Part shown: positions 1 to 64,000 of the stretch, in pieces
Numbering within the stretch: position 1 is the first letter of the stretch
Layout of the letters: every line of letters begins with the position of its first letter
Assembly: GCA_965213705.1 (NCBI GenBank)
Contig: OZ243913.1
Span: forward strand, 96,001 to 160,000
Direction: 5' to 3'
DNA length: 64,000 nt
Source: Trueperaceae bacterium
GTDB lineage: Bacteria; Deinococcota; Deinococci; Deinococcales; Trueperaceae
The notes under the pieces: model-generated
Database searches by the model: none
Seen by the model: only the letters and a program-made list of their open reading frames with translations
Told to the model about the DNA's origin: nothing
Program-made: the position numbers and the translations under genes

Positions 1-465
1 CCGCTTGTACCTAAAGTCGCAGTATCCAGCACCCGCCATAAGGGTCTGGGTTCTCTCGAACGACACCTCGTCGCTGTAGCCGGCTATCAGGGCGGCGTCG
101 CGGTTGCAAGACAGGGTCGCGCCCAAGTCGGCCATACCCAGGGCCCGGTAAAGCTCGGCGTAGCGGCAGCGCGTAACGTTGAAAGCCCAAACGTCCTCGC
201 CGCGCTCCAACTCTTCTATCTCGAGCGCCCCACCTCGAAACCATGGCTCCCACTGCGCGGCGAAACCTTCCAAACTGCCCTGGTCTTGCTCACGCATCCT
301 GCGGCCGGTCTCGCGGGCAGCCTCTACGACGACGTCGCGCAGCAAGGCGCGCGTTTTTTCCTCACCGAGTTCCGCCGCTACGGCTTCAAAAAAAGGCTGC
401 AGGACCCGCGCTTCTATCTCGCGGCGCGTCAGCACGCCGACCTGTTCGTTCAGGGTGTCTTTCAC
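1..465 (-). CDS. L-2-amino-thiazoline-4-carboxylic acid hydrolase family protein (3' end runs off the window)
   Basis: Not in the ORF track. Manual translation from GTG at 465 gives MKDTLNEQVGVLTRREIEARVLQPFFEA...FNVTRCRYAELYRALGMADLGATLSCNRD...FERTQTLMAGAGYCDFRYKR, with the three-Cys pattern typical of this family. The frame is open to position 1. Confidence 0.8.
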   Translation of the reverse strand, partial: MKDTLNEQVGVLTRREIEARVLQPFFEAVAAELGEEKTRALLRDVVVEAARETGRRMREQDQGSLEGFAAQWEPWFRGGALEIEELERGEDVWAFNVTRCRYAELYRALGMADLGATLSCNRDAALIAGYSDEVSFERTQTLMAGAGYCDFRYKR

Positions 466-486
466 AACCGCAGTTTAAGCCAATCC

Positions 487-1506
487 TTAATGAACGTGCA
501 GGACTCTAAAAAACAAGAAGCCTACATAACCCACGTAAGCGAGCAGCAGCGCGCCGCCCCCGAGCCTGCCCAGGCGGCTGCCCCTGAACATCATAAGGAA
601 GACCGCCGCGCTGAAAGCCAGCATCACGCCCAAGTTGGGCGCGGCGCGAACGAATGGCTCCCTGACCGGCGTGACCAGGGCGGTTACGCCCAGCACCGCC
701 AAGACGTTGAAGATGTTCGAGCCGACGATGTTGCCCAGGATGATGTCGGTCTCTTTGCGCAACGCGGCCACCGCGCTGCTGGCGAGTTCCGGCAGGCTCG
801 TACCGAAAGCGACGAGGCTCAAACCGATGACCGCTTCCGGCACGCCGAAAGCCCGAGCGAGCGCCGCCGCGCCGACCACGAGCAGCCGCGCGCCGACCAC
901 GAGCAGCCCCACGCCGAGCGTGAGAAACAGCAGCGAGCGCCACAGAGGCGTCTCGGCTTCGGCTGCAGCGGTAGCGGGCGCAGGAACACCGGGTACCGAG
1001 GTGTCAGGTGCAGTGACGGGTGCAGCAGTGACGGGTGTAGAAGTGACGGGCGCAGTGACTTGGGCGACGTTGTCCGCCTTAAACAAGTAAAAGAGGTAGA
1101 CGCCCAGGACGACCAAGAGAAGTGCGCCCTCGAGCCTGCCCACCACGCCGTTCCACAAAACGGGCACGAGCAGCGCGCTTACCCCCAACATGATGGGCAC
1201 TTCGCGGCGTACAAAGTTCGGGGTGCTCTCGAGCGGGTAGAGCAGCGCGGTCAAACCCAAAATAAGCCCGACGTTGGCGATGTTCGAGCCCACCACGTTG
1301 CCGAGCGCGAGTTCCGGCAGGCCCTGCAACGTCGCGGCCAGGGTCGCCGCCAACTCCGGCGCGGAGGTCCCGAAAGCCACGACGGTCAAACCGATGACGA
1401 CCGAACTTATGTTCAAGCGCCCGGCCAAACGCACGGCGTTGTTGACGAGCAGCTCACCGCCGTAGTAAAGCAGCGCCACCCCCAAAATTACGAACAACAG
1501 GTTCAC
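487..1506 (-). CDS. Calcium/sodium antiporter (CaCA, YrbG-like)
   Basis: Two alpha-repeats (GTSAPEL/GTSLPEL, GNVVGSNIAN/GNIVGSNIFN), a hydrophobic profile and a Pro/Thr/Ala-rich central loop. Confidence 0.92.
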   Translation of the reverse strand: MNLLFVILGVALLYYGGELLVNNAVRLAGRLNISSVVIGLTVVAFGTSAPELAATLAATLQGLPELALGNVVGSNIANVGLILGLTALLYPLESTPNFVRREVPIMLGVSALLVPVLWNGVVGRLEGALLLVVLGVYLFYLFKADNVAQVTAPVTSTPVTAAPVTAPDTSVPGVPAPATAAAEAETPLWRSLLFLTLGVGLLVVGARLLVVGAAALARAFGVPEAVIGLSLVAFGTSLPELASSAVAALRKETDIILGNIVGSNIFNVLAVLGVTALVTPVREPFVRAAPNLGVMLAFSAAVFLMMFRGSRLGRLGGGALLLAYVGYVGFLFFRVLHVH

Positions 1507-1687
1507 AGTCTCAGGCTAACAGATAAGTCGGTCGCGCCGCACGGGACGGGCTGTCTAAAGGGTCCAAACGTGCAGAAGCTCGTTTGGGTCTACAGCTCCG
1601 GTCCGCAAAAGTTTCGCCCGGCCCTGTTCGGATTGAGGCCTATAAGTGCCGACCAGAGAAAGGGCAAGCGCTTGAAAAGCGTCGTGT

Positions 1688-1742
1688 CGTACCCTTTCGA
1701 GACTGTTCGACTCGGAGGGACAGAAGACGAGCGGAAAAGGGT
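1688..1742 (+). repeat. Degenerate partial copy of the dispersed intergenic repeat family
   Basis: acccttt-cg...ttcgactcggagggacagaagacgagcggaaaaggg aligns by eye with the reverse complement of about 32220-32275. Confidence 0.45.
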
Positions 1743-1867
1743 AATGCGGGAGGCGAAGCGGCGACACGGCGGCCCACCCGCAAACGGTACGCTTTGTGCC
1801 TTGAAACGCTTTCAACATCAGCTCTTGCTGTCAAGACCTCTTCTGCCAAATCCTCTATTACCAGGTC

Positions 1868-3013
1868 CTATTCGGCCGAGCTTTCTCCTACCAAGGTCTG
1901 AGCCGCCGAGTTTTCCGCCGACAGCACCGCCAACAGCACGTCGACGACGCGGGGCGAGAACCATTTGCCGCGTTGTTCTTTGATTTCGGCGACGGCTTCG
2001 GCCACGCTCCAGGCGGGTTTGTAGGGCCGAACGTGCGTGAGGGTGTCGAACACGTCGGCGACCGCCACGATTTGACCGCTGAGCGGAATCTCGTCCCCCG
2101 CCAGCCCACGCGGATAACCGCTGCCGTCGTAGCGTTCGTGGTGAGTCAGGGCGACGGTTTCGGCAAGTTGAACGAGACGCGAGCCACCGCGCGCCAGCAG
2201 TTTGGCCCCGAGTTCGACGTGCGTTTTCATCACCTTCCATTCCTGCGCCGAAAGCTTGCCGGGTTTGAGTAAAACGTCGTCGGGAATGCCGATTTTGCCG
2301 ACGTCGTGGAGTGAAGCGGCTCGCTGGAGCAGCTCGGCTTCGGCCTCACCGAAACCCAAACCGCGGGCGAGTTGCGCCGACAACGCGCCGACGCGACCTG
2401 TGTGCTGGCCGGTCGTGTAGTCGCGGTATTCCGAGGCCAAGGCCAAGCGCTCGATAACGTCCAGACGGGCCGTTTCCAGTTCCAGGGTGCGCTCGCGGAC
2501 TTTGCCCTCTAAGTCCTCGCTGTGTTTTTTGAGCGCCAGGTGCAAAAAACGGGTCTGCAACAAGTTGGCGACGCGCACCTTTATCTGGTTCATCTTGAAA
2601 GGTTTGTTGAGAAAATCCTTCGCGCCTGCGGCCAGCGCCCTCTCCTCTATTTCGGGGTTGGTGTCGGCGGTGAGCATGAGGATGGGCAGGTACGTCCCGC
2701 CGCCTATCCGGTCGCTCAGTTGCGTGAGCAGCTCGAGCCCGCTCACAAAAGGCATGTTTAAGTCGGTGCAAACGAGGTCGGGTTGAAAATGCTCGAACAG
2801 GGTCAGCGCCTCGCGCGGGTCGTTGGTGCTCTCGATTCGCGTGTAGCCCGCCCGGTTCAAAATGCGCGTCAGCAAAACGAGGTTGACTGCCTCGTCGTCG
2901 ACGAGGAGAATTTTAGCGCTACCCAGCAGCGCCACCTCAGCGCCCGCCGAGACTTCGTGAGTTGAAAGAACGGGTGCCGAGCCGTTGTGTGGCGGAACGT
3001 CGTTGTAGGTCAT
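1868..3013 (-). CDS. Response regulator with HD-GYP c-di-GMP phosphodiesterase domain (RpfG-like)
   Basis: REC domain (ILLVDDE, DLNMP, FLNKP) plus LHDVGKIG and HHERYDGSGYP. ATG at 3013 has an AAAGGA RBS; the track start at 3031 is also possible. Confidence 0.93.
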   Translation of the reverse strand: MTYNDVPPHNGSAPVLSTHEVSAGAEVALLGSAKILLVDDEAVNLVLLTRILNRAGYTRIESTNDPREALTLFEHFQPDLVCTDLNMPFVSGLELLTQLSDRIGGGTYLPILMLTADTNPEIEERALAAGAKDFLNKPFKMNQIKVRVANLLQTRFLHLALKKHSEDLEGKVRERTLELETARLDVIERLALASEYRDYTTGQHTGRVGALSAQLARGLGFGEAEAELLQRAASLHDVGKIGIPDDVLLKPGKLSAQEWKVMKTHVELGAKLLARGGSRLVQLAETVALTHHERYDGSGYPRGLAGDEIPLSGQIVAVADVFDTLTHVRPYKPAWSVAEAVAEIKEQRGKWFSPRVVDVLLAVLSAENSAAQTLVGESSAE

Positions 3014-3108
3014 GGTCGGTTTCCTTTTCACGCTCAGCCCCAGCCGACGTTACTACGCCAGGCCTGACAAAATTCTTACACCCCCGCGTTGCCGCGTCTC
3101 GGTTGAGG

Positions 3109-3174
3109 CGTGTTCGGGGAGGTCTATTTCAGGAGGTGTATTTCGGGAGGTGTATTCGGGAAGGTGGGTTCGGG
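3109..3174 (+). repeat. Imperfect ~14-bp tandem repeat (ggaggtgtatttc-like, about 4 units)
   Basis: gtgttcggggaggtctatttcaggaggtgtatttcgggaggtgtattcgggaaggtgggttcggg, between the divergent HD-GYP regulator and galT. Confidence 0.7.
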
Positions 3175-3253
3175 TCGGCCGAACCTGCTTACGCGTCCCC
3201 GGATTAGCTTTGTCACGTCGCGCGGCGGCGGCTTACTGCTAAACTTGCCCGTA

Positions 3254-4258
3254 ATGCCGCAGTTCCGCAAAGACCCGTTCGGCCCGGCTTGGGTCATCAT
3301 TTCACCCGAGCGCGGTCTCGAGCCTTCGGATTTCGGCAGTGCCGGGGGTGTGGCGGCGACCTCACCCCTGTCGCCGGGCGCCGAAACGCGCCTGGGCAAA
3401 GAGGTGCGCGCGCTGCGCCCGGCGGGTTCCGGCACAAACGCCCCCGACTGGCGGGTGCGGGTGCTCGAGCCCTACGCGAGCCTGTTGGAAGCGGACAAGC
3501 CGTTTCAACCCAGCGGCGACGAACCTTTCATAGCGGCGGCCAGCAGCGGCTACCAAGAACTCGTCGTCGACCATCCCGAAGCCGACATGAGCTTAGACCG
3601 CATGACCCCTGAACACGTCACCGAACTGCTCAAACTCTACCGCGAACGTTTGAGCCTGTTGGCGGGCAAACCCGGCATCCGCCATATTCAGCTCACCAGG
3701 AGCGTCGGGCGGGCGGCGGGCGCGGCTTACGACCACCCGCACACACAGCTGTTGGCGGTGCCGGTCGGCAACCGCTGGCTGGACGAAGAAAAACTAGCGG
3801 CGCAAGACCACCACGCACGCCACGCTCGCTGTTTATTTTGCGACGTCATCGCGGCGGAGCTGACCTTTAAGGCGCGGCTGGTCAGCTACAACGAACACTT
3901 TATCGCCCTGGCGCCTTACGCCTCGAAGACGCCTTTCGAGACGTGGCTGCTACCTCGTCAGCACAGTAGCGGTTTTACCGCCCTGGCGAGCAACACAGTT
4001 CCTTACTTGACGGACCTGTTGCAGAACATGGTGCGGGCCATGAACACAGCCCTCGACCGCCCGCCCTACAACTTGATTTTGCACACCCTACCCCTCGAGG
4101 ACGATTCTCGGTATCATTGGCACATCGAACTGTTGCCACGCCTTACCAAACACAGCGGTTTCGACTGGAGCAGCGGCTTTTACGTCAACCCGACCCCGCC
4201 CGAGGACGCCGCCCGTTTCCTGCGGGGCGCCCTGGCCCTGCAAGAGGTCAACGCGTGA
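3254..4258 (+). CDS. galT: Galactose-1-phosphate uridylyltransferase
   Basis: MPQFRKDPFGPAWVIISPER N-terminus, HPHTQ active-site motif, CLFC, APYAS..PFETW and YHWHIEL. A TAAACT -10 lies 8 nt upstream (probably leaderless). Confidence 0.88.
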   Translation: MPQFRKDPFGPAWVIISPERGLEPSDFGSAGGVAATSPLSPGAETRLGKEVRALRPAGSGTNAPDWRVRVLEPYASLLEADKPFQPSGDEPFIAAASSGYQELVVDHPEADMSLDRMTPEHVTELLKLYRERLSLLAGKPGIRHIQLTRSVGRAAGAAYDHPHTQLLAVPVGNRWLDEEKLAAQDHHARHARCLFCDVIAAELTFKARLVSYNEHFIALAPYASKTPFETWLLPRQHSSGFTALASNTVPYLTDLLQNMVRAMNTALDRPPYNLILHTLPLEDDSRYHWHIELLPRLTKHSGFDWSSGFYVNPTPPEDAARFLRGALALQEVNA

Positions 4259-4644
4259 CGGTCCGGCGGCGCGAAGCGGCTCGGGGCCGCGCCGGGCGCG
4301 GCGCGGCGCGGTCGCAAACCGGTCCGGCCCAGCGCAACCGCGGCGTCAACATGATTTTTTTGCTGCTGGCTATCGTCGGCAGCTTACACGCCGTGACCAT
4401 GCTCGGCGTCGAAACTTGGCGCGGTTTTGCGGGCGCGCAAGAGGTGACGCGGCTGGAGCAGGACATAGGCGCGTTGCAGTTTGAAATCGGCGGCCTGCAA
4501 GCGGTTGTCGACCACGCCGCAGACAAGGCCTACCGCGAACAGCTCGCGCGGTGCTTGGGCTTTATCTACCCCGACGAGACGCGCTTTATCACGTTGCTCG
4601 AGCCCGGCCAAGAGCCGACGTTGAGCGGGCCGCTTTGTCACTGA
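4255..4644 (+). CDS. Septum formation initiator family protein (FtsB/DivIC-like)
   Basis: GTGA overlap with the galT stop. One TM helix, a coiled coil and a YREQLARCLGFIYPDE motif (E..AR..LG...P.E). Confidence 0.72.
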   Translation: MTVRRREAARGRAGRGAARSQTGPAQRNRGVNMIFLLLAIVGSLHAVTMLGVETWRGFAGAQEVTRLEQDIGALQFEIGGLQAVVDHAADKAYREQLARCLGFIYPDETRFITLLEPGQEPTLSGPLCH

Positions 4645-4673
4645 GTATGGCCCGCCGGTAGCTTACAGAAAAA

Positions 4674-4883
4674 CCTCAGACTGAAGGCTGCTCGACACTT
4701 TTCGGTCGAACCTCGTACCCTTTTCGTGTGATTCCCTTGAAATTGAACGCGAGCAGGGCGCGCAGAAAGACTCGCGAAGAAAGCCTACGGACGGTGATAC
4801 TACAGCTCGTAAACCTTGGAACATTTGTTCGCTTCATCGCTAGTCCGCATCACCTGATTCGACCGAACTTGAGAAGTCTGAGG
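4674..4883 (+). repeat. Longest copy of a dispersed structured intergenic repeat (nested inverted repeats)
   Basis: Inverted pairs cctcagact(4674-4682)/agtctgagg(4875-4883), ttcggtcgaa(4701-4710)/ttcgaccgaa(4858-4867) and cggacggtgat(4788-4798)/atcgctagtccg(4836-4847). The loop carries TACAGCTCGTAAACCTT (4801-4817), which recurs at 17149 and 36009. Confidence 0.8.
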
Positions 4884-5004
4884 CCGTACCCGTCCTAACA
4901 TAGGCTTTGTCTTGCGGGCTCGAGGCCGTCTTTCCAACTCGATGTTCCTTGTGCGGTTTGCCCTGCGCCAATCGGGTATCCTGAAAAAACACTTGGAGGC
5001 TGCT

Positions 5005-6570
5005 TTGCCGGACGATACTTTGACCTGGATGAACGAACTCACCGCCGAGATGGAAGAACGGCGCAAGCGCGTGGAGCGGGGCGGCGGCGCGGCGCGACTC
5101 AAAAAACAGCACGAGGCCGGCAAACTGAGCGCGAGGGAGCGTGTTCATACCCTACTGGACGAGGACACGTTCACCGAACTCGGCGTTTTTACCGAACACT
5201 CGGGCGGCGAACTCATGGCGGGCATCGACGCGCCCGGCGAGGGCGTGGTGACCGGCTACGGGCAAGTGGGCGGGCGCACGGTGTTCGTGTTCAGCCAGGA
5301 CTTTACCGTACTGGGCGGCTCGCTCGGCAAGATGCACGGCCAAAAAATCGCCCAAGTCATGGACCTGGCCGTCAAGACGGGCGCGCCGATTATCGGCCTG
5401 AACGACTCGGCGGGGGCGCGCATCCAAGAAGGTGTCGACTCGCTTTCGGGCTACGGCGAGGTGTTTTACCGCAACGCGGTCTACTCGGGCGTGGTGCCGC
5501 AAATCAGCGCGATTTTGGGGCCCTGCGCGGGCGGCGCGGTCTACAGCCCGGCGCTGACCGACTTCGTGGTGATGGCTAAGGGCTCGTCGTACATGTTCAT
5601 CACCGGGCCGGAGGTGATTCGGTCCGTCACCAAAGAAGACGTGACTTTTGAAGAGTTGGGCGGGGCCGACGTGCACACCCGCACTTCGGGCGTGGCCCAC
5701 TTGGAGGCCGAGGACGACGAGGGCGTGCTCGAGAACATCCGTAAGCTACTTACCTACTTGCCCCAGTCCGCCAAGGAAAAGCCGCCCCTCAAACCGACCC
5801 AAGACCCGGACACCCGCCGCACCCCGGAACTCTTGAAAATCGTCCACCCCGACCAGCGCCGCCCTTACCCGATGACGGACGTTATCGAGACGATAGTGGA
5901 CGACAAAACTTTTTTCGAAATCCAGCCGGACTTCGCCAAAAACATCGTTGTCGGTTTTGCCCATCTGGGCTCTCAAGCCGTCGGTATCGTCGCTAACAAC
6001 CCGCGGCACTTGGCGGGCACGCTCAACATCGACGCGTCGGACAAGGCCGCCCGCTTTATCCGCACCTGCGACTGTTTCAACGTGCCGGTGGTAACGTTGG
6101 TCGACGTGACCGGGTTTTTGCCCGGCGTCGCGCAGGAGCACGCAGGCATCATCCGGCACGGCGCGAAGATGCTCTACGCCTACGCCGAGGCGACGGTCCC
6201 GAAAATCACTTTAATCGTCCGCAAGAGCTATGGCGGCGCGTATCTGGCTATGAACTCGCGCGACATGGGCGCGGACGTGGTGCTCGCCTGGCCCACCTCG
6301 GCGGTCGCGGTGATGGGGGCGGAAGGTGCCGCCAACATCATCTACCGACGCGACATCGCCGGTTCCAAACACCCCGAAGCGACCCGCGCCGAAAAAATTG
6401 CCGAGTACAAGCGTAAGTTCGACAACCCCTACCGCGCGGCGGCGCGTGGCTACATCGACGACGTCATCGACCCCAAAGACACGCGGGGCCACCTCATTCG
6501 CCACCTGCGAATGTTGGCGCACAAGCGCGAGGAGCGGCCCTTTAAGAAGCACGGCAACCTGCCCCTGTAA
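5005..6570 (+). CDS. pccB: Acyl-CoA (propionyl-CoA) carboxylase carboxyltransferase beta subunit
   Basis: GKLSARER, DFTVLGGSLG, DSAGARIQEG, GPCAGGAVY and the KKHGNLPL C-terminus. TTG at 5005 follows GGAGG. Confidence 0.93.
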   Translation: MPDDTLTWMNELTAEMEERRKRVERGGGAARLKKQHEAGKLSARERVHTLLDEDTFTELGVFTEHSGGELMAGIDAPGEGVVTGYGQVGGRTVFVFSQDFTVLGGSLGKMHGQKIAQVMDLAVKTGAPIIGLNDSAGARIQEGVDSLSGYGEVFYRNAVYSGVVPQISAILGPCAGGAVYSPALTDFVVMAKGSSYMFITGPEVIRSVTKEDVTFEELGGADVHTRTSGVAHLEAEDDEGVLENIRKLLTYLPQSAKEKPPLKPTQDPDTRRTPELLKIVHPDQRRPYPMTDVIETIVDDKTFFEIQPDFAKNIVVGFAHLGSQAVGIVANNPRHLAGTLNIDASDKAARFIRTCDCFNVPVVTLVDVTGFLPGVAQEHAGIIRHGAKMLYAYAEATVPKITLIVRKSYGGAYLAMNSRDMGADVVLAWPTSAVAVMGAEGAANIIYRRDIAGSKHPEATRAEKIAEYKRKFDNPYRAAARGYIDDVIDPKDTRGHLIRHLRMLAHKREERPFKKHGNLPL

Positions 6571-6713
6571 CCGCTTTCTGCGCTTCGCGCAGTGCTCACG
6601 TAGTGCTCGCATAATGCGGAGGCGCTGCGGCGCTCACCCGAACGGAACGCACGCCGCAGCAAAGGGTCGCGCCCAAAAGCGCTCGAGCTTTGAGCGCGAC
6701 CCGAGAACCCCAC

Positions 6714-6950
6714 TCAGGACAGGTCTTGCTCCGTACCCACGAGCGGCAACAGGTATTCGTAGAGACGGCCCACGTCGTCCGTGACGATTTCCCAAACCGC
6801 CAGGTCGGGCCGAAGCTCGTAGGCGAGGTCGTTCAGCCGCGCCACGAACGTCACGTCCCAGGCGTCACGGTGCTGAATAAGGTGATTCAGGAAGCCCTCA
6901 GGCACGTTCCCCCCGAGGGCGTACGCCAACACTTCTCTAAGGTCTAACAT
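6714..6950 (-). CDS. Small hypothetical protein downstream of recA
   Basis: 78-aa ORF with an ATG start and protein-like composition, 31 nt downstream of recA on the same strand. Confidence 0.6.
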   Translation of the reverse strand: MLDLREVLAYALGGNVPEGFLNHLIQHRDAWDVTFVARLNDLAYELRPDLAVWEIVTDDVGRLYEYLLPLVGTEQDLS

Positions 6951-6981
6951 CTCGAGTCCAGCCTACCCCCAATGTACGGGT

Positions 6982-8022
6982 TTATTCGTCAAACAGAGTC
7001 GTTTCCTCAACCCTACCCTTAACTTTAACCGGCTCGCCCTTGAGGACAGCCACAACTCTTTGCTTTATCTCCTCGATAAGCTCAGGGTTATCCTGCAGGT
7101 ACTGGGCGGCTTTCTCTTTGCCCTGACCTAAGCGCTGTTCGTTATAGCCGTACCACGAGCCCGACTTGTTGACCACGTCCAGGTCTGTCGCTACCGTGAT
7201 GAGGTCGCCCAGCTTGTCGATGCCGCGGCCGAACATAATCTCGACCTCGGCCTCTTTGAAGGGCGGGGCCACTTTGTTCTTGGTGACTTTCACGCGGGTT
7301 AAGTTGCCCACCTTGTCCGCGCCCGACTTCACGTCGCCCTTGCGGCGCACTTCCATACGCACCGAGGCGTAGAACTTAAGCGCCCGGCCGCCCGGCGTGG
7401 TCTCGGGGTTGCCGTACATCACGCCGATTTTCTCCCTGATTTGGTTGATGAAGATGGCCGTCGTGTGGCTCTTGGACAAGATGCCGGTGAGTTTGCGTAA
7501 AGCTTGGCTCATCAGTCTGGCTTGCAAGCCGACGTGCGAGTCGCCCATCTCGCCTTCGATTTCGGCTCTCGGTACCAGTGCTGCGACGCTGTCGATGACG
7601 ATGATGTCGACCGCGCCCGACCGAACCAGCAGTTCGGTTATCTCCAAGGCTTGTTCGCCGGTGTCGGGTTGCGAGACGAGCAAGTTGTCGACGTCGACGC
7701 CGATGGCTTTGGCGTAACTCGGGTCGAGCGCGTGTTCGGCGTCGATAAAAGCCGCCACCCCGCCCACGCGTTGCGCTTCGGCGACGACGTGCAAGGAGAG
7801 CGTGGTCTTGCCGCCGGATTCGGGGCCGTAGATTTCGACCACTCTACCCCTGGGCAAGCCGCCTACGCCCAAAGCCAGGTCCACCGACATCGAGCCGGTG
7901 GAGATGACGCCCTGTTCCAAACGCCCGGTTTCGTCTCCCAGACGCATCACCGCGCCCTTGCCGAACTGCTTCTCTATTTGCAAGAGGGTGTTGCTCAGGC
8001 TTTTTTGTTTTTCGTCGCTCAT
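6982..8022 (-). CDS. recA: Recombinase RecA
   Basis: [17 protein letters not shown] Walker [38 protein letters not shown]. Confidence 0.99.
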
Positions 8023-8446
8023 GTTCGTCTCCTCAACCTCGGCAGATGACGGGCTGTCTCGAGTCAGCCGCGTGCGTGTAAAAATTATACCTTATTTTTT
8101 AAGGCAACATCAAAAGCTGCCTGTGGCTTGGCGCCTATCGGTTTGTTCACACAACTGACCGAAGCAAGGCGGCTCGAGCCCCGAGCGCAACGCTTGAAAC
8201 GTTTAGAAAGCGTTGTCCACAGTCACCAACTTGAGACCTCTCAACGAGATAAAACTTGCACAGGTTAAAGACAAAAAGCCGGACACCTTTTGGCCGTTAC
8301 GCTGAGACGAACGCAAGGCTCGAAAGACACGCGGCCGTTCCGAAGTTCCGGCGGGTCGACGTCTGTCCTGAAGCGCGGTTCGAGCTGAACCGCGGCGCGT
8401 CCGTAAGGACGACCGCATGGGGTTTTTCAGTGAGCGTCGGCGGTAC

Positions 8447-9061
8447 TCAAACCAACGACCTGGAAACCTGAAAACGTCGCCACACCAGGTACACGCCACC
8501 GGCGAACAAAACACCCAGGACGAGCCAGCCGTAGGCGTTGGCGAAGGGAATCAACGCGTGCCAGTTGCGCCCCAACAGCGCTCCGGCAGCGACGAGCAGG
8601 GCGTTCCAGAGGAGCGTTCCCAGGGTAGTCAGCGCGGTAAAACGCCACGGGTTGACGGCCAAAAACCCTGCCGGTATGGACACGAGCGTGCGCAGCGTCG
8701 GCACAAAGCGGGCAAATACCAACGCATGAACGTCGAAGCGTTCGTAAAGAGCCAAAACCCTGTCGAGGTCGCTTTCGCGCAGCAACACAAAACGGCCCCG
8801 CCGACGTATAAACCGGCGCACCCGCACCTCACCGAGGGCTCGAGCCGCGCCGTAAAAAATAAGTTGGCCCAACAGCGCCCCGAGCGTTCCCGCCGCGAGC
8901 ACGCTTGCAAAGCCCAGGTCGCCGCGCGCGACCAAAAAGCCGGCAAACGGCAAAACCAGCTCGGGTGCCAAAAAAAGGAGCAACAGGGCGACCCCGAGGT
9001 AGTCGAGCGACGCGACCGCGGCGGTGATAAATCCCAGGCTGTCTCCCAAAACCTCGAGCAC
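8447..9061 (-). CDS. DedA/SNARE-associated membrane protein
   Basis: PELVLPFAGF, GTLGALLG, FARFVPTLRTLVSIPAG motifs. Confidence 0.9.
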   Translation of the reverse strand: MLEVLGDSLGFITAAVASLDYLGVALLLLFLAPELVLPFAGFLVARGDLGFASVLAAGTLGALLGQLIFYGAARALGEVRVRRFIRRRGRFVLLRESDLDRVLALYERFDVHALVFARFVPTLRTLVSIPAGFLAVNPWRFTALTTLGTLLWNALLVAAGALLGRNWHALIPFANAYGWLVLGVLFAGGVYLVWRRFQVSRSLV

Positions 9062-9175
9062 GCTCTACCTTACAGCCCGCGCAGAAGCGCGACGGTAGGG
9101 AAAACTACCACCAAGGGTAGAGCGTCTTTGTTTTGAGGGGGCAAGTGCGGAACGGCTTTTCGGCGGACTGGTCGC

Positions 9176-10135
9176 TCAGTTCGGGGCATTCTTCAAACCG
9201 CCTTGCTTTTGTTCAAGCAACAACGTTTTCAACTCAGCGTCCGGCTCCGGCCGCGCCCCTAAGCGCTCGACCACCCAAGCCGAGACGCGGGTGGCGAACA
9301 CCGCTGCCGCCTCGGCACTTTGGTTTTGCAAATAGCGCGCCAAGAACGCCCCAGCGAAAGAGTCCCCCGCGCCGGTCGCGTCGAGGAGACGATTAGTGGC
9401 CGGCGGAACACGGCTGAACTTGCCCCGGTCCAAAACGAGCGCGCCTTCGGCGTCCAGCTTGAGCGCGACAAGCGCGCCGGGATAAAGCCCGGCAAGTGCC
9501 GTGGCGACCGCCCTGGGCTCGGTCAAGCCGGTGAGCGCTTGACCTTCTTCTAAGTTTGGGAAAAAAAGCTTGACCCCCAAGTCTCGTGTGCAGTCCAAAA
9601 AACGCGTCACGCCCATCTCGTGGATCATCTGAAACGAGCCCGGGTCGAACGACAGGGTTGCGCCCGCCGCCGCCGCGATTTGCGCCGCTTGCCGCGCGGT
9701 CGTGCGGGGCGGGTCGCTGAAAAACGACCAAGCGGTCAGGTGCAGGTGGCGCGTCTTTGCCAGCGCGGCCTCGGGCAGTTCCGCGGGCAACAAGTAAAAG
9801 TCCGCGCCTTGGCCGGAGACCATCGAACGTTCGCCGGTAGCGTCGACAAACACCGCGACGGAGCCGGTAGGGTGCGCCGGGCTGCTGACCAGCAGGGGCT
9901 CGACACCTTCTTTTTGCAACTCCTCGCGGGCTAAGCCGCCGAAACGGTCTTGTCCGACCTTGCCGATGAAGGTCGTGGCCGTGCCGCACCGCTGCGCCCA
10001 CACGGCCACATTGGCGGCGCTGCCGCCAGGACTCAGCGTCACCTCGCCCAAGGTGTCGCCGCCCCTAAGCAGGTCGCGCTCCGTGCGGATGAGCACGTCC
10101 CAGGCGTAATCTCCCAAAACCACCAGGTCCCTCAT
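9176..10135 (-). CDS. PfkB family carbohydrate kinase
   Basis: PGGSAANVA and DATGAGDSF PfkB signatures. ATG at 10135 is 8 nt after TACACT. Confidence 0.92.
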   Translation of the reverse strand: MRDLVVLGDYAWDVLIRTERDLLRGGDTLGEVTLSPGGSAANVAVWAQRCGTATTFIGKVGQDRFGGLAREELQKEGVEPLLVSSPAHPTGSVAVFVDATGERSMVSGQGADFYLLPAELPEAALAKTRHLHLTAWSFFSDPPRTTARQAAQIAAAAGATLSFDPGSFQMIHEMGVTRFLDCTRDLGVKLFFPNLEEGQALTGLTEPRAVATALAGLYPGALVALKLDAEGALVLDRGKFSRVPPATNRLLDATGAGDSFAGAFLARYLQNQSAEAAAVFATRVSAWVVERLGARPEPDAELKTLLLEQKQGGLKNAPN

Positions 10136-10196
10136 AAAGCGTGAGTGTAACACTCTTTACAAGCGCACCCGAACCGACAGTGACTTTTCTCGCACG

Positions 10197-21512: not shown

Positions 21513-21565
21513 AGAGAAACTTCGTACTGCGAATATCTCATGGTTGGAAAAACGTTCCTGTACCT

Positions 21566-21588
21566 GCGGGAGGGGCTAGCCCTCCCGC
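21566..21588. terminator. GC hairpin upstream of the SARP gene
   Basis: gcgggaggg-gctag-ccctcccgc. Confidence 0.45.
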
Positions 21589-21610
21589 GCTCCAGTGTCT
21601 ACAATGGTAC

Positions 21611-24600
21611 ATGGTGACCCACGTCACGCTTTTGGGACGCGCCGCCATTTACACACAGGGCGAGCGGCTCGAGCCCCCCTTCGGCAAACTCACGGCGCTG
21701 CTCTACTACGTCGCCTATCAGGGGGGCTGGGTGAGTCGCGACGACCTCGTCTACCTGTTTTATCCAGATTTGGAGGAGCACAAGGCGCGGCAAAACCTCC
21801 GGCCGCTGCTCACCAAGCTGCGGCGGCTGCCCTGGGCGGCGGGGCTCGAGATTGAACCGACCCGGCTGCGCTGGAACGTGCCGACGGACACGGGAGCGTT
21901 CAAAGACGCGGTGGAAAAGGGTCACCTCGAGGAAGCAGTGGGGCACTACCGGGCCGAACTCCTCAGCGGGTTTCGGCTGAGCGCCGCGCCCGAGTTCGAT
22001 ACTTGGTTGGAAGTAGAGCGGAGCGAATTGCAGCGCAGTTGGCGCAACGTCACGGTGGTGTTGGCTGAAGAATTGTCAGGCCGCGGCTGCTACCGACAGG
22101 CCGCCGAACTGCTACACCGGCTGTACAAGGCGGACCCGCTCGACGAGGCGGCGTTCCGGCGTTACTTCACGGCGCTGGTGAGTGCCGGACAAAAGTCCGA
22201 GGCGCTGGAGGTTTTTGAGGCTTTCAAAAAAGTGCTGGACGACGAGGTGGCTACCGCACCCGAACAAGAAACCTGGGACCTCGTGTCACGGCTTCGCTCG
22301 GGTGACCTCGCCGTGGCCGGGCCGGTGCCGACCGGAGCCGCCACAAGACCGAAGCCGAACCGGCCGACCACGCGGTTCGTCGGGCGGACGACCGAGGTCG
22401 CCGAGGTCGTCACGCACCTGCGGGAACCCGCTTGTCGGCTGCTGAGCGTCCTCGGGCCGGGCGGCATCGGCAAAACGCGTCTGGCCGCCGAAGTAAGTGA
22501 ACTGCTCAGCGCCGAGTTCGCGGACGGGGTGTTTTTTGTTCCCTTCGACGTCGTCGCCGCACCCACGCTGATGGTACCCACCCTCGCCGACGCGCTCCAC
22601 TTTACTTTCGTTGCTGGACGCGACCCCGAAGACCAACTGCTCGAGCACCTCGCGCCCCAAAACTTACTGCTCGTCATGGACAACTTAGAGCACTTGCTGG
22701 AGGGCGTGAGCCTCGTTACAAACCTCTTGCAAGCCGCGCCTAAGCTCAAAATACTGGCGACCTCGCGCGAGCGTTTGGGGCTGCACGCCGAGTGGGTTTA
22801 CGACCTGGCGGGAATGCGGGTTCCCGACGTGGGTAGTTCCGAAGAGGACACCGACTTTGAGCAAGCAGACGCGGTCGAACTGTTCGTCCAAACGGCCAAA
22901 AAGGCTCGAGCCGACTTTGCCCTGAACGGCGACGTGGCAATCGTCGCCCACATCTGCCGCACCCTCGGCGGGATGCCGCTGGCGATTGAGTTGGCGGCGA
23001 GCTGGCTGCGCGTGCTCAGCCCAGCCGAGGTCGCGGCGGAACTCGCTAAAGGAATCGACTTGCTGGAAACCTCCTTGCGCGACCTACCCGAGCGCCACCA
23101 CGACCTGCGCGCGGTGTTCGGCGCTTCGTGGCGGCGTCTTGCGGAGGGTGAGCAAACCGCCCTGAAAAAGCTCGCCGTTTTTCAGGGCGGCTTCACCAAA
23201 GAAGCGGCCCTGGCCGTCGCCGCCGCAAGTCTGCCGCTCCTCCTCGGGCTCGTCAACAAGTCGTTTTTGTCTTTCGGAGGCCGGGGGCGGTTTGGGCAGC
23301 ATCCTCTCGTAAAGCAATATCTTTTGGACAAGGCCGCCCTCGAGCCCGAAAGCTTCGCCCAAACCCAGGCGGACCACGCCGCCTACTTTGCCGCTTTTAT
23401 GCAGCGCCGTGAAACAGCGCACCAGGGGATGACGGCCAAAGCGGTTCACGCCGAAATCGTCCCCGAGCTGCCCAACGTTCGCGCCGCTTGGTTTTACGCC
23501 GTAGCGAACGGACGCGAAGACGTGTTGGACGCGATGAGCGAGGGCGTGCTGGAAGTCTATACCAGCGCCGGGCGTCACGAAGAGGCCGAAGAGTTGTTCG
23601 CCCACGCCGCCGAACTGCAAACCCGCAGCCTCGTCCGTGGGCGCGTGTTGCGCAACTTGGGCCACGTGCACAACTGGCAGCTCGAGTACGCAAAAGCGGC
23701 CGAACTGCTCAACGCAAGCATCGCCATTTTTCAAGAACACCGAGCAAAACACGACGAAGCCGTGGCCTTGGGCTACCTCACCATAAACTACTCTTTTTCC
23801 TCTCGCCCGAGCTACGAGGTTCAGAAACTTAGGGAGGCGGCTGCAGTTTTGTTTAGAGAGCTTGGCGACAAAAACAACGAGGCCCGGCAGCTGAGCAACC
23901 TCGCCGAGTATTACCCCGACCCGCAGCGGAGAGAGCGTTCCTTCCGCGAAGCCGTCCGGCTTTTTCGGGAGGTTGACGGCTATTTCGGCATCACCTTGAC
24001 CCTGTGCAACCTGGCTTTTTCGCAAGCGACGACCTGGGGAGCGTACCGGGAAGCCGAAAGCTTGATAGCCGAGGCCGTGCGTGTAGAAAGAGAGCGGGGC
24101 ATGGCGTTTCGCTTGGCCTGGTGGCTGAACTGTCAGGGTGACAACGACCTCTGCCAAGGCCACCTGGAAGCGGCGGAAGCCCACTTTGACGAGGCCAGGC
24201 GCATCGGTGAAACCCTCGAGCCCGGTTTCGGTATGTGGGAACTCGAAAAGGCCGTGGCCGGTCTGGGCCGACTCGCTTGTCTGCGCGGCGACAACGCCGG
24301 AGCCAGAGGGTTGTTCACGCGCGCCCTCGAGCTGAACACGCGCCACGCCGACCCGATGGACGCGAAAACAAACATCCTGCTCGGCTTTTCTAAACTCGCG
24401 CTCAGCGAACACGCGCACTTCGAAGCCGAAGACCTCTGCCGTCAAACTGGCTTCGACAAACCTAACTTCTACGAGCTTGCTTACTACGTTTGGGAGGAGG
24501 TCGGTTACCTACGTCAGCTCGGCGCGGTCGCCGCGGCGCGGGCAGAGGCGGAAACGGCTAACAGTCATTTTCAGCGCGCGTTGGGCCTGGTTCAAAAATG

Positions 24601-24847
24601 GCACTTTCTGCCCGCCGCGCTCCAACTCTGCGCGGACTTCGCCGACCTCGCCCGGCGGCAAGGTGACGAACGGCGTGCCGCGCGTCTTTTCAAGCTCGCG
24701 GCCGACCATCCGGCCAGCCTGTTCGAAACCAAAGAAGCGGCTAAGTGGAGGCTCGAGACTTTACCCGCAACGGTTGTGACGGCAGAAGCGCGTGGGGAAG
24801 CTGCGGGGCTCGAGCGGGTCGTCGAAAGTCTGCTGCGAACCGGGTAA
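21611..24847 (+). CDS. AfsR/SARP-family regulator: wHTH-BTAD, STAND/NB-ARC-like ATPase, TPR repeats
   Basis: ALLYYVA...SRDDL..L.YPD, EFDTWLEVER, DPLDE; FVGR..E; GPGGIGKTRLA Walker A; LLVMDNLEH; GGMPLAIELAA; TPR-like C-terminus. TACAAT lies 5 nt before the ATG. Confidence 0.92.
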   Translation: MVTHVTLLGRAAIYTQGERLEPPFGKLTALLYYVAYQGGWVSRDDLVYLFYPDLEEHKARQNLRPLLTKLRRLPWAAGLEIEPTRLRWNVPTDTGAFKDAVEKGHLEEAVGHYRAELLSGFRLSAAPEFDTWLEVERSELQRSWRNVTVVLAEELSGRGCYRQAAELLHRLYKADPLDEAAFRRYFTALVSAGQKSEALEVFEAFKKVLDDEVATAPEQETWDLVSRLRSGDLAVAGPVPTGAATRPKPNRPTTRFVGRTTEVAEVVTHLREPACRLLSVLGPGGIGKTRLAAEVSELLSAEFADGVFFVPFDVVAAPTLMVPTLADALHFTFVAGRDPEDQLLEHLAPQNLLLVMDNLEHLLEGVSLVTNLLQAAPKLKILATSRERLGLHAEWVYDLAGMRVPDVGSSEEDTDFEQADAVELFVQTAKKARADFALNGDVAIVAHICRTLGGMPLAIELAASWLRVLSPAEVAAELAKGIDLLETSLRDLPERHHDLRAVFGASWRRLAEGEQTALKKLAVFQGGFTKEAALAVAAASLPLLLGLVNKSFLSFGGRGRFGQHPLVKQYLLDKAALEPESFAQTQADHAAYFAAFMQRRETAHQGMTAKAVHAEIVPELPNVRAAWFYAVANGREDVLDAMSEGVLEVYTSAGRHEEAEELFAHAAELQTRSLVRGRVLRNLGHVHNWQLEYAKAAELLNASIAIFQEHRAKHDEAVALGYLTINYSFSSRPSYEVQKLREAAAVLFRELGDKNNEARQLSNLAEYYPDPQRRERSFREAVRLFREVDGYFGITLTLCNLAFSQATTWGAYREAESLIAEAVRVERERGMAFRLAWWLNCQGDNDLCQGHLEAAEAHFDEARRIGETLEPGFGMWELEKAVAGLGRLACLRGDNAGARGLFTRALELNTRHADPMDAKTNILLGFSKLALSEHAHFEAEDLCRQTGFDKPNFYELAYYVWEEVGYLRQLGAVAAARAEAETANSHFQRALGLVQKWHFLPAALQLCADFADLARRQGDERRAARLFKLAADHPASLFETKEAAKWRLETLPATVVTAEARGEAAGLERVVESLLRTG

Positions 24848-24889
24848 AGGGGGGCGGCCGGTACCGCCCGCGCAACCTGCCGTCAAACC

Positions 24890-25900
24890 CTAGCGGGCCA
24901 CACCCTCTTCCAACCACTGCAGCGGAGCTACGGGCACGCCCTCGACCCTCACCTCGAAGTGCAGGTGCGGCCCCGTCACGAGCCCGGTCGCGCCGAGCGT
25001 GCCGAGCGAGTCGCCCGCCACTACCTCGTCGCCCGCCGTTACGCCGCGCTCGTTCAAGTGCATGTAAGCGCTGCACACGCCGAGGCCGTGCCGCACGATG
25101 ACGGTATTGCCGTAAAGCTGCAAGGTATCGGACAAAACGACCCGCCCGTCGGCGACTGCGTAAACCGGTGTACCCGTCGCGCCGCGAAAGTCCAGCCCGC
25201 GGTGAAAGCCGCTGTAGGGACCGCCGTTGTAAGAGCGCAGCGTGCCGAACACGGAACTGTAGGACGGCTCGGCTACGGGAAACTCGAACGCACCGCCCCA
25301 CCGCCGCTCGTCGCCGCCCGAGCAGGTCGTTTCCAGCAGCGCGTGTTCGCGGCTCACAATCTCTGGGGCGAGCAAGCGGCTCGTCTCGGCGGACAGGGTG
25401 ATTTGTTCACGGTCGTAGCCGCCCTCGGCGACGGTGACCGGCAGCGTGAGCGTGACCGGCTCGCCGTCCGCCAGCGCCGTCACGCCCAGGCTGTGCGTGC
25501 CCGGCTCTTGCAGCACGGGCGTCGGGAGTAAGACGGTGTCCCCGTAAACGGGAACGGACCTGCCCAGGTAGCTCACTGAGTAAAGCGTCGCTTCCGGTGC
25601 AAGCTCCACCCGCAACGTCTGCACCCGCCCCTGCGTCGCGGTCTGCGGCGTGAGCGCGACTTCGGTGAAAGGTAGTGGCAAGGGCTCGTCCCAAGTTTGT
25701 AACGAGGGGACGACGAGTTGCCGACCGACCACCAACCGGTCGGGGTCGTCGAGACCGTTCGCGCTCACTAAGTCAGCGACGGGAACGCCGAAGGTGCGGG
25801 CGATTTGCGTGAGCGTGTCGCCGGGCTGCACCGTGTAGGTCGCATTTTGGGCGAAGGCGAGCTGCCACAGGAGAACCGAACAGAGGACGAAGCGCTTCAT
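24890..25900 (-). CDS. LysM + M23 family metallopeptidase, secreted
   Basis: Signal peptide, LysM (YTVQPGDTL..IA), HRGLD, YMHL and GPHLHFE. Confidence 0.93.
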   Translation of the reverse strand: MKRFVLCSVLLWQLAFAQNATYTVQPGDTLTQIARTFGVPVADLVSANGLDDPDRLVVGRQLVVPSLQTWDEPLPLPFTEVALTPQTATQGRVQTLRVELAPEATLYSVSYLGRSVPVYGDTVLLPTPVLQEPGTHSLGVTALADGEPVTLTLPVTVAEGGYDREQITLSAETSRLLAPEIVSREHALLETTCSGGDERRWGGAFEFPVAEPSYSSVFGTLRSYNGGPYSGFHRGLDFRGATGTPVYAVADGRVVLSDTLQLYGNTVIVRHGLGVCSAYMHLNERGVTAGDEVVAGDSLGTLGATGLVTGPHLHFEVRVEGVPVAPLQWLEEGVAR

Positions 25901-26099
25901 AGGAAAGAGTATACGCTCGTCCGACGCGGCACCCGTCGGGATTTACCGGGGCTCGAGACCACCCCCGTTACCGTCGCTGTGTCAGCGACGATAACCGAAC
26001 AAAGTTTTTTGCTTAAAGCCTCGCTCGACCACGCCGACTTCACTTAAGGCACCTTACTTTGAGAAACCTCGTAGCCTGTCTTTTAGTGGGCCTGCCACC

Positions 26100-27239
26100 T
26101 CAGGGTAGGGTTTTTCCAACCCAGCTCAGCGGGTTGGTGGCCACGCCGGCGACGCGCATCTCCCAGTGGAGGTGCGGCCCCGACGACAAACCCGTCGTGC
26201 CGACCGCACCGACGGTTTGCCCGCGGGCAACCGTGTCGCCGACCGCAACGAGAATTTTCGACTGGTGCATGTAGACGCTGTAGAGGTTCGCGCCGTGGTC
26301 GATGACCACCAAACCGCCCTTGATGGGGTAAAAGCCCGCGACGAGGACGCGGCCCGCGTTGGTCGCGTGGACGGGCGTGCCGGTGGGCGCGGCGATGTCC
26401 TCGCCGTAGTGATAAGACACGTTGCCGCCGGGGGCGTAGCGGCGCGGCGTGCCGAAACCGCTCGTGCCGCGGCCCTCGATGGGCAGTTCAAAAGGCTCGG
26501 TCCACCGCGGCGCGGGAAACTCTTTCCCACGCGCATAAGCCGCGTCCATCGTCTCTTTTTCCAGCGCCTTGCCTTCGGGTGTGCTCACGCTCAGGACGCT
26601 CGCCGGGAGGTCCAGCTCTTGCACCTCCTGCGGGTCGGGCAACACGGTGATGGTCGTATCGGCGACGCTCACTGTTCCGTAAGCGTCCATCGCCGCGACG
26701 TGGACATTGACCACGCCCGGCTCGCTGCCGAGCGGCACGCCGCCGAGCAGAACCGCCGCGTCGCCCTGCATAAAGACCGTTTTGCGCTCGCCGTCGACCT
26801 CCAGGGTCAGCGAACTCGGCGGCGTCTCCGGCGGCCAAGCTACCCGCACGCTCCAAGGTTTGCCGGGCGAAAGTTCGCTCGGCGCGGTCACGGTGAGGTC
26901 GAGTTTGACGACGCCCGTGACGACGTAGCTGTAGGTACTTTCGTTGTCGGCGCCGTCGGTCGCGGTGATTTCCAAGGGCACCGCGCCCGCTTGGCCCGTC
27001 AACGACAGCGTGTAAGACTGCGCGACCTCGGTTACTTCAGTGTCGCCGTAGCGCACGCGGTAGGTGACGGGCTCGTCGGCACTCAGGGCCAACTCAAAAG
27101 GCTGCTCGGCGGACACTGTATCGGGCACCTCGGTGTAGACCTGCGGCGGCGTCATGTCGCGTTGTGTGTAAGACAGCGCAACGCCGACCAACACGGCGAC
27201 GAGAACAAGGCTCAGCCCGATGATTCGGCGCGGTAGCAC
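26100..27239 (-). CDS. Membrane-anchored M23 family metallopeptidase
   Basis: N-terminal TM helix, a beta-rich (possibly Ig-like) region, HYGED, YMHQ and GPHLHWE. Confidence 0.9.
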   Translation of the reverse strand: MLPRRIIGLSLVLVAVLVGVALSYTQRDMTPPQVYTEVPDTVSAEQPFELALSADEPVTYRVRYGDTEVTEVAQSYTLSLTGQAGAVPLEITATDGADNESTYSYVVTGVVKLDLTVTAPSELSPGKPWSVRVAWPPETPPSSLTLEVDGERKTVFMQGDAAVLLGGVPLGSEPGVVNVHVAAMDAYGTVSVADTTITVLPDPQEVQELDLPASVLSVSTPEGKALEKETMDAAYARGKEFPAPRWTEPFELPIEGRGTSGFGTPRRYAPGGNVSYHYGEDIAAPTGTPVHATNAGRVLVAGFYPIKGGLVVIDHGANLYSVYMHQSKILVAVGDTVARGQTVGAVGTTGLSSGPHLHWEMRVAGVATNPLSWVGKTLP

Positions 27240-27248
27240 CTCGGCCGC

Positions 27249-27788
27249 CTAGTCCCGCTGCGAGGTGATGAAAGGGACGTTGCGGTACACGTGCGCCACG
27301 TCGAGGCCGTAGCCGTACACAAAGGCGTCCTCAATTTCAAACCCGAGGTAGTCGATAGGCACGTCGACTTGCCGCCGCGACGGTTTCGACAGCAGCGACA
27401 CCACCCCGACCGACAGCGGGCCGCGGCCTTTTAGGTAGCCGAGCAAGTAGGCCATCGTCAAACCGGTGTCAATGATGTCCTCGACCAACAAGACGTGTTT
27501 GTTTTTTAAGGACATGTCCAGGTCTTTGACGAGCCGCACCTCGCCGCTCGACTCGGTGCGCGAGCCGTAGCTCGAGACCGACAAAAAGTCCACCGTCAGG
27601 GGCAAGTCAATCGCCCGTACCAGGTCCGCCATAAAGATGAACGCCCCGTTCAGCACGCAGATGAGGTGCAGCGGCTTGTCACGGTAAGCCGCCGCAATCT
27701 CACGGCCGAGGTCGCGAATGCGGGTTTGGATTTGCTCGCTCGAGAGCTGCACGCTGCCGGCGGCGGGTGTAAAAATAGTCTCAGCCAT
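27249..27788 (-). CDS. hpt: Hypoxanthine phosphoribosyltransferase
   Basis: VLNGAFIFMADL, VLLVEDIIDTGLT PRPP motif, FVYGYGLD. Confidence 0.96.
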   Translation of the reverse strand: MAETIFTPAAGSVQLSSEQIQTRIRDLGREIAAAYRDKPLHLICVLNGAFIFMADLVRAIDLPLTVDFLSVSSYGSRTESSGEVRLVKDLDMSLKNKHVLLVEDIIDTGLTMAYLLGYLKGRGPLSVGVVSLLSKPSRRQVDVPIDYLGFEIEDAFVYGYGLDVAHVYRNVPFITSQRD

Positions 27789-27790
27789 CA

Positions 27791-27864
27791 AAAAGTACCG
27801 AGTACCGAGTACCGAGTGAAAAGTGGCTGTTTACTCGGTACTCGGTACTTTTCACTCGGTACTC
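27791..27864. repeat. Heptamer-based palindromic element, copy A: (agtaccg)n ... (cggtact)n
   Basis: aaaagtaccgagtaccgagtaccgagtgaaaagtggctgtttactcggtactcggtacttttcactcggtactc. Confidence 0.9.
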
Positions 27865-27868
27865 CTCC

Positions 27869-28570
27869 CTATTCACGCCGAGTATACCCGAGCTTCTTAT
27901 AGTCCGCTGCGGAAAGCTTCCGGTAGCCGCCGGATTTCAGGTCGCCAAGCTCGAGCCCGCCGATGCGCGTGCGCACCAAGCGCGTGACCGAGTAACCGAC
28001 CGCCGCCAACATGCGCCGCACCTGCCGGTTGCGACCCTCGCCCAACACCACGCGGCAGCCGCCCTCGGCCGTCTTGGCGACGACGACGCGCGCTAAGTCG
28101 TCGTCGAGTTCGACGCCTTGCTCGAGCGTGGCGAGCGCGCCCGCGTTCAAAGTACCTTGCCGACACCAGACCCGGTACTCTTTTTCGTGTTCAAAGCGCG
28201 GGTGCGTGAGTTCCAGGGTCAGGTCGCCGTCGTTGGTGAGCAGCAACATCCCCTCGGACTCCAAGTCCAAGCGCCCGACCGGGTGCAGCCCCGCCACCGC
28301 CGGAACGAGGTCCATCACCGTGGGGCGGCCGCGGTCGTCGCTGACGGTCGAGAGATAGTCGGCGGGTTTGTTGAGGAGGTACGTGACCGTGGTTGCGGGC
28401 TTGCTGACGTTTTCGCCGTCTACCGTCACCTCGTCCTCTTCCCCGACCTTCATCCCGAGTTCGGCCGTAGAGCCGTTTACGCTGACCCGTCCGGCGGTAA
28501 TCAAACTTTCGGCCTTGCGGCGGCTGGCGACACCCGCTCGAGCCAGAAACTTCTGCAAACGCTCGCTCAT
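27869..28570 (-). CDS. rRNA pseudouridine synthase (RsuA/RluB family)
   Basis: MSERLQKFLARAGVASRR S4 domain, LNKP, catalytic VGRLD, GEGRNRQVRRM. ATG at 28570 follows TAAACT. Confidence 0.95.
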   Translation of the reverse strand: MSERLQKFLARAGVASRRKAESLITAGRVSVNGSTAELGMKVGEEDEVTVDGENVSKPATTVTYLLNKPADYLSTVSDDRGRPTVMDLVPAVAGLHPVGRLDLESEGMLLLTNDGDLTLELTHPRFEHEKEYRVWCRQGTLNAGALATLEQGVELDDDLARVVVAKTAEGGCRVVLGEGRNRQVRRMLAAVGYSVTRLVRTRIGGLELGDLKSGGYRKLSAADYKKLGYTRRE

Positions 28571-28622
28571 AGGAAAAAGTTTACCCTGCGCGGGGAAGTT
28601 GCGTCGCGCGGAGAGGAGAGGC

Positions 28623-28697
28623 AAAGTACCGAGTACCTAGTACCGAGTTGAAAGTGGCTGGCTCTTACTCGGTACTTTCCACTCGGTCCTCGGTACT
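28623..28697. repeat. Heptamer-based palindromic element, copy B
   Basis: aaagtaccgagtacctagtaccgagttgaaagtggctggctcttactcggtactttccactcggtcctcggtact; same orientation as copy A. Confidence 0.9.
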
Positions 28698-28724
28698 ACT
28701 CCCCTACAAGCTAGACTGTGGGGC

Positions 28725-29717
28725 GTGCGCCTCTTACTGCTCCTGAGCCTGACCTTGTTGCTCCTGAGCCTGACCGGTCTCAGTCTTGCCCAAACGAATC
28801 CGCCGCGCGGCGACGTGCGCGTGGTGGTGCTGAGCGACTTCAACCCGTCTTACGGGGAAACCGTTTACAGCCCGCAGGTCGCCAAAGTTATAAAGGCGAC
28901 AACCGAGGTGTGGCGGCCCGACCTGTTTTTATCGGCCGGCGACCTCGTCGGGGGGCAAAAGACGTCGCTGCCCATTGAACGCTTCGCGCAGATGTGGGCG
29001 GCGTTCGGCGAAGAGGTCGCCGCGCCGTTGCGGGCGGCGAACATTCCTTACGCCGTTGCGATGGGCAACCACGACGGCTCGAGCCTCCAAGCGAACGGAA
29101 GCTTTGTGTTTGAGCGCGAACGTGACGCCGCTCGAGCCTACTGGGAGCAAACAAAGAGCACGCACCTCGCCTACCGGGACAGCGCCGACTTTCCCTTCAA
29201 CTACAGTTTTGTTTTTGAGGGCGTCTTCTTCGCGGTTTGGGACGCCTCGAGTGCAAACATCACCGACGCACAACTGTTGTGGTTGCGGGGCGAACTTGGG
29301 TCTGAGGAGGCTCAGGCCGCCCCCTTACGCGTGCTCGTCGGGCACTTGCCACTCTACGGCGTGAGTTCGGAGAAGAACAAACCCGGCGAGGTCTTGACGA
29401 ACGGCGACGCGCTGCGCCAGGCGGTCGAAGGTTGGGGCGTCGACCTCTACGTCAGCGGACACCACGCGGCCTACTACCCGGCCAGGGTCGGGGAGGTCGT
29501 GCTTCTCAACACGGGCGGCGTCGGGGCGCGGCGCTTGCTGGGCGGCGACGCCGCACCCCGCTCGGCGGTGACGGTGCTGGATATTGTTTTCGAGCCGCTC
29601 GAGCTGCGCCTCACGACCTTCGACACCGCGACCTTTGAAGAAATCCCGTTGGAGAGCTTGTCCGGACGCGTCGACGGGCTGAACGGCGCGCTCACCCGGC
29701 TCGACCTCGCCCCCTGA
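28725..29717 (+). CDS. Secreted calcineurin-like metallophosphoesterase
   Basis: Signal peptide (SLA-Q), LSDFN, AGDL, MGNHD, GHLP and SGHH motifs. Confidence 0.9.
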   Translation: MRLLLLLSLTLLLLSLTGLSLAQTNPPRGDVRVVVLSDFNPSYGETVYSPQVAKVIKATTEVWRPDLFLSAGDLVGGQKTSLPIERFAQMWAAFGEEVAAPLRAANIPYAVAMGNHDGSSLQANGSFVFERERDAARAYWEQTKSTHLAYRDSADFPFNYSFVFEGVFFAVWDASSANITDAQLLWLRGELGSEEAQAAPLRVLVGHLPLYGVSSEKNKPGEVLTNGDALRQAVEGWGVDLYVSGHHAAYYPARVGEVVLLNTGGVGARRLLGGDAAPRSAVTVLDIVFEPLELRLTTFDTATFEEIPLESLSGRVDGLNGALTRLDLAP

Positions 29718-29764
29718 ACTCGCTCAAACTCCCGCTGGTAAACCCTCGCTGGTAAACTCCCGCT

Positions 29765-30226
29765 ATGTCCCAACCCCCCGAACCCCTCGCCGCCGACCTC
29801 GTCCGCACGCTTGTCGAGGACCTCATTCCGTTCAACGCGTTTTTGGGGCTCAAGCTCGAGCGCTTCGACCTCAGTCCGGCGCGGCTGGTCACAAGGCTTG
29901 AGCTGCGCCCCGAGTATGTCGGCAACCCGCGCCGCCAAGCGCCCCACGGCGGCGTGATAAGTTTCGTCGTCGACGCGACCGCCGGGGTGGCCGTGGCGCT
30001 GTCCCTGGGCGACCCAAACTTGGCAAGCGGCGTTTCCACCATCGACATGCGCGTGGACTACCTGCAGCCCGCGCGCGGGTCCACGCTTCTCACCACGTCG
30101 GCGGTCGTGCGCGGCGGCAACCGCATCGTCGCGGTGCGGAGCGAGGTGCATGACGACGAAGGCGCGCTCGTCGCCCTCGGCAGCAACGTGTTCAACGTGG
30201 CGCGGGGCTCGAAAAACCGCCCTTGA
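29765..30226 (+). CDS. PaaI family hotdog-fold thioesterase
   Basis: PFNAFLG, GNP....HGGVI...VD, TIDMRVDYLQP. Confidence 0.9.
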   Translation: MSQPPEPLAADLVRTLVEDLIPFNAFLGLKLERFDLSPARLVTRLELRPEYVGNPRRQAPHGGVISFVVDATAGVAVALSLGDPNLASGVSTIDMRVDYLQPARGSTLLTTSAVVRGGNRIVAVRSEVHDDEGALVALGSNVFNVARGSKNRP

Positions 30227-30372
30227 CCCCGCCCCTTTTGAGAGGGCCGTCCTCGCGGCGAACACACCCGTAAACCCAAAAAAGTTCACACCGACGTTTT
30301 CGCGACGTTTTCGGGTCTACAGGTGTGGAGCAAGTCGCACGGTGTACCTACCGGCTTTGCTAAAACGAGGCC

Positions 30373-30564
30373 ATGTCTTATCAACCCATGTCTTATCAAC
30401 AACGCGCCGTCCGCGTCGGTGGTTACTTTACCTGCGGCTTGCTGCTCATCAACGGTTTCTTAGCGAACATCGAGGCCTTGCCCGCCGTCGTCATCAGCTT
30501 GGGCGCAGGTCTGGCTTTTACCGCCGGAAGTTTGGCCGTCGGTCGGCGTTACAAGTTGCGGTGA
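30373..30564 (+). CDS. Small two-TM membrane protein
   Basis: 63 aa with two hydrophobic stretches. The start region is duplicated (ccatgtcttatcaac x2), so ATG 30388 is an alternative start. Confidence 0.55.
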   Translation: MSYQPMSYQQRAVRVGGYFTCGLLLINGFLANIEALPAVVISLGAGLAFTAGSLAVGRRYKLR

Positions 30565-30657
30565 CCGGTTTCACGTGATGGACAAACCTCGACGGCTGAG
30601 TCCGGGCTTGGTAGCCGCGCTCGGCTTACAGGTATGATGAGTCCGGGAGAGGTAGGA

Positions 30658-31581
30658 ATGACTCATGCACGTGGTGGGCATGAGCCGTTGACGTCGGGCT
30701 TAACGTTGCGCAAACACGGCGAATGTGTCGAAACGGTGGCGAGCAGCGCCCTCAGGGTTTGTCTGCTGGCAAATGGCGACGGTAGCGAACTGCTCCACGG
30801 CGAACTGCTCGCCGGACAGTTCATCACGCTCGTCTCCTCGGGGGAGGCGACCGAAAGCTACTACGTGTTGTCGGGAACTTTGCAGTTGGAAGACGGCGGC
30901 CGAACGCGCGTTTTGGGCGTGGGCGACACGCTCGTGACCGAGGGCTTGACGCAGCCGGTGGTACTTACGGCCAAAAGCGCGGCGCGGTTTTTGTGTTTTA
31001 CCTCGCGCCCTATTTTTCATGAGATGAGCCGCGACCTTGCGCAACTGATGGGGCTTGCCCGAGACATCGAACTCAAAGACGGCTACACCGCCGGCCACTG
31101 CGAGCGCATTCGTGAGTTCTCCAACGCGGTCGGACGCGAGTTGAAGTTGCCGCCCGAGCGGCGGCACCTGCTCAACTACGCCGCTTACCTGCACGACGTG
31201 GGCAAGACGCGGCTGCCCCTGGAGCTTTTGCGCAAATCGGAACCCTTGAGCGAGGCCGAGTGGGCCGAAGTCAAACGTCATCCCGACTACGGACGCGACC
31301 TGCTCGAGACGACGTTTATGCGGGCGGCGGGCGACATCGTGGCGCAGCATCACGAGCGGTTCGACGGCAGCGGCTATCCCTTGGGCTTAGCGGGCGAGGC
31401 TATTCTGAAAGAGGCGCGCGTCATCGCGGTCGCAGACAGCTACGACGCTCTTACCAGCGACCGCCCTTACCGCGCGGCCGTCTCGCAACCCACAGCGCTC
31501 GCAGAGTTGCAGCGGCAAGCCGGCCGCCTGTTCGACCCCGAGGTGGTCGCGGCGTTTCAAAAAGTTTTAGAGCAGCCCTAA
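30658..31581 (+). CDS. Cupin-like sensor + HD-GYP c-di-GMP phosphodiesterase
   Basis: N-terminal cupin-like ESYYVLSGTL...LGVGD; KDGYTAGHCER, LHDVGK, HHERFDGSGYP, VADSYDALTSDRPY. Confidence 0.9.
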   Translation: MTHARGGHEPLTSGLTLRKHGECVETVASSALRVCLLANGDGSELLHGELLAGQFITLVSSGEATESYYVLSGTLQLEDGGRTRVLGVGDTLVTEGLTQPVVLTAKSAARFLCFTSRPIFHEMSRDLAQLMGLARDIELKDGYTAGHCERIREFSNAVGRELKLPPERRHLLNYAAYLHDVGKTRLPLELLRKSEPLSEAEWAEVKRHPDYGRDLLETTFMRAAGDIVAQHHERFDGSGYPLGLAGEAILKEARVIAVADSYDALTSDRPYRAAVSQPTALAELQRQAGRLFDPEVVAAFQKVLEQP

Positions 31582-31681
31582 AACCGGCAGCGAACCTGTA
31601 CCAACCCCGCAGGTGTGAAACCTTGTACGGACTTCGTTTGAGTCCGGCGGCTATAGTTGCTTTTGAAGGCCCCAGCCTTCC

Positions 31682-31754
31682 CTCGGATGCAACGATCTCC
31701 GGTCCTCAATTTGGGCGCTTAGACCGGAAGGAGCGAGTAGCGCAACCGACCGAG
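31682..31754 (+). ncRNA. c-di-GMP-II riboswitch aptamer
   Basis: Closing stem ctcgg(31682-31686)/ccgag(31750-31754); GGA.GC.A.GA 5' element; inner stem tccggtc/gaccgga; loop tttgggcgct able to pseudoknot with agcgc; 3' GGAGCGAGTAGCGCAACCGACC matching the class consensus as I recall it (GGAGYnAGUAGYGCAACCGRCC). Confidence 0.8.
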
Positions 31755-31844
31755 TGCGACCCTACTCTCTTTGTCATGCACGCGCACTCATCACCCTTGG
31801 TTAAACCCTAGCCAAGCGCGGTGACAAGACTCTGCGGAGGGGTC

Positions 31845-31979
31845 ATGAACAAACACCTCAAAGTTTCTCTGTTGGTTATCAGTTTGCTGTTGGGCGGCGC
31901 CGGTTTCGCTGGAACCGCGCACGTGGGCGGCGCCTATACCGGCACCGCGACCGTCGCCAAGTTCTGGCCGAGCAAGTAA
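31845..31979 (+). CDS. 44-aa secreted peptide precursor downstream of the riboswitch
   Basis: Not in the ORF track. GGAGG RBS; MNKHLKVSLLVISLLLGGAGFA|GTAHVGGAYTGTATVAKFWPSK; n/h/c signal regions with a GFA cleavage site. Confidence 0.75.
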   Translation: MNKHLKVSLLVISLLLGGAGFAGTAHVGGAYTGTATVAKFWPSK

Positions 31980-32000
31980 CTTCAACCCTGATTCAGTTCG

Positions 32001-32061
32001 GCGGTCGGTAGGCGAGCTGCGCCAGACCGCTTTTCAGGCGGGTGCTCACGAGCACCCGCCT
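32001..32061 (+). terminator. Two tandem hairpins ending the peptide transcript
   Basis: gcggtc...gaccgc followed by tttt, then aggcgggtgctc-ac-gagcacccgcct. Confidence 0.65.
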
Positions 32062-32159
32062 AGCTTGTTTGGCGGGGTAAAAATAGGTCTCGAGAGCGAG
32101 CGCGTTCGGCCTGGTCCAAACACTTCCGCCCGAAACCCCACCTCAGCCTGGGCGACTTA

Positions 32160-32275
32160 CACGGGCTCCGGTAACCCACCCGGCAAACTCGACAGAGGTT
32201 TCTCGATATTTTATTAAAACCCATTTCCGTTTCTTTTCGCTCCGTTCGAGTTGAAAAAGGCAACCGAAAAGGGTT
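32160..32275 (-). repeat. Degenerate copy of the dispersed structured repeat
   Basis: cacgggctccggtaa...actc...aggttt...ttattaaaacccat...tttcttttcgctccgttcg...cgaaaagggt aligns with the reverse complement of about 17080-17200. Confidence 0.6.
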
Positions 32276-32329
32276 AGGAGACGAGCAGGTTTGTCCCGAA
32301 GTTGCCGGGGCTGTCAGTTACCGGGTTCG

Positions 32330-33316
32330 TCAGTTACCGGCAGGGCCGCTCAGTTTACGCCACACGACCGAACCGCCCGACGCGGCCGCCGAGGACGAAA
32401 AGACACCCTCGAGCCGTTGAGGCGACACGGCGTTCAGGGTCATCGTGCCGCCTTGAGCGTCAACACCTTCTTCGAACGACACGGCCAAGGTGTCGGCGTC
32501 GACGTACGCGCCCGTGAGCGCGATGCGGTTCGCCGCGCTGGGCGCGTAGCTCAGGGTGCGGGCCGCGCCCGGCGCGCTCTCGGCCGTTTTGTTGCCCAAA
32601 GCTGAGAAAGTCCCACCCGACGCCGTAACGTCGAGGCGAAACGTCAGCTCGAGCCCTAGATAGGTGGGATAGGCTGTCCGCTCGATGGTGGTCGTCATCT
32701 CCCAGATGCCCGCCAGCTCGCTCAGGCGGTCGTCGGTGGCAGTGGCGGGAAACGCTCGAGCCGGTTCGGGTGCCGGCAAACCAGTTCCTGTTGCCGTTGC
32801 GGCGTTGCGCAAAACGTCGGACTCGGGCGTGTCGGGCGGGGGGGTGAGTGGCGCGGGGGCGGACAGCACGACGTCAGAGGGCGCCGGTGACGCTGAAGCA
32901 GTCGGTGGCACTGAAGCAGTCGGTGGCGCTGTGAACGCTACCTGAGAGGGCGTGTCGGGAACGCTCCCCACCGAATCCGGCGCGTCACCCACCCCTTCAC
33001 CTATCGCTTCACCCACCGCGTCGTCCGCCGTGTCATCCCTTGCGTCGTTCACTGCGTCGTTCGCCCTGGTTTCTACTGCGGTTTCCAGCGGGTCTACCGC
33101 TGCAGAACCCTCCGGTTGCAAACGCGCTCTCAAAGTGGCTATTTCGTTTCTCAACCGGGCGTCCTGGTTGAAACTGCCCAGCGAAAACCCGAAGGCAAGC
33201 GCGCACAGGGTCGCCATGACCCAAAAAAACGTGCGCCCTTCCTCGTCGCGGCGAGCCAAGTAAATGCTGAGCGCGCCGAGAATTCCAAAAGCTGCGGTAA
33301 GAACGAGGGAAAACAT
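32330..33316 (-). CDS. Hypothetical membrane protein (2 TM, coiled coil, P/A/T linker, C-terminal beta domain)
   Basis: Composition and hydropathy of the 328-aa ORF; upstream GAGG RBS. Confidence 0.7.
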   Translation of the reverse strand: MFSLVLTAAFGILGALSIYLARRDEEGRTFFWVMATLCALAFGFSLGSFNQDARLRNEIATLRARLQPEGSAAVDPLETAVETRANDAVNDARDDTADDAVGEAIGEGVGDAPDSVGSVPDTPSQVAFTAPPTASVPPTASASPAPSDVVLSAPAPLTPPPDTPESDVLRNAATATGTGLPAPEPARAFPATATDDRLSELAGIWEMTTTIERTAYPTYLGLELTFRLDVTASGGTFSALGNKTAESAPGAARTLSYAPSAANRIALTGAYVDADTLAVSFEEGVDAQGGTMTLNAVSPQRLEGVFSSSAAASGGSVVWRKLSGPAGN

Positions 33317-33648
33317 GAGAACGTTGAGTAGCCTCTTTCGCTAAGTCCAGTTGGAGAGCGGTTACCGGACGTGTGGTTGCTCGGTTGATACTTTTGTAAT
33401 TGATACTTTTCCAACGAGTCTAATGTAGCAGGGGCTGTCCGGTGAAACCGTGGGGGCGGGGCAAGTTGGAGACCTGCTGGGTTGCCTGTCTTTGGTAGGG
33501 TTGAGTCAAACGGGGGTTAAGGTAGTTTCACACACTCGGTTCGGCAAGGAGCGTAAGGTGTCGAGCGGTGAATATTTTTTCAGGGCAGGCTTTGGCACCG
33601 GCGCTGGGAAGCGTCACCCGGTCGCCTGCGCGGTGAGGTGACCTGACG

Positions 33649-34623
33649 ATGGCCTTGTTCGACTATCCCCTGGACGTTTTGCAAACCTACCGGCCCGAAC
33701 TCGGTGAACCGGACGACTTTGCGGCTTTTTGGCGAGACACCCTGGCCGAAGCCCGCAGCCACGCGCTGAACGCGACGTTCGACAGGGTTGACGTTCGTTT
33801 GAAAACCTTGGAAAGCTACGACGTCACGTTTTCAGGCTACGGCGGTCAGCCCATCAAAGGCTGGTTGAGCTTGCCCGTCGACCGCCCCGAAAAGCTGCCT
33901 TGTGTGGTCGAATACGTCGGTTACGGGGGCGGGCGCGGTTTTCCGACCGACTGGCTTTTGTTCCCGAGTGCAGGCTACGCGCACCTGGTCATGGACACGC
34001 GCGGTCAGGGCAGCGGTTGGCTCAGGGGCGACACGCCGGACTTGCCCACGGCGGGCTCGAGCCCACACGTGCCGGGTTTCATGACGTTGGGCGTACTGTC
34101 GCCGCAGACCTACTACTACCGCCGCTTGTTTACGGACGCGGTGCGCGCGGTCGAGGCGGCGCGCGCCTTTGCAGGGGTCGACGCCGAGCGCGTCGCCGTG
34201 ACCGGCGGCAGCCAAGGTGGCGGCGTCACGCTCGCGGTCGCCGGACTGGTGCCCGACGTAAGCCTCGCCCTGCCGGACGTGCCTTTTTTGTGTCACTACC
34301 GCCGCGCCACCGAACTCGTCGACACGCATCCCTATTACGAGATAAGTCAGTTTTGCAAAACACACCGCGACAAGGTCGAGACCGTGTTTCACACCCTCAG
34401 CTACTTCGACGGCGTTACTTTCGCCGCGCGGGCGCAAGCCAGGGCCCTCTTTTCGGTCGCGCTCATGGACACGGTTTGCCCCCCCTCGACCGTCTACGCC
34501 GCTTTCAACCACTACGCGGGACCCAAAGCCATAAACGTTTACAGGTATAACCAACACGAAGGCGGCCAAAGCTACCAAGCCGCTGCAAAGCTGGCGTTTT
34601 TGGACGAACATTTCAAGCTTTGA
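33649..34623 (+). CDS. Acetyl xylan esterase / cephalosporin-C deacetylase (CE7)
   Basis: [26 protein letters not shown] nucleophile motif, D.VCPPST, HE. Confidence 0.93.
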
Positions 34624-35066
34624 ACCTCTGAGCGACTCAGCCGTACGCGCTTGTGCCGAGACCCATCTTCACCTGTACCCCACACTTTTCAAACGTCGGT
34701 AACCCGTCCTCGAGCCGGTACGAAGCGGCAAAAATCTCTCGGTGCCGTTCAACCTTGTCGCCTTTCGGCTTCAGTTTGACCGGCGTTTGAACACCCTCTC
34801 AGCCAACCACTGCGCCCTCGAGCGCCTTGCATGACGAAGCCGACAGGGTGTGCCAAGACCTAAACCTCGTCGTCCGTAACGCGAAAAGTTTTTACCACGC
34901 CCCTAAACACACCTCGCCGTTCCCGCTTGCCAGAACAGACTTTTTGACTCGTGTTCGAAGCCCGCCGGGTTGACCGCCTACCCTTTTCGAACCCACCGGC
35001 GCAGACTCGGCGGCGCTTGCCGTTGTTGTGCGCTTATAATGAGTAAAGATTCAGGAGGCCGTAGCG

Positions 35067-35873
35067 GTGGTATGGGCGCAAGTCGTCGAACCCTCACCCA
35101 AACTTTTCGAAGCGGGGCGGGTACTTCACTGGGCTTTGCAGGTCCCGGCCGCCTTTGCCGCGACTTTTCTGGTTCCCCAAGAAGACGACAGCCACATGAA
35201 TTTTAGGTGGCGCGCCGCACTCGGTGCGCTCAGCAGCGACACTTGCTCGGACGGTTACCGCGTCGGCTTACGTTTTCACGACCTGACCCTGCTGCTTTTC
35301 AAAGACGAGGCGCTGCACAGCAAGTACCCGCTCACCGGCAAAACCCTCGAGCAGGGCTACGCTTGGCTGAGCACCAAACTCGCCACCCCGACCCTGACGC
35401 GACCGGGTTTCCAGTTGCCCCCGCACGTCGTCGCCAGCGGTTCACCTTTTCAAACCAACGAGTTTTACAAAGAAATCGCCAAGTGGTACGCCGACGCCGC
35501 TACGGTCCTGGAAGAGATGCGCGTTCTTTACGAAAGCACGTCGCCGGTGCGCTGCTGGCCCCGTCACTTCGACATGGCGACGCGCCTGGAGCTGGACGCA
35601 CCCGGTGAGACGCGCAGCCTGGGCGTAGGTATGACGCCGGGCGACGCCCAAATTTCGGAACCTTACTGGTACGTGAAGCCCCAGCCTCTACCCGTCACGA
35701 CCGGTTCGCCCCCCCTCGACGACAGCCGTTGGCTTGCAGCGGGCTGGACGGGCGCGGTGCTGAAGGCCTCGGACCTGACCAACCGCTCTGCCGACGCACA
35801 AGCTTTACAGGTTGAAGACTTTTTCAAGTCGACCGTCATGGCGGCGCGCAAACTGCTCGAGCCCCCGGACTGA
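35067..35873 (+). CDS. Hypothetical protein (DUF5996-like)
   Basis: DDSHMN, SPVRCWPRHFDMA, GMTPGD....EPYWYV motifs; GGAGG RBS. Confidence 0.7.
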   Translation: MVWAQVVEPSPKLFEAGRVLHWALQVPAAFAATFLVPQEDDSHMNFRWRAALGALSSDTCSDGYRVGLRFHDLTLLLFKDEALHSKYPLTGKTLEQGYAWLSTKLATPTLTRPGFQLPPHVVASGSPFQTNEFYKEIAKWYADAATVLEEMRVLYESTSPVRCWPRHFDMATRLELDAPGETRSLGVGMTPGDAQISEPYWYVKPQPLPVTTGSPPLDDSRWLAAGWTGAVLKASDLTNRSADAQALQVEDFFKSTVMAARKLLEPPD

Positions 35874-36005
35874 AACGCCTCACGGTGCGAAAAGCGTACG
35901 GGCGTTCGGACTGACGAGAACGCGCTCCAACCTCCTGCGACGACCGAATCTCAGGTTTTTGCGTTCAAAACAACGAAGTTTGTACAGGTTTAATTCGAAT
36001 TTTAG

Positions 36006-36025
36006 TACTACAGCTCGTAAACCTT
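36006..36025 (+). repeat. Core 20-mer of the dispersed repeat (TACTACAGCTCGTAAACCTT)
   Basis: Identical to 4798-4817; the flanking stem is not recognisable here. Confidence 0.75.
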
Positions 36026-36229
36026 CACTGAGACAGAAGCGTTTTTGACCTTGCCCCCCTCAACAAGGGGGCGACCTTTCGGGCAGGGGGATGGTGGATG
36101 CGGGCGATAACAAAGGTGTCTCAATATTCGCGGAACCGCTGCTTATATAGATGCCGGTACTGTGCCTGTTGGACTCGGCAGACGCTTTTTGGCTCCCTGT
36201 CTTCAGTCCGCAACGGTTCCTTCTCGCTG

Positions 36230-36261
36230 CTCGGGTTGATTCCGTGCGGAATCAACCCGAG
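36230..36261. terminator. Hairpin overlapping the psuG stop
   Basis: ctcgggttgattccg-tg-cggaatcaacccgag, 15-bp perfect arms. Confidence 0.7.
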
Positions 36262-37166
36262 TCGGCCAAGGCGCAGGCCAACCCCGCCGCAACTTCGGCG
36301 TTGTGCTTGACCAAGGCGATGTTCGTCGTCAAACTTTCGCCCCCGGTCAGGGCGGCGACGCGGCTCAGCAAAAAGGGCGTGACCGCTTTGCCCTGCAAGC
36401 CCTGCGCGCCGACCTCGGCGAGGGCGCGCTCGGTCGCCGCCTGAACCGTGTCGAGGGGCATCGCCGCGGCGGCGGGTACCGGGTTGGCGACGAGCACGCC
36501 GCCCGCCAAACCCAGGGCCCACTTGGTGCGGAGCAGGTCGGCCAGTTCGGCGAGGGTATCGACTCGAGCGTCCACCCCGTAACCGCTCTCGCGCGTGTAA
36601 AACGCCGGAAAATGGTCGGTGCGGTAACCGACGACCGGCACGCCGAGGGTTTCCAGCACCTCCAGGGTACGCCCAATGTCCAAAATCGACTTCGCACCGG
36701 CGCAGACCACGGCCACGCCGGTGCGCGCCAACTCTTGCACGTCCGCCGAAACGTCGAGCGAGACCTCGCCGCCCCGGTGAACCCCGCCGACGCCACCCGT
36801 CGCAAAAACCCGAATCCCCGCCAAGTCGGCGCAAATCATCGTCGCGGCGACGGTCGTCGCGCCGGCCTTGCCCTGCGAGAGCAGGTAAGGCAGGTCGCGG
36901 CGGCTCGCCTTGGCTACGTTCGGGTCGGTCGCCAGGCGTTTCAGCCCCGCCTCGTCCAGACCTACACAGATTTTGCCGTCCAGCAGAGCGACGGTCGCGG
37001 GCACCGCGCCCTCGGTGCGGATGATTTCTTCGACCGCGCGCGCGGTCTCGGCGTTCTGCGGGTAAGGCATCCCGTGCGAGATGAGGGTGGACTCGAGGGC
37101 GACGACGGGCGCGCCCTCGGCAAGCGCCGTTTCGACCTCTGCACTGAGACTCAGGTAAGCGTTCAC
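36252..37166 (-). CDS. psuG: Pseudouridine-5'-phosphate glycosidase
   Basis: [54 protein letters not shown]. Confidence 0.96.
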
Positions 37167-37184
37167 CCGGCAAGTGTAACGCGC

Positions 37185-37490
37185 TCAGTAGGCGGGCGGC
37201 GCGTACAGGTTGAGGGTTTTGAGCGCTTCGGGACCCGTGTTGGTCAGTTCGTGCGCCTCCCCCGCCTCGATGAGGAGCAGGGTACCGGGCCGCAGCGCGA
37301 CCTCGCGTCCGGCCACCACGCCCGTGCCCACGCCCGCCAACACGTACAGCCACTGGTCGCTGCGCGCGTGGCGGTTGTCGGGTCCGCCGGTCGACCGGCC
37401 CGGTGCCAACACCATCGTCGCAGCTTGAGAACGGCTCGTTCCGGCGATGACCTTGAAAAGGTCGCTTGGGTCGATGGTTAGAGTCTGCAT
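37185..37490 (-). CDS. Cupin domain protein
   Basis: SQAATMVLAPG.STGGPDNRH..SDQWLYV, IEAGEAHE, YAPPAY. Confidence 0.88.
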   Translation of the reverse strand: MQTLTIDPSDLFKVIAGTSRSQAATMVLAPGRSTGGPDNRHARSDQWLYVLAGVGTGVVAGREVALRPGTLLLIEAGEAHELTNTGPEALKTLNLYAPPAY

Positions 37491-37608
37491 AACCTGTTAT
37501 AAAACCTGGTTCATCCGCTGAAAGCGTTACGCCCCGCAAAGTGAAAGACGACATACTCGGTGGCTTTTGTGGTGGGGTAACCTGTGGCCCAAACGAGAGG
37601 AGTGAAAG

Positions 37609-38517
37609 ATGCGATTTTTTGTGTGCTTGCTGTCCTGTCTGGTACTCGGCGGTGCCTACGCTCAAACCGGGCCGACGGACCGAGGTCTGCAGACGGCCAG
37701 CTACTACCTGGCCCCGGTCGGGGCGAGCGGGGTGAGCGGCAACTTACAGGTGACCGAGCGGGTGGACGGGGGCAGCACCTTTATCGTGACCTTGCAAGGC
37801 ATCGAACCCGGCCGACGGTACGCCCTGACCCTGCTCGAGGGCGACTGCGGCCCCGACCGCGTGCGTGTGCGCGACCTAAAACCCGTCGGCAGTTTGCCCG
37901 ACGACCCTTACGCGAGCCTCACGGAGGCGAATCTTAGCTTTGCCGACCTCGCCGAGGGCGACTATTTTCTGTACGTGTACGCAGGTGCGACGGACGACAC
38001 ACCCGTAGCAGCCTGCGGCGAGGTCGGGGTAGGGGCGAACGCTACGACCTCGAGCTTCTCGGTCATACCGAGTCCGGCTGCGCCCACGCCAGCACCCGCC
38101 ACGCCGGTCACGATTCCAAGTCCAACCTCCGACTCACCCGAGCGCAGTCCCCGCGCGGCCAGCTACGCGCTCAGCCCGGTCGCGGGCAGCGGGGTGAGCG
38201 GCAACTTGCAGGTTTCCGAACAACTCGGCGGCGGCACCCGCCTGACCGTCTCCCTCGTCGGCATCGCCACGGGCGGGAACTATGCGGGTGGGGACTACGC
38301 GGCCGTGCTCTACAAGGGCGACTGCGGCCCTGACCGTGAGGAAGTCGCGCGCCTTGAAAACGTCAACGCCGCCGACGGCAACCCGAATGCAAGCGTCACC
38401 GAAAGTTCCCTGAGCTACGACGCGGTTGCCGGGGCCAACCATTTTTTGTACATATTGGGCGAACCCAGCGACCGCGTTCTCGCCTGCGGGGAAGTGGGGT
38501 CGGGGGCGAACCGCTAA
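37609..38517 (+). CDS. Secreted protein with two repeated SOD-like/CHRD-like beta domains
   Basis: Signal peptide (AYA-Q). ASYxLxPVxxSGVSGNLQV...GDCGPDR...ACGEVG occurs twice, separated by a Pro/Thr linker. Confidence 0.75.
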   Translation: MRFFVCLLSCLVLGGAYAQTGPTDRGLQTASYYLAPVGASGVSGNLQVTERVDGGSTFIVTLQGIEPGRRYALTLLEGDCGPDRVRVRDLKPVGSLPDDPYASLTEANLSFADLAEGDYFLYVYAGATDDTPVAACGEVGVGANATTSSFSVIPSPAAPTPAPATPVTIPSPTSDSPERSPRAASYALSPVAGSGVSGNLQVSEQLGGGTRLTVSLVGIATGGNYAGGDYAAVLYKGDCGPDREEVARLENVNAADGNPNASVTESSLSYDAVAGANHFLYILGEPSDRVLACGEVGSGANR

Positions 38518-38525
38518 ACCTCGAG

Positions 38526-39404
38526 TCAAGAAGTTAGGAACTCGAGCAGCACTTTTAGGGTGCGCTCCGGCTGTTCTTCGACCAAGAAGTGACCTGCGTC
38601 GGGAACAGCCTCGCCGCGCACGTCCGCGGCATAGTCGCGCCACACCGAGAGCACGTCGTAGCCTTGGTGGACGACGCCGTTTTCGCCCCACAGCGCCAAT
38701 ACCGGACAAGTGATTTTGTGGCCCCGGTCGGCGCGGTCGTGCGCGAGGTCCACCGTCGCCGCCGCCCGGTAGTCCTCGCAGGTCGCGTGGACGGTCAAAG
38801 GGTCAGCGAAACAACGTTCGTACTCAGCCAGCGCTGCCGCCGAAAAAATGCCCAACCCGCCCCCGCCCCAGCCGCCGAGCTTGCGGTGCAGGTAAAAAAG
38901 CGGGTCCGCACCGATGAGTTTTTCGGGCAAGGGCGCGGGTTGGCTGAGAAAAAACCAGTGGTAGTAAGCCCCAGCCACGACGGCGTCGACGGTTTCGAAC
39001 ACGTGGTAGGTCGGCACGATGTCGAGGACGGCCAGACGCGTGACGGTGTCGGGGGCGTCGAGCGCCAAGCGGTGCGCCGCTCGCGCCCCGCGGTCGTGCC
39101 CGACGACCGCGAACTTTTCGAAACCGAGGGCGGTCATCAGCTCGAGCAGGTCTTTCGCCATCATGCGTTTTGAGTAGGTGAGGTGTGCGGCGTCGCCGGG
39201 CGGCTTGTCGCTGTCGCCGTAGCCGCGCAGGTCGGGGGCGACCAAGGTGAACCCTTCGGCGAACCGCGGCGCGAGCCCGTGCCACATCGCGTGGGTTTGC
39301 GGGTAACCGTGCAGCAACAGCAGCGGTGGGCCGTGGCCGCCCACAACCAGGTTGAGGGTCACACCGTTCGCCTCGACACGCCGACGGGTAAACGTCTCGA
39401 ACAT
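38526..39404 (-). CDS. Alpha/beta hydrolase, haloacetate (fluoroacetate) dehalogenase-like
   Basis: LLHGYPQT, GHDRG, LDIVPT, YYHWFF, CEDYRA, GHFLVEE. ATG at 39404. Confidence 0.88.
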   Translation of the reverse strand: MFETFTRRRVEANGVTLNLVVGGHGPPLLLLHGYPQTHAMWHGLAPRFAEGFTLVAPDLRGYGDSDKPPGDAAHLTYSKRMMAKDLLELMTALGFEKFAVVGHDRGARAAHRLALDAPDTVTRLAVLDIVPTYHVFETVDAVVAGAYYHWFFLSQPAPLPEKLIGADPLFYLHRKLGGWGGGGLGIFSAAALAEYERCFADPLTVHATCEDYRAAATVDLAHDRADRGHKITCPVLALWGENGVVHQGYDVLSVWRDYAADVRGEAVPDAGHFLVEEQPERTLKVLLEFLTS

Positions 39405-39406
39405 CG

Positions 39407-39955
39407 CTAAAACCGCCTGCCGCGTCTGCGGGACCGTTGCCGCCGTGTGCCGTGGTCGGGCCGAACCCCGTCGGCCAGTAAGTGCAGCCACTGCGACAGG
39501 TAGTAGCCCAGCAGCGCCGCCAAGCCGAACTGCGGCCAGGTGTCGAGCAGCCGGGTGCGAACGCTGACCTCGTAGCCGAACAGCGGCGCGGCGGCCGTGA
39601 CGAGCCAGCTCAGGGCCAGCGCCACCACCACCATGTAAACGAGCCGGGTCAGCGGCCCCACCAGCCAGGTGTGCGACAGCCCGCGGTGGCTGAACAGCGA
39701 GCCGTAGGGTATCCACAGCAAACCCAGCAAGCCCCAGTTGCTTTTCGAACGCACGCTGTTTTCGGCTAAGTCGAGGTCGGGCGTAACCAAAAACGTGCCG
39801 ATAAAGTAACTCAGGCTGAATAGCGACAAGGTCGGGCGGGTGAGCAGGGGTTCTAAGCCGCCCAGCGAACCCTGGGCGCGGGCGTAGGCGTAGCCCGCCG
39901 CCAAACCTCCAAAAAAGGTGAGGTTGACGGCCTCGTGGGTTCGTCCGCTTGGCAC
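39407..39955 (-). CDS. Putative metal-binding membrane protein (DUF2227)
   Basis: MPSGRTH, TPDLD, W.PY...FSHRGLSH, WLHL.AD. Confidence 0.85.
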   Translation of the reverse strand: MPSGRTHEAVNLTFFGGLAAGYAYARAQGSLGGLEPLLTRPTLSLFSLSYFIGTFLVTPDLDLAENSVRSKSNWGLLGLLWIPYGSLFSHRGLSHTWLVGPLTRLVYMVVVALALSWLVTAAAPLFGYEVSVRTRLLDTWPQFGLAALLGYYLSQWLHLLADGVRPDHGTRRQRSRRRGRRF

Positions 39956-39994
39956 AGCTTTAGTTTACAGCCTCAGTTTAACCTGTAGGGGCGC

Positions 39995-40513
39995 TCAGCC
40001 CCGGGTCGGGTTGCTGACGTTGCTCATCGCCGAAACGTCGTCGTTGTTTGACGTGCTCAGCACCGAAAAGCTGCCGTCGGTCTCCAGAACGACCGCCGCG
40101 ACCGCGTCCATGCTGAGGTGCCCACTCTCACGTACCCCGGCCTGCACCTCCTCTTCGGTGACCCGCTGGCGGCGCATGACCTCACGCAGATAGCGGCCCT
40201 GATGGTAAAGAAGCGTGGGACTCGCTTTGATAAAGTGTTGAAAACGCTCCGACCGCACCGAAAAATAAGTGATGAGATACTGGCAGACGATAAGCACCGC
40301 AAAAGCCGCGACACCCTCGAGCAGGCTCACGTTTTTGTTCAAAATGACACTCGCCAAGGTCGAACCGAACGCGACGGTGATGATAAAGTCGAAAGCGTTC
40401 ATCTTGGAGAGCGTCCGCTTGCCCGACACCCGCAGCAGCGCGACGAGCGCTATGTAAGCAAGAGGCCCGACGACGACCACACGGAAGATGCTCTCCCAAC
40501 CGTTAAAAAACAT
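39995..40513 (-). CDS. DUF421 (YetF-like) membrane protein
   Basis: LRVSGKRTLSKMNAFD and VLETDGSFSV. ATG at 40513. Confidence 0.9.
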   Translation of the reverse strand: MFFNGWESIFRVVVVGPLAYIALVALLRVSGKRTLSKMNAFDFIITVAFGSTLASVILNKNVSLLEGVAAFAVLIVCQYLITYFSVRSERFQHFIKASPTLLYHQGRYLREVMRRQRVTEEEVQAGVRESGHLSMDAVAAVVLETDGSFSVLSTSNNDDVSAMSNVSNPTRG

Positions 40514-40581
40514 GTTTCCCCCAAAAGTGTTTCCCCAAAGCGCTGTCAGCGGTATTCGCACGTGAGGCTGCTTGCCATATT

Positions 40582-40618
40582 AAAAAAGGGCAGCGCGTCA
40601 CTATAACGCGCTGCCCTT
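40582..40618 (-). terminator. Rho-independent terminator of the YsnF/fasciclin operon
   Basis: On the minus strand aagggcagcgcgt...acgcgctgccctt followed by a T-run. Confidence 0.85.
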
Positions 40619-40641
40619 GCTACGAGTTAGCGTTTTCGACG

Positions 40642-42450
40642 CTACTGGTTCATCATACTTTCGGGTACCAGCACGCTGTCGATGACGTGGACCACACCGT
40701 CAGAAGCTTCTAGGTCGGCCTCGGTGACTGTAGCTTGACCGTTGTTGACAGAGACGGAACCGTCAGTTTCGACAGCCAGAGTGATGTCGCTGCCCTCGAG
40801 GGTCGCAGCCTGACCGCCACGAACTTCACCGGCGTTTGCACTCGTGTTGCCCGGCTCAGTGCCGACCAAGTCGGCTGCCATCACTTTGCCGGAAACGACG
40901 TGGTAGAGAAGCAAGTTACTGAGCATGTCGGTGTCGCCGAGAATGGTCTCGCGCTCCGCGTCCGGCAGGGCGGCAAAAGCGTCGTCGGTCGGGGCGAACA
41001 AGGTAAAGGGAGCTTGCTGTTGCAAACTGTCCAACAGCCCTGCGTCGGTGATGGCGGTTAACAACGTACCGAAACGGCCGTCGTTGGTCAGCAGTTCGAC
41101 GACGGTGCCGTCGAACATTTGAGCGCCACCGGTCTCGCCCATCATCGCGCCACCCGTTTCAGCGCCCCCGGTTTCAGCCCCAACAACGGCAGCGGTCGCA
41201 CCCGTCACCGCAGCACCCGCCGCGCCCAAGCCCAACAAATCGGGGTTGGCGTCGTACTCTTCCTGAGAAATGTCACCGCTGGCGTCCGCGTCAAGGCTGT
41301 CAAACACGGTGTTGTTATCGAACGCACCACGAGCTTCTTCTTCGCTCAGGTCGCCGCTGGCGTCGGCATCGTAATCGGTGAACGCGCCGCCGAACAAGCC
41401 GGGGTCGGTGTCGTACTCGGCTTGGTCGATGACGCCGTCGGCGTTGGCGTCGTACCTGCTGTAAAGACCCGCGTTGTACTCATCTCGAGTAAGCAGGCCG
41501 TCAGCGTCGGCGTCATAACCACCAAAAGCGCCGGTGTTCGTCGTGGCCGCGTCTGTTGTGACCGCACCGGGGACTGCCGTGCCCGCCGCCCCGAGACCCA
41601 GCAGGTCGCGGTTGGCGTCGTACTCTTCTTGGGAAATGTCACCACTGGCGTCGGCGTCGAGGCTGTCGAACACGCCCGCGTTGTCAAACGCGCCGCGGTA
41701 CTCGTCCTGGTTCAGGTCGCCGCTGGCGTCGGCGTCGTAGTCAGCGAACGCGCCGCCGAACAGGCCGGGGTTGGTGTCGTATTCAGTTTGGTCGATGATG
41801 CCGTCTTGGTTGGCGTCGTAGCGCGTGTAGATGCCGGCGTCGAGTTCGTCTCGGGTAAGAACGCCGTCACCGTTTACATCCAAGTCGACGAAGTTCGCGC
41901 CCGTGGCGGTCGTCACGTCGTCGGTCGCCGCCTCGACGTCACTGAGACCGAGTTGGCCCAGGAGCGCGTCGGACAAAACGAGGTCGCCCACCTGGTTCAA
42001 AACACCATTGGCATAAGTGTTCTCGACGTCGGTCGAAACGAGGTCGGCACCGTTAACTTTCAAACCACCAGCTTCCAAATCAACCTCGAGTGGTTCACCG
42101 TTGAGCGTCACGATGGAGCCTTCCGGGGCGTTGCGCAGGTCCAAGATGCCGTAAGCACCCTCTACAACGTGGGACTGCAGCACGGCCGCGAGCAGCTCGG
42201 GGTTGTCGTTAAGCTGGGCCAGAACATCCGGGTTGAGTTCTTCGAACACGTTGTTGTCGGGCGCGAAGAGGGTGAAAGGGCCGGCTCCCGAAAGCGCCTC
42301 TGTCAAACCGGCCTGGTCGATAAGGCCGACGAGCGTCGAAAACTCTTCGTTGGCGGCTAAGCCCTCCAGGAGGGTGGCGTCTAGGTTGTCTTGTTGGGCA
42401 AAAGATAGCCCAACAAGCAACGCAACAATCAAGGTGGTTAGTTTACGCAC
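40642..42450 (-). CDS. Secreted protein: fasciclin domain, eight EF-hand-like loops, fasciclin domain
   Basis: Signal peptide MRKLTTLIVALLVGLSFA-Q (GTG 42450). FTLFAP twice; LLYHVV and DGVVHVID.VL. Eight DxDxxGxI/LxxxE loops in two duplicated blocks. Confidence 0.85.
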   Translation of the reverse strand: MRKLTTLIVALLVGLSFAQQDNLDATLLEGLAANEEFSTLVGLIDQAGLTEALSGAGPFTLFAPDNNVFEELNPDVLAQLNDNPELLAAVLQSHVVEGAYGILDLRNAPEGSIVTLNGEPLEVDLEAGGLKVNGADLVSTDVENTYANGVLNQVGDLVLSDALLGQLGLSDVEAATDDVTTATGANFVDLDVNGDGVLTRDELDAGIYTRYDANQDGIIDQTEYDTNPGLFGGAFADYDADASGDLNQDEYRGAFDNAGVFDSLDADASGDISQEEYDANRDLLGLGAAGTAVPGAVTTDAATTNTGAFGGYDADADGLLTRDEYNAGLYSRYDANADGVIDQAEYDTDPGLFGGAFTDYDADASGDLSEEEARGAFDNNTVFDSLDADASGDISQEEYDANPDLLGLGAAGAAVTGATAAVVGAETGGAETGGAMMGETGGAQMFDGTVVELLTNDGRFGTLLTAITDAGLLDSLQQQAPFTLFAPTDDAFAALPDAERETILGDTDMLSNLLLYHVVSGKVMAADLVGTEPGNTSANAGEVRGGQAATLEGSDITLAVETDGSVSVNNGQATVTEADLEASDGVVHVIDSVLVPESMMNQ

Positions 42451-43711
42451 GGCTGTTCTCCCTGTCATAGCTGTAACGCACGGCGTCGCTGTAGTCGCTC
42501 CAGGTACCCGGATTGCGCTCTTCCCAACGGCGTTGCGCGTCACTGTGCACGTCGTCCCAGCTCATGCCCTTGGCGTTGTCTTCGTGGGCCAAGCGGCTGC
42601 CGAAGCGGTAAGCGGGCTCGTAGTATTCGTAGTCACGGCCCGAGTTGGCAAACGTCGTGGTGTAGTGGTTGCGGTACTCGTCCATTTCGTTGTCGTAGCC
42701 GGACGCCTGCACGGCGCGGTCACTCATGCCGATGTCCTCGACCTCGACCTCGGTGCGGCGCACGGTGTCACGAACCGTCTCGGTGTGCTCGGTCGCTTCT
42801 TTGTCGATGACCACTTCTTCGACGACTCTTGCCTGCTTGGAGACTACGGCCTCTTCGTGGCTTTCGGTCATCTCGATAGTTTTTTCCTCAAAGGCGTCGT
42901 CGGCGTCGGTGACGGCGCGGTCGACCGGACGGCGCTCGACGTGAACTTCCTCGTCACGCAGGGTGACTTGCTCCTCGACCGGCGTTTCGCGGACGTAGCT
43001 GCGGATGCGCTTGCCGCCCTCTTGGACTTGGCGCTTACCGACTTTGACGTCTTCTTCGACGATGGGAATCGCGTACTTCTCGCGATTGTCCATGACTTGC
43101 TCGGCGGAGTAGGGCTCGGCCTCGCGGTCGAACTCGGTGAAGCCTTCTTCTTTCCAGGCCGCCGCGCGCTCGTCGATGTCGACGGGGTTGTGCATGTTCA
43201 TGATGCGCTCGACGTCGTTGACGCGGTCGTCCTCGACGGTGAGCATCACCAGCGAGCCGCCGCGGCGCACGCCTTCAGAGTAGTAACCGGCTTCTTCTTC
43301 GGGAACGCCGTGGTTGACGAGTGCGCCCATAAGGCCGCCCGCCGCCGCGCCGATGCCCGCGCCGACCAAGGCCGACACGATAGGACCGGCCGCCAGCGCC
43401 GGACCGACGCCCGGAACGGCCAACAGGCCCAAGCCCATAAGTAGTCCGCCCAAACCGCCGATGGTCGCGCCGATGCCTGCGCCCGCCGCGGCACCCTCGC
43501 CCGAGGTCATCTCGTGGTCGTCGTAGTCCGCGTCGTAGTCGATGTCGGTGCGGTGCTGACCTTCTTCGTCGAAGTACTTGCCGTATTCCGCAGCCGACGC
43601 GTTGGCGGTAAAGCTGATTTGGTCGCGCTTGAAGCCGGCGTCGACTAAGTCTTCGACGGTGTCGCGCGCTTGCGAAATGTGGTCGTAAAGTCCTACAACT
43701 GTTTGTGCCAT
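42443..43711 (-). CDS. YsnF/AvaK (DUF2382) stress protein with general-stress 17M-like N-terminus
   Basis: TVVGLYD, GAGIGA...VPGVGP.LAAGP, IPIVEEDVKVGKRQV, VVSKQARVVEEV; GGAGG RBS. Confidence 0.9.
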   Translation of the reverse strand: MAQTVVGLYDHISQARDTVEDLVDAGFKRDQISFTANASAAEYGKYFDEEGQHRTDIDYDADYDDHEMTSGEGAAAGAGIGATIGGLGGLLMGLGLLAVPGVGPALAAGPIVSALVGAGIGAAAGGLMGALVNHGVPEEEAGYYSEGVRRGGSLVMLTVEDDRVNDVERIMNMHNPVDIDERAAAWKEEGFTEFDREAEPYSAEQVMDNREKYAIPIVEEDVKVGKRQVQEGGKRIRSYVRETPVEEQVTLRDEEVHVERRPVDRAVTDADDAFEEKTIEMTESHEEAVVSKQARVVEEVVIDKEATEHTETVRDTVRRTEVEVEDIGMSDRAVQASGYDNEMDEYRNHYTTTFANSGRDYEYYEPAYRFGSRLAHEDNAKGMSWDDVHSDAQRRWEERNPGTWSDYSDAVRYSYDRENSRA

Positions 43712-43779
43712 GTGGTGTTGCCTCCCATAAAGTTAAGTGTGTAAAAGGGGTGTTCGGTCATCGCTGAATGGAGTCGTTG

Positions 43780-44409
43780 TTACTCCTCGTTCGGTGTTAC
43801 ATGACCATCGCCCCCCCCTTTGGTCGTTTGGGTACCCACGGCCCGCGTCGCTGATGCGGGCGTTCTCTCGACTTTGACCTCTTCTTCGCGCAAGGTCACG
43901 GTGTCGGTGTGCGTTCTCGTGGTGCGTTTGCGGGTAATACGGACCTCTTCTTTGAGGTACAGCTGTTTTGTCACGACCACCCGTTCTTCGACGATGGGGA
44001 TAATGGTGACGTCGCCTTCGGTGCGCATTTCGGCTTTGCCCTCGAGCACCCTGCCAACGGGCACGTGCTCGACGCTGACCTCTATGTCTTCCAACTCGAC
44101 ATTGACCGCTTCGGGCCGCTCGCGAACCGCGGTGTAGACACGGACCTGCTCGCTCACGACACGTTTGCCGATGTCCACTTCTTCGTGGACGACCGGGATA
44201 ACCTGTCGCGCCAGGGCCAACTCGCTTAAACTCAGCGGCAGCAAAAAGCTGTCGTCACCCTGCGCGACAAGTGTGTCACGCGGTAACTGGTACTCGTTGC
44301 CTTCAAACTCGACGACCACCATGTGCCCGTCCGCTGCGTCCAGTTCGCCCAACACACGACCCTGCGCACCGGTCTTGTCTACGACGGTAATTTCTCGTAA
44401 GTCAGCCAT
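43780..44409 (-). CDS. YsnF/AvaK (DUF2382) domain protein
   Basis: IPVVHEEVDIGKR, IIPIVEERVVVTKQLYLKEEVRI, VTLREEEVKVER. The ATG overlaps the upstream TGA. Confidence 0.88.
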   Translation of the reverse strand: MADLREITVVDKTGAQGRVLGELDAADGHMVVVEFEGNEYQLPRDTLVAQGDDSFLLPLSLSELALARQVIPVVHEEVDIGKRVVSEQVRVYTAVRERPEAVNVELEDIEVSVEHVPVGRVLEGKAEMRTEGDVTIIPIVEERVVVTKQLYLKEEVRITRKRTTRTHTDTVTLREEEVKVERTPASATRAVGTQTTKGGGDGHVTPNEE

Positions 44410-44546
44410 CAAAAGAGCCAAACCAGCAGCAAAACGATGAGCGCCAGCACGACCAGACTGCTAACGATAATACTTACCGAAGGACCTTTGCGCTCCGGCG
44501 CTTGGTAGGTTTTAACGCCTTTTTTGTCTTCAGGTTTGTTCGCCAT
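44409..44546 (-). CDS. 45-aa single-TM protein, first gene of the YsnF operon
   Basis: Not in the ORF track. GGAGGTG RBS; MANKPEDKKGVKTYQAPERKGPSVSIIVSSLVVLALIVLLLVWLF; TGATG coupling to the next gene. Confidence 0.75.
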   Translation of the reverse strand: MANKPEDKKGVKTYQAPERKGPSVSIIVSSLVVLALIVLLLVWLF

Positions 44547-45037
44547 GCCGACACCTCCCCTTACTTTTTTTGCGGTGTATACGTTTCATGTTCTCGTTTG
44601 TCCCGTCTCTACCTGTCTCAAACTCCTAATCTATGCTTTTGTGACCAACGGGTGTTAAGTGTGGTGCATTTCGCTTTTTTTTTCTGTAGGCCAATCTTCA
44701 AACCCACAAACCAAAGAGACGTTTTTGGTGTGAGTACGAAAGCCGGTCCGACCCCGAACACGTGCGTTTGTCTACAGAAAGTTTGTTTGCAGAAAACTTC
44801 CTACACACCCTATAAGACCAGAAAGGACGAACGACGGGCAAGGCCCTAGCGTCACCCTGTTCTCACACCTCATTACCAGAGAAGCGAGTACCCCGATACC
44901 GACTCCGGTGAAGGAGTCGGTGGTAGGTTGGCGATGAGAAACAATAGGGAGAGCATAGCGAGAAGTGGCCACACGACCGGCGGACTTGAGGATGGCGCCG
45001 CAACTTGGGCCTCTTTTGGTCGGTTTGCGGGCAAGCC

Positions 45038-46108
45038 TCAGGGTCTGCCGGGCAATTCGACCGCTCCGTTCAGCACGTCTTCAACGTAGAGCATCTTGAC
45101 AAGTACCATAGCTACCGCTGCGAGCGGCGTGGCGACTAAAACACCGACAAACCCGAACAGCGCCCCGAGTACAAACACGGCCGTAAGCGACAGGACGGGC
45201 GGCAAGTCTACGGCCTTCTTTTGAACGACCGGCATGATTACGTTGCCCTCGAGCTGCTGAATCACAACGTAAAGGAGCGCCACATAAAGGGCTTGGGTCG
45301 GCCCCTCGGTCAAGGCTAAAAGTACGGCCGGTACCGCCGACAAAATCGGCCCGACGAAGGGGACAAATTCGGAGAGGCCGGCGATAAGACCCAGGACAAA
45401 AGCAAAAGGTACACCCAGCAGCCACAAACCGAGCCAGGTGAGGACGCCGATGAGGGTCATAGAGACCAACTGTCCCAACAACCAGCCCTGAACGGTCCGC
45501 CACAGTTCACTCATGACCTCGCGCACGCGCTCGTGACGAGGTTTGGCAAACAGCTTCACGACGCCGTCGCGGTAAAGGGTTGGATTTACGGCGATAAAAA
45601 GACCGACAAAAAGAAAAAAGATGACGTGTGCCACCCCGTTCCACAAGGTGGAGGCCGTACCGGTAAGGCGGGACACGACGCTGCCGGGACTGACATCGAA
45701 CCTCGAGAGGGAAAATTCGTCGGTTGCGGGCAGCTGCTCGACAAGGCGTTCTCCCCAGGAATACTGAGAAAGAAACCTTTCCACCTGGCTCAGCGAGTCG
45801 GGAAGCGTGTCGGCGAGCTGGGTCGCCTGACCTGCCAGCCTGGGACCGACGAGCCAACCCGCCCCTCCTAACAGCGCCAGCAGCAAGAGTACCGTAACGG
45901 CGAGCCCCCAGCGAGGCGAGAGGGGAAAGTGTCTGCTGAAAAAGTTGCCAAGGGTGCGCAAAAAGACAGCCAACAAGACGCCGGCGAAGATGTAGAGCAA
46001 AATGCTGGCCGCACGCCACGCCAAAAGAGCGAGCCCGAGGACGAGTACGCCCACGGCTACCCCGGCGGTCACACGCCAAAGATAGTCTCCCCGCGCAAGC
46101 TGATTCAT
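45038..46108 (-). CDS. AI-2E family transporter
   Basis: WLLGQL, EFVPFVGP, IQQLEGNVIMP, GALFGFVGVLVATPL. Confidence 0.92.
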   Translation of the reverse strand: MNQLARGDYLWRVTAGVAVGVLVLGLALLAWRAASILLYIFAGVLLAVFLRTLGNFFSRHFPLSPRWGLAVTVLLLLALLGGAGWLVGPRLAGQATQLADTLPDSLSQVERFLSQYSWGERLVEQLPATDEFSLSRFDVSPGSVVSRLTGTASTLWNGVAHVIFFLFVGLFIAVNPTLYRDGVVKLFAKPRHERVREVMSELWRTVQGWLLGQLVSMTLIGVLTWLGLWLLGVPFAFVLGLIAGLSEFVPFVGPILSAVPAVLLALTEGPTQALYVALLYVVIQQLEGNVIMPVVQKKAVDLPPVLSLTAVFVLGALFGFVGVLVATPLAAVAMVLVKMLYVEDVLNGAVELPGRP

Positions 46109-46245
46109 GGTTTAACCCCCCACTGTACCGCTACCATCCTAACAGCAACGCCCAAGCAACGCCCACAGCTCGCCGCGCCTGAGGCGAACATGCTGCTGAT
46201 TCACCAGGTCGACTTACCAGCCCACCGGGCGACGTGGTGGAGCGT

Positions 46246-46875
46246 TTATTCGCCGGAGCGAATATCTGCAAGCGTCTCCGCCTTGAAAGCGAACTTGTAG
46301 AACTCAGCGGTGCAGCCCTGTCCGGTCGGCGACTGAACGAGAAAACCCACCCGCGTCCCGGCCGACGCGTCCAGCGCGAACACCCTGATGAGGTGCCACT
46401 CCGCGCCGTTGAACGAATGGTGAAACGCGTAAGCCCGCCCCACACGCGAAACGCGCAAGTACGTCGCGTTCTCGTCCAAAAACAGCGAGTTGCAGTCGTC
46501 CGAGGTCCCTTTGGTGACCACCGACACGACCAGGGGGAAACCCTGCGGCTCGTATTCAAAACAGAGTTTGGCCCAGCTCTCGGCGCTCTGGTAGACGAGC
46601 AGCACGCCCGCGTCGAAACCGGCTTTGAACGCCACTTTGACCTTGGTACTGAAGACGAAGTCCCCCTCGGGCTCGAACACCAAGGCGGGCGCGTTGTCGA
46701 CCGGTAGCGCTCCCTGCGGGTCGCTGAACAGGTCAGTTTGCCCCGCTGCCGTGACGGTCAGGACTTCGCCGTCGAAGCTCCAGTCTTCAGGGGCCGAGCG
46801 CCAATAAAGCTCGAGCGGGAAAGCGGGCAGCCTGACGGGTTCCGTCGCGCCGTTCGGCGCAGGACTGTTTTTCAT
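46246..46875 (-). CDS. DUF1349 domain protein
   Basis: TDLF.DP, FDAGVL, WAKLCFE, VSVVT.G.SDDCN, QSPTG.GC. ATG at 46875 is 7 nt after TATGAT. Confidence 0.85.
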   Translation of the reverse strand: MKNSPAPNGATEPVRLPAFPLELYWRSAPEDWSFDGEVLTVTAAGQTDLFSDPQGALPVDNAPALVFEPEGDFVFSTKVKVAFKAGFDAGVLLVYQSAESWAKLCFEYEPQGFPLVVSVVTKGTSDDCNSLFLDENATYLRVSRVGRAYAFHHSFNGAEWHLIRVFALDASAGTRVGFLVQSPTGQGCTAEFYKFAFKAETLADIRSGE

Positions 46876-47070
46876 AAAACCTATCATAGCTCGCACCCCA
46901 CCGTGGAACCACGAGGAGCGGCGCAGGGTAGCGGTAATGCGTAGTCGCGTAGTCGTAAAGCGCGAACCGCTCAGCCACGTGCCCACCTCAGCCGCCCGCA
47001 CGCGTCGCCGTAGGGTGAACTAGGTGGGCGTGGTGACACCCTGCCGGAGCAGCCCCGAGGAAGCGCTTTG

Positions 47071-47170
47071 GTGCAGACGTTTCTCAGCAGTCTCGGCATC
47101 GGGCTCAGGACTTATCGTCGCCATCGGGGCGCAAAACGCTTTCGTGTTGCGGCAGGGGTTGAAAAAAGCA
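47071..47170 (+). pseudogene. 5' fragment of a LysE/ArgO amino-acid exporter
   Basis: GLIVAIGAQNAFVLRQGLKK is the ArgO/LysE N-terminal signature. It is out of frame with the GTG at 47071, and similarity stops after about 30 codons. Confidence 0.7.
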
Positions 47171-47271
47171 CGTCGCGGCTGGGGTTGTAGTCTGCGCCCT
47201 GCGCGACTTCAGCCTTGTTTTTACGAAGCCAATCAACTCCAAAAAGCTGCACCACCTCGCATCCTAAGCCG

Positions 47272-47340
47272 AACCAGTGGTTAGAGTAAACCGGTAGTTA
47301 AGTAAACCGGCGGTTAAGTAAGCCGGTGGTTAGGTAAACC
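47272..47340 (+). repeat. 16-bp tandem repeat x4 (gttaagtaaaccggtg-like) just upstream of an RBS
   Basis: aaccagtggttagagtaaaccggtagttaagtaaaccggcggttaagtaagccggtggttaggtaaacc. Confidence 0.85.
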
Positions 47341-47354
47341 AAAGGAGTTCGACC

Positions 47355-48353
47355 ATGCCCACCCTCGCCCTCGTCGGCGCAGCCCACATCCACACGCCCG
47401 ACTTTATCGACCGCCTGAACAAGCGGGACTCGGCACACGTCAAGTACGTCTTCGACCACGACAAAGCCAGGGCCGAAGCCGCCGCCGCCAAGCTCGGCGC
47501 GCAAACCGCCGAAGACGTGGACGCCGTTTGTTCCGACGCCGCTATAGAAGCCGTCGTCGTCTGCACGGAAACGAGCCGCCACGAAGAGGTCGTCATGCGA
47601 GCCGTGCAAGCGGGCAAACACCTGTTCGTCGAAAAACCGCTCGGCTTCGGGGCCGAGGACGCCTACCGGATGGCCCGTGCTGTCGACGACGCCGGCCTCC
47701 TCTTTCAAACGGGTTACTTTATGCGGGGTGAGCCGGTTCACCGCTTTTTGAAACAACAAGTCGAACAAGGCCACTTCGGCAAAATTACCCGCGTCCGCCA
47801 CTCGAACTGTCACGCGGGCGCGCTGGGCGGCTGGTTCGACAAGGATTGGCGTTGGATGGCTGACCCCGCGCGGGCGGGCGTCGGCGCGTTCGGCGACTTG
47901 GGCGCGCACTCGCTCGACATCTTGCTGTGGCTGTTCGGTGAGGTTGAAACCGTGACGGCGAGTATCCGTAGCGTCACAAACCGCTACCAAGGCTGCGACG
48001 AGTCCGGCGAGGGAATGCTGCGTTTCAAAAACGGTGCGGTGGGAACCCTGGCGGCGGGCTGGGTGGACGTGGCCGACCCGGTCAAGCTGCTCGTCAGCGG
48101 CACCGAGGGGCACGCCGTCGTCTTCAACGACACGCTCTACTACAAAAGTGCGCTCGTCGAGGGCGCGGACGGCGCGGCGTGGCGCGACCTGCCGAAAGCG
48201 TTGCCGCACGCCTTCGAGCTGTTTTTGGACGCGTTGGAAGGCAAAGACGCGGCCCTCGTCACGCCCGCGGAAGCCGCCTACCGCAACGCCGTGATGGCGG
48301 CGCTTTACAAAGGCAGCGAGACGACGACCTGGGTCGCGCCCCGCGCTTTTTGA
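47355..48353 (+). CDS. Gfo/Idh/MocA oxidoreductase
   Basis: GKHLFVEKP, GAFGDLGAHSLD; AAGGAG RBS. Confidence 0.92.
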   Translation: MPTLALVGAAHIHTPDFIDRLNKRDSAHVKYVFDHDKARAEAAAAKLGAQTAEDVDAVCSDAAIEAVVVCTETSRHEEVVMRAVQAGKHLFVEKPLGFGAEDAYRMARAVDDAGLLFQTGYFMRGEPVHRFLKQQVEQGHFGKITRVRHSNCHAGALGGWFDKDWRWMADPARAGVGAFGDLGAHSLDILLWLFGEVETVTASIRSVTNRYQGCDESGEGMLRFKNGAVGTLAAGWVDVADPVKLLVSGTEGHAVVFNDTLYYKSALVEGADGAAWRDLPKALPHAFELFLDALEGKDAALVTPAEAAYRNAVMAALYKGSETTTWVAPRAF

Positions 48354-48419
48354 ACTTTGAAAAAGAGGCCGAGACCTCAGCGTTCTTTCGCGCTTCCCAA
48401 ACCGCTTGACCGGAACGCT

Positions 48420-49481
48420 CTAAAGCTCGAGCCGCACCTCCCGCCCTTCTTGCTGACTCTGGTAAACCGCGTCCAGAATTGCCAACACTTGCAACGATTG
48501 CTCGGGCGGCACCGGCGAGGGCCGGCCTTCGGCGAGGGCTCGAGCGAATTCAAAACACTCGAACGCGTGCGGCTCCATCTTGTCGGCAACTACTTCCAAG
48601 GTGCTGTTGTAAAGCTGCCTGGTCCTATAGTTCGAGGTCAGAAACTGCGCCGAGGGCCAGTGACAGCCGCCCTCGGTGCCGTAGAGCCACAGCTGCATGT
48701 CCTCGCTCTGGGTATCGTGGTGCAAGAGCCAACTCACTTCCAACACCAGCGTCGCGCCGTTCTCGAAGCGTACAAAGGCGGCGGCGAACTCTTCGACGTC
48801 CATGTCGGCCGGCATGTCGCCCTGGTGCCAGGCGCTGAACACGCCCTCTTGCCGCGCCAAGTTGCTGCGGGTCACGCCCGAAACGGTCACCGGCCTGGGG
48901 TTGCCCATCATCCACAGCGTCAGGTCGAGAATATGCACGCCGATGTCGATGCAGGCCCCGCCGCCCGAGTTTCTTTTGTAGACAAAGGTCGGCGTGGGGA
49001 TGTAGGCGTTGCGCCGCAACATCCAACCGCGCGCGTGGTACACGTCGCCGAGCATCCCCGCCTCGACCTCGCGCTTGACCGCCTGCGACACGCCCGAAAA
49101 CCGGAAGTGCTGCGCCGTCATCACTTCTTTGCCCGAGGCGTCCCGCGCCGCGATAATTTTTTCGACGTCCCGGGGCGTCGGGGCGAGCGGTTTTTCGCAG
49201 ATGACGTGTTTGCCCGCCTCCAGGGCGGCCACCACCAGCGGCGTGTGGTACATGTTCGGCGTGCAGATGTCTACGACGTCGATGTCGGGGTTTTCAAACA
49301 AGTCTTCGGGACGGGTCGTCAGGTTGCCGACGCCGTACTTCTGGCCCCAAACCTTCAGGGCGGCCTCGCTGAGGTCGGCCCCGGCGACGACTTCGGCGTG
49401 CTCCGACGCCGCCCAACCCGGCATGTGCGTCCGGTTGATACCGCCGACGCCGACCACGCCGACGTTAAGAATTTTGCTCAT
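48420..49481 (-). CDS. Gfo/Idh/MocA oxidoreductase
   Basis: VGVVGVGGI, ICTPN..H, GKHVICEKP, GGGACIDIGVHILD. Confidence 0.93.
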   Translation of the reverse strand: MSKILNVGVVGVGGINRTHMPGWAASEHAEVVAGADLSEAALKVWGQKYGVGNLTTRPEDLFENPDIDVVDICTPNMYHTPLVVAALEAGKHVICEKPLAPTPRDVEKIIAARDASGKEVMTAQHFRFSGVSQAVKREVEAGMLGDVYHARGWMLRRNAYIPTPTFVYKRNSGGGACIDIGVHILDLTLWMMGNPRPVTVSGVTRSNLARQEGVFSAWHQGDMPADMDVEEFAAAFVRFENGATLVLEVSWLLHHDTQSEDMQLWLYGTEGGCHWPSAQFLTSNYRTRQLYNSTLEVVADKMEPHAFECFEFARALAEGRPSPVPPEQSLQVLAILDAVYQSQQEGREVRLEL

Positions 49482-49558
49482 CCACTGACCTCCAGAAACC
49501 ATTTGACCACAGGGACGAATTTCACGTCAGCAATATATTTCTCGCCTTGACCCGAGCC

Positions 49559-49616
49559 TTGACAAACCCACTATCTAGCATTACGATGTACTCAGCTACT
49601 TAGAAACGCTAGGGAG
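49559..49616 (+). promoter_or_regulatory. Promoter with two candidate PadR operators
   Basis: TTGACA(49559-49564)-17-TACGAT(49582-49587). Imperfect palindromes tatctag-N5-cgatgta and tacttag-N5-ctaggga overlap and follow the -10. Confidence 0.65.
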
Positions 49617-49621
49617 ACGAC

Positions 49622-49951
49622 ATGGCGGACAAGAACTTACTTCGCGGCACCCTCGACCTCATCCTGCTGAGCATTTTGGAGGACGCGCCGAAGTACGGCC
49701 TCGAGATTATCGGCGAGGCCAAAACCCGCACCGACGGTTATTTCGAGTTTAGGGAAGGCAGTTTGTACCCGGCGCTGCACAGGCTCGAGAAGGCCAAGCA
49801 CATCAAGGGCGAATTCGCCCCGTCCGACAGCGGCGGGCCGCGGCGGCGCTACTACCACCTGACCGAAGCGGGTCAGAAACAGCTGCAAAAACAGCGCAAA
49901 GAGTTCGAGACGTTCAGCGACAAAGTTCAGGCGCTTTGGGGGACAAGATGA
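49622..49951 (+). CDS. PadR family transcriptional regulator
   Basis: LLRGTLDLILL, YGLEI, EGSLYPALHRLE, RRYYHLTEAG. Confidence 0.95.
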   Translation: MADKNLLRGTLDLILLSILEDAPKYGLEIIGEAKTRTDGYFEFREGSLYPALHRLEKAKHIKGEFAPSDSGGPRRRYYHLTEAGQKQLQKQRKEFETFSDKVQALWGTR

Positions 49952-51168
49952 ACGAGGTCGAGAAATATCTCAAAAAGGCGACCAGGGGCCTTTGGGGCAG
50001 CAAGAAACGCGAAGTAAGGGAGGAGTTGGCAACGCACATCGAAGGGCGGGTCCAAGCGCACCGCATCGGCGGGTTGGACGAAGAAACGGCTGTGCAGCGC
50101 ACCCTGAGCGAACTCGGCAAGCCTGCGCAGGTGAGCGGTGGGATGATGACGCTCCACACGATGCCGTCGCTCATGGGGTTGGGGGCGCTTTTATCTACTG
50201 CGCTCGTCTTGAGCATCACGCTCATTTCGGGGGGCATGGCGCAGTCTGTACCGGGGACGTTTTACTGGCCTTCGAAAGAATGTGTCGACGCTTTTCAAAA
50301 AGGTACGGTGAGCAGCAGTCCGTTTCAGGACTTCATGAACAAAGTGTTCAATGACGACTGTCTTCAGGCAGACAACTCTCTATGGTTGAACTTCGACACG
50401 TTACGTCTCATTTTTGAGGAAGCTGGCATAAAAACTGATGAGGGAAAGAGAGTGGTAGGTCTACAGTTCCCGAACGGCGAAAATATAGCCTTCCCGCTTG
50501 GTAGTCCCAACGTTTCGGTCATGGGTGAGGACGACAAACCTATCCCTGTTGAGCAGGGTTACTTCGACCTTTGGGAACTCGTCAAGGCCGTTGCGTTGAA
50601 AAGCAACATCCCCTTGAGCTTTGAAGGCTGGGACAACCCCACCGTTCATATCGGTGATGCTTCGTTTCAAGTCGGTACGCCGGAACAACCTTTTCAAGGG
50701 GATGACTTTTACGAGAATTACCTCGAGAACGTACTGTTTACCGTCGCCGGACCCGTAAGTGGGAACTACGTCCAATTGGTCAACCCTCGTATAAGACGGT
50801 TAGCCAAATCCGAAGGTTTAGAGAGCTTCAACTGGGACGAAAGTTATGTAGCACCGGGCAAAGCTCGGCTGGACACCGAACCCACTTCAGGAATCTATGG
50901 TCTCATCGTGCTGTTAGACCTTCAGAGCCCTCAGGGTCACAAATTCACCGACGATGACCAACCCGATACGGCCCTTTACATGTCTCTGGCTCGAGCCAAC
51001 CCCGACGGCAGCATCAACCTCGAGTTGCCCAGCCAAGAAAAGATTCACTTCGTTAATACGTTTCACTCGCTCTCGAGACCGGGCGACGCCATGCTGGTCG
51101 AACTTGGGGCCAGTGCGGGCTCGTGGTTCAAGGGGGTTGCGCCTGAGCAAATAGGGCTCGAGAGGTGA
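49948..51168 (+). CDS. Permease-prefix/HAAS-like domain membrane protein, paralog 1
   Basis: ATGA overlap with padR. YLKKATRGLWG.KKREVREEL..HI, one TM helix and a large low-GC external domain. Confidence 0.8.
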   Translation: MNEVEKYLKKATRGLWGSKKREVREELATHIEGRVQAHRIGGLDEETAVQRTLSELGKPAQVSGGMMTLHTMPSLMGLGALLSTALVLSITLISGGMAQSVPGTFYWPSKECVDAFQKGTVSSSPFQDFMNKVFNDDCLQADNSLWLNFDTLRLIFEEAGIKTDEGKRVVGLQFPNGENIAFPLGSPNVSVMGEDDKPIPVEQGYFDLWELVKAVALKSNIPLSFEGWDNPTVHIGDASFQVGTPEQPFQGDDFYENYLENVLFTVAGPVSGNYVQLVNPRIRRLAKSEGLESFNWDESYVAPGKARLDTEPTSGIYGLIVLLDLQSPQGHKFTDDDQPDTALYMSLARANPDGSINLELPSQEKIHFVNTFHSLSRPGDAMLVELGASAGSWFKGVAPEQIGLER

Positions 51169-51172
51169 CACG

Positions 51173-52372
51173 ATGAACAGCAAAATTGACAGATACCTGA
51201 GAAAAGCGACGCGGGGGTTGTGGGGCCGTAAAAAACGTGAGGTCAGAGAAGAATTAACAACACACATTGAAGGGCGCGTCCAAGCGCACCGCATCGGCGG
51301 AATGGATGAGGACACTGCCCTGCAACGAACACTTGCCGAACTCGGCCAGCCTGGGCAAGTTAACAGCGGGATGCTGAAGCTGCACGCGGGGCCGTCGTTG
51401 GCCGGGCTGGGCGCTTTACTCGTCTTGGTCTGCGCGCTTACGGTGACGCTGGTCTCGAGCAGCCTGGCGCAATCTCTGAATGTCAGCGAACAGCTTCCTA
51501 CACCTGCTTGCGCCGGCAGCTTCACAAGCACTGACGACGAATTCATCAGCGGACTTTGCAGCTTCTACGCAGGTGGCGTTTGGACAACCGTCGAAGCGCT
51601 TGAACAGGTGCTCGAGCCGCAAGGGGTCGAAGTCGTATCCAACCCTGACAGCCTTGTACTCACCTTTCCTGGAGAAACGAGACCCATCTTCATACCTGCA
51701 ACGTACGATTTCGGCTACCCGATAGTCGAAGACTATCCGCTAGATGAGTTAGCCGACGCTTTTCAGGTTTTGCCCGGTTACCTCCTGGTATGGGACGTTT
51801 TGGACCGTGTTGCTGCAAGTAGGGATTTGCCGCTCGAGGTTGAGGGCTGGGACAACCCGAACGTATGCCTCGCAAACATCACTTTTCAACTCGGTACGGC
51901 TGAAACAGTCGTTCAAAGCGGCAATTTTTATACACCCTACTTGGTAAAAGTGACAGAAAAACTTTTCTCTCCGGAGGCTAGCTCCGTCCCCTTACTTCCC
52001 TCTACTGTTTTTCCTTCGGACAAACTCCTTACCCGACAGTTGCGACTCGACGGCAAACCGGGCGACATCTACGGTGTCGTCAGCTATAGCGCTACCACCG
52101 TTGAACCCTGCACGGTGTTTCCAGTCGAAAAAGGGTACTGCGGTGGTTGGGCATCCTTCGACACCAGTTTTATCATCGACGTTGCACCTGCCGCGCAGGA
52201 CGGTTCGGTTACTTTCCAACTACCCAAAGCCGATGTTGCTCCAAGTTACGTCGCTCGTTTCAGCAATCGGCCTCGAGCGGGTGAGACGATGATTGTGCGC
52301 TTGACGGGCAAGGCCGACAGAAACGGGTACGGCTACGAGGTGGTTCCGCCGGAGCAGATAGAGCTCGAGTAA
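51173..52372 (+). CDS. Permease-prefix/HAAS-like domain membrane protein, paralog 2
   Basis: N-terminal ~65 aa closely similar to paralog 1; shared EGWDNP...FQ.GT and V.PEQI.LE motifs. Confidence 0.8.
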   Translation: MNSKIDRYLRKATRGLWGRKKREVREELTTHIEGRVQAHRIGGMDEDTALQRTLAELGQPGQVNSGMLKLHAGPSLAGLGALLVLVCALTVTLVSSSLAQSLNVSEQLPTPACAGSFTSTDDEFISGLCSFYAGGVWTTVEALEQVLEPQGVEVVSNPDSLVLTFPGETRPIFIPATYDFGYPIVEDYPLDELADAFQVLPGYLLVWDVLDRVAASRDLPLEVEGWDNPNVCLANITFQLGTAETVVQSGNFYTPYLVKVTEKLFSPEASSVPLLPSTVFPSDKLLTRQLRLDGKPGDIYGVVSYSATTVEPCTVFPVEKGYCGGWASFDTSFIIDVAPAAQDGSVTFQLPKADVAPSYVARFSNRPRAGETMIVRLTGKADRNGYGYEVVPPEQIELE

Positions 52373-52374
52373 CC

Positions 52375-53808
52375 TCACGCCGTCTCGAGCTTGTACGCCT
52401 CTTTCGCAAGCCCATACGCCAAACTCTGCGCCGCGGCAAGCGCGTCTTCTTCGTCCAGCAAACCCTTCAAGGTCTCCCCCGCCAGCCAGTTGCACGTCAC
52501 CCGCCGCCACACGTCGTGACGGCTCGGAATAGAGGCGAAGGCCCTCGTGTCGTCGTTGAAACCCGCTAGGTTGTAGACTCCGGCGGTTTCGACCACGCTG
52601 TCCAAAAAGCGCTCCATCCCTTTGACCGAGTCGAAGAACCACCACGGCGGCCCGAGCCGCAGCGCGGGCCAGTGCCCGGCCAGCGGCGCGAGTTCGCGGC
52701 TGTAGCCGGTTTCGTCGAGGGCGAATAAAATCAGGTGAAAGTCGGGCTCGTTGCCATAAGCGTTGAGGAGTTCGGATAGCGAGCGCGTCCATTCGGTCTG
52801 CACGGGAATGTCCGCGCCCATGTCGCGGCCGAAGCGCTCGAACACGGCGCGGTTGTGGTTGCGCAAACTGCCCGCGTGAAGCTGCATGACGAGGCCGTCC
52901 GTTACGCTCATCCGGGCCATCTCGAGCAGCATGTGCGCGGTGAACTTCTCCGCGTCGTGGGCCTCGAGCCGCCCCGCCAGCGCCCGCTGAAAAATCGCCT
53001 CGGCCTCGGTCTTCGACAAGCGTTCGGTGTGCGGCGTCAGCGCGGCGTGGTCGGTGGCGACTGCGCCCGTTTCTTTGAAAAAAGCGCGGCGCTGCTCGAG
53101 CGCTGCAACAAGCGAAGCGTAGTCCGTCACTTCGAGGCCTGAGACTTCGCCGAGTTTGGCAATGGTCTCGAGCCAGCTCTCGGTGTCTAAATTCACCACC
53201 GCGTCCGGACGGAAGGTGGGGCGGATTTGCGTCCAACCTTCCTCGTGTAAAGACTGGTGAGCGGTTAGCGTATCGGTCGCCGCGTCGGTGGTGCAGAGAA
53301 CCTCGATGTTGAAGCGCTCGAAGAGGGCTCGAGGGCTGTATTCGGGTTGAGCAAGTTTGGCCTCAAGCTCGTCGTAAATCTCCCCCGCCGTGTCGCCGTT
53401 CAGCTTGGTGTCGATGCCGAACAGCGTGACAAGTTCGTCCTTGAGCCACAAACCCGTCGGCGTTCCGGCAAACAGGTAAAAGTGCTCGGCGAAGCGCTGC
53501 CAGACTTTACGCCCGTCGGTCTCGAAGGGAGTTCCGTCCTTGGTAGGTACGCCCAATTCCTCTAAGTTCATCCCTTGGCTGTAGAGCATCCGCAAGATGT
53601 AGTGGTCGGGGATGACGAACAGCTCCGCGGGGTTGCCGAGTTTCGCGTTCGGGTCGGCAAGGAGCTTCGGCGGCACGTGTCCGTGCGGACAGACGAGCGG
53701 CAGGTCGGCAACGTGCTCGTAAAGGTCTCGAGCGGTTCTGCGCTGCGCGGGGAGCGGCGAAAAGCAGCGGTCGGGGTCTAGCTGCCAGGTGGAACGGGTC
53801 GGGGTCAT
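52375..53808 (-). CDS. uxaC: Glucuronate (uronate) isomerase
   Basis: CPHGH, PDHY..RMLYSQG, CTTD, PTFRPD, MQLH.G, GPPWWF.DS, GFNDDTRAF.SIP.RHD. Confidence 0.95.
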   Translation of the reverse strand: MTPTRSTWQLDPDRCFSPLPAQRRTARDLYEHVADLPLVCPHGHVPPKLLADPNAKLGNPAELFVIPDHYILRMLYSQGMNLEELGVPTKDGTPFETDGRKVWQRFAEHFYLFAGTPTGLWLKDELVTLFGIDTKLNGDTAGEIYDELEAKLAQPEYSPRALFERFNIEVLCTTDAATDTLTAHQSLHEEGWTQIRPTFRPDAVVNLDTESWLETIAKLGEVSGLEVTDYASLVAALEQRRAFFKETGAVATDHAALTPHTERLSKTEAEAIFQRALAGRLEAHDAEKFTAHMLLEMARMSVTDGLVMQLHAGSLRNHNRAVFERFGRDMGADIPVQTEWTRSLSELLNAYGNEPDFHLILFALDETGYSRELAPLAGHWPALRLGPPWWFFDSVKGMERFLDSVVETAGVYNLAGFNDDTRAFASIPSRHDVWRRVTCNWLAGETLKGLLDEEDALAAAQSLAYGLAKEAYKLETA

Positions 53809-53865
53809 GGCGGGCCTCCTTGAAGTTAACGGACAAAGTAGCAGTTCCGAACGAGCCTAGAAGAA

Positions 53866-53966
53866 GCCCCCTTAACAAGGGGGGTTGGGGAATTTGCTTC
53901 TGACAACTTGTCATGGAGTCATTCACAGAAGCAGACCTCCCCTAGCCCCTCCTGAAAGGAGGGGGA
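53866..53966. repeat. REP-like composite palindrome
   Basis: cccccttaacaagggggg and cccctcctgaaaggagggg hairpins bracket a long stem (ggggttgggga..tgcttctg / cagaagca..tcccctagcccc). Confidence 0.7.
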
Positions 53967-53999
53967 CAGAACACAGCTCGAGCCTCACTTTGGTGACCA

Positions 54000-55262
54000 T
54001 CATGTACCCTTTACTTTATAAAGCATCTCGCCCGCCTTGGGGACGAACAGGACGCCCTCGGCTGCGCGGTTTTGCCACTCGGTCGGGTCCACAGCGTCAG
54101 GATTGAGGTAGCCAAGGGCGAGCCGGACGCAGTCTTCGCGGGACAATTTGGTCGCCAAGGTGACGTTCGCCCGCGGAACCTCCACGCCGTCCACAAATTC
54201 CCCATCGCCCCGCACATGCGTCGAGTGGGCCAGCACCCCGAGCGGAACGTGCTTGAACCGCTCCCACTGCTTCAAAAAGTAAGGCAAAACGTGGTAGCCG
54301 ATTTCATAGATATGTTCCCCGTGGACGCGGCTCACCGTGTCTAAGTGCGGCGCATAAATGACGAGTTCGCTGCCCGCGGCGAGGGCGGGCTCGAGCTTGT
54401 ACATCGCCTTGCCCGCCGTCCAGAGTTCGTCGTACATCGGCGGGGCTTGGGAAAGCACGCGCTCGAAGGGTTTGTCCACCCAAATAATGTGCCGTTTCGA
54501 AGAGAGGTTGGCGGCTTCACTCCAGGCGCTGAGGTAGTTGCCGACGAACATACCCGCCAAACCCTCGCCCACGACCGTCAGCGCGACGAGCGTGACCGGC
54601 GTTTTGACGTACTCGGCGGCGGCGTGAATCATGGCGCGCACCGGCGTGTCTTTGATGCCGATGGTGCCGCGCACCCCGGCGAGCGCGCCGAGCCAGTGGG
54701 TCACGTTGATCAGATGCGGTCCCGAAACGCCGGGGAACAGGTACTTCGCCCCGCCCGAGAAGCCGACCACCTCGTGCGGAAAGGTCGGGCCGAGGATGAG
54801 GACGTGGTCGTGCTCGAGCACCGCGCCGTTGATGTTGACCGGCACGTCGCCGCCCAACGTCGGGTGCCAGCGGTCGCCCGCGATTTCTTTGATTTGCTCT
54901 TGGGACAGCGTCGCGATGTTCGTCAGGGTGCCGGGGTCGTTCCAGGCGTGGTTAGTAAGGCCGATGTGGGCGAACTTCCCGCTACGCTCTTCCGGGGTCA
55001 CGCCGACGAGCTTGTTCAGTTGCGCCTCGCTCAGCGGCGGATGCGTGCCGAGGGCGACCATGAACTCGAGCCCCCCAACATCGTGCAAAATCTCGACCAG
55101 CAGCCGGAACAGTTGCGGCAGCGGCAGCGTGCGAGTGTGGTCAGGGATGAGGACGAGGACGCGCTGGTTTGTAAACTTGCCCTCGAGACCTTTATACAAA
55201 GTTTGCCGGACGGTGTCGGCGTCCAGAACCTGACCTGCTGGGGCGAGGGCTCGAGCCAACAT
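54000..55262 (-). CDS. LarA (lactate racemase) superfamily protein, candidate mannonate/gluconate 2-epimerase
   Basis: IPDHTR, ALGTH and PHEVVGFSGGAK LarA-N motifs; located between a uxuB-like gene and uxaC. Confidence 0.8.
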   Translation of the reverse strand: MLARALAPAGQVLDADTVRQTLYKGLEGKFTNQRVLVLIPDHTRTLPLPQLFRLLVEILHDVGGLEFMVALGTHPPLSEAQLNKLVGVTPEERSGKFAHIGLTNHAWNDPGTLTNIATLSQEQIKEIAGDRWHPTLGGDVPVNINGAVLEHDHVLILGPTFPHEVVGFSGGAKYLFPGVSGPHLINVTHWLGALAGVRGTIGIKDTPVRAMIHAAAEYVKTPVTLVALTVVGEGLAGMFVGNYLSAWSEAANLSSKRHIIWVDKPFERVLSQAPPMYDELWTAGKAMYKLEPALAAGSELVIYAPHLDTVSRVHGEHIYEIGYHVLPYFLKQWERFKHVPLGVLAHSTHVRGDGEFVDGVEVPRANVTLATKLSREDCVRLALGYLNPDAVDPTEWQNRAAEGVLFVPKAGEMLYKVKGT

Positions 55263-55263
55263 T

Positions 55264-56076
55264 TTAGACCCCTCCAAACGCCGCGAAGCCGCCGTCCACC
55301 GGCACCACCACGCCGGTCACGAAGCGAGAAGCGTCCGAGGCCAGCCATAGAGTCGTCCCAACGAGGTCTTCGGGTTTACCGAAACGGCCCATCGGCGTGT
55401 GCGTGACGATTTGTTGGCCTCGCTCGGTCAACGAGCCGTCCTCGTTCAGAAGCAGCTTACGGTTTTGCTCGCCCACGAAAAAGCCCGGCGCAATCGCGTT
55501 GACGCGCAGACCCTCGCCGTACTTTTGGGCTAAATCGACCGCCAGCCACTTTGTAAAGTTGTCGACCGCCGCCTTCGCCGCGCTGTAGCCGACGACGCGG
55601 GTGAGCGGTTTTTGTGCCGCCATCGAAGAGATGTTGATGATGGAGCCGCTACCCCATTCCCGCATCGCCGCGCCGAACACTTGCGCAGGGAGGATGGTGC
55701 CGAGCAGGTTGAGGTTCACGACCTCGTCTAGGGCAGCTTTTTCAACGTCGAAGAAGCTCAAATCTCCCACTACGGTCGCGCCCGGCAGGTTGCCGCCCGC
55801 GGCGTTGACGAGGATGTCAACGCGGTTCCAGGTCTCAAGGAGTTTGGAACAAGCTTCTTCAAGTTCCCCTCGTTCCAACACATCGGCGGGCAAGGCCAAC
55901 GCTTCGCCGCCTTCGGCCTCGATGCTACGGGCGACCTCCTCAGCCTTTTCTTCACGCCGCCCCATAATGGCAACCTTCGCACCCGCCGCGGCGAGCCCGC
56001 GCGCCATTGCGCCGCCCAAGACGCCGGTGCCGCCCGTGACGACGGCGACTTTGCCTTTCAAGTCGAAGAGGGTCAT
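55264..56076 (-). CDS. SDR oxidoreductase, D-mannonate oxidoreductase/fructuronate reductase-like
   Basis: TGGTGVLG, NAAGGN, PLTRVVGYSAAKAA, PGFF...QNR; hexuronate context. Confidence 0.88.
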   Translation of the reverse strand: MTLFDLKGKVAVVTGGTGVLGGAMARGLAAAGAKVAIMGRREEKAEEVARSIEAEGGEALALPADVLERGELEEACSKLLETWNRVDILVNAAGGNLPGATVVGDLSFFDVEKAALDEVVNLNLLGTILPAQVFGAAMREWGSGSIINISSMAAQKPLTRVVGYSAAKAAVDNFTKWLAVDLAQKYGEGLRVNAIAPGFFVGEQNRKLLLNEDGSLTERGQQIVTHTPMGRFGKPEDLVGTTLWLASDASRFVTGVVVPVDGGFAAFGGV

Positions 56077-57542
56077 GCTTCACCTACAAAAGGTCGCAGA
56101 TGCTTCTCGAAATGTCGCGCCAAGGTTTCATAGTGTTCTTCTTCGTGAGCCTCGAGCACCGTCGTCAGCTCAGATTTGAAGCGGTCGAGCACCGAGCCGT
56201 AGGTGACGTGGAGGACTTGCCGCGCGTCGGTTTGCTCGAGCAACCCCGGCAATTCCGCATCTTTCAAGCTCGCAGCACTCGGCACGCGGGTCGGGTCGCA
56301 GGACAAGAGATAGCTTTTGCGGTCGTGCTCGAAGCGCGCTCGTGAGTGCTCGAGCACCGCCCGAAAAAACTCCGGCGCAACCTGCGCGACGACGCGCAAC
56401 GCTTCCAAGTAACTCGTCCCCGCCGTCTTGAGGTGAACTAGGCCGCGGGTCGATTCATTCACGAGACTGTACACGCCGAACTTGTCTGAGCCCGAGTGCA
56501 AGCTGAGTTTGTAGGGGCCGAGCGCTCGCGCAACCTCGGCGTGGACGGTCAAGTTTTCTTTCAGTTCGTCCAAGTCGCCGATGTAGTCGACCCCTTTTTC
56601 AAACCGCCCCACGTAGCGCGGTGCCAGGCTCACCCACGCAACGCCCAAGCGCTTCAACTCGGACGCGACGACCGCGTGTTCGACGGGTGAAGTCGGGTGC
56701 GCGGTTTCGTCGACGGAAACTTCCAACTCGAACGGGATGCTTTTAGCTTGCAGGTGCCGGTACATTTTGACAACGTGGGAGACGGCAGCGCCGTACTTGA
56801 CCGCGGCTCGAGTCACGGCTTCGGGCGTGAGGTCCAGAGTTTGGGTCTCGAGCCCGACGCTACCTTTGTAAAGCCCCATGAAGTCTGTGGGCGTGGTCTC
56901 GAGCGCGTCCCAGGGCAACGCGTCGAAAGCCTCTCGCAACGTGCCGGTGTCCGCCGTCTCCGCCGCGTCGTTCACATACTCGCCGGGGTCGACGGTGTAA
57001 AAGCTGAAACCCGCCGCGGCGCAGGCGTCGATGTCCGCAGTCGTTTTGAGGTGGTCGGCGTCGGCACCCACAGGTTCGCGCCAACCCGCCTGAAACGCGC
57101 CCCAGGTAGCGTCGGTCATGACTTCTTCGGGTGTGCGGCCGGTGCGGGTCATTTCACGGATAGACTGTTGGGCAAAAATCGGTGCGATGTTCCCGCCGAC
57201 TTGCTGAAGGGCTGATGCGTGTCCCGGCGTGGCAATCCCGAGCCGGTCACCGAAGCCTGCCGAGGTTTTTAGGCCGAGCGGCACGGGCTGCAAGTTGGGT
57301 AAGAGGTCGCGGAGGGCGGCGGCGTTTTCAAAGCTTTTAACGGCCTTCAGGCGGACGAGGTCGTTTTCGCTCGAGGCAACCTCACCTTTAAAGATTTCCA
57401 AAGCACGGCTGTCGGGTGGCGCGACGAGGTTCAAGCTTTTTTCACCGTCCAACCACAAAACCGCGTCGCCCGCGGTCAACACAGAAGCGGAGTAATCCCC
57501 CTCAGCAAGATACTTTTCAGCCGTCACCACGTCCCCTTTCAC
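56073..57542 (-). CDS. uxaE: Tagaturonate/fructuronate epimerase
   Basis: GFGDRLG.ATPGH, FAQQSIREM.RT, GADADHLK, EVSVDET, SLHSGSDKF, HLKTAGTSYLEALR. Confidence 0.93.
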   Translation of the reverse strand: MKGDVVTAEKYLAEGDYSASVLTAGDAVLWLDGEKSLNLVAPPDSRALEIFKGEVASSENDLVRLKAVKSFENAAALRDLLPNLQPVPLGLKTSAGFGDRLGIATPGHASALQQVGGNIAPIFAQQSIREMTRTGRTPEEVMTDATWGAFQAGWREPVGADADHLKTTADIDACAAAGFSFYTVDPGEYVNDAAETADTGTLREAFDALPWDALETTPTDFMGLYKGSVGLETQTLDLTPEAVTRAAVKYGAAVSHVVKMYRHLQAKSIPFELEVSVDETAHPTSPVEHAVVASELKRLGVAWVSLAPRYVGRFEKGVDYIGDLDELKENLTVHAEVARALGPYKLSLHSGSDKFGVYSLVNESTRGLVHLKTAGTSYLEALRVVAQVAPEFFRAVLEHSRARFEHDRKSYLLSCDPTRVPSAASLKDAELPGLLEQTDARQVLHVTYGSVLDRFKSELTTVLEAHEEEHYETLARHFEKHLRPFVGEA

Positions 57543-58573
57543 GGCGCGCTCTGCCGGACAATGAGTTGAGGTTTCAAGACGACCCGCTCGCCGTAAGGCT
57601 CGCCCGCAATCCGGTTCAGCAGCGTCGCCACGGCCTGCGCGCCTAGTTCGTACTTGGACACGCCCAGGGTCGCCAGGGACGGTCTCGTCAGGCTCGCCAT
57701 GCGGATGTCGTCGCAGCCGACGACGGCGACGCGCTCCGGCACCGCTATCCTAAGTTCGTCCAGCGCCTGCAACGCGCCGATGGCGACGAGGTCGTTGTAG
57801 CAGACGAGGCCGTCCACGGGCTGAGTATTGAGAAGCGTTTTAGTCGCTGCGTAGCCGCCCGCTTCGTCGGGAGAACAAACGTGAATGAGCGATTCGTCCA
57901 CCTCTCGCCCGATGGTCTCGAGGGCCGTTCGGTAGCCCCTCGAACGCTCCTTGGCGCTGTAAGAGGCGTCCGGCCCGGCCAGAAAGCCGATAGTCTCGCG
58001 CCCGCCCCCGAGCAGGTGGTGAACCGCGCGCATCGTCCCGTGGGCGTCGTCGACGAGGACGCTGCCGGCGAGGTGCTGCGGCGCGCTGCGGTTGACAAGC
58101 ACGGCGGCGGGGTGTTGCGCGACGAGTTGCAACAGCTCGGCCTCGCCCAAACGCGAGCTGCACACGACCACACCGTCAGCCCTGGTTTCTTCCAACATGT
58201 GCAGCACGGCCCGCTCGCGCTCAGCACCTTCGCCGGTGTTGCACAGGACAAGGCTGTAGCCCGCCCGCCACGCCGCGTCCTCCGCGCCGCGCACGATTTC
58301 GGGGAAAAACGGGTTGGTGATGTCGGGAACGACGAGCCCGAGGGTGAAGGTGCGCTGCGTGCTCAAACTCCGCGCGACCTTGCTCGGCCGGTAGCCGAGC
58401 TGTTGAACAGCCGCCTCGACCCGCGCCCGCGTCGCGGGTCGCGTCTCGCCCTTGGCGTTGATGACCCTCGAGACCGTCATCGTCGACACGCCCGCCGCCC
58501 TGGCGACGTCGGCGATGGTCGTCCGCTCGGGAGTTGCGCTTGCACCCTTGTTACCGCTAACGGTCTCGTTCAA
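57539..58573 (-). CDS. LacI family transcriptional regulator of the hexuronate cluster
   Basis: TIADVARAAGVSTMTVSRVIN HTH, NPFF, CYND..AIG, VVGCDD. Confidence 0.95.
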   Translation of the reverse strand: MNETVSGNKGASATPERTTIADVARAAGVSTMTVSRVINAKGETRPATRARVEAAVQQLGYRPSKVARSLSTQRTFTLGLVVPDITNPFFPEIVRGAEDAAWRAGYSLVLCNTGEGAERERAVLHMLEETRADGVVVCSSRLGEAELLQLVAQHPAAVLVNRSAPQHLAGSVLVDDAHGTMRAVHHLLGGGRETIGFLAGPDASYSAKERSRGYRTALETIGREVDESLIHVCSPDEAGGYAATKTLLNTQPVDGLVCYNDLVAIGALQALDELRIAVPERVAVVGCDDIRMASLTRPSLATLGVSKYELGAQAVATLLNRIAGEPYGERVVLKPQLIVRQSAP

Positions 58574-58611
58574 GATGCTCGAGTATAGGCCGCCCCGAAA
58601 AGCTACGTCAA
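58550..58611 (-). promoter_or_regulatory. Promoter (TTGACG-18-TATACT) and LacI-type operator of the catabolic operon
   Basis: -35 at 58611-58606, -10 at 58587-58582. Operator GTTACCGCTAAC at 58550-58561, inside the first codons of lacI. Confidence 0.7.
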
Positions 58612-58696
58612 GACAGGCTCTGGCAAGCCGAAACTCTTAAAGATGCCTCTTGTACAACGTGAAAGCGGGATACTCAGTTCATGAAACCTCGCCTGA

Positions 58697-58761
58697 TTGA
58701 CACGGGCTCGAGCGGTGTGCTACGTTTTCAGGCAAGACGACATTTCAGTGTTAGCGGTAAC
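58697..58761 (+). promoter_or_regulatory. Promoter (TTGACA-18-TACGTT, extended -10) and LacI-type operator of the TRAP operon
   Basis: Operator GTTAGCGGTAAC at 58750-58761 is the exact reverse complement of the site at 58550. Confidence 0.7.
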
Positions 58762-58840
58762 GGTTGGAGTAGGTCGGCTCGTCGCTTTTCTCGGTCCGGC
58801 GGGTTCGCCGGGGCTCGAGAACTTTTCAAGGAGGATTTAT

Positions 58841-59812
58841 ATGCAGCGTTTGAAACTCGGTTTGCTCGTTTTGGTACTCGGTTTGTTCGGTCTGAGCTTC
58901 GCCCAAGACATCACCCTGCGCGCGGCGGACAACCAGCCCGAGGACTACCCGACCGTCGTCGGCCTCAAGTTTATGGCGAACTACTTGGCAGAAAACTCGG
59001 ACGGGCGCATTACGATGGAAGTGTTCGCGGGCGGGCAGCTCGGCGACGAGCGTTCGACCATCGAGCAGGCGCAGCTCGGCGTCATCGACATCGTGCGCAC
59101 CTCGACCAGTCCGGTCGGTGAGTTTTACGCACCGATGGGCGTTTACAGCCTCCCCTATATCTTCAGAAACCAAGACCACTTCGTCAACGTGCTGCAAGGG
59201 CCGGTCGGTGAGGAACTGTTGGCGGGTCTCGCCGAGGCCGACCTCGTCGGCCTCGCTTACTACGACTCGGGCTCACGCAACTTTTACACCACGAACACGC
59301 CGATTCGCAGCGTCGCCAACCTGCAAGGTTTGCGCATCCGCACGCAGCAGAGCCAGGTCGTCTTGGACATGATGGAACTCCTGGGCGCGGAGCCGGTGCC
59401 GATGGCCTTCGGCGAGGTGTACAGCTCGCTCCAAACGGGCGTCATCGACGGCGCGGAGAACAACTACCCTTCCTACGGGCCGAACGGCGTGCGCCACTTC
59501 GAGGTCGCGCCTTACTTCACCGAGGACGGCCACGCCCGCGTCCCCGAAGTCGTGATGATCGCCAAGTCCACCTGGGACACCTTGAGCCCGGAGGACCAAA
59601 CGCTGGTGCGCAAAGCCGCGCAAGCCAGCGTGCCGGTCCAGTTCGAAGCTTGGGCCGAACTCTCCGACGCCAGCGAACAAGCCGTCATCGACGCGGGCAG
59701 CGAGATCATTCAGGTGGACACGCAAGAGTTTCAGGACGCGGTGCAGCCCCTATACGACACCTACGGCAGTGAGTACGGCGACCTGGTGCAGCGGATTTTG
59801 GACACGCAGTAG
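58841..59812 (+). CDS. dctP: TRAP transporter substrate-binding protein
   Basis: Signal peptide, GQLGDE, YDSGSRNFY, GLRIRT, PMAFGEVYSSLQTGVIDGAENN; AAGGAGG RBS. Confidence 0.95.
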   Translation: MQRLKLGLLVLVLGLFGLSFAQDITLRAADNQPEDYPTVVGLKFMANYLAENSDGRITMEVFAGGQLGDERSTIEQAQLGVIDIVRTSTSPVGEFYAPMGVYSLPYIFRNQDHFVNVLQGPVGEELLAGLAEADLVGLAYYDSGSRNFYTTNTPIRSVANLQGLRIRTQQSQVVLDMMELLGAEPVPMAFGEVYSSLQTGVIDGAENNYPSYGPNGVRHFEVAPYFTEDGHARVPEVVMIAKSTWDTLSPEDQTLVRKAAQASVPVQFEAWAELSDASEQAVIDAGSEIIQVDTQEFQDAVQPLYDTYGSEYGDLVQRILDTQ

Positions 59813-59893
59813 AGGGTAGGGAAGTAGGAGGTAGGTAGTGGGGGGTAAAAGCCTTTGACTTTACTCCCTACTCCCTACTCCCACTCCCCCACT
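59813..59893. repeat. Heptamer-based imperfect palindrome (gggagta / tactccc)
   Basis: gggtagggaagtaggaggtaggtagtggggg ... tactccctactccctactcccactccccact, between dctP and the permease gene. Confidence 0.65.
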
Positions 59894-59897
59894 AACC

Positions 59898-61796
59898 ATG
59901 ACGATTGAGCACAGCCTCGAGTCCTCCCTTTCCTGGGCGGGACGGCTCGAGCTTTACTTCACCAACCTGGTGCGCACGCTTTGCGCCGCGCTGCTCCTCG
60001 GCATCGTCGCGGTCATCGTGTGGCAGGTTGTGGCGCGCTACGTGCCGGGCTTGCGTATTCCGCGCTGGACCGAAGAGGTCAGCCTCATCCTGATGGTGTG
60101 GCTGTCGATGCTCGGCAGCGGTTTAGCGATTCGCGCGGGCGAACATTTAGCGGTGGACGTGGTCATGCGGCAATTTCCCCGCGCGCTGCAGACCTTCGTG
60201 ACGCGCGCGGTGTGGTTGTTGGTCGTCGGCTTCGGCGCGTACCTCGTTTTTTACGGCTACGAACTGAGCAGCAAGACGTTCGTGCAAACCTTTTCAGCAA
60301 CCAAATTACCCATCGGCGTGATGTACCTGGGCATCCCGTTCGGCGGCGTGCTCATCATCTTTTACGCGCTGCGCAACCTGTTTGGCAGACCCATCGTGAA
60401 TGACGAGGTGCCCCAGCGCAACCTCACACTGCGCCTCGCCTTGAGCGTTATCGGCTTGGTGCTGTTGGCTGGCAGCGTGGCGATTTTGGGGTTTGAGAAC
60501 TTGCTGAGCCCGGTTGGAATTCTGCTCGGCTCGCTCGCGTTGCTGCTGGTCGTCGGGGTGCCCATCGCGGTGGCGCTCGGGGTGGCTTGCCTCATAACCG
60601 TGTTCAACTTGGGGCTGCCGCCCTTGATTGTCGCGCAGCGGATGGCGAACGGCATCAACTCGACGCCGCTCTTAGCGATTCCCTTTTTTATCCTGGCGGG
60701 CCAGATTATGGCCGAGGGGGGCATCGCAGGGCGGCTGGTGGACTTTGCTCGAGTCCTCGTCGGCCCGGTGCGGGGCGGTTTGGCGATGGTCAACGTCGTC
60801 GCCTCGATGCTCTTCGGCGGCGCGTCGGGCTCGGCGGTCGCCGACGTGAGCGCGAACGGCTCTATCCTCATCCCGATGATGAAAAGCAAAGGCTACGACA
60901 CCGACTTCGCCGTCGGCGTCACCGTCGCGAGTTCGACCCAAGGGCTGATCATCCCGCCAAGCCACAACGCGGTGATTTACAGCCTCGCGGCGGGCGGCGT
61001 CTCCATCGGGGCGCTCTTTCTGGCGGGCTACATTCCCGGCATCATGATTGGCTTGTCCTTGATGGTGGCGAGTTACTTCTTGGCGTTGCGGCGCGGCTAC
61101 CCGACCGACGTGCGGCCCCCGTTCGGCGCGAGTTTGCGCATCACCGTCGGCGCGATTCCGGCGCTCTTGGTCGGGCTCATCATCGTCGGCGGCATCGCCT
61201 TTGGCTGGTTTACCGCGACCGAGGCGGCGGCCATCGGCACGGTGGTGGCCTTTGTCGTGGCAGCGTTTGTTTACAGAGAATTACCCCTTGCCAAGCTGTG
61301 GAGCGCCACGCTGCAGTCGGTGCGCACCATCGCAATCGTCATTTTCCTCATCGCCACGGCGAGTTCGTTCGCCTGGCTCATGGCTTACCTCCGCATCCCG
61401 AGCGCGCTGGCGAACGGGATTTTGGCCCTCAGCGACAACCCCATCGTGCTCCTCGCCATGATCAATATTTTGCTGCTCCTCCTCGGCGCGATTATGGACA
61501 TGGCCCCGCTGATTTTAATTCTGACGCCGGTGCTGCTGCCCATCGTCACCGCCGACCCCATCAACATGAGTCCGGTGCATTTCGGAATTGTACTCCTGAT
61601 GAATTTGGGCCTGGGACTTACCACGCCGCCAGTCGGCACGGCGCTGTTCGTCGGCTGCGCCATCGGCGAAATCCCCATTGAGCGGGCGAGCCGGGCGATG
61701 CTCACGCTGTGGCCGGTGATGCTGGTGGTGCTGCTGCTGGTGACGTATTTTCCGTGGTTTGTCAACGTGTTGCCGAGGTTGTTCGGGGGGTTGTGA
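59898..61796 (+). CDS. TRAP transporter fused small+large permease (DctQ-DctM)
   Basis: WTEE, GEHLAVD (DctQ), then LLAIPFFILAG, SGSAVAD, IIPPS, TATEA, TPPVG (DctM). Confidence 0.94.
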   Translation: MTIEHSLESSLSWAGRLELYFTNLVRTLCAALLLGIVAVIVWQVVARYVPGLRIPRWTEEVSLILMVWLSMLGSGLAIRAGEHLAVDVVMRQFPRALQTFVTRAVWLLVVGFGAYLVFYGYELSSKTFVQTFSATKLPIGVMYLGIPFGGVLIIFYALRNLFGRPIVNDEVPQRNLTLRLALSVIGLVLLAGSVAILGFENLLSPVGILLGSLALLLVVGVPIAVALGVACLITVFNLGLPPLIVAQRMANGINSTPLLAIPFFILAGQIMAEGGIAGRLVDFARVLVGPVRGGLAMVNVVASMLFGGASGSAVADVSANGSILIPMMKSKGYDTDFAVGVTVASSTQGLIIPPSHNAVIYSLAAGGVSIGALFLAGYIPGIMIGLSLMVASYFLALRRGYPTDVRPPFGASLRITVGAIPALLVGLIIVGGIAFGWFTATEAAAIGTVVAFVVAAFVYRELPLAKLWSATLQSVRTIAIVIFLIATASSFAWLMAYLRIPSALANGILALSDNPIVLLAMINILLLLLGAIMDMAPLILILTPVLLPIVTADPINMSPVHFGIVLLMNLGLGLTTPPVGTALFVGCAIGEIPIERASRAMLTLWPVMLVVLLLVTYFPWFVNVLPRLFGGL

Positions 61797-61876
61797 GGAA
61801 GATTTGATTGATTATCCCGCACATCGCGAGATAATCAAAATCAAACCTTACCTGATTTTTGTAATTTAGCAGCCCT

Positions 61877-62914
61877 CTACTTTTGCTCTAGGTAGTTTTT
61901 CAACCTCACCATTTCCAGTTGCCAAACAATTTCAGCTTTGTAGAGCTTGAAACCAAGTTCATTGTTGATAGCCAGCATCGGCGCATTTGAGTTAGCGTTA
62001 CCGGTACGGATGCGCTTGGCGACCGGACGCTCTTCTAAAACCTTCCGAATCATGGCGGCTTTGAGCCATTTGCCCAAGCCGTTACCCTGGTATTCAGGCA
62101 AAACGCCTGTGGCCTGCTGGTCGAGGTTCTCGGGGTTTTCTGGAAACCAGTAGGTTATGGTGAAGCCAGCTAACTTTTTAGAGGCTTTATGCCGAACATA
62201 AAGTACCCACCGTTCGACCCCTCGAGCTAAATCGTAAGCCTCGCCTTCACGCAAGTGCTCGGGTTTCGTTTGCCAGTCTTCCATCTCCAGGTCATCTCGA
62301 GGCGCTGTGTTCATAACCTCGAAAAGTTCGGCTACGGCGTCGATTTCATCATCAGGGTAACGACTTCCCCAAAAGCCCATTTCAAACTCACGAGCTTTCG
62401 TGTCGGCAAGGTCCAACCAATCAGCCAAGAGTTTTTCGTCTACCTCTTTTAAGACAAGCTGATTCACACCCGCCTCTGAGCCTTTGGTTGCCCCGACGTG
62501 CGTAGCAAAATCCTGACCAGCGGGTATAAATGAGGTTGTTGAGCCTGTGACAAGTCTTCGGTTGTATTTCTCGGCAAACGCGAGCACTTTTTCAAGAAGG
62601 GGTTTTGTGTAGCCCATTCTTCGGTAAGGCTTCACCACATGAAGCCCCATCGAAAAAAGGTGGAGGTTATTTTCGTCGAAGGCTACAGTCAAGAACAGCT
62701 CAGCAACGATTTTTTCGTCTTCCCACAGATGCCATACTTCGAGGTCAGCCCCTTCGATGAGTTTCCAGCTCTGGGCGTTTTTGATACTGAACTCGAGGGA
62801 CGGGTGGGGGTCGTCGGGCTCTGTTTCTTGACCTACGCTGTTTAAGTAATCATGGCGGGTCTTAAAGTAAGCGTCGCTGGCAGTTTCTGGGTCAAACAAG
62901 ATTAGTTCCGGCAT
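61877..62914 (-). CDS. Tandem GNAT acetyltransferase
   Basis: V.KPYRRMG and TGVLPEYQGNGLGKWLK motif-A segments, TGNANSNAPMLAIN..LGF; AAGGAGG RBS; lower GC. Confidence 0.9.
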   Translation of the reverse strand: MPELILFDPETASDAYFKTRHDYLNSVGQETEPDDPHPSLEFSIKNAQSWKLIEGADLEVWHLWEDEKIVAELFLTVAFDENNLHLFSMGLHVVKPYRRMGYTKPLLEKVLAFAEKYNRRLVTGSTTSFIPAGQDFATHVGATKGSEAGVNQLVLKEVDEKLLADWLDLADTKAREFEMGFWGSRYPDDEIDAVAELFEVMNTAPRDDLEMEDWQTKPEHLREGEAYDLARGVERWVLYVRHKASKKLAGFTITYWFPENPENLDQQATGVLPEYQGNGLGKWLKAAMIRKVLEERPVAKRIRTGNANSNAPMLAINNELGFKLYKAEIVWQLEMVRLKNYLEQK

Positions 62915-63403
62915 GTCTTGCCTCCTTCAAAGGCATAAAACGGCTGTGTGAACAGAGCGCTGAACAGGAAATGTAGCGCCGCACTTTGCACTACTGCTTG
63001 GCGATTGAACTGTTAAAGAAACAGAAATTGCTCGCACACAGACTGTTGAGCTTTACCAAAGCTTGCGGCAAGTGGTAACCACACTCTCGTGACAGTCCGA
63101 TGAACATCCCGAGGGCGTTAGAGCTTCGTGTTAAACAAAGCTGGAAGTTTTAGGCAAGAGCTTTCAAAGTGCATTAAGGATGACACAAAATGGACCTGAC
63201 TGTCCAGTGTCCAAAAACTTCCAAAAATAATGCAAAGGGGTCAACTGAAATAGGGTGGATAATTGTAGGGTGATACAAGGGTTTGGCTTATTGGGTAGAG
63301 TCGTAAAGGTGGACTTGGAAGGTTTCAAATTTTACCCCTCGAGCCGTCTCTGCTCCTGAGCTTGGGTCGTTAGACCACCTTTCAAAATTTACTGGACTCA
63401 GAG

Positions 63404-63432
63404 TTGTCAAATCTACGGCAATGCCGTATAAT
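63404..63432 (+). promoter_or_regulatory. Toxin-antitoxin promoter with overlapping operator
   Basis: TTGTCA-17-TATAAT. The palindrome tacggca-a-tgccgta (63414-63428) lies in the spacer and overlaps the -10. The ATG is 5 nt downstream (leaderless). Confidence 0.8.
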
Positions 63433-63437
63433 TATTG

Positions 63438-63752
63438 ATGCTCGAGTTTGTTGAGACACCCTTGTTCACCAGGCTTGTCGAGCGTTACCTACCAGATGAC
63501 GGGTACGTCGAACTTCAAAATTATCTTGCGGAACATCCCGAGGCTGGAGATGTTGTCCGAGGTTCAGGCGGTGTCCACAAACTTCGTTGGGCTATGCAAG
63601 GTCAGGGCAAGCGCGGGGGGATGAGAGTCATCTACTATCTTAAGCTTACCGAAAACCGTATTTGGATGCTTACCCTTTACGCAAAAAATGTTAGAGAAAC
63701 GATATCTACGCACATACTCAAACAGATCAAGGAGGCTATCGACGATGAGTGA
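63438..63752 (+). CDS. RelE/HigB-2 family toxin
   Basis: FVETPLF, P.AGDVVRGSGGV.KLRW...GKRGG.RVIYY, LTLYAKN. Confidence 0.92.
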   Translation: MLEFVETPLFTRLVERYLPDDGYVELQNYLAEHPEAGDVVRGSGGVHKLRWAMQGQGKRGGMRVIYYLKLTENRIWMLTLYAKNVRETISTHILKQIKEAIDDE

Positions 63753-64000
63753 CGAAGAATTAGCTCAGTGGGAACGGGAGCGTGACCTCGGGCAAGAAAT
63801 TTTAGAAGGCATCAAAGACCTTAAAGCTGGCAAGGCTGGCCGCAGTTTCACCGCTGAGTCTTTTTTCATTGTACGTGCAAGGGAAAAGTCGGGTTTGAGC
63901 CAAAGTCGGTTTGCCAAACTTCTTGGGGTATCGGTGCGGACGCTTCAAGATTGGGAGCAGGGTCGGCGCGAGCCTTCGGGGGCGGCAAAAACTTTACTCA
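63745..64000 (+). CDS. XRE/HigA-type HTH antitoxin (truncated by the window end)
   Basis: Manual translation MSDEELAQWERERDLGQEILEGIKDLKAG...AREKSGLSQSRFAKLLGVSVRTLQDWEQGRREPSGAAKTLL; overlaps the toxin stop; AAGGAGG RBS. Confidence 0.9.
   Translation, partial: MSDEELAQWERERDLGQEILEGIKDLKAGKAGRSFTAESFFIVRAREKSGLSQSRFAKLLGVSVRTLQDWEQGRREPSGAAKTLL

What the first reader, a model, noticed from the sequence alone, without database searches (positions are those of the whole stretch)
30658..32061. HD-GYP phosphodiesterase, c-di-GMP-II riboswitch and a 44-aa secreted peptide: candidate c-di-GMP/peptide signalling module
Seen: 100 nt after the cupin-HD-GYP gene lies a c-di-GMP-II-like aptamer (31682-31754). 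Its pseudoknot reads GCGCU/AGCGC rather than the GCACU/AGUGC I recall as usual, which would be a compensatory change. A ~90-nt structured region follows, then a GGAGG RBS, an ORF missed by the track (MNKHLKVSLLVISLLLGGAGFA|GTAHVGGAYTGTATVAKFWPSK) and two hairpins. The segment tgcgaccctactctc (31755-31769) could pair either with the aptamer 3' strand (gagtagcgca) or, through gaccct, with the RBS region ggaggggtc (31836-31844). Known: HD-GYP domains hydrolyse c-di-GMP, this riboswitch class binds it, and a signal peptide plus short mature peptide is the layout of Phr-type signalling peptides. Inference: the neighbouring enzyme lowers c-di-GMP and thereby switches on translation of a ~22-aa exported peptide. 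I cannot verify whether this arrangement has already been described in Deinococcota.
Basis: partly seen in the sequence, partly recalled or inferred. Interest (0 to 1): 0.85.

Follow-up and report, generated by a model that had tools for sequence, protein, structure and literature searches.

The report
Riboswitch-gated exported peptide for c-di-GMP phosphodiesterase
A c-di-GMP-sensing RNA switch sits in front of a tiny gene for a predicted exported peptide, next to a predicted c-di-GMP-degrading enzyme, and the same pairing recurs in two bacterial phyla, so it likely is an undescribed peptide signal wired into the biofilm messenger, although peptide-enzyme binding is untested.

Summary
A class II c-di-GMP aptamer (62.1 bits, cut-off 53.5) with intact ligand contacts lies between a cupin-HD-GYP gene and a 44-aa signal-peptide ORF. 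Folding predicts an OFF switch on translation (6 of 9 leaders beat shuffles). The riboswitch alone is ordinary in this family (50 of 61 genomes), and its GCGCU/AGCGC pseudoknot is the local norm.

The gene pair is the finding. 44 of 57 cupin-HD-GYP genes in this family (likely Trueperaceae), and those of 18 of 18 Bacillota genomes, neighbour an exported product. It is mostly a 41-49-aa peptide or a ~100-aa protein, usually with a similar C-terminal tail. 0 of 24 cupin-less HD-GYP loci carry one. The partner gene follows a class II switch at 11 of 57 loci here, but an unrelated class I switch in 6 of 18 Bacillota.

Best reading (0.5): a Phr-like export and re-import signal acting on the metal-free cupin. 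It is not RRNPP, since there is no TPR. Binding, processing and expression are unshown. Nine literature searches found no description. This scan noted the same system earlier on other DNA.

The parts
30633..30638 (+). Possible -10 element (TATGAT) of the phosphodiesterase gene
   Evidence: Read by eye; the sigma-70 scan found no two-box promoter; untested
30658..31581 (+). Cupin-HD-GYP protein, 307 aa, no signal peptide seen: N-terminal cupin without conserved His (about residues 11-117), linker helix, HD-GYP domain with HDxGK, HHExxDGxGYP and RPYR
31650..31657 (+). Conserved -10 box (GCTATAGT), predicted own promoter of the riboswitch-peptide transcript
   Evidence: G, C, T, A and the last T invariant in 8 of 8 aligned leaders, shortly upstream of the aptamer
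31676..31760 (+). c-di-GMP-II aptamer. P1 31682-31686/31750-31754; pseudoknot 31715-31719/31739-31743; equivalents of A69, A70, G73 at 31744, 31745, 31748
   Evidence: contact positions named in PMC13715770, mapped by counting from the AACCG motif
31752..31789 (+). Anti-P1 helix (31752-31758 with 31783-31789) enclosing the anti-RBS segment 31758-31769
   Evidence: end pair G-C here and in L046, A-U in L048 and L090
31791..31824 (+). Spacer hairpin of the expression platform
   Evidence: a hairpin of different sequence at this place in most relatives
31836..31844 (+). Ribosome-binding site region, predicted to be paired with 31758-31769 when P1 is formed
31845..31979 (+). 44-aa pre-peptide: predicted signal peptide (residues 1-22, 31845-31910), variable linker, conserved C-terminal tail (last five residues FWPSK, 31962-31976)
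32036..32061 (+). Terminator-like 11-bp hairpin closing the peptide transcript

Best explanation
A class II c-di-GMP riboswitch is predicted to block translation of a Sec-exported 44-residue pre-peptide when c-di-GMP is high, and the peptide's conserved C-terminal five to six residues likely act as a Phr-like signal that would be re-imported and bind the cupin sensor of the neighbouring HD-GYP phosphodiesterase. SHOWN: aptamer with intact contact bases; intact HD-GYP motifs; cupin fold without metal histidines; exported partner gene beside cupin-HD-GYP genes in two phyla; partner gene behind two unrelated riboswitch classes. PREDICTED: OFF direction, own promoter, signal-peptide cleavage, c-di-GMP hydrolysis. 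INFERRED: release of the tail by an outside protease, uptake by an Opp/Dpp transporter, binding to the cupin. I commit to inhibition of the enzyme as the more likely sign (about 60:40, by analogy with Rap-Phr): peptide builds up with cell density, the phosphodiesterase is shut off, c-di-GMP rises, and the riboswitch then stops peptide synthesis, closing a negative feedback loop.
For: (1) Pairing is specific: 44 of 57 evaluable cupin-HD-GYP genes in family f1 have an exported partner (26 long type, 18 short type), as do those of 18 of 18 Bacillota genomes. None of 24 cupin-less HD-GYP loci matches the long-partner profiles, and one gives a weak short-peptide hit (E 0.019) without the tail. (2) All three partner genes of this genome lie beside cupin-HD-GYP genes; no orphan copy scored under E 1e-3. 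(3) Long partners of the two phyla are homologous (hhalign 96.7%, E 4e-10). A profile built from Bacillota partners only returned 20 hits among 6084 frames, all partner ORFs, 7 of them short peptides. (4) The tail is what stays: short forms keep signal peptide and tail and lack the folded core; an aromatic residue stands five from the end in 19 of 19 aligned short peptides; against L046 the last 9 residues are identical while 10 of the 12 residues before them differ. (5) Tandem repeats of the tail (L038, L040, L042, L096) and doubled peptide genes (L037, L086, L087) match the genic and intragenic duplications described for phr (PMC5199041, passages). (6) Paralogues in one genome carry different tails (FWPSK, FRPEQ, FSYNY). 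(7) The genome has 13 SBP_bac_5 peptide-binding genes. (8) Class II switch at 11 of 57 loci here, class I switch in 6 of 18 Bacillota.
Against: No expression, processing, import or binding data. 12 of 57 genes have no partner found and 1 has a peptide without the tail. Many long partners look like lipoproteins and one has a confidently predicted folded core, which a mere peptide precursor would not need. Profile-profile comparison of short and long partners aligned only the signal peptides (61%), so their kinship rests on the tail pattern and gene position. The other five riboswitches of this genome precede large exported or lipoproteins, so an exported structural product under c-di-GMP control is the local norm. 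3 of 9 leaders do not beat their shuffles. Loci are related, and the short and long profiles were built from the test loci.
Confidence: 0.5

Rival explanations
1. The peptide is a structural or surface product (matrix, adhesin, self-assembling strand) in the c-di-GMP regulon, and the enzyme is its local regulator, with no signal returning to the cupin.
For: Five other class II switches in the genome precede exported or lipoproteins. Tails alternate hydrophobic residues like a beta strand, and one partner is seven hexapeptide repeats (L112). A long form has a predicted folded core.
Against: Coupling is restricted to the cupin-bearing enzyme (0 of 24 controls), partners have no orphan copies in this genome, tails differ between paralogues, and 46 of 57 family loci keep no detected riboswitch while most keep the partner.
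Confidence: 0.2
2. The peptide is a signal but is read outside the cell by a membrane receptor encoded elsewhere (histidine kinase or diguanylate cyclase), while the cupin senses a small metabolite.
For: Cupins usually bind small molecules (established knowledge; PMC3249071 passages). The genome has 30 GGDEF matches. An exported peptide needs no re-import in this reading.
Against: No membrane receptor gene was seen to travel with the pair in the loci scanned for short exported ORFs (not searched systematically); the constant neighbour is the cytoplasmic enzyme.
Confidence: 0.15
3. The partner acts inside its own cell: the unexported pre-protein binds the cupin through its tail, and Sec export removes it, so the pair reports secretion capacity rather than cell density.
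For: Explains membrane-anchored and folded long forms without a releasing protease; one-to-one gene pairing.
Against: Tandem repeats of a 5-7-residue unit fit proteolytic release better. Peptide-binding-protein genes lie beside 4 of the 83 loci probed, a weak hint at uptake.
Confidence: 0.12
4. Chance neighbourhood of an ordinary riboswitch, an ordinary enzyme and a spurious ORF.
For: The riboswitch is common in the family (50 of 61 genomes over cut-off); 116 short ORFs pass my loose signal-peptide filter genome-wide.
Against: Cross-phylum conservation of the pair, 11 synonymous changes against L046 with frame kept through a 3-nt indel, conserved RBS and -10 box.
Confidence: 0.03

Closest known systems
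Rap-Phr and other RRNPP peptide systems (PMC5199041, passages read)
   Same: Short gene with a secretion signal next to a cytoplasmic enzyme gene; conserved C-terminal 5-6 residues; genic and intragenic duplication; several paralogous pairs with different peptides per genome.
   Different: The putative receptor is a cupin fused to HD-GYP, with no TPR domain; the output would be c-di-GMP; the precursor also exists as a 92-181-aa protein (243 aa in L050); synthesis is under a c-di-GMP riboswitch.
Class II c-di-GMP riboswitch, Rfam RF01786 (structure 3Q3Z as described in PMC13715770, first part of the text read)
   Same: Above the gathering score; P1-P4 layout; A69, A70, G73 equivalents present.
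   Different: U-G at the 14-60 pair (A-U in 3Q3Z); controls a 44-codon ORF. The class is already noted in Deinococcus deserti (PMC4007540, passage).
HD-GYP phosphodiesterases (4MCW, PA4781 4R8Z, DvhD 9RBZ)
   Same: Fold and catalytic motifs conserved across 84 aligned proteins.
   Different: The sensor is a cupin rather than GAF, REC or PAS. It has Tyr where I recall the tri-metal enzymes have Glu, so likely two metals (recalled).
Clostridioides difficile agr locus affecting c-di-GMP genes (PMC3754575, search listing and start of abstract only)
   Same: A peptide signalling locus that surfaces in searches with c-di-GMP terms.
   Different: Works through AgrA, a LytTR transcriptional regulator; no cupin-HD-GYP partner.

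Membership tests
c-di-GMP-II riboswitch (RF01786) | Covariance-model score above the gathering threshold | tested here: met
   62.1 against 53.5 bits
c-di-GMP-II riboswitch (RF01786) | Ligand contacts A69, A70, G73 and P4 pseudoknot | tested here: met
   31744, 31745, 31748; 31715-19/31739-43
c-di-GMP-II riboswitch (RF01786) | Binds c-di-GMP and switches expression | not testable with these tools
   OFF direction predicted only
HD-GYP phosphodiesterase | HD, HHExxDGxGYP and metal/substrate residues intact; HD-GYP fold | tested here: met
HD-GYP phosphodiesterase | Hydrolyses c-di-GMP (rather than 3',3'-cGAMP or nothing) | not testable with these tools
   Needs an assay
RRNPP (Rap-Phr type) | Receptor with a TPR peptide-binding domain | tested here: not met
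   The model is a beta-strand cupin plus HD-GYP; no TPR family in Pfam or NCBIfam scans
RRNPP (Rap-Phr type) | Adjacent short ORF with secretion signal | tested here: met
   signal peptide judged by charge and hydrophobicity, not SignalP
RRNPP (Rap-Phr type) | Peptide matches a known Phr family | tested here: not met
   No Pfam or NCBIfam hit for P0001; one relative hits PhrK at E 0.09, 13 bits against cut-off 35
RRNPP (Rap-Phr type) | Maturation to a 5-6-mer, Opp import, binding to the cytoplasmic receptor | not testable with these tools
   13 SBP_bac_5 genes are present; the steps themselves need experiments
Metal-dependent cupin enzymes | Conserved His/His/Glu/His metal site | tested here: not met
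   No conserved His in 18 or 84 aligned cupin parts; two Glu and two Gly conserved

The most novel reading that the evidence does not exclude
An independently evolved, non-TPR class of peptide cell-cell signalling: a C-terminal pentapeptide released from an exported precursor is read by a metal-free cupin that directly gates a cyclic-dinucleotide phosphodiesterase, and the loop is closed by riboswitches recruited twice (class II in Deinococcota, class I in Bacillota). The short peptides are stripped-down forms of an older ~100-aa precursor, and paralogous pairs form separate channels.
Probability: 0.45. Interest if true: 0.9.

Novelty: categorically new. Interest (0 to 1): 0.76.

Why it matters
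The input signals of most c-di-GMP enzymes are unknown, and the cytoplasmic peptide receptors I know of are TPR proteins or close to them (recalled). A cupin that reads a peptide and directly gates a phosphodiesterase would be a new receptor fold for peptide signalling and a direct link from cell density to the biofilm switch. It would also be a peptide signalling system in Deinococcota, for which the review passages I read (PMC6300522) list AHL and AI-2 systems. It is cheap to test: a soluble 307-aa enzyme, synthetic 5-9-mers, and several cognate and non-cognate pairs, including named Paenisporosarcina species.

Tried and rejected
Complex prediction of two copies of the enzyme with peptide residues 15-44: no answer, score 0.00 against a mark of 0.32, controls not folded; not evidence either way. 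Fold search with the long-partner model: no Foldseek match at E 1e-3 and best Z 3.4; inconclusive. ESM Atlas: no usable hit. Pfam/NCBIfam scans of short, long and Bacillota partners: only weak scattered hits. The search for related loci with alignments A1 and A4 failed for lack of a conserved stretch. The sigma-70 scan found no promoter. The whole-leader fold is not more stable than shuffles (z 0.16) and ignores the pseudoknot. The first constrained fold gave the OFF direction in 7 of 9 usable leaders, about equal or opposite in 2, and failed on L093. Pair counting on the leader alignment was not obtained. Rejected: that the pseudoknot variant is unusual; that L037 and L092 are true GAG-specificity variants (their best Rfam family was RF03169, but they read A-A-G at the contact positions and carry a loop insertion); that AHVGG is the active motif here (not kept in L046). 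The tree is the quick one, not the careful one: short-type partners need 7 changes, of which starred branches force only 2, so repeated origin is suggested, not shown. Two papers I wanted (an HD-GYP domain-architecture survey and the riboswitch-variant survey) are not held; they or their supplements may list this architecture.

Full report
OBSERVATION. The window belongs to a 4.25-Mb genome of family f1; source names of partner homologues say Trueperaceae. Rfam finds a c-di-GMP-II aptamer at 31676-31760, 62.1 bits against 53.5. The bases that contact the ligand in the solved structure (A69, A70, G73; PMC13715770, first of two parts read) map to 31744, 31745 and 31748. The upstream gene (30658-31581) is a 307-aa cupin-HD-GYP protein. 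Its model (pLDDT 89.5) matches HD-GYP and cupin structures, catalytic motifs are conserved over 84 proteins, and the cupin has no conserved histidine.

THE RIBOSWITCH ALONE IS ORDINARY. The genome has 6 matches, 4 over the cut-off. All six read GGGCGC and AGCGC, and the other five precede long ORFs with signal or lipoprotein starts. 50 of 61 family genomes have a match over the cut-off. The class is noted in D. deserti (PMC4007540, passage).

HOW THE SWITCH LIKELY WORKS. Eight aligned leaders share a -10-like box just upstream of the aptamer, so the peptide likely has its own transcript. With the P1 3' strand free, 31752-31758 pairs with 31783-31789 and encloses a pyrimidine tract; the end pair changes G-C to A-U in L048 and L090. 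With that strand removed, as in the bound state, the tract pairs with the RBS. Opening the RBS costs more in the bound model in 9 of 9 leaders (0.3-7.9 kcal/mol; 3.2 here). In 6 of 9, at most 3 of 100 shuffles reached the value (3 of 100 here); L048, L053 and L037 did not stand out. These are related sequences and a simplified two-state model. L093 and L087 were not included.

THE GENE PAIR IS CONSERVED AND SPECIFIC. A profile of the cupin part hit 30 of 102 other f1 genomes and 0 of 198 from other families of the phylum. I examined 61 locus entries, dropped one duplicate and three genes cut by contig ends, leaving 57. Of these, 26 neighbour a long exported protein (mostly 93-118 aa; 243 in L050) ending in a beta hairpin and DP plus a five-residue tail. 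18 neighbour only short exported peptides (41-49 aa; 65 in L112). 15 of those 18 end with an aromatic residue five from the end; L042, L096 and L112 carry repeats instead. One has a peptide without the tail, and 12 have none found, also under a looser scan. As control, 24 cupin-less HD-GYP loci gave no long-partner hit and one weak short-peptide hit without the tail; most control flanks were shorter (1.5 kb), and many of those genes are long fusions, so the control is weaker than the test. A class II aptamer lies between enzyme and partner at 11 of 57 loci: 7 over the RF01786 cut-off, 2 over the RF03169 cut-off, 1 at E 0.014, 1 by its core pattern.

IT EXTENDS TO BACILLOTA. The cupin profile finds 266 representatives at 50% clustering, many of them ~300-aa cupin-HD-GYP proteins. 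It hit 18 of 401 genomes drawn from the phylum of a Paenisporosarcina genome. All 18 have an adjacent exported ORF of 79-181 aa with the same kind of tail: DP in 16, VP in one, NP in one short form. Long partners of the two phyla align at 96.7%. In 6 of these 18 genomes a class I c-di-GMP riboswitch, a structurally unrelated RNA, sits directly before the partner gene (19 loci scanned). The same gene being placed under two different c-di-GMP-family switches is the strongest sign that the partner belongs in a cyclic-dinucleotide feedback loop.

WHICH PART OF THE PEPTIDE MATTERS. Against the same-genus orthologue the last 9 residues are identical, even in their codons, 10 of the preceding 12 differ, and there are 11 synonymous changes overall. 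Short forms keep only signal peptide, linker and tail. Several carry the tail in tandem or as doubled genes, as phr genes do (PMC5199041, passages). A Bacillota-only profile ranks only partner ORFs, 7 of 20 being short peptides, though signal peptides contribute to that score, and the short-versus-long profile comparison aligned signal peptides only. Kinship of short and long forms is therefore likely, not proven.

MECHANISM. I take a Phr-like loop as most likely (0.5): export, trimming to the tail, uptake by one of the peptide ABC transporters (13 SBP_bac_5 genes), binding to the cupin, probably inhibition of hydrolysis, a rise in c-di-GMP, and shut-off of peptide translation. All steps after export are inferred. 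Rivals are a structural exported product (0.2), an outside receptor (0.15), a secretion-coupled cytoplasmic regulator (0.12) and chance (0.03).

NOVELTY. The riboswitch and the catalytic domain are members of known families. The pair is not an RRNPP system (no TPR), and no partner matches a Pfam or NCBIfam family above cut-off. Nine full-text searches listed nothing that describes it; I saw listings and abstract starts, passages of PMC3249071, PMC4007540, PMC6300522 and PMC5199041, and the first part of PMC13715770. Subscription papers and two wanted surveys were not held, and their supplements may bear on this claim. Earlier notes of this scan describe the same system on other DNA. I saw them after reaching this reading; they gave me the Rap-Phr paper id that I then read, and they are not independent support.

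Noticed in passing
L142:768-851, L143:2504-2587, L144:773-856: These class I aptamers have A at the position I recall as G20, the change that in Geobacter shifts specificity to 3',3'-cGAMP (recalled); a terminator-like hairpin follows, and their enzymes have two cupin matches. Some modules may work on cGAMP.
   Followed up: partly
L141:361-845: Tandem class I aptamers before a 79-aa exported ORF that lacks the folded core but keeps the tail: a Bacillota counterpart of the short peptides.
   Followed up: partly
window 31613-31622: A TG(T/A)AAA-type element about 35 nt upstream of the -10 box recurs in most aligned leaders; possible regulator site or -35 equivalent.
   Followed up: no
G000:C1:187664-188819 and 2315551-2319144: Two more complete pairs in this genome: a 44-aa peptide with two cysteines and a different tail, and a 105-aa lipoprotein-like partner followed about 1.1 kb later by an SBP_bac_5 gene. 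A fourth enzyme at 1945700-1946653 has no partner found.
   Followed up: partly
L095, L101, L108: A clade of partner-less cupin-HD-GYP genes lies divergent from a peptide-binding-protein (SBP_bac_5-like) gene.
   Followed up: partly
G000:C1:1994295-1994417: A 41-aa signal-peptide ORF without the tail lies between a REC-HD-GYP gene and a long regulator-like ORF that looks TPR-like by eye (not scanned); possibly a separate peptide system.
   Followed up: no
L005, L006 (G000:C1:878891 and 3132824): Two weaker class II aptamers precede lipoprotein-like ORFs with tandem seven-residue Trp/Gly repeats ahead of a motif I recall as subtilisin-type.
   Followed up: no
L054 (G006): The cupin-HD-GYP gene has an in-frame TAG in the cupin part while the long partner is intact.
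   Followed up: no
P0097, P0098, P0144, P0158 and others: The same cupin also occurs in longer proteins with GGDEF or EAL motifs, so it may be a general sensor module of c-di-GMP enzymes.
   Followed up: no
window 17336-18861 (-) and 21611-24847 (+): A 16S rRNA gene and a 1078-aa ORF that looks like a transcriptional activator-NTPase-TPR regulator (by eye).
   Followed up: no
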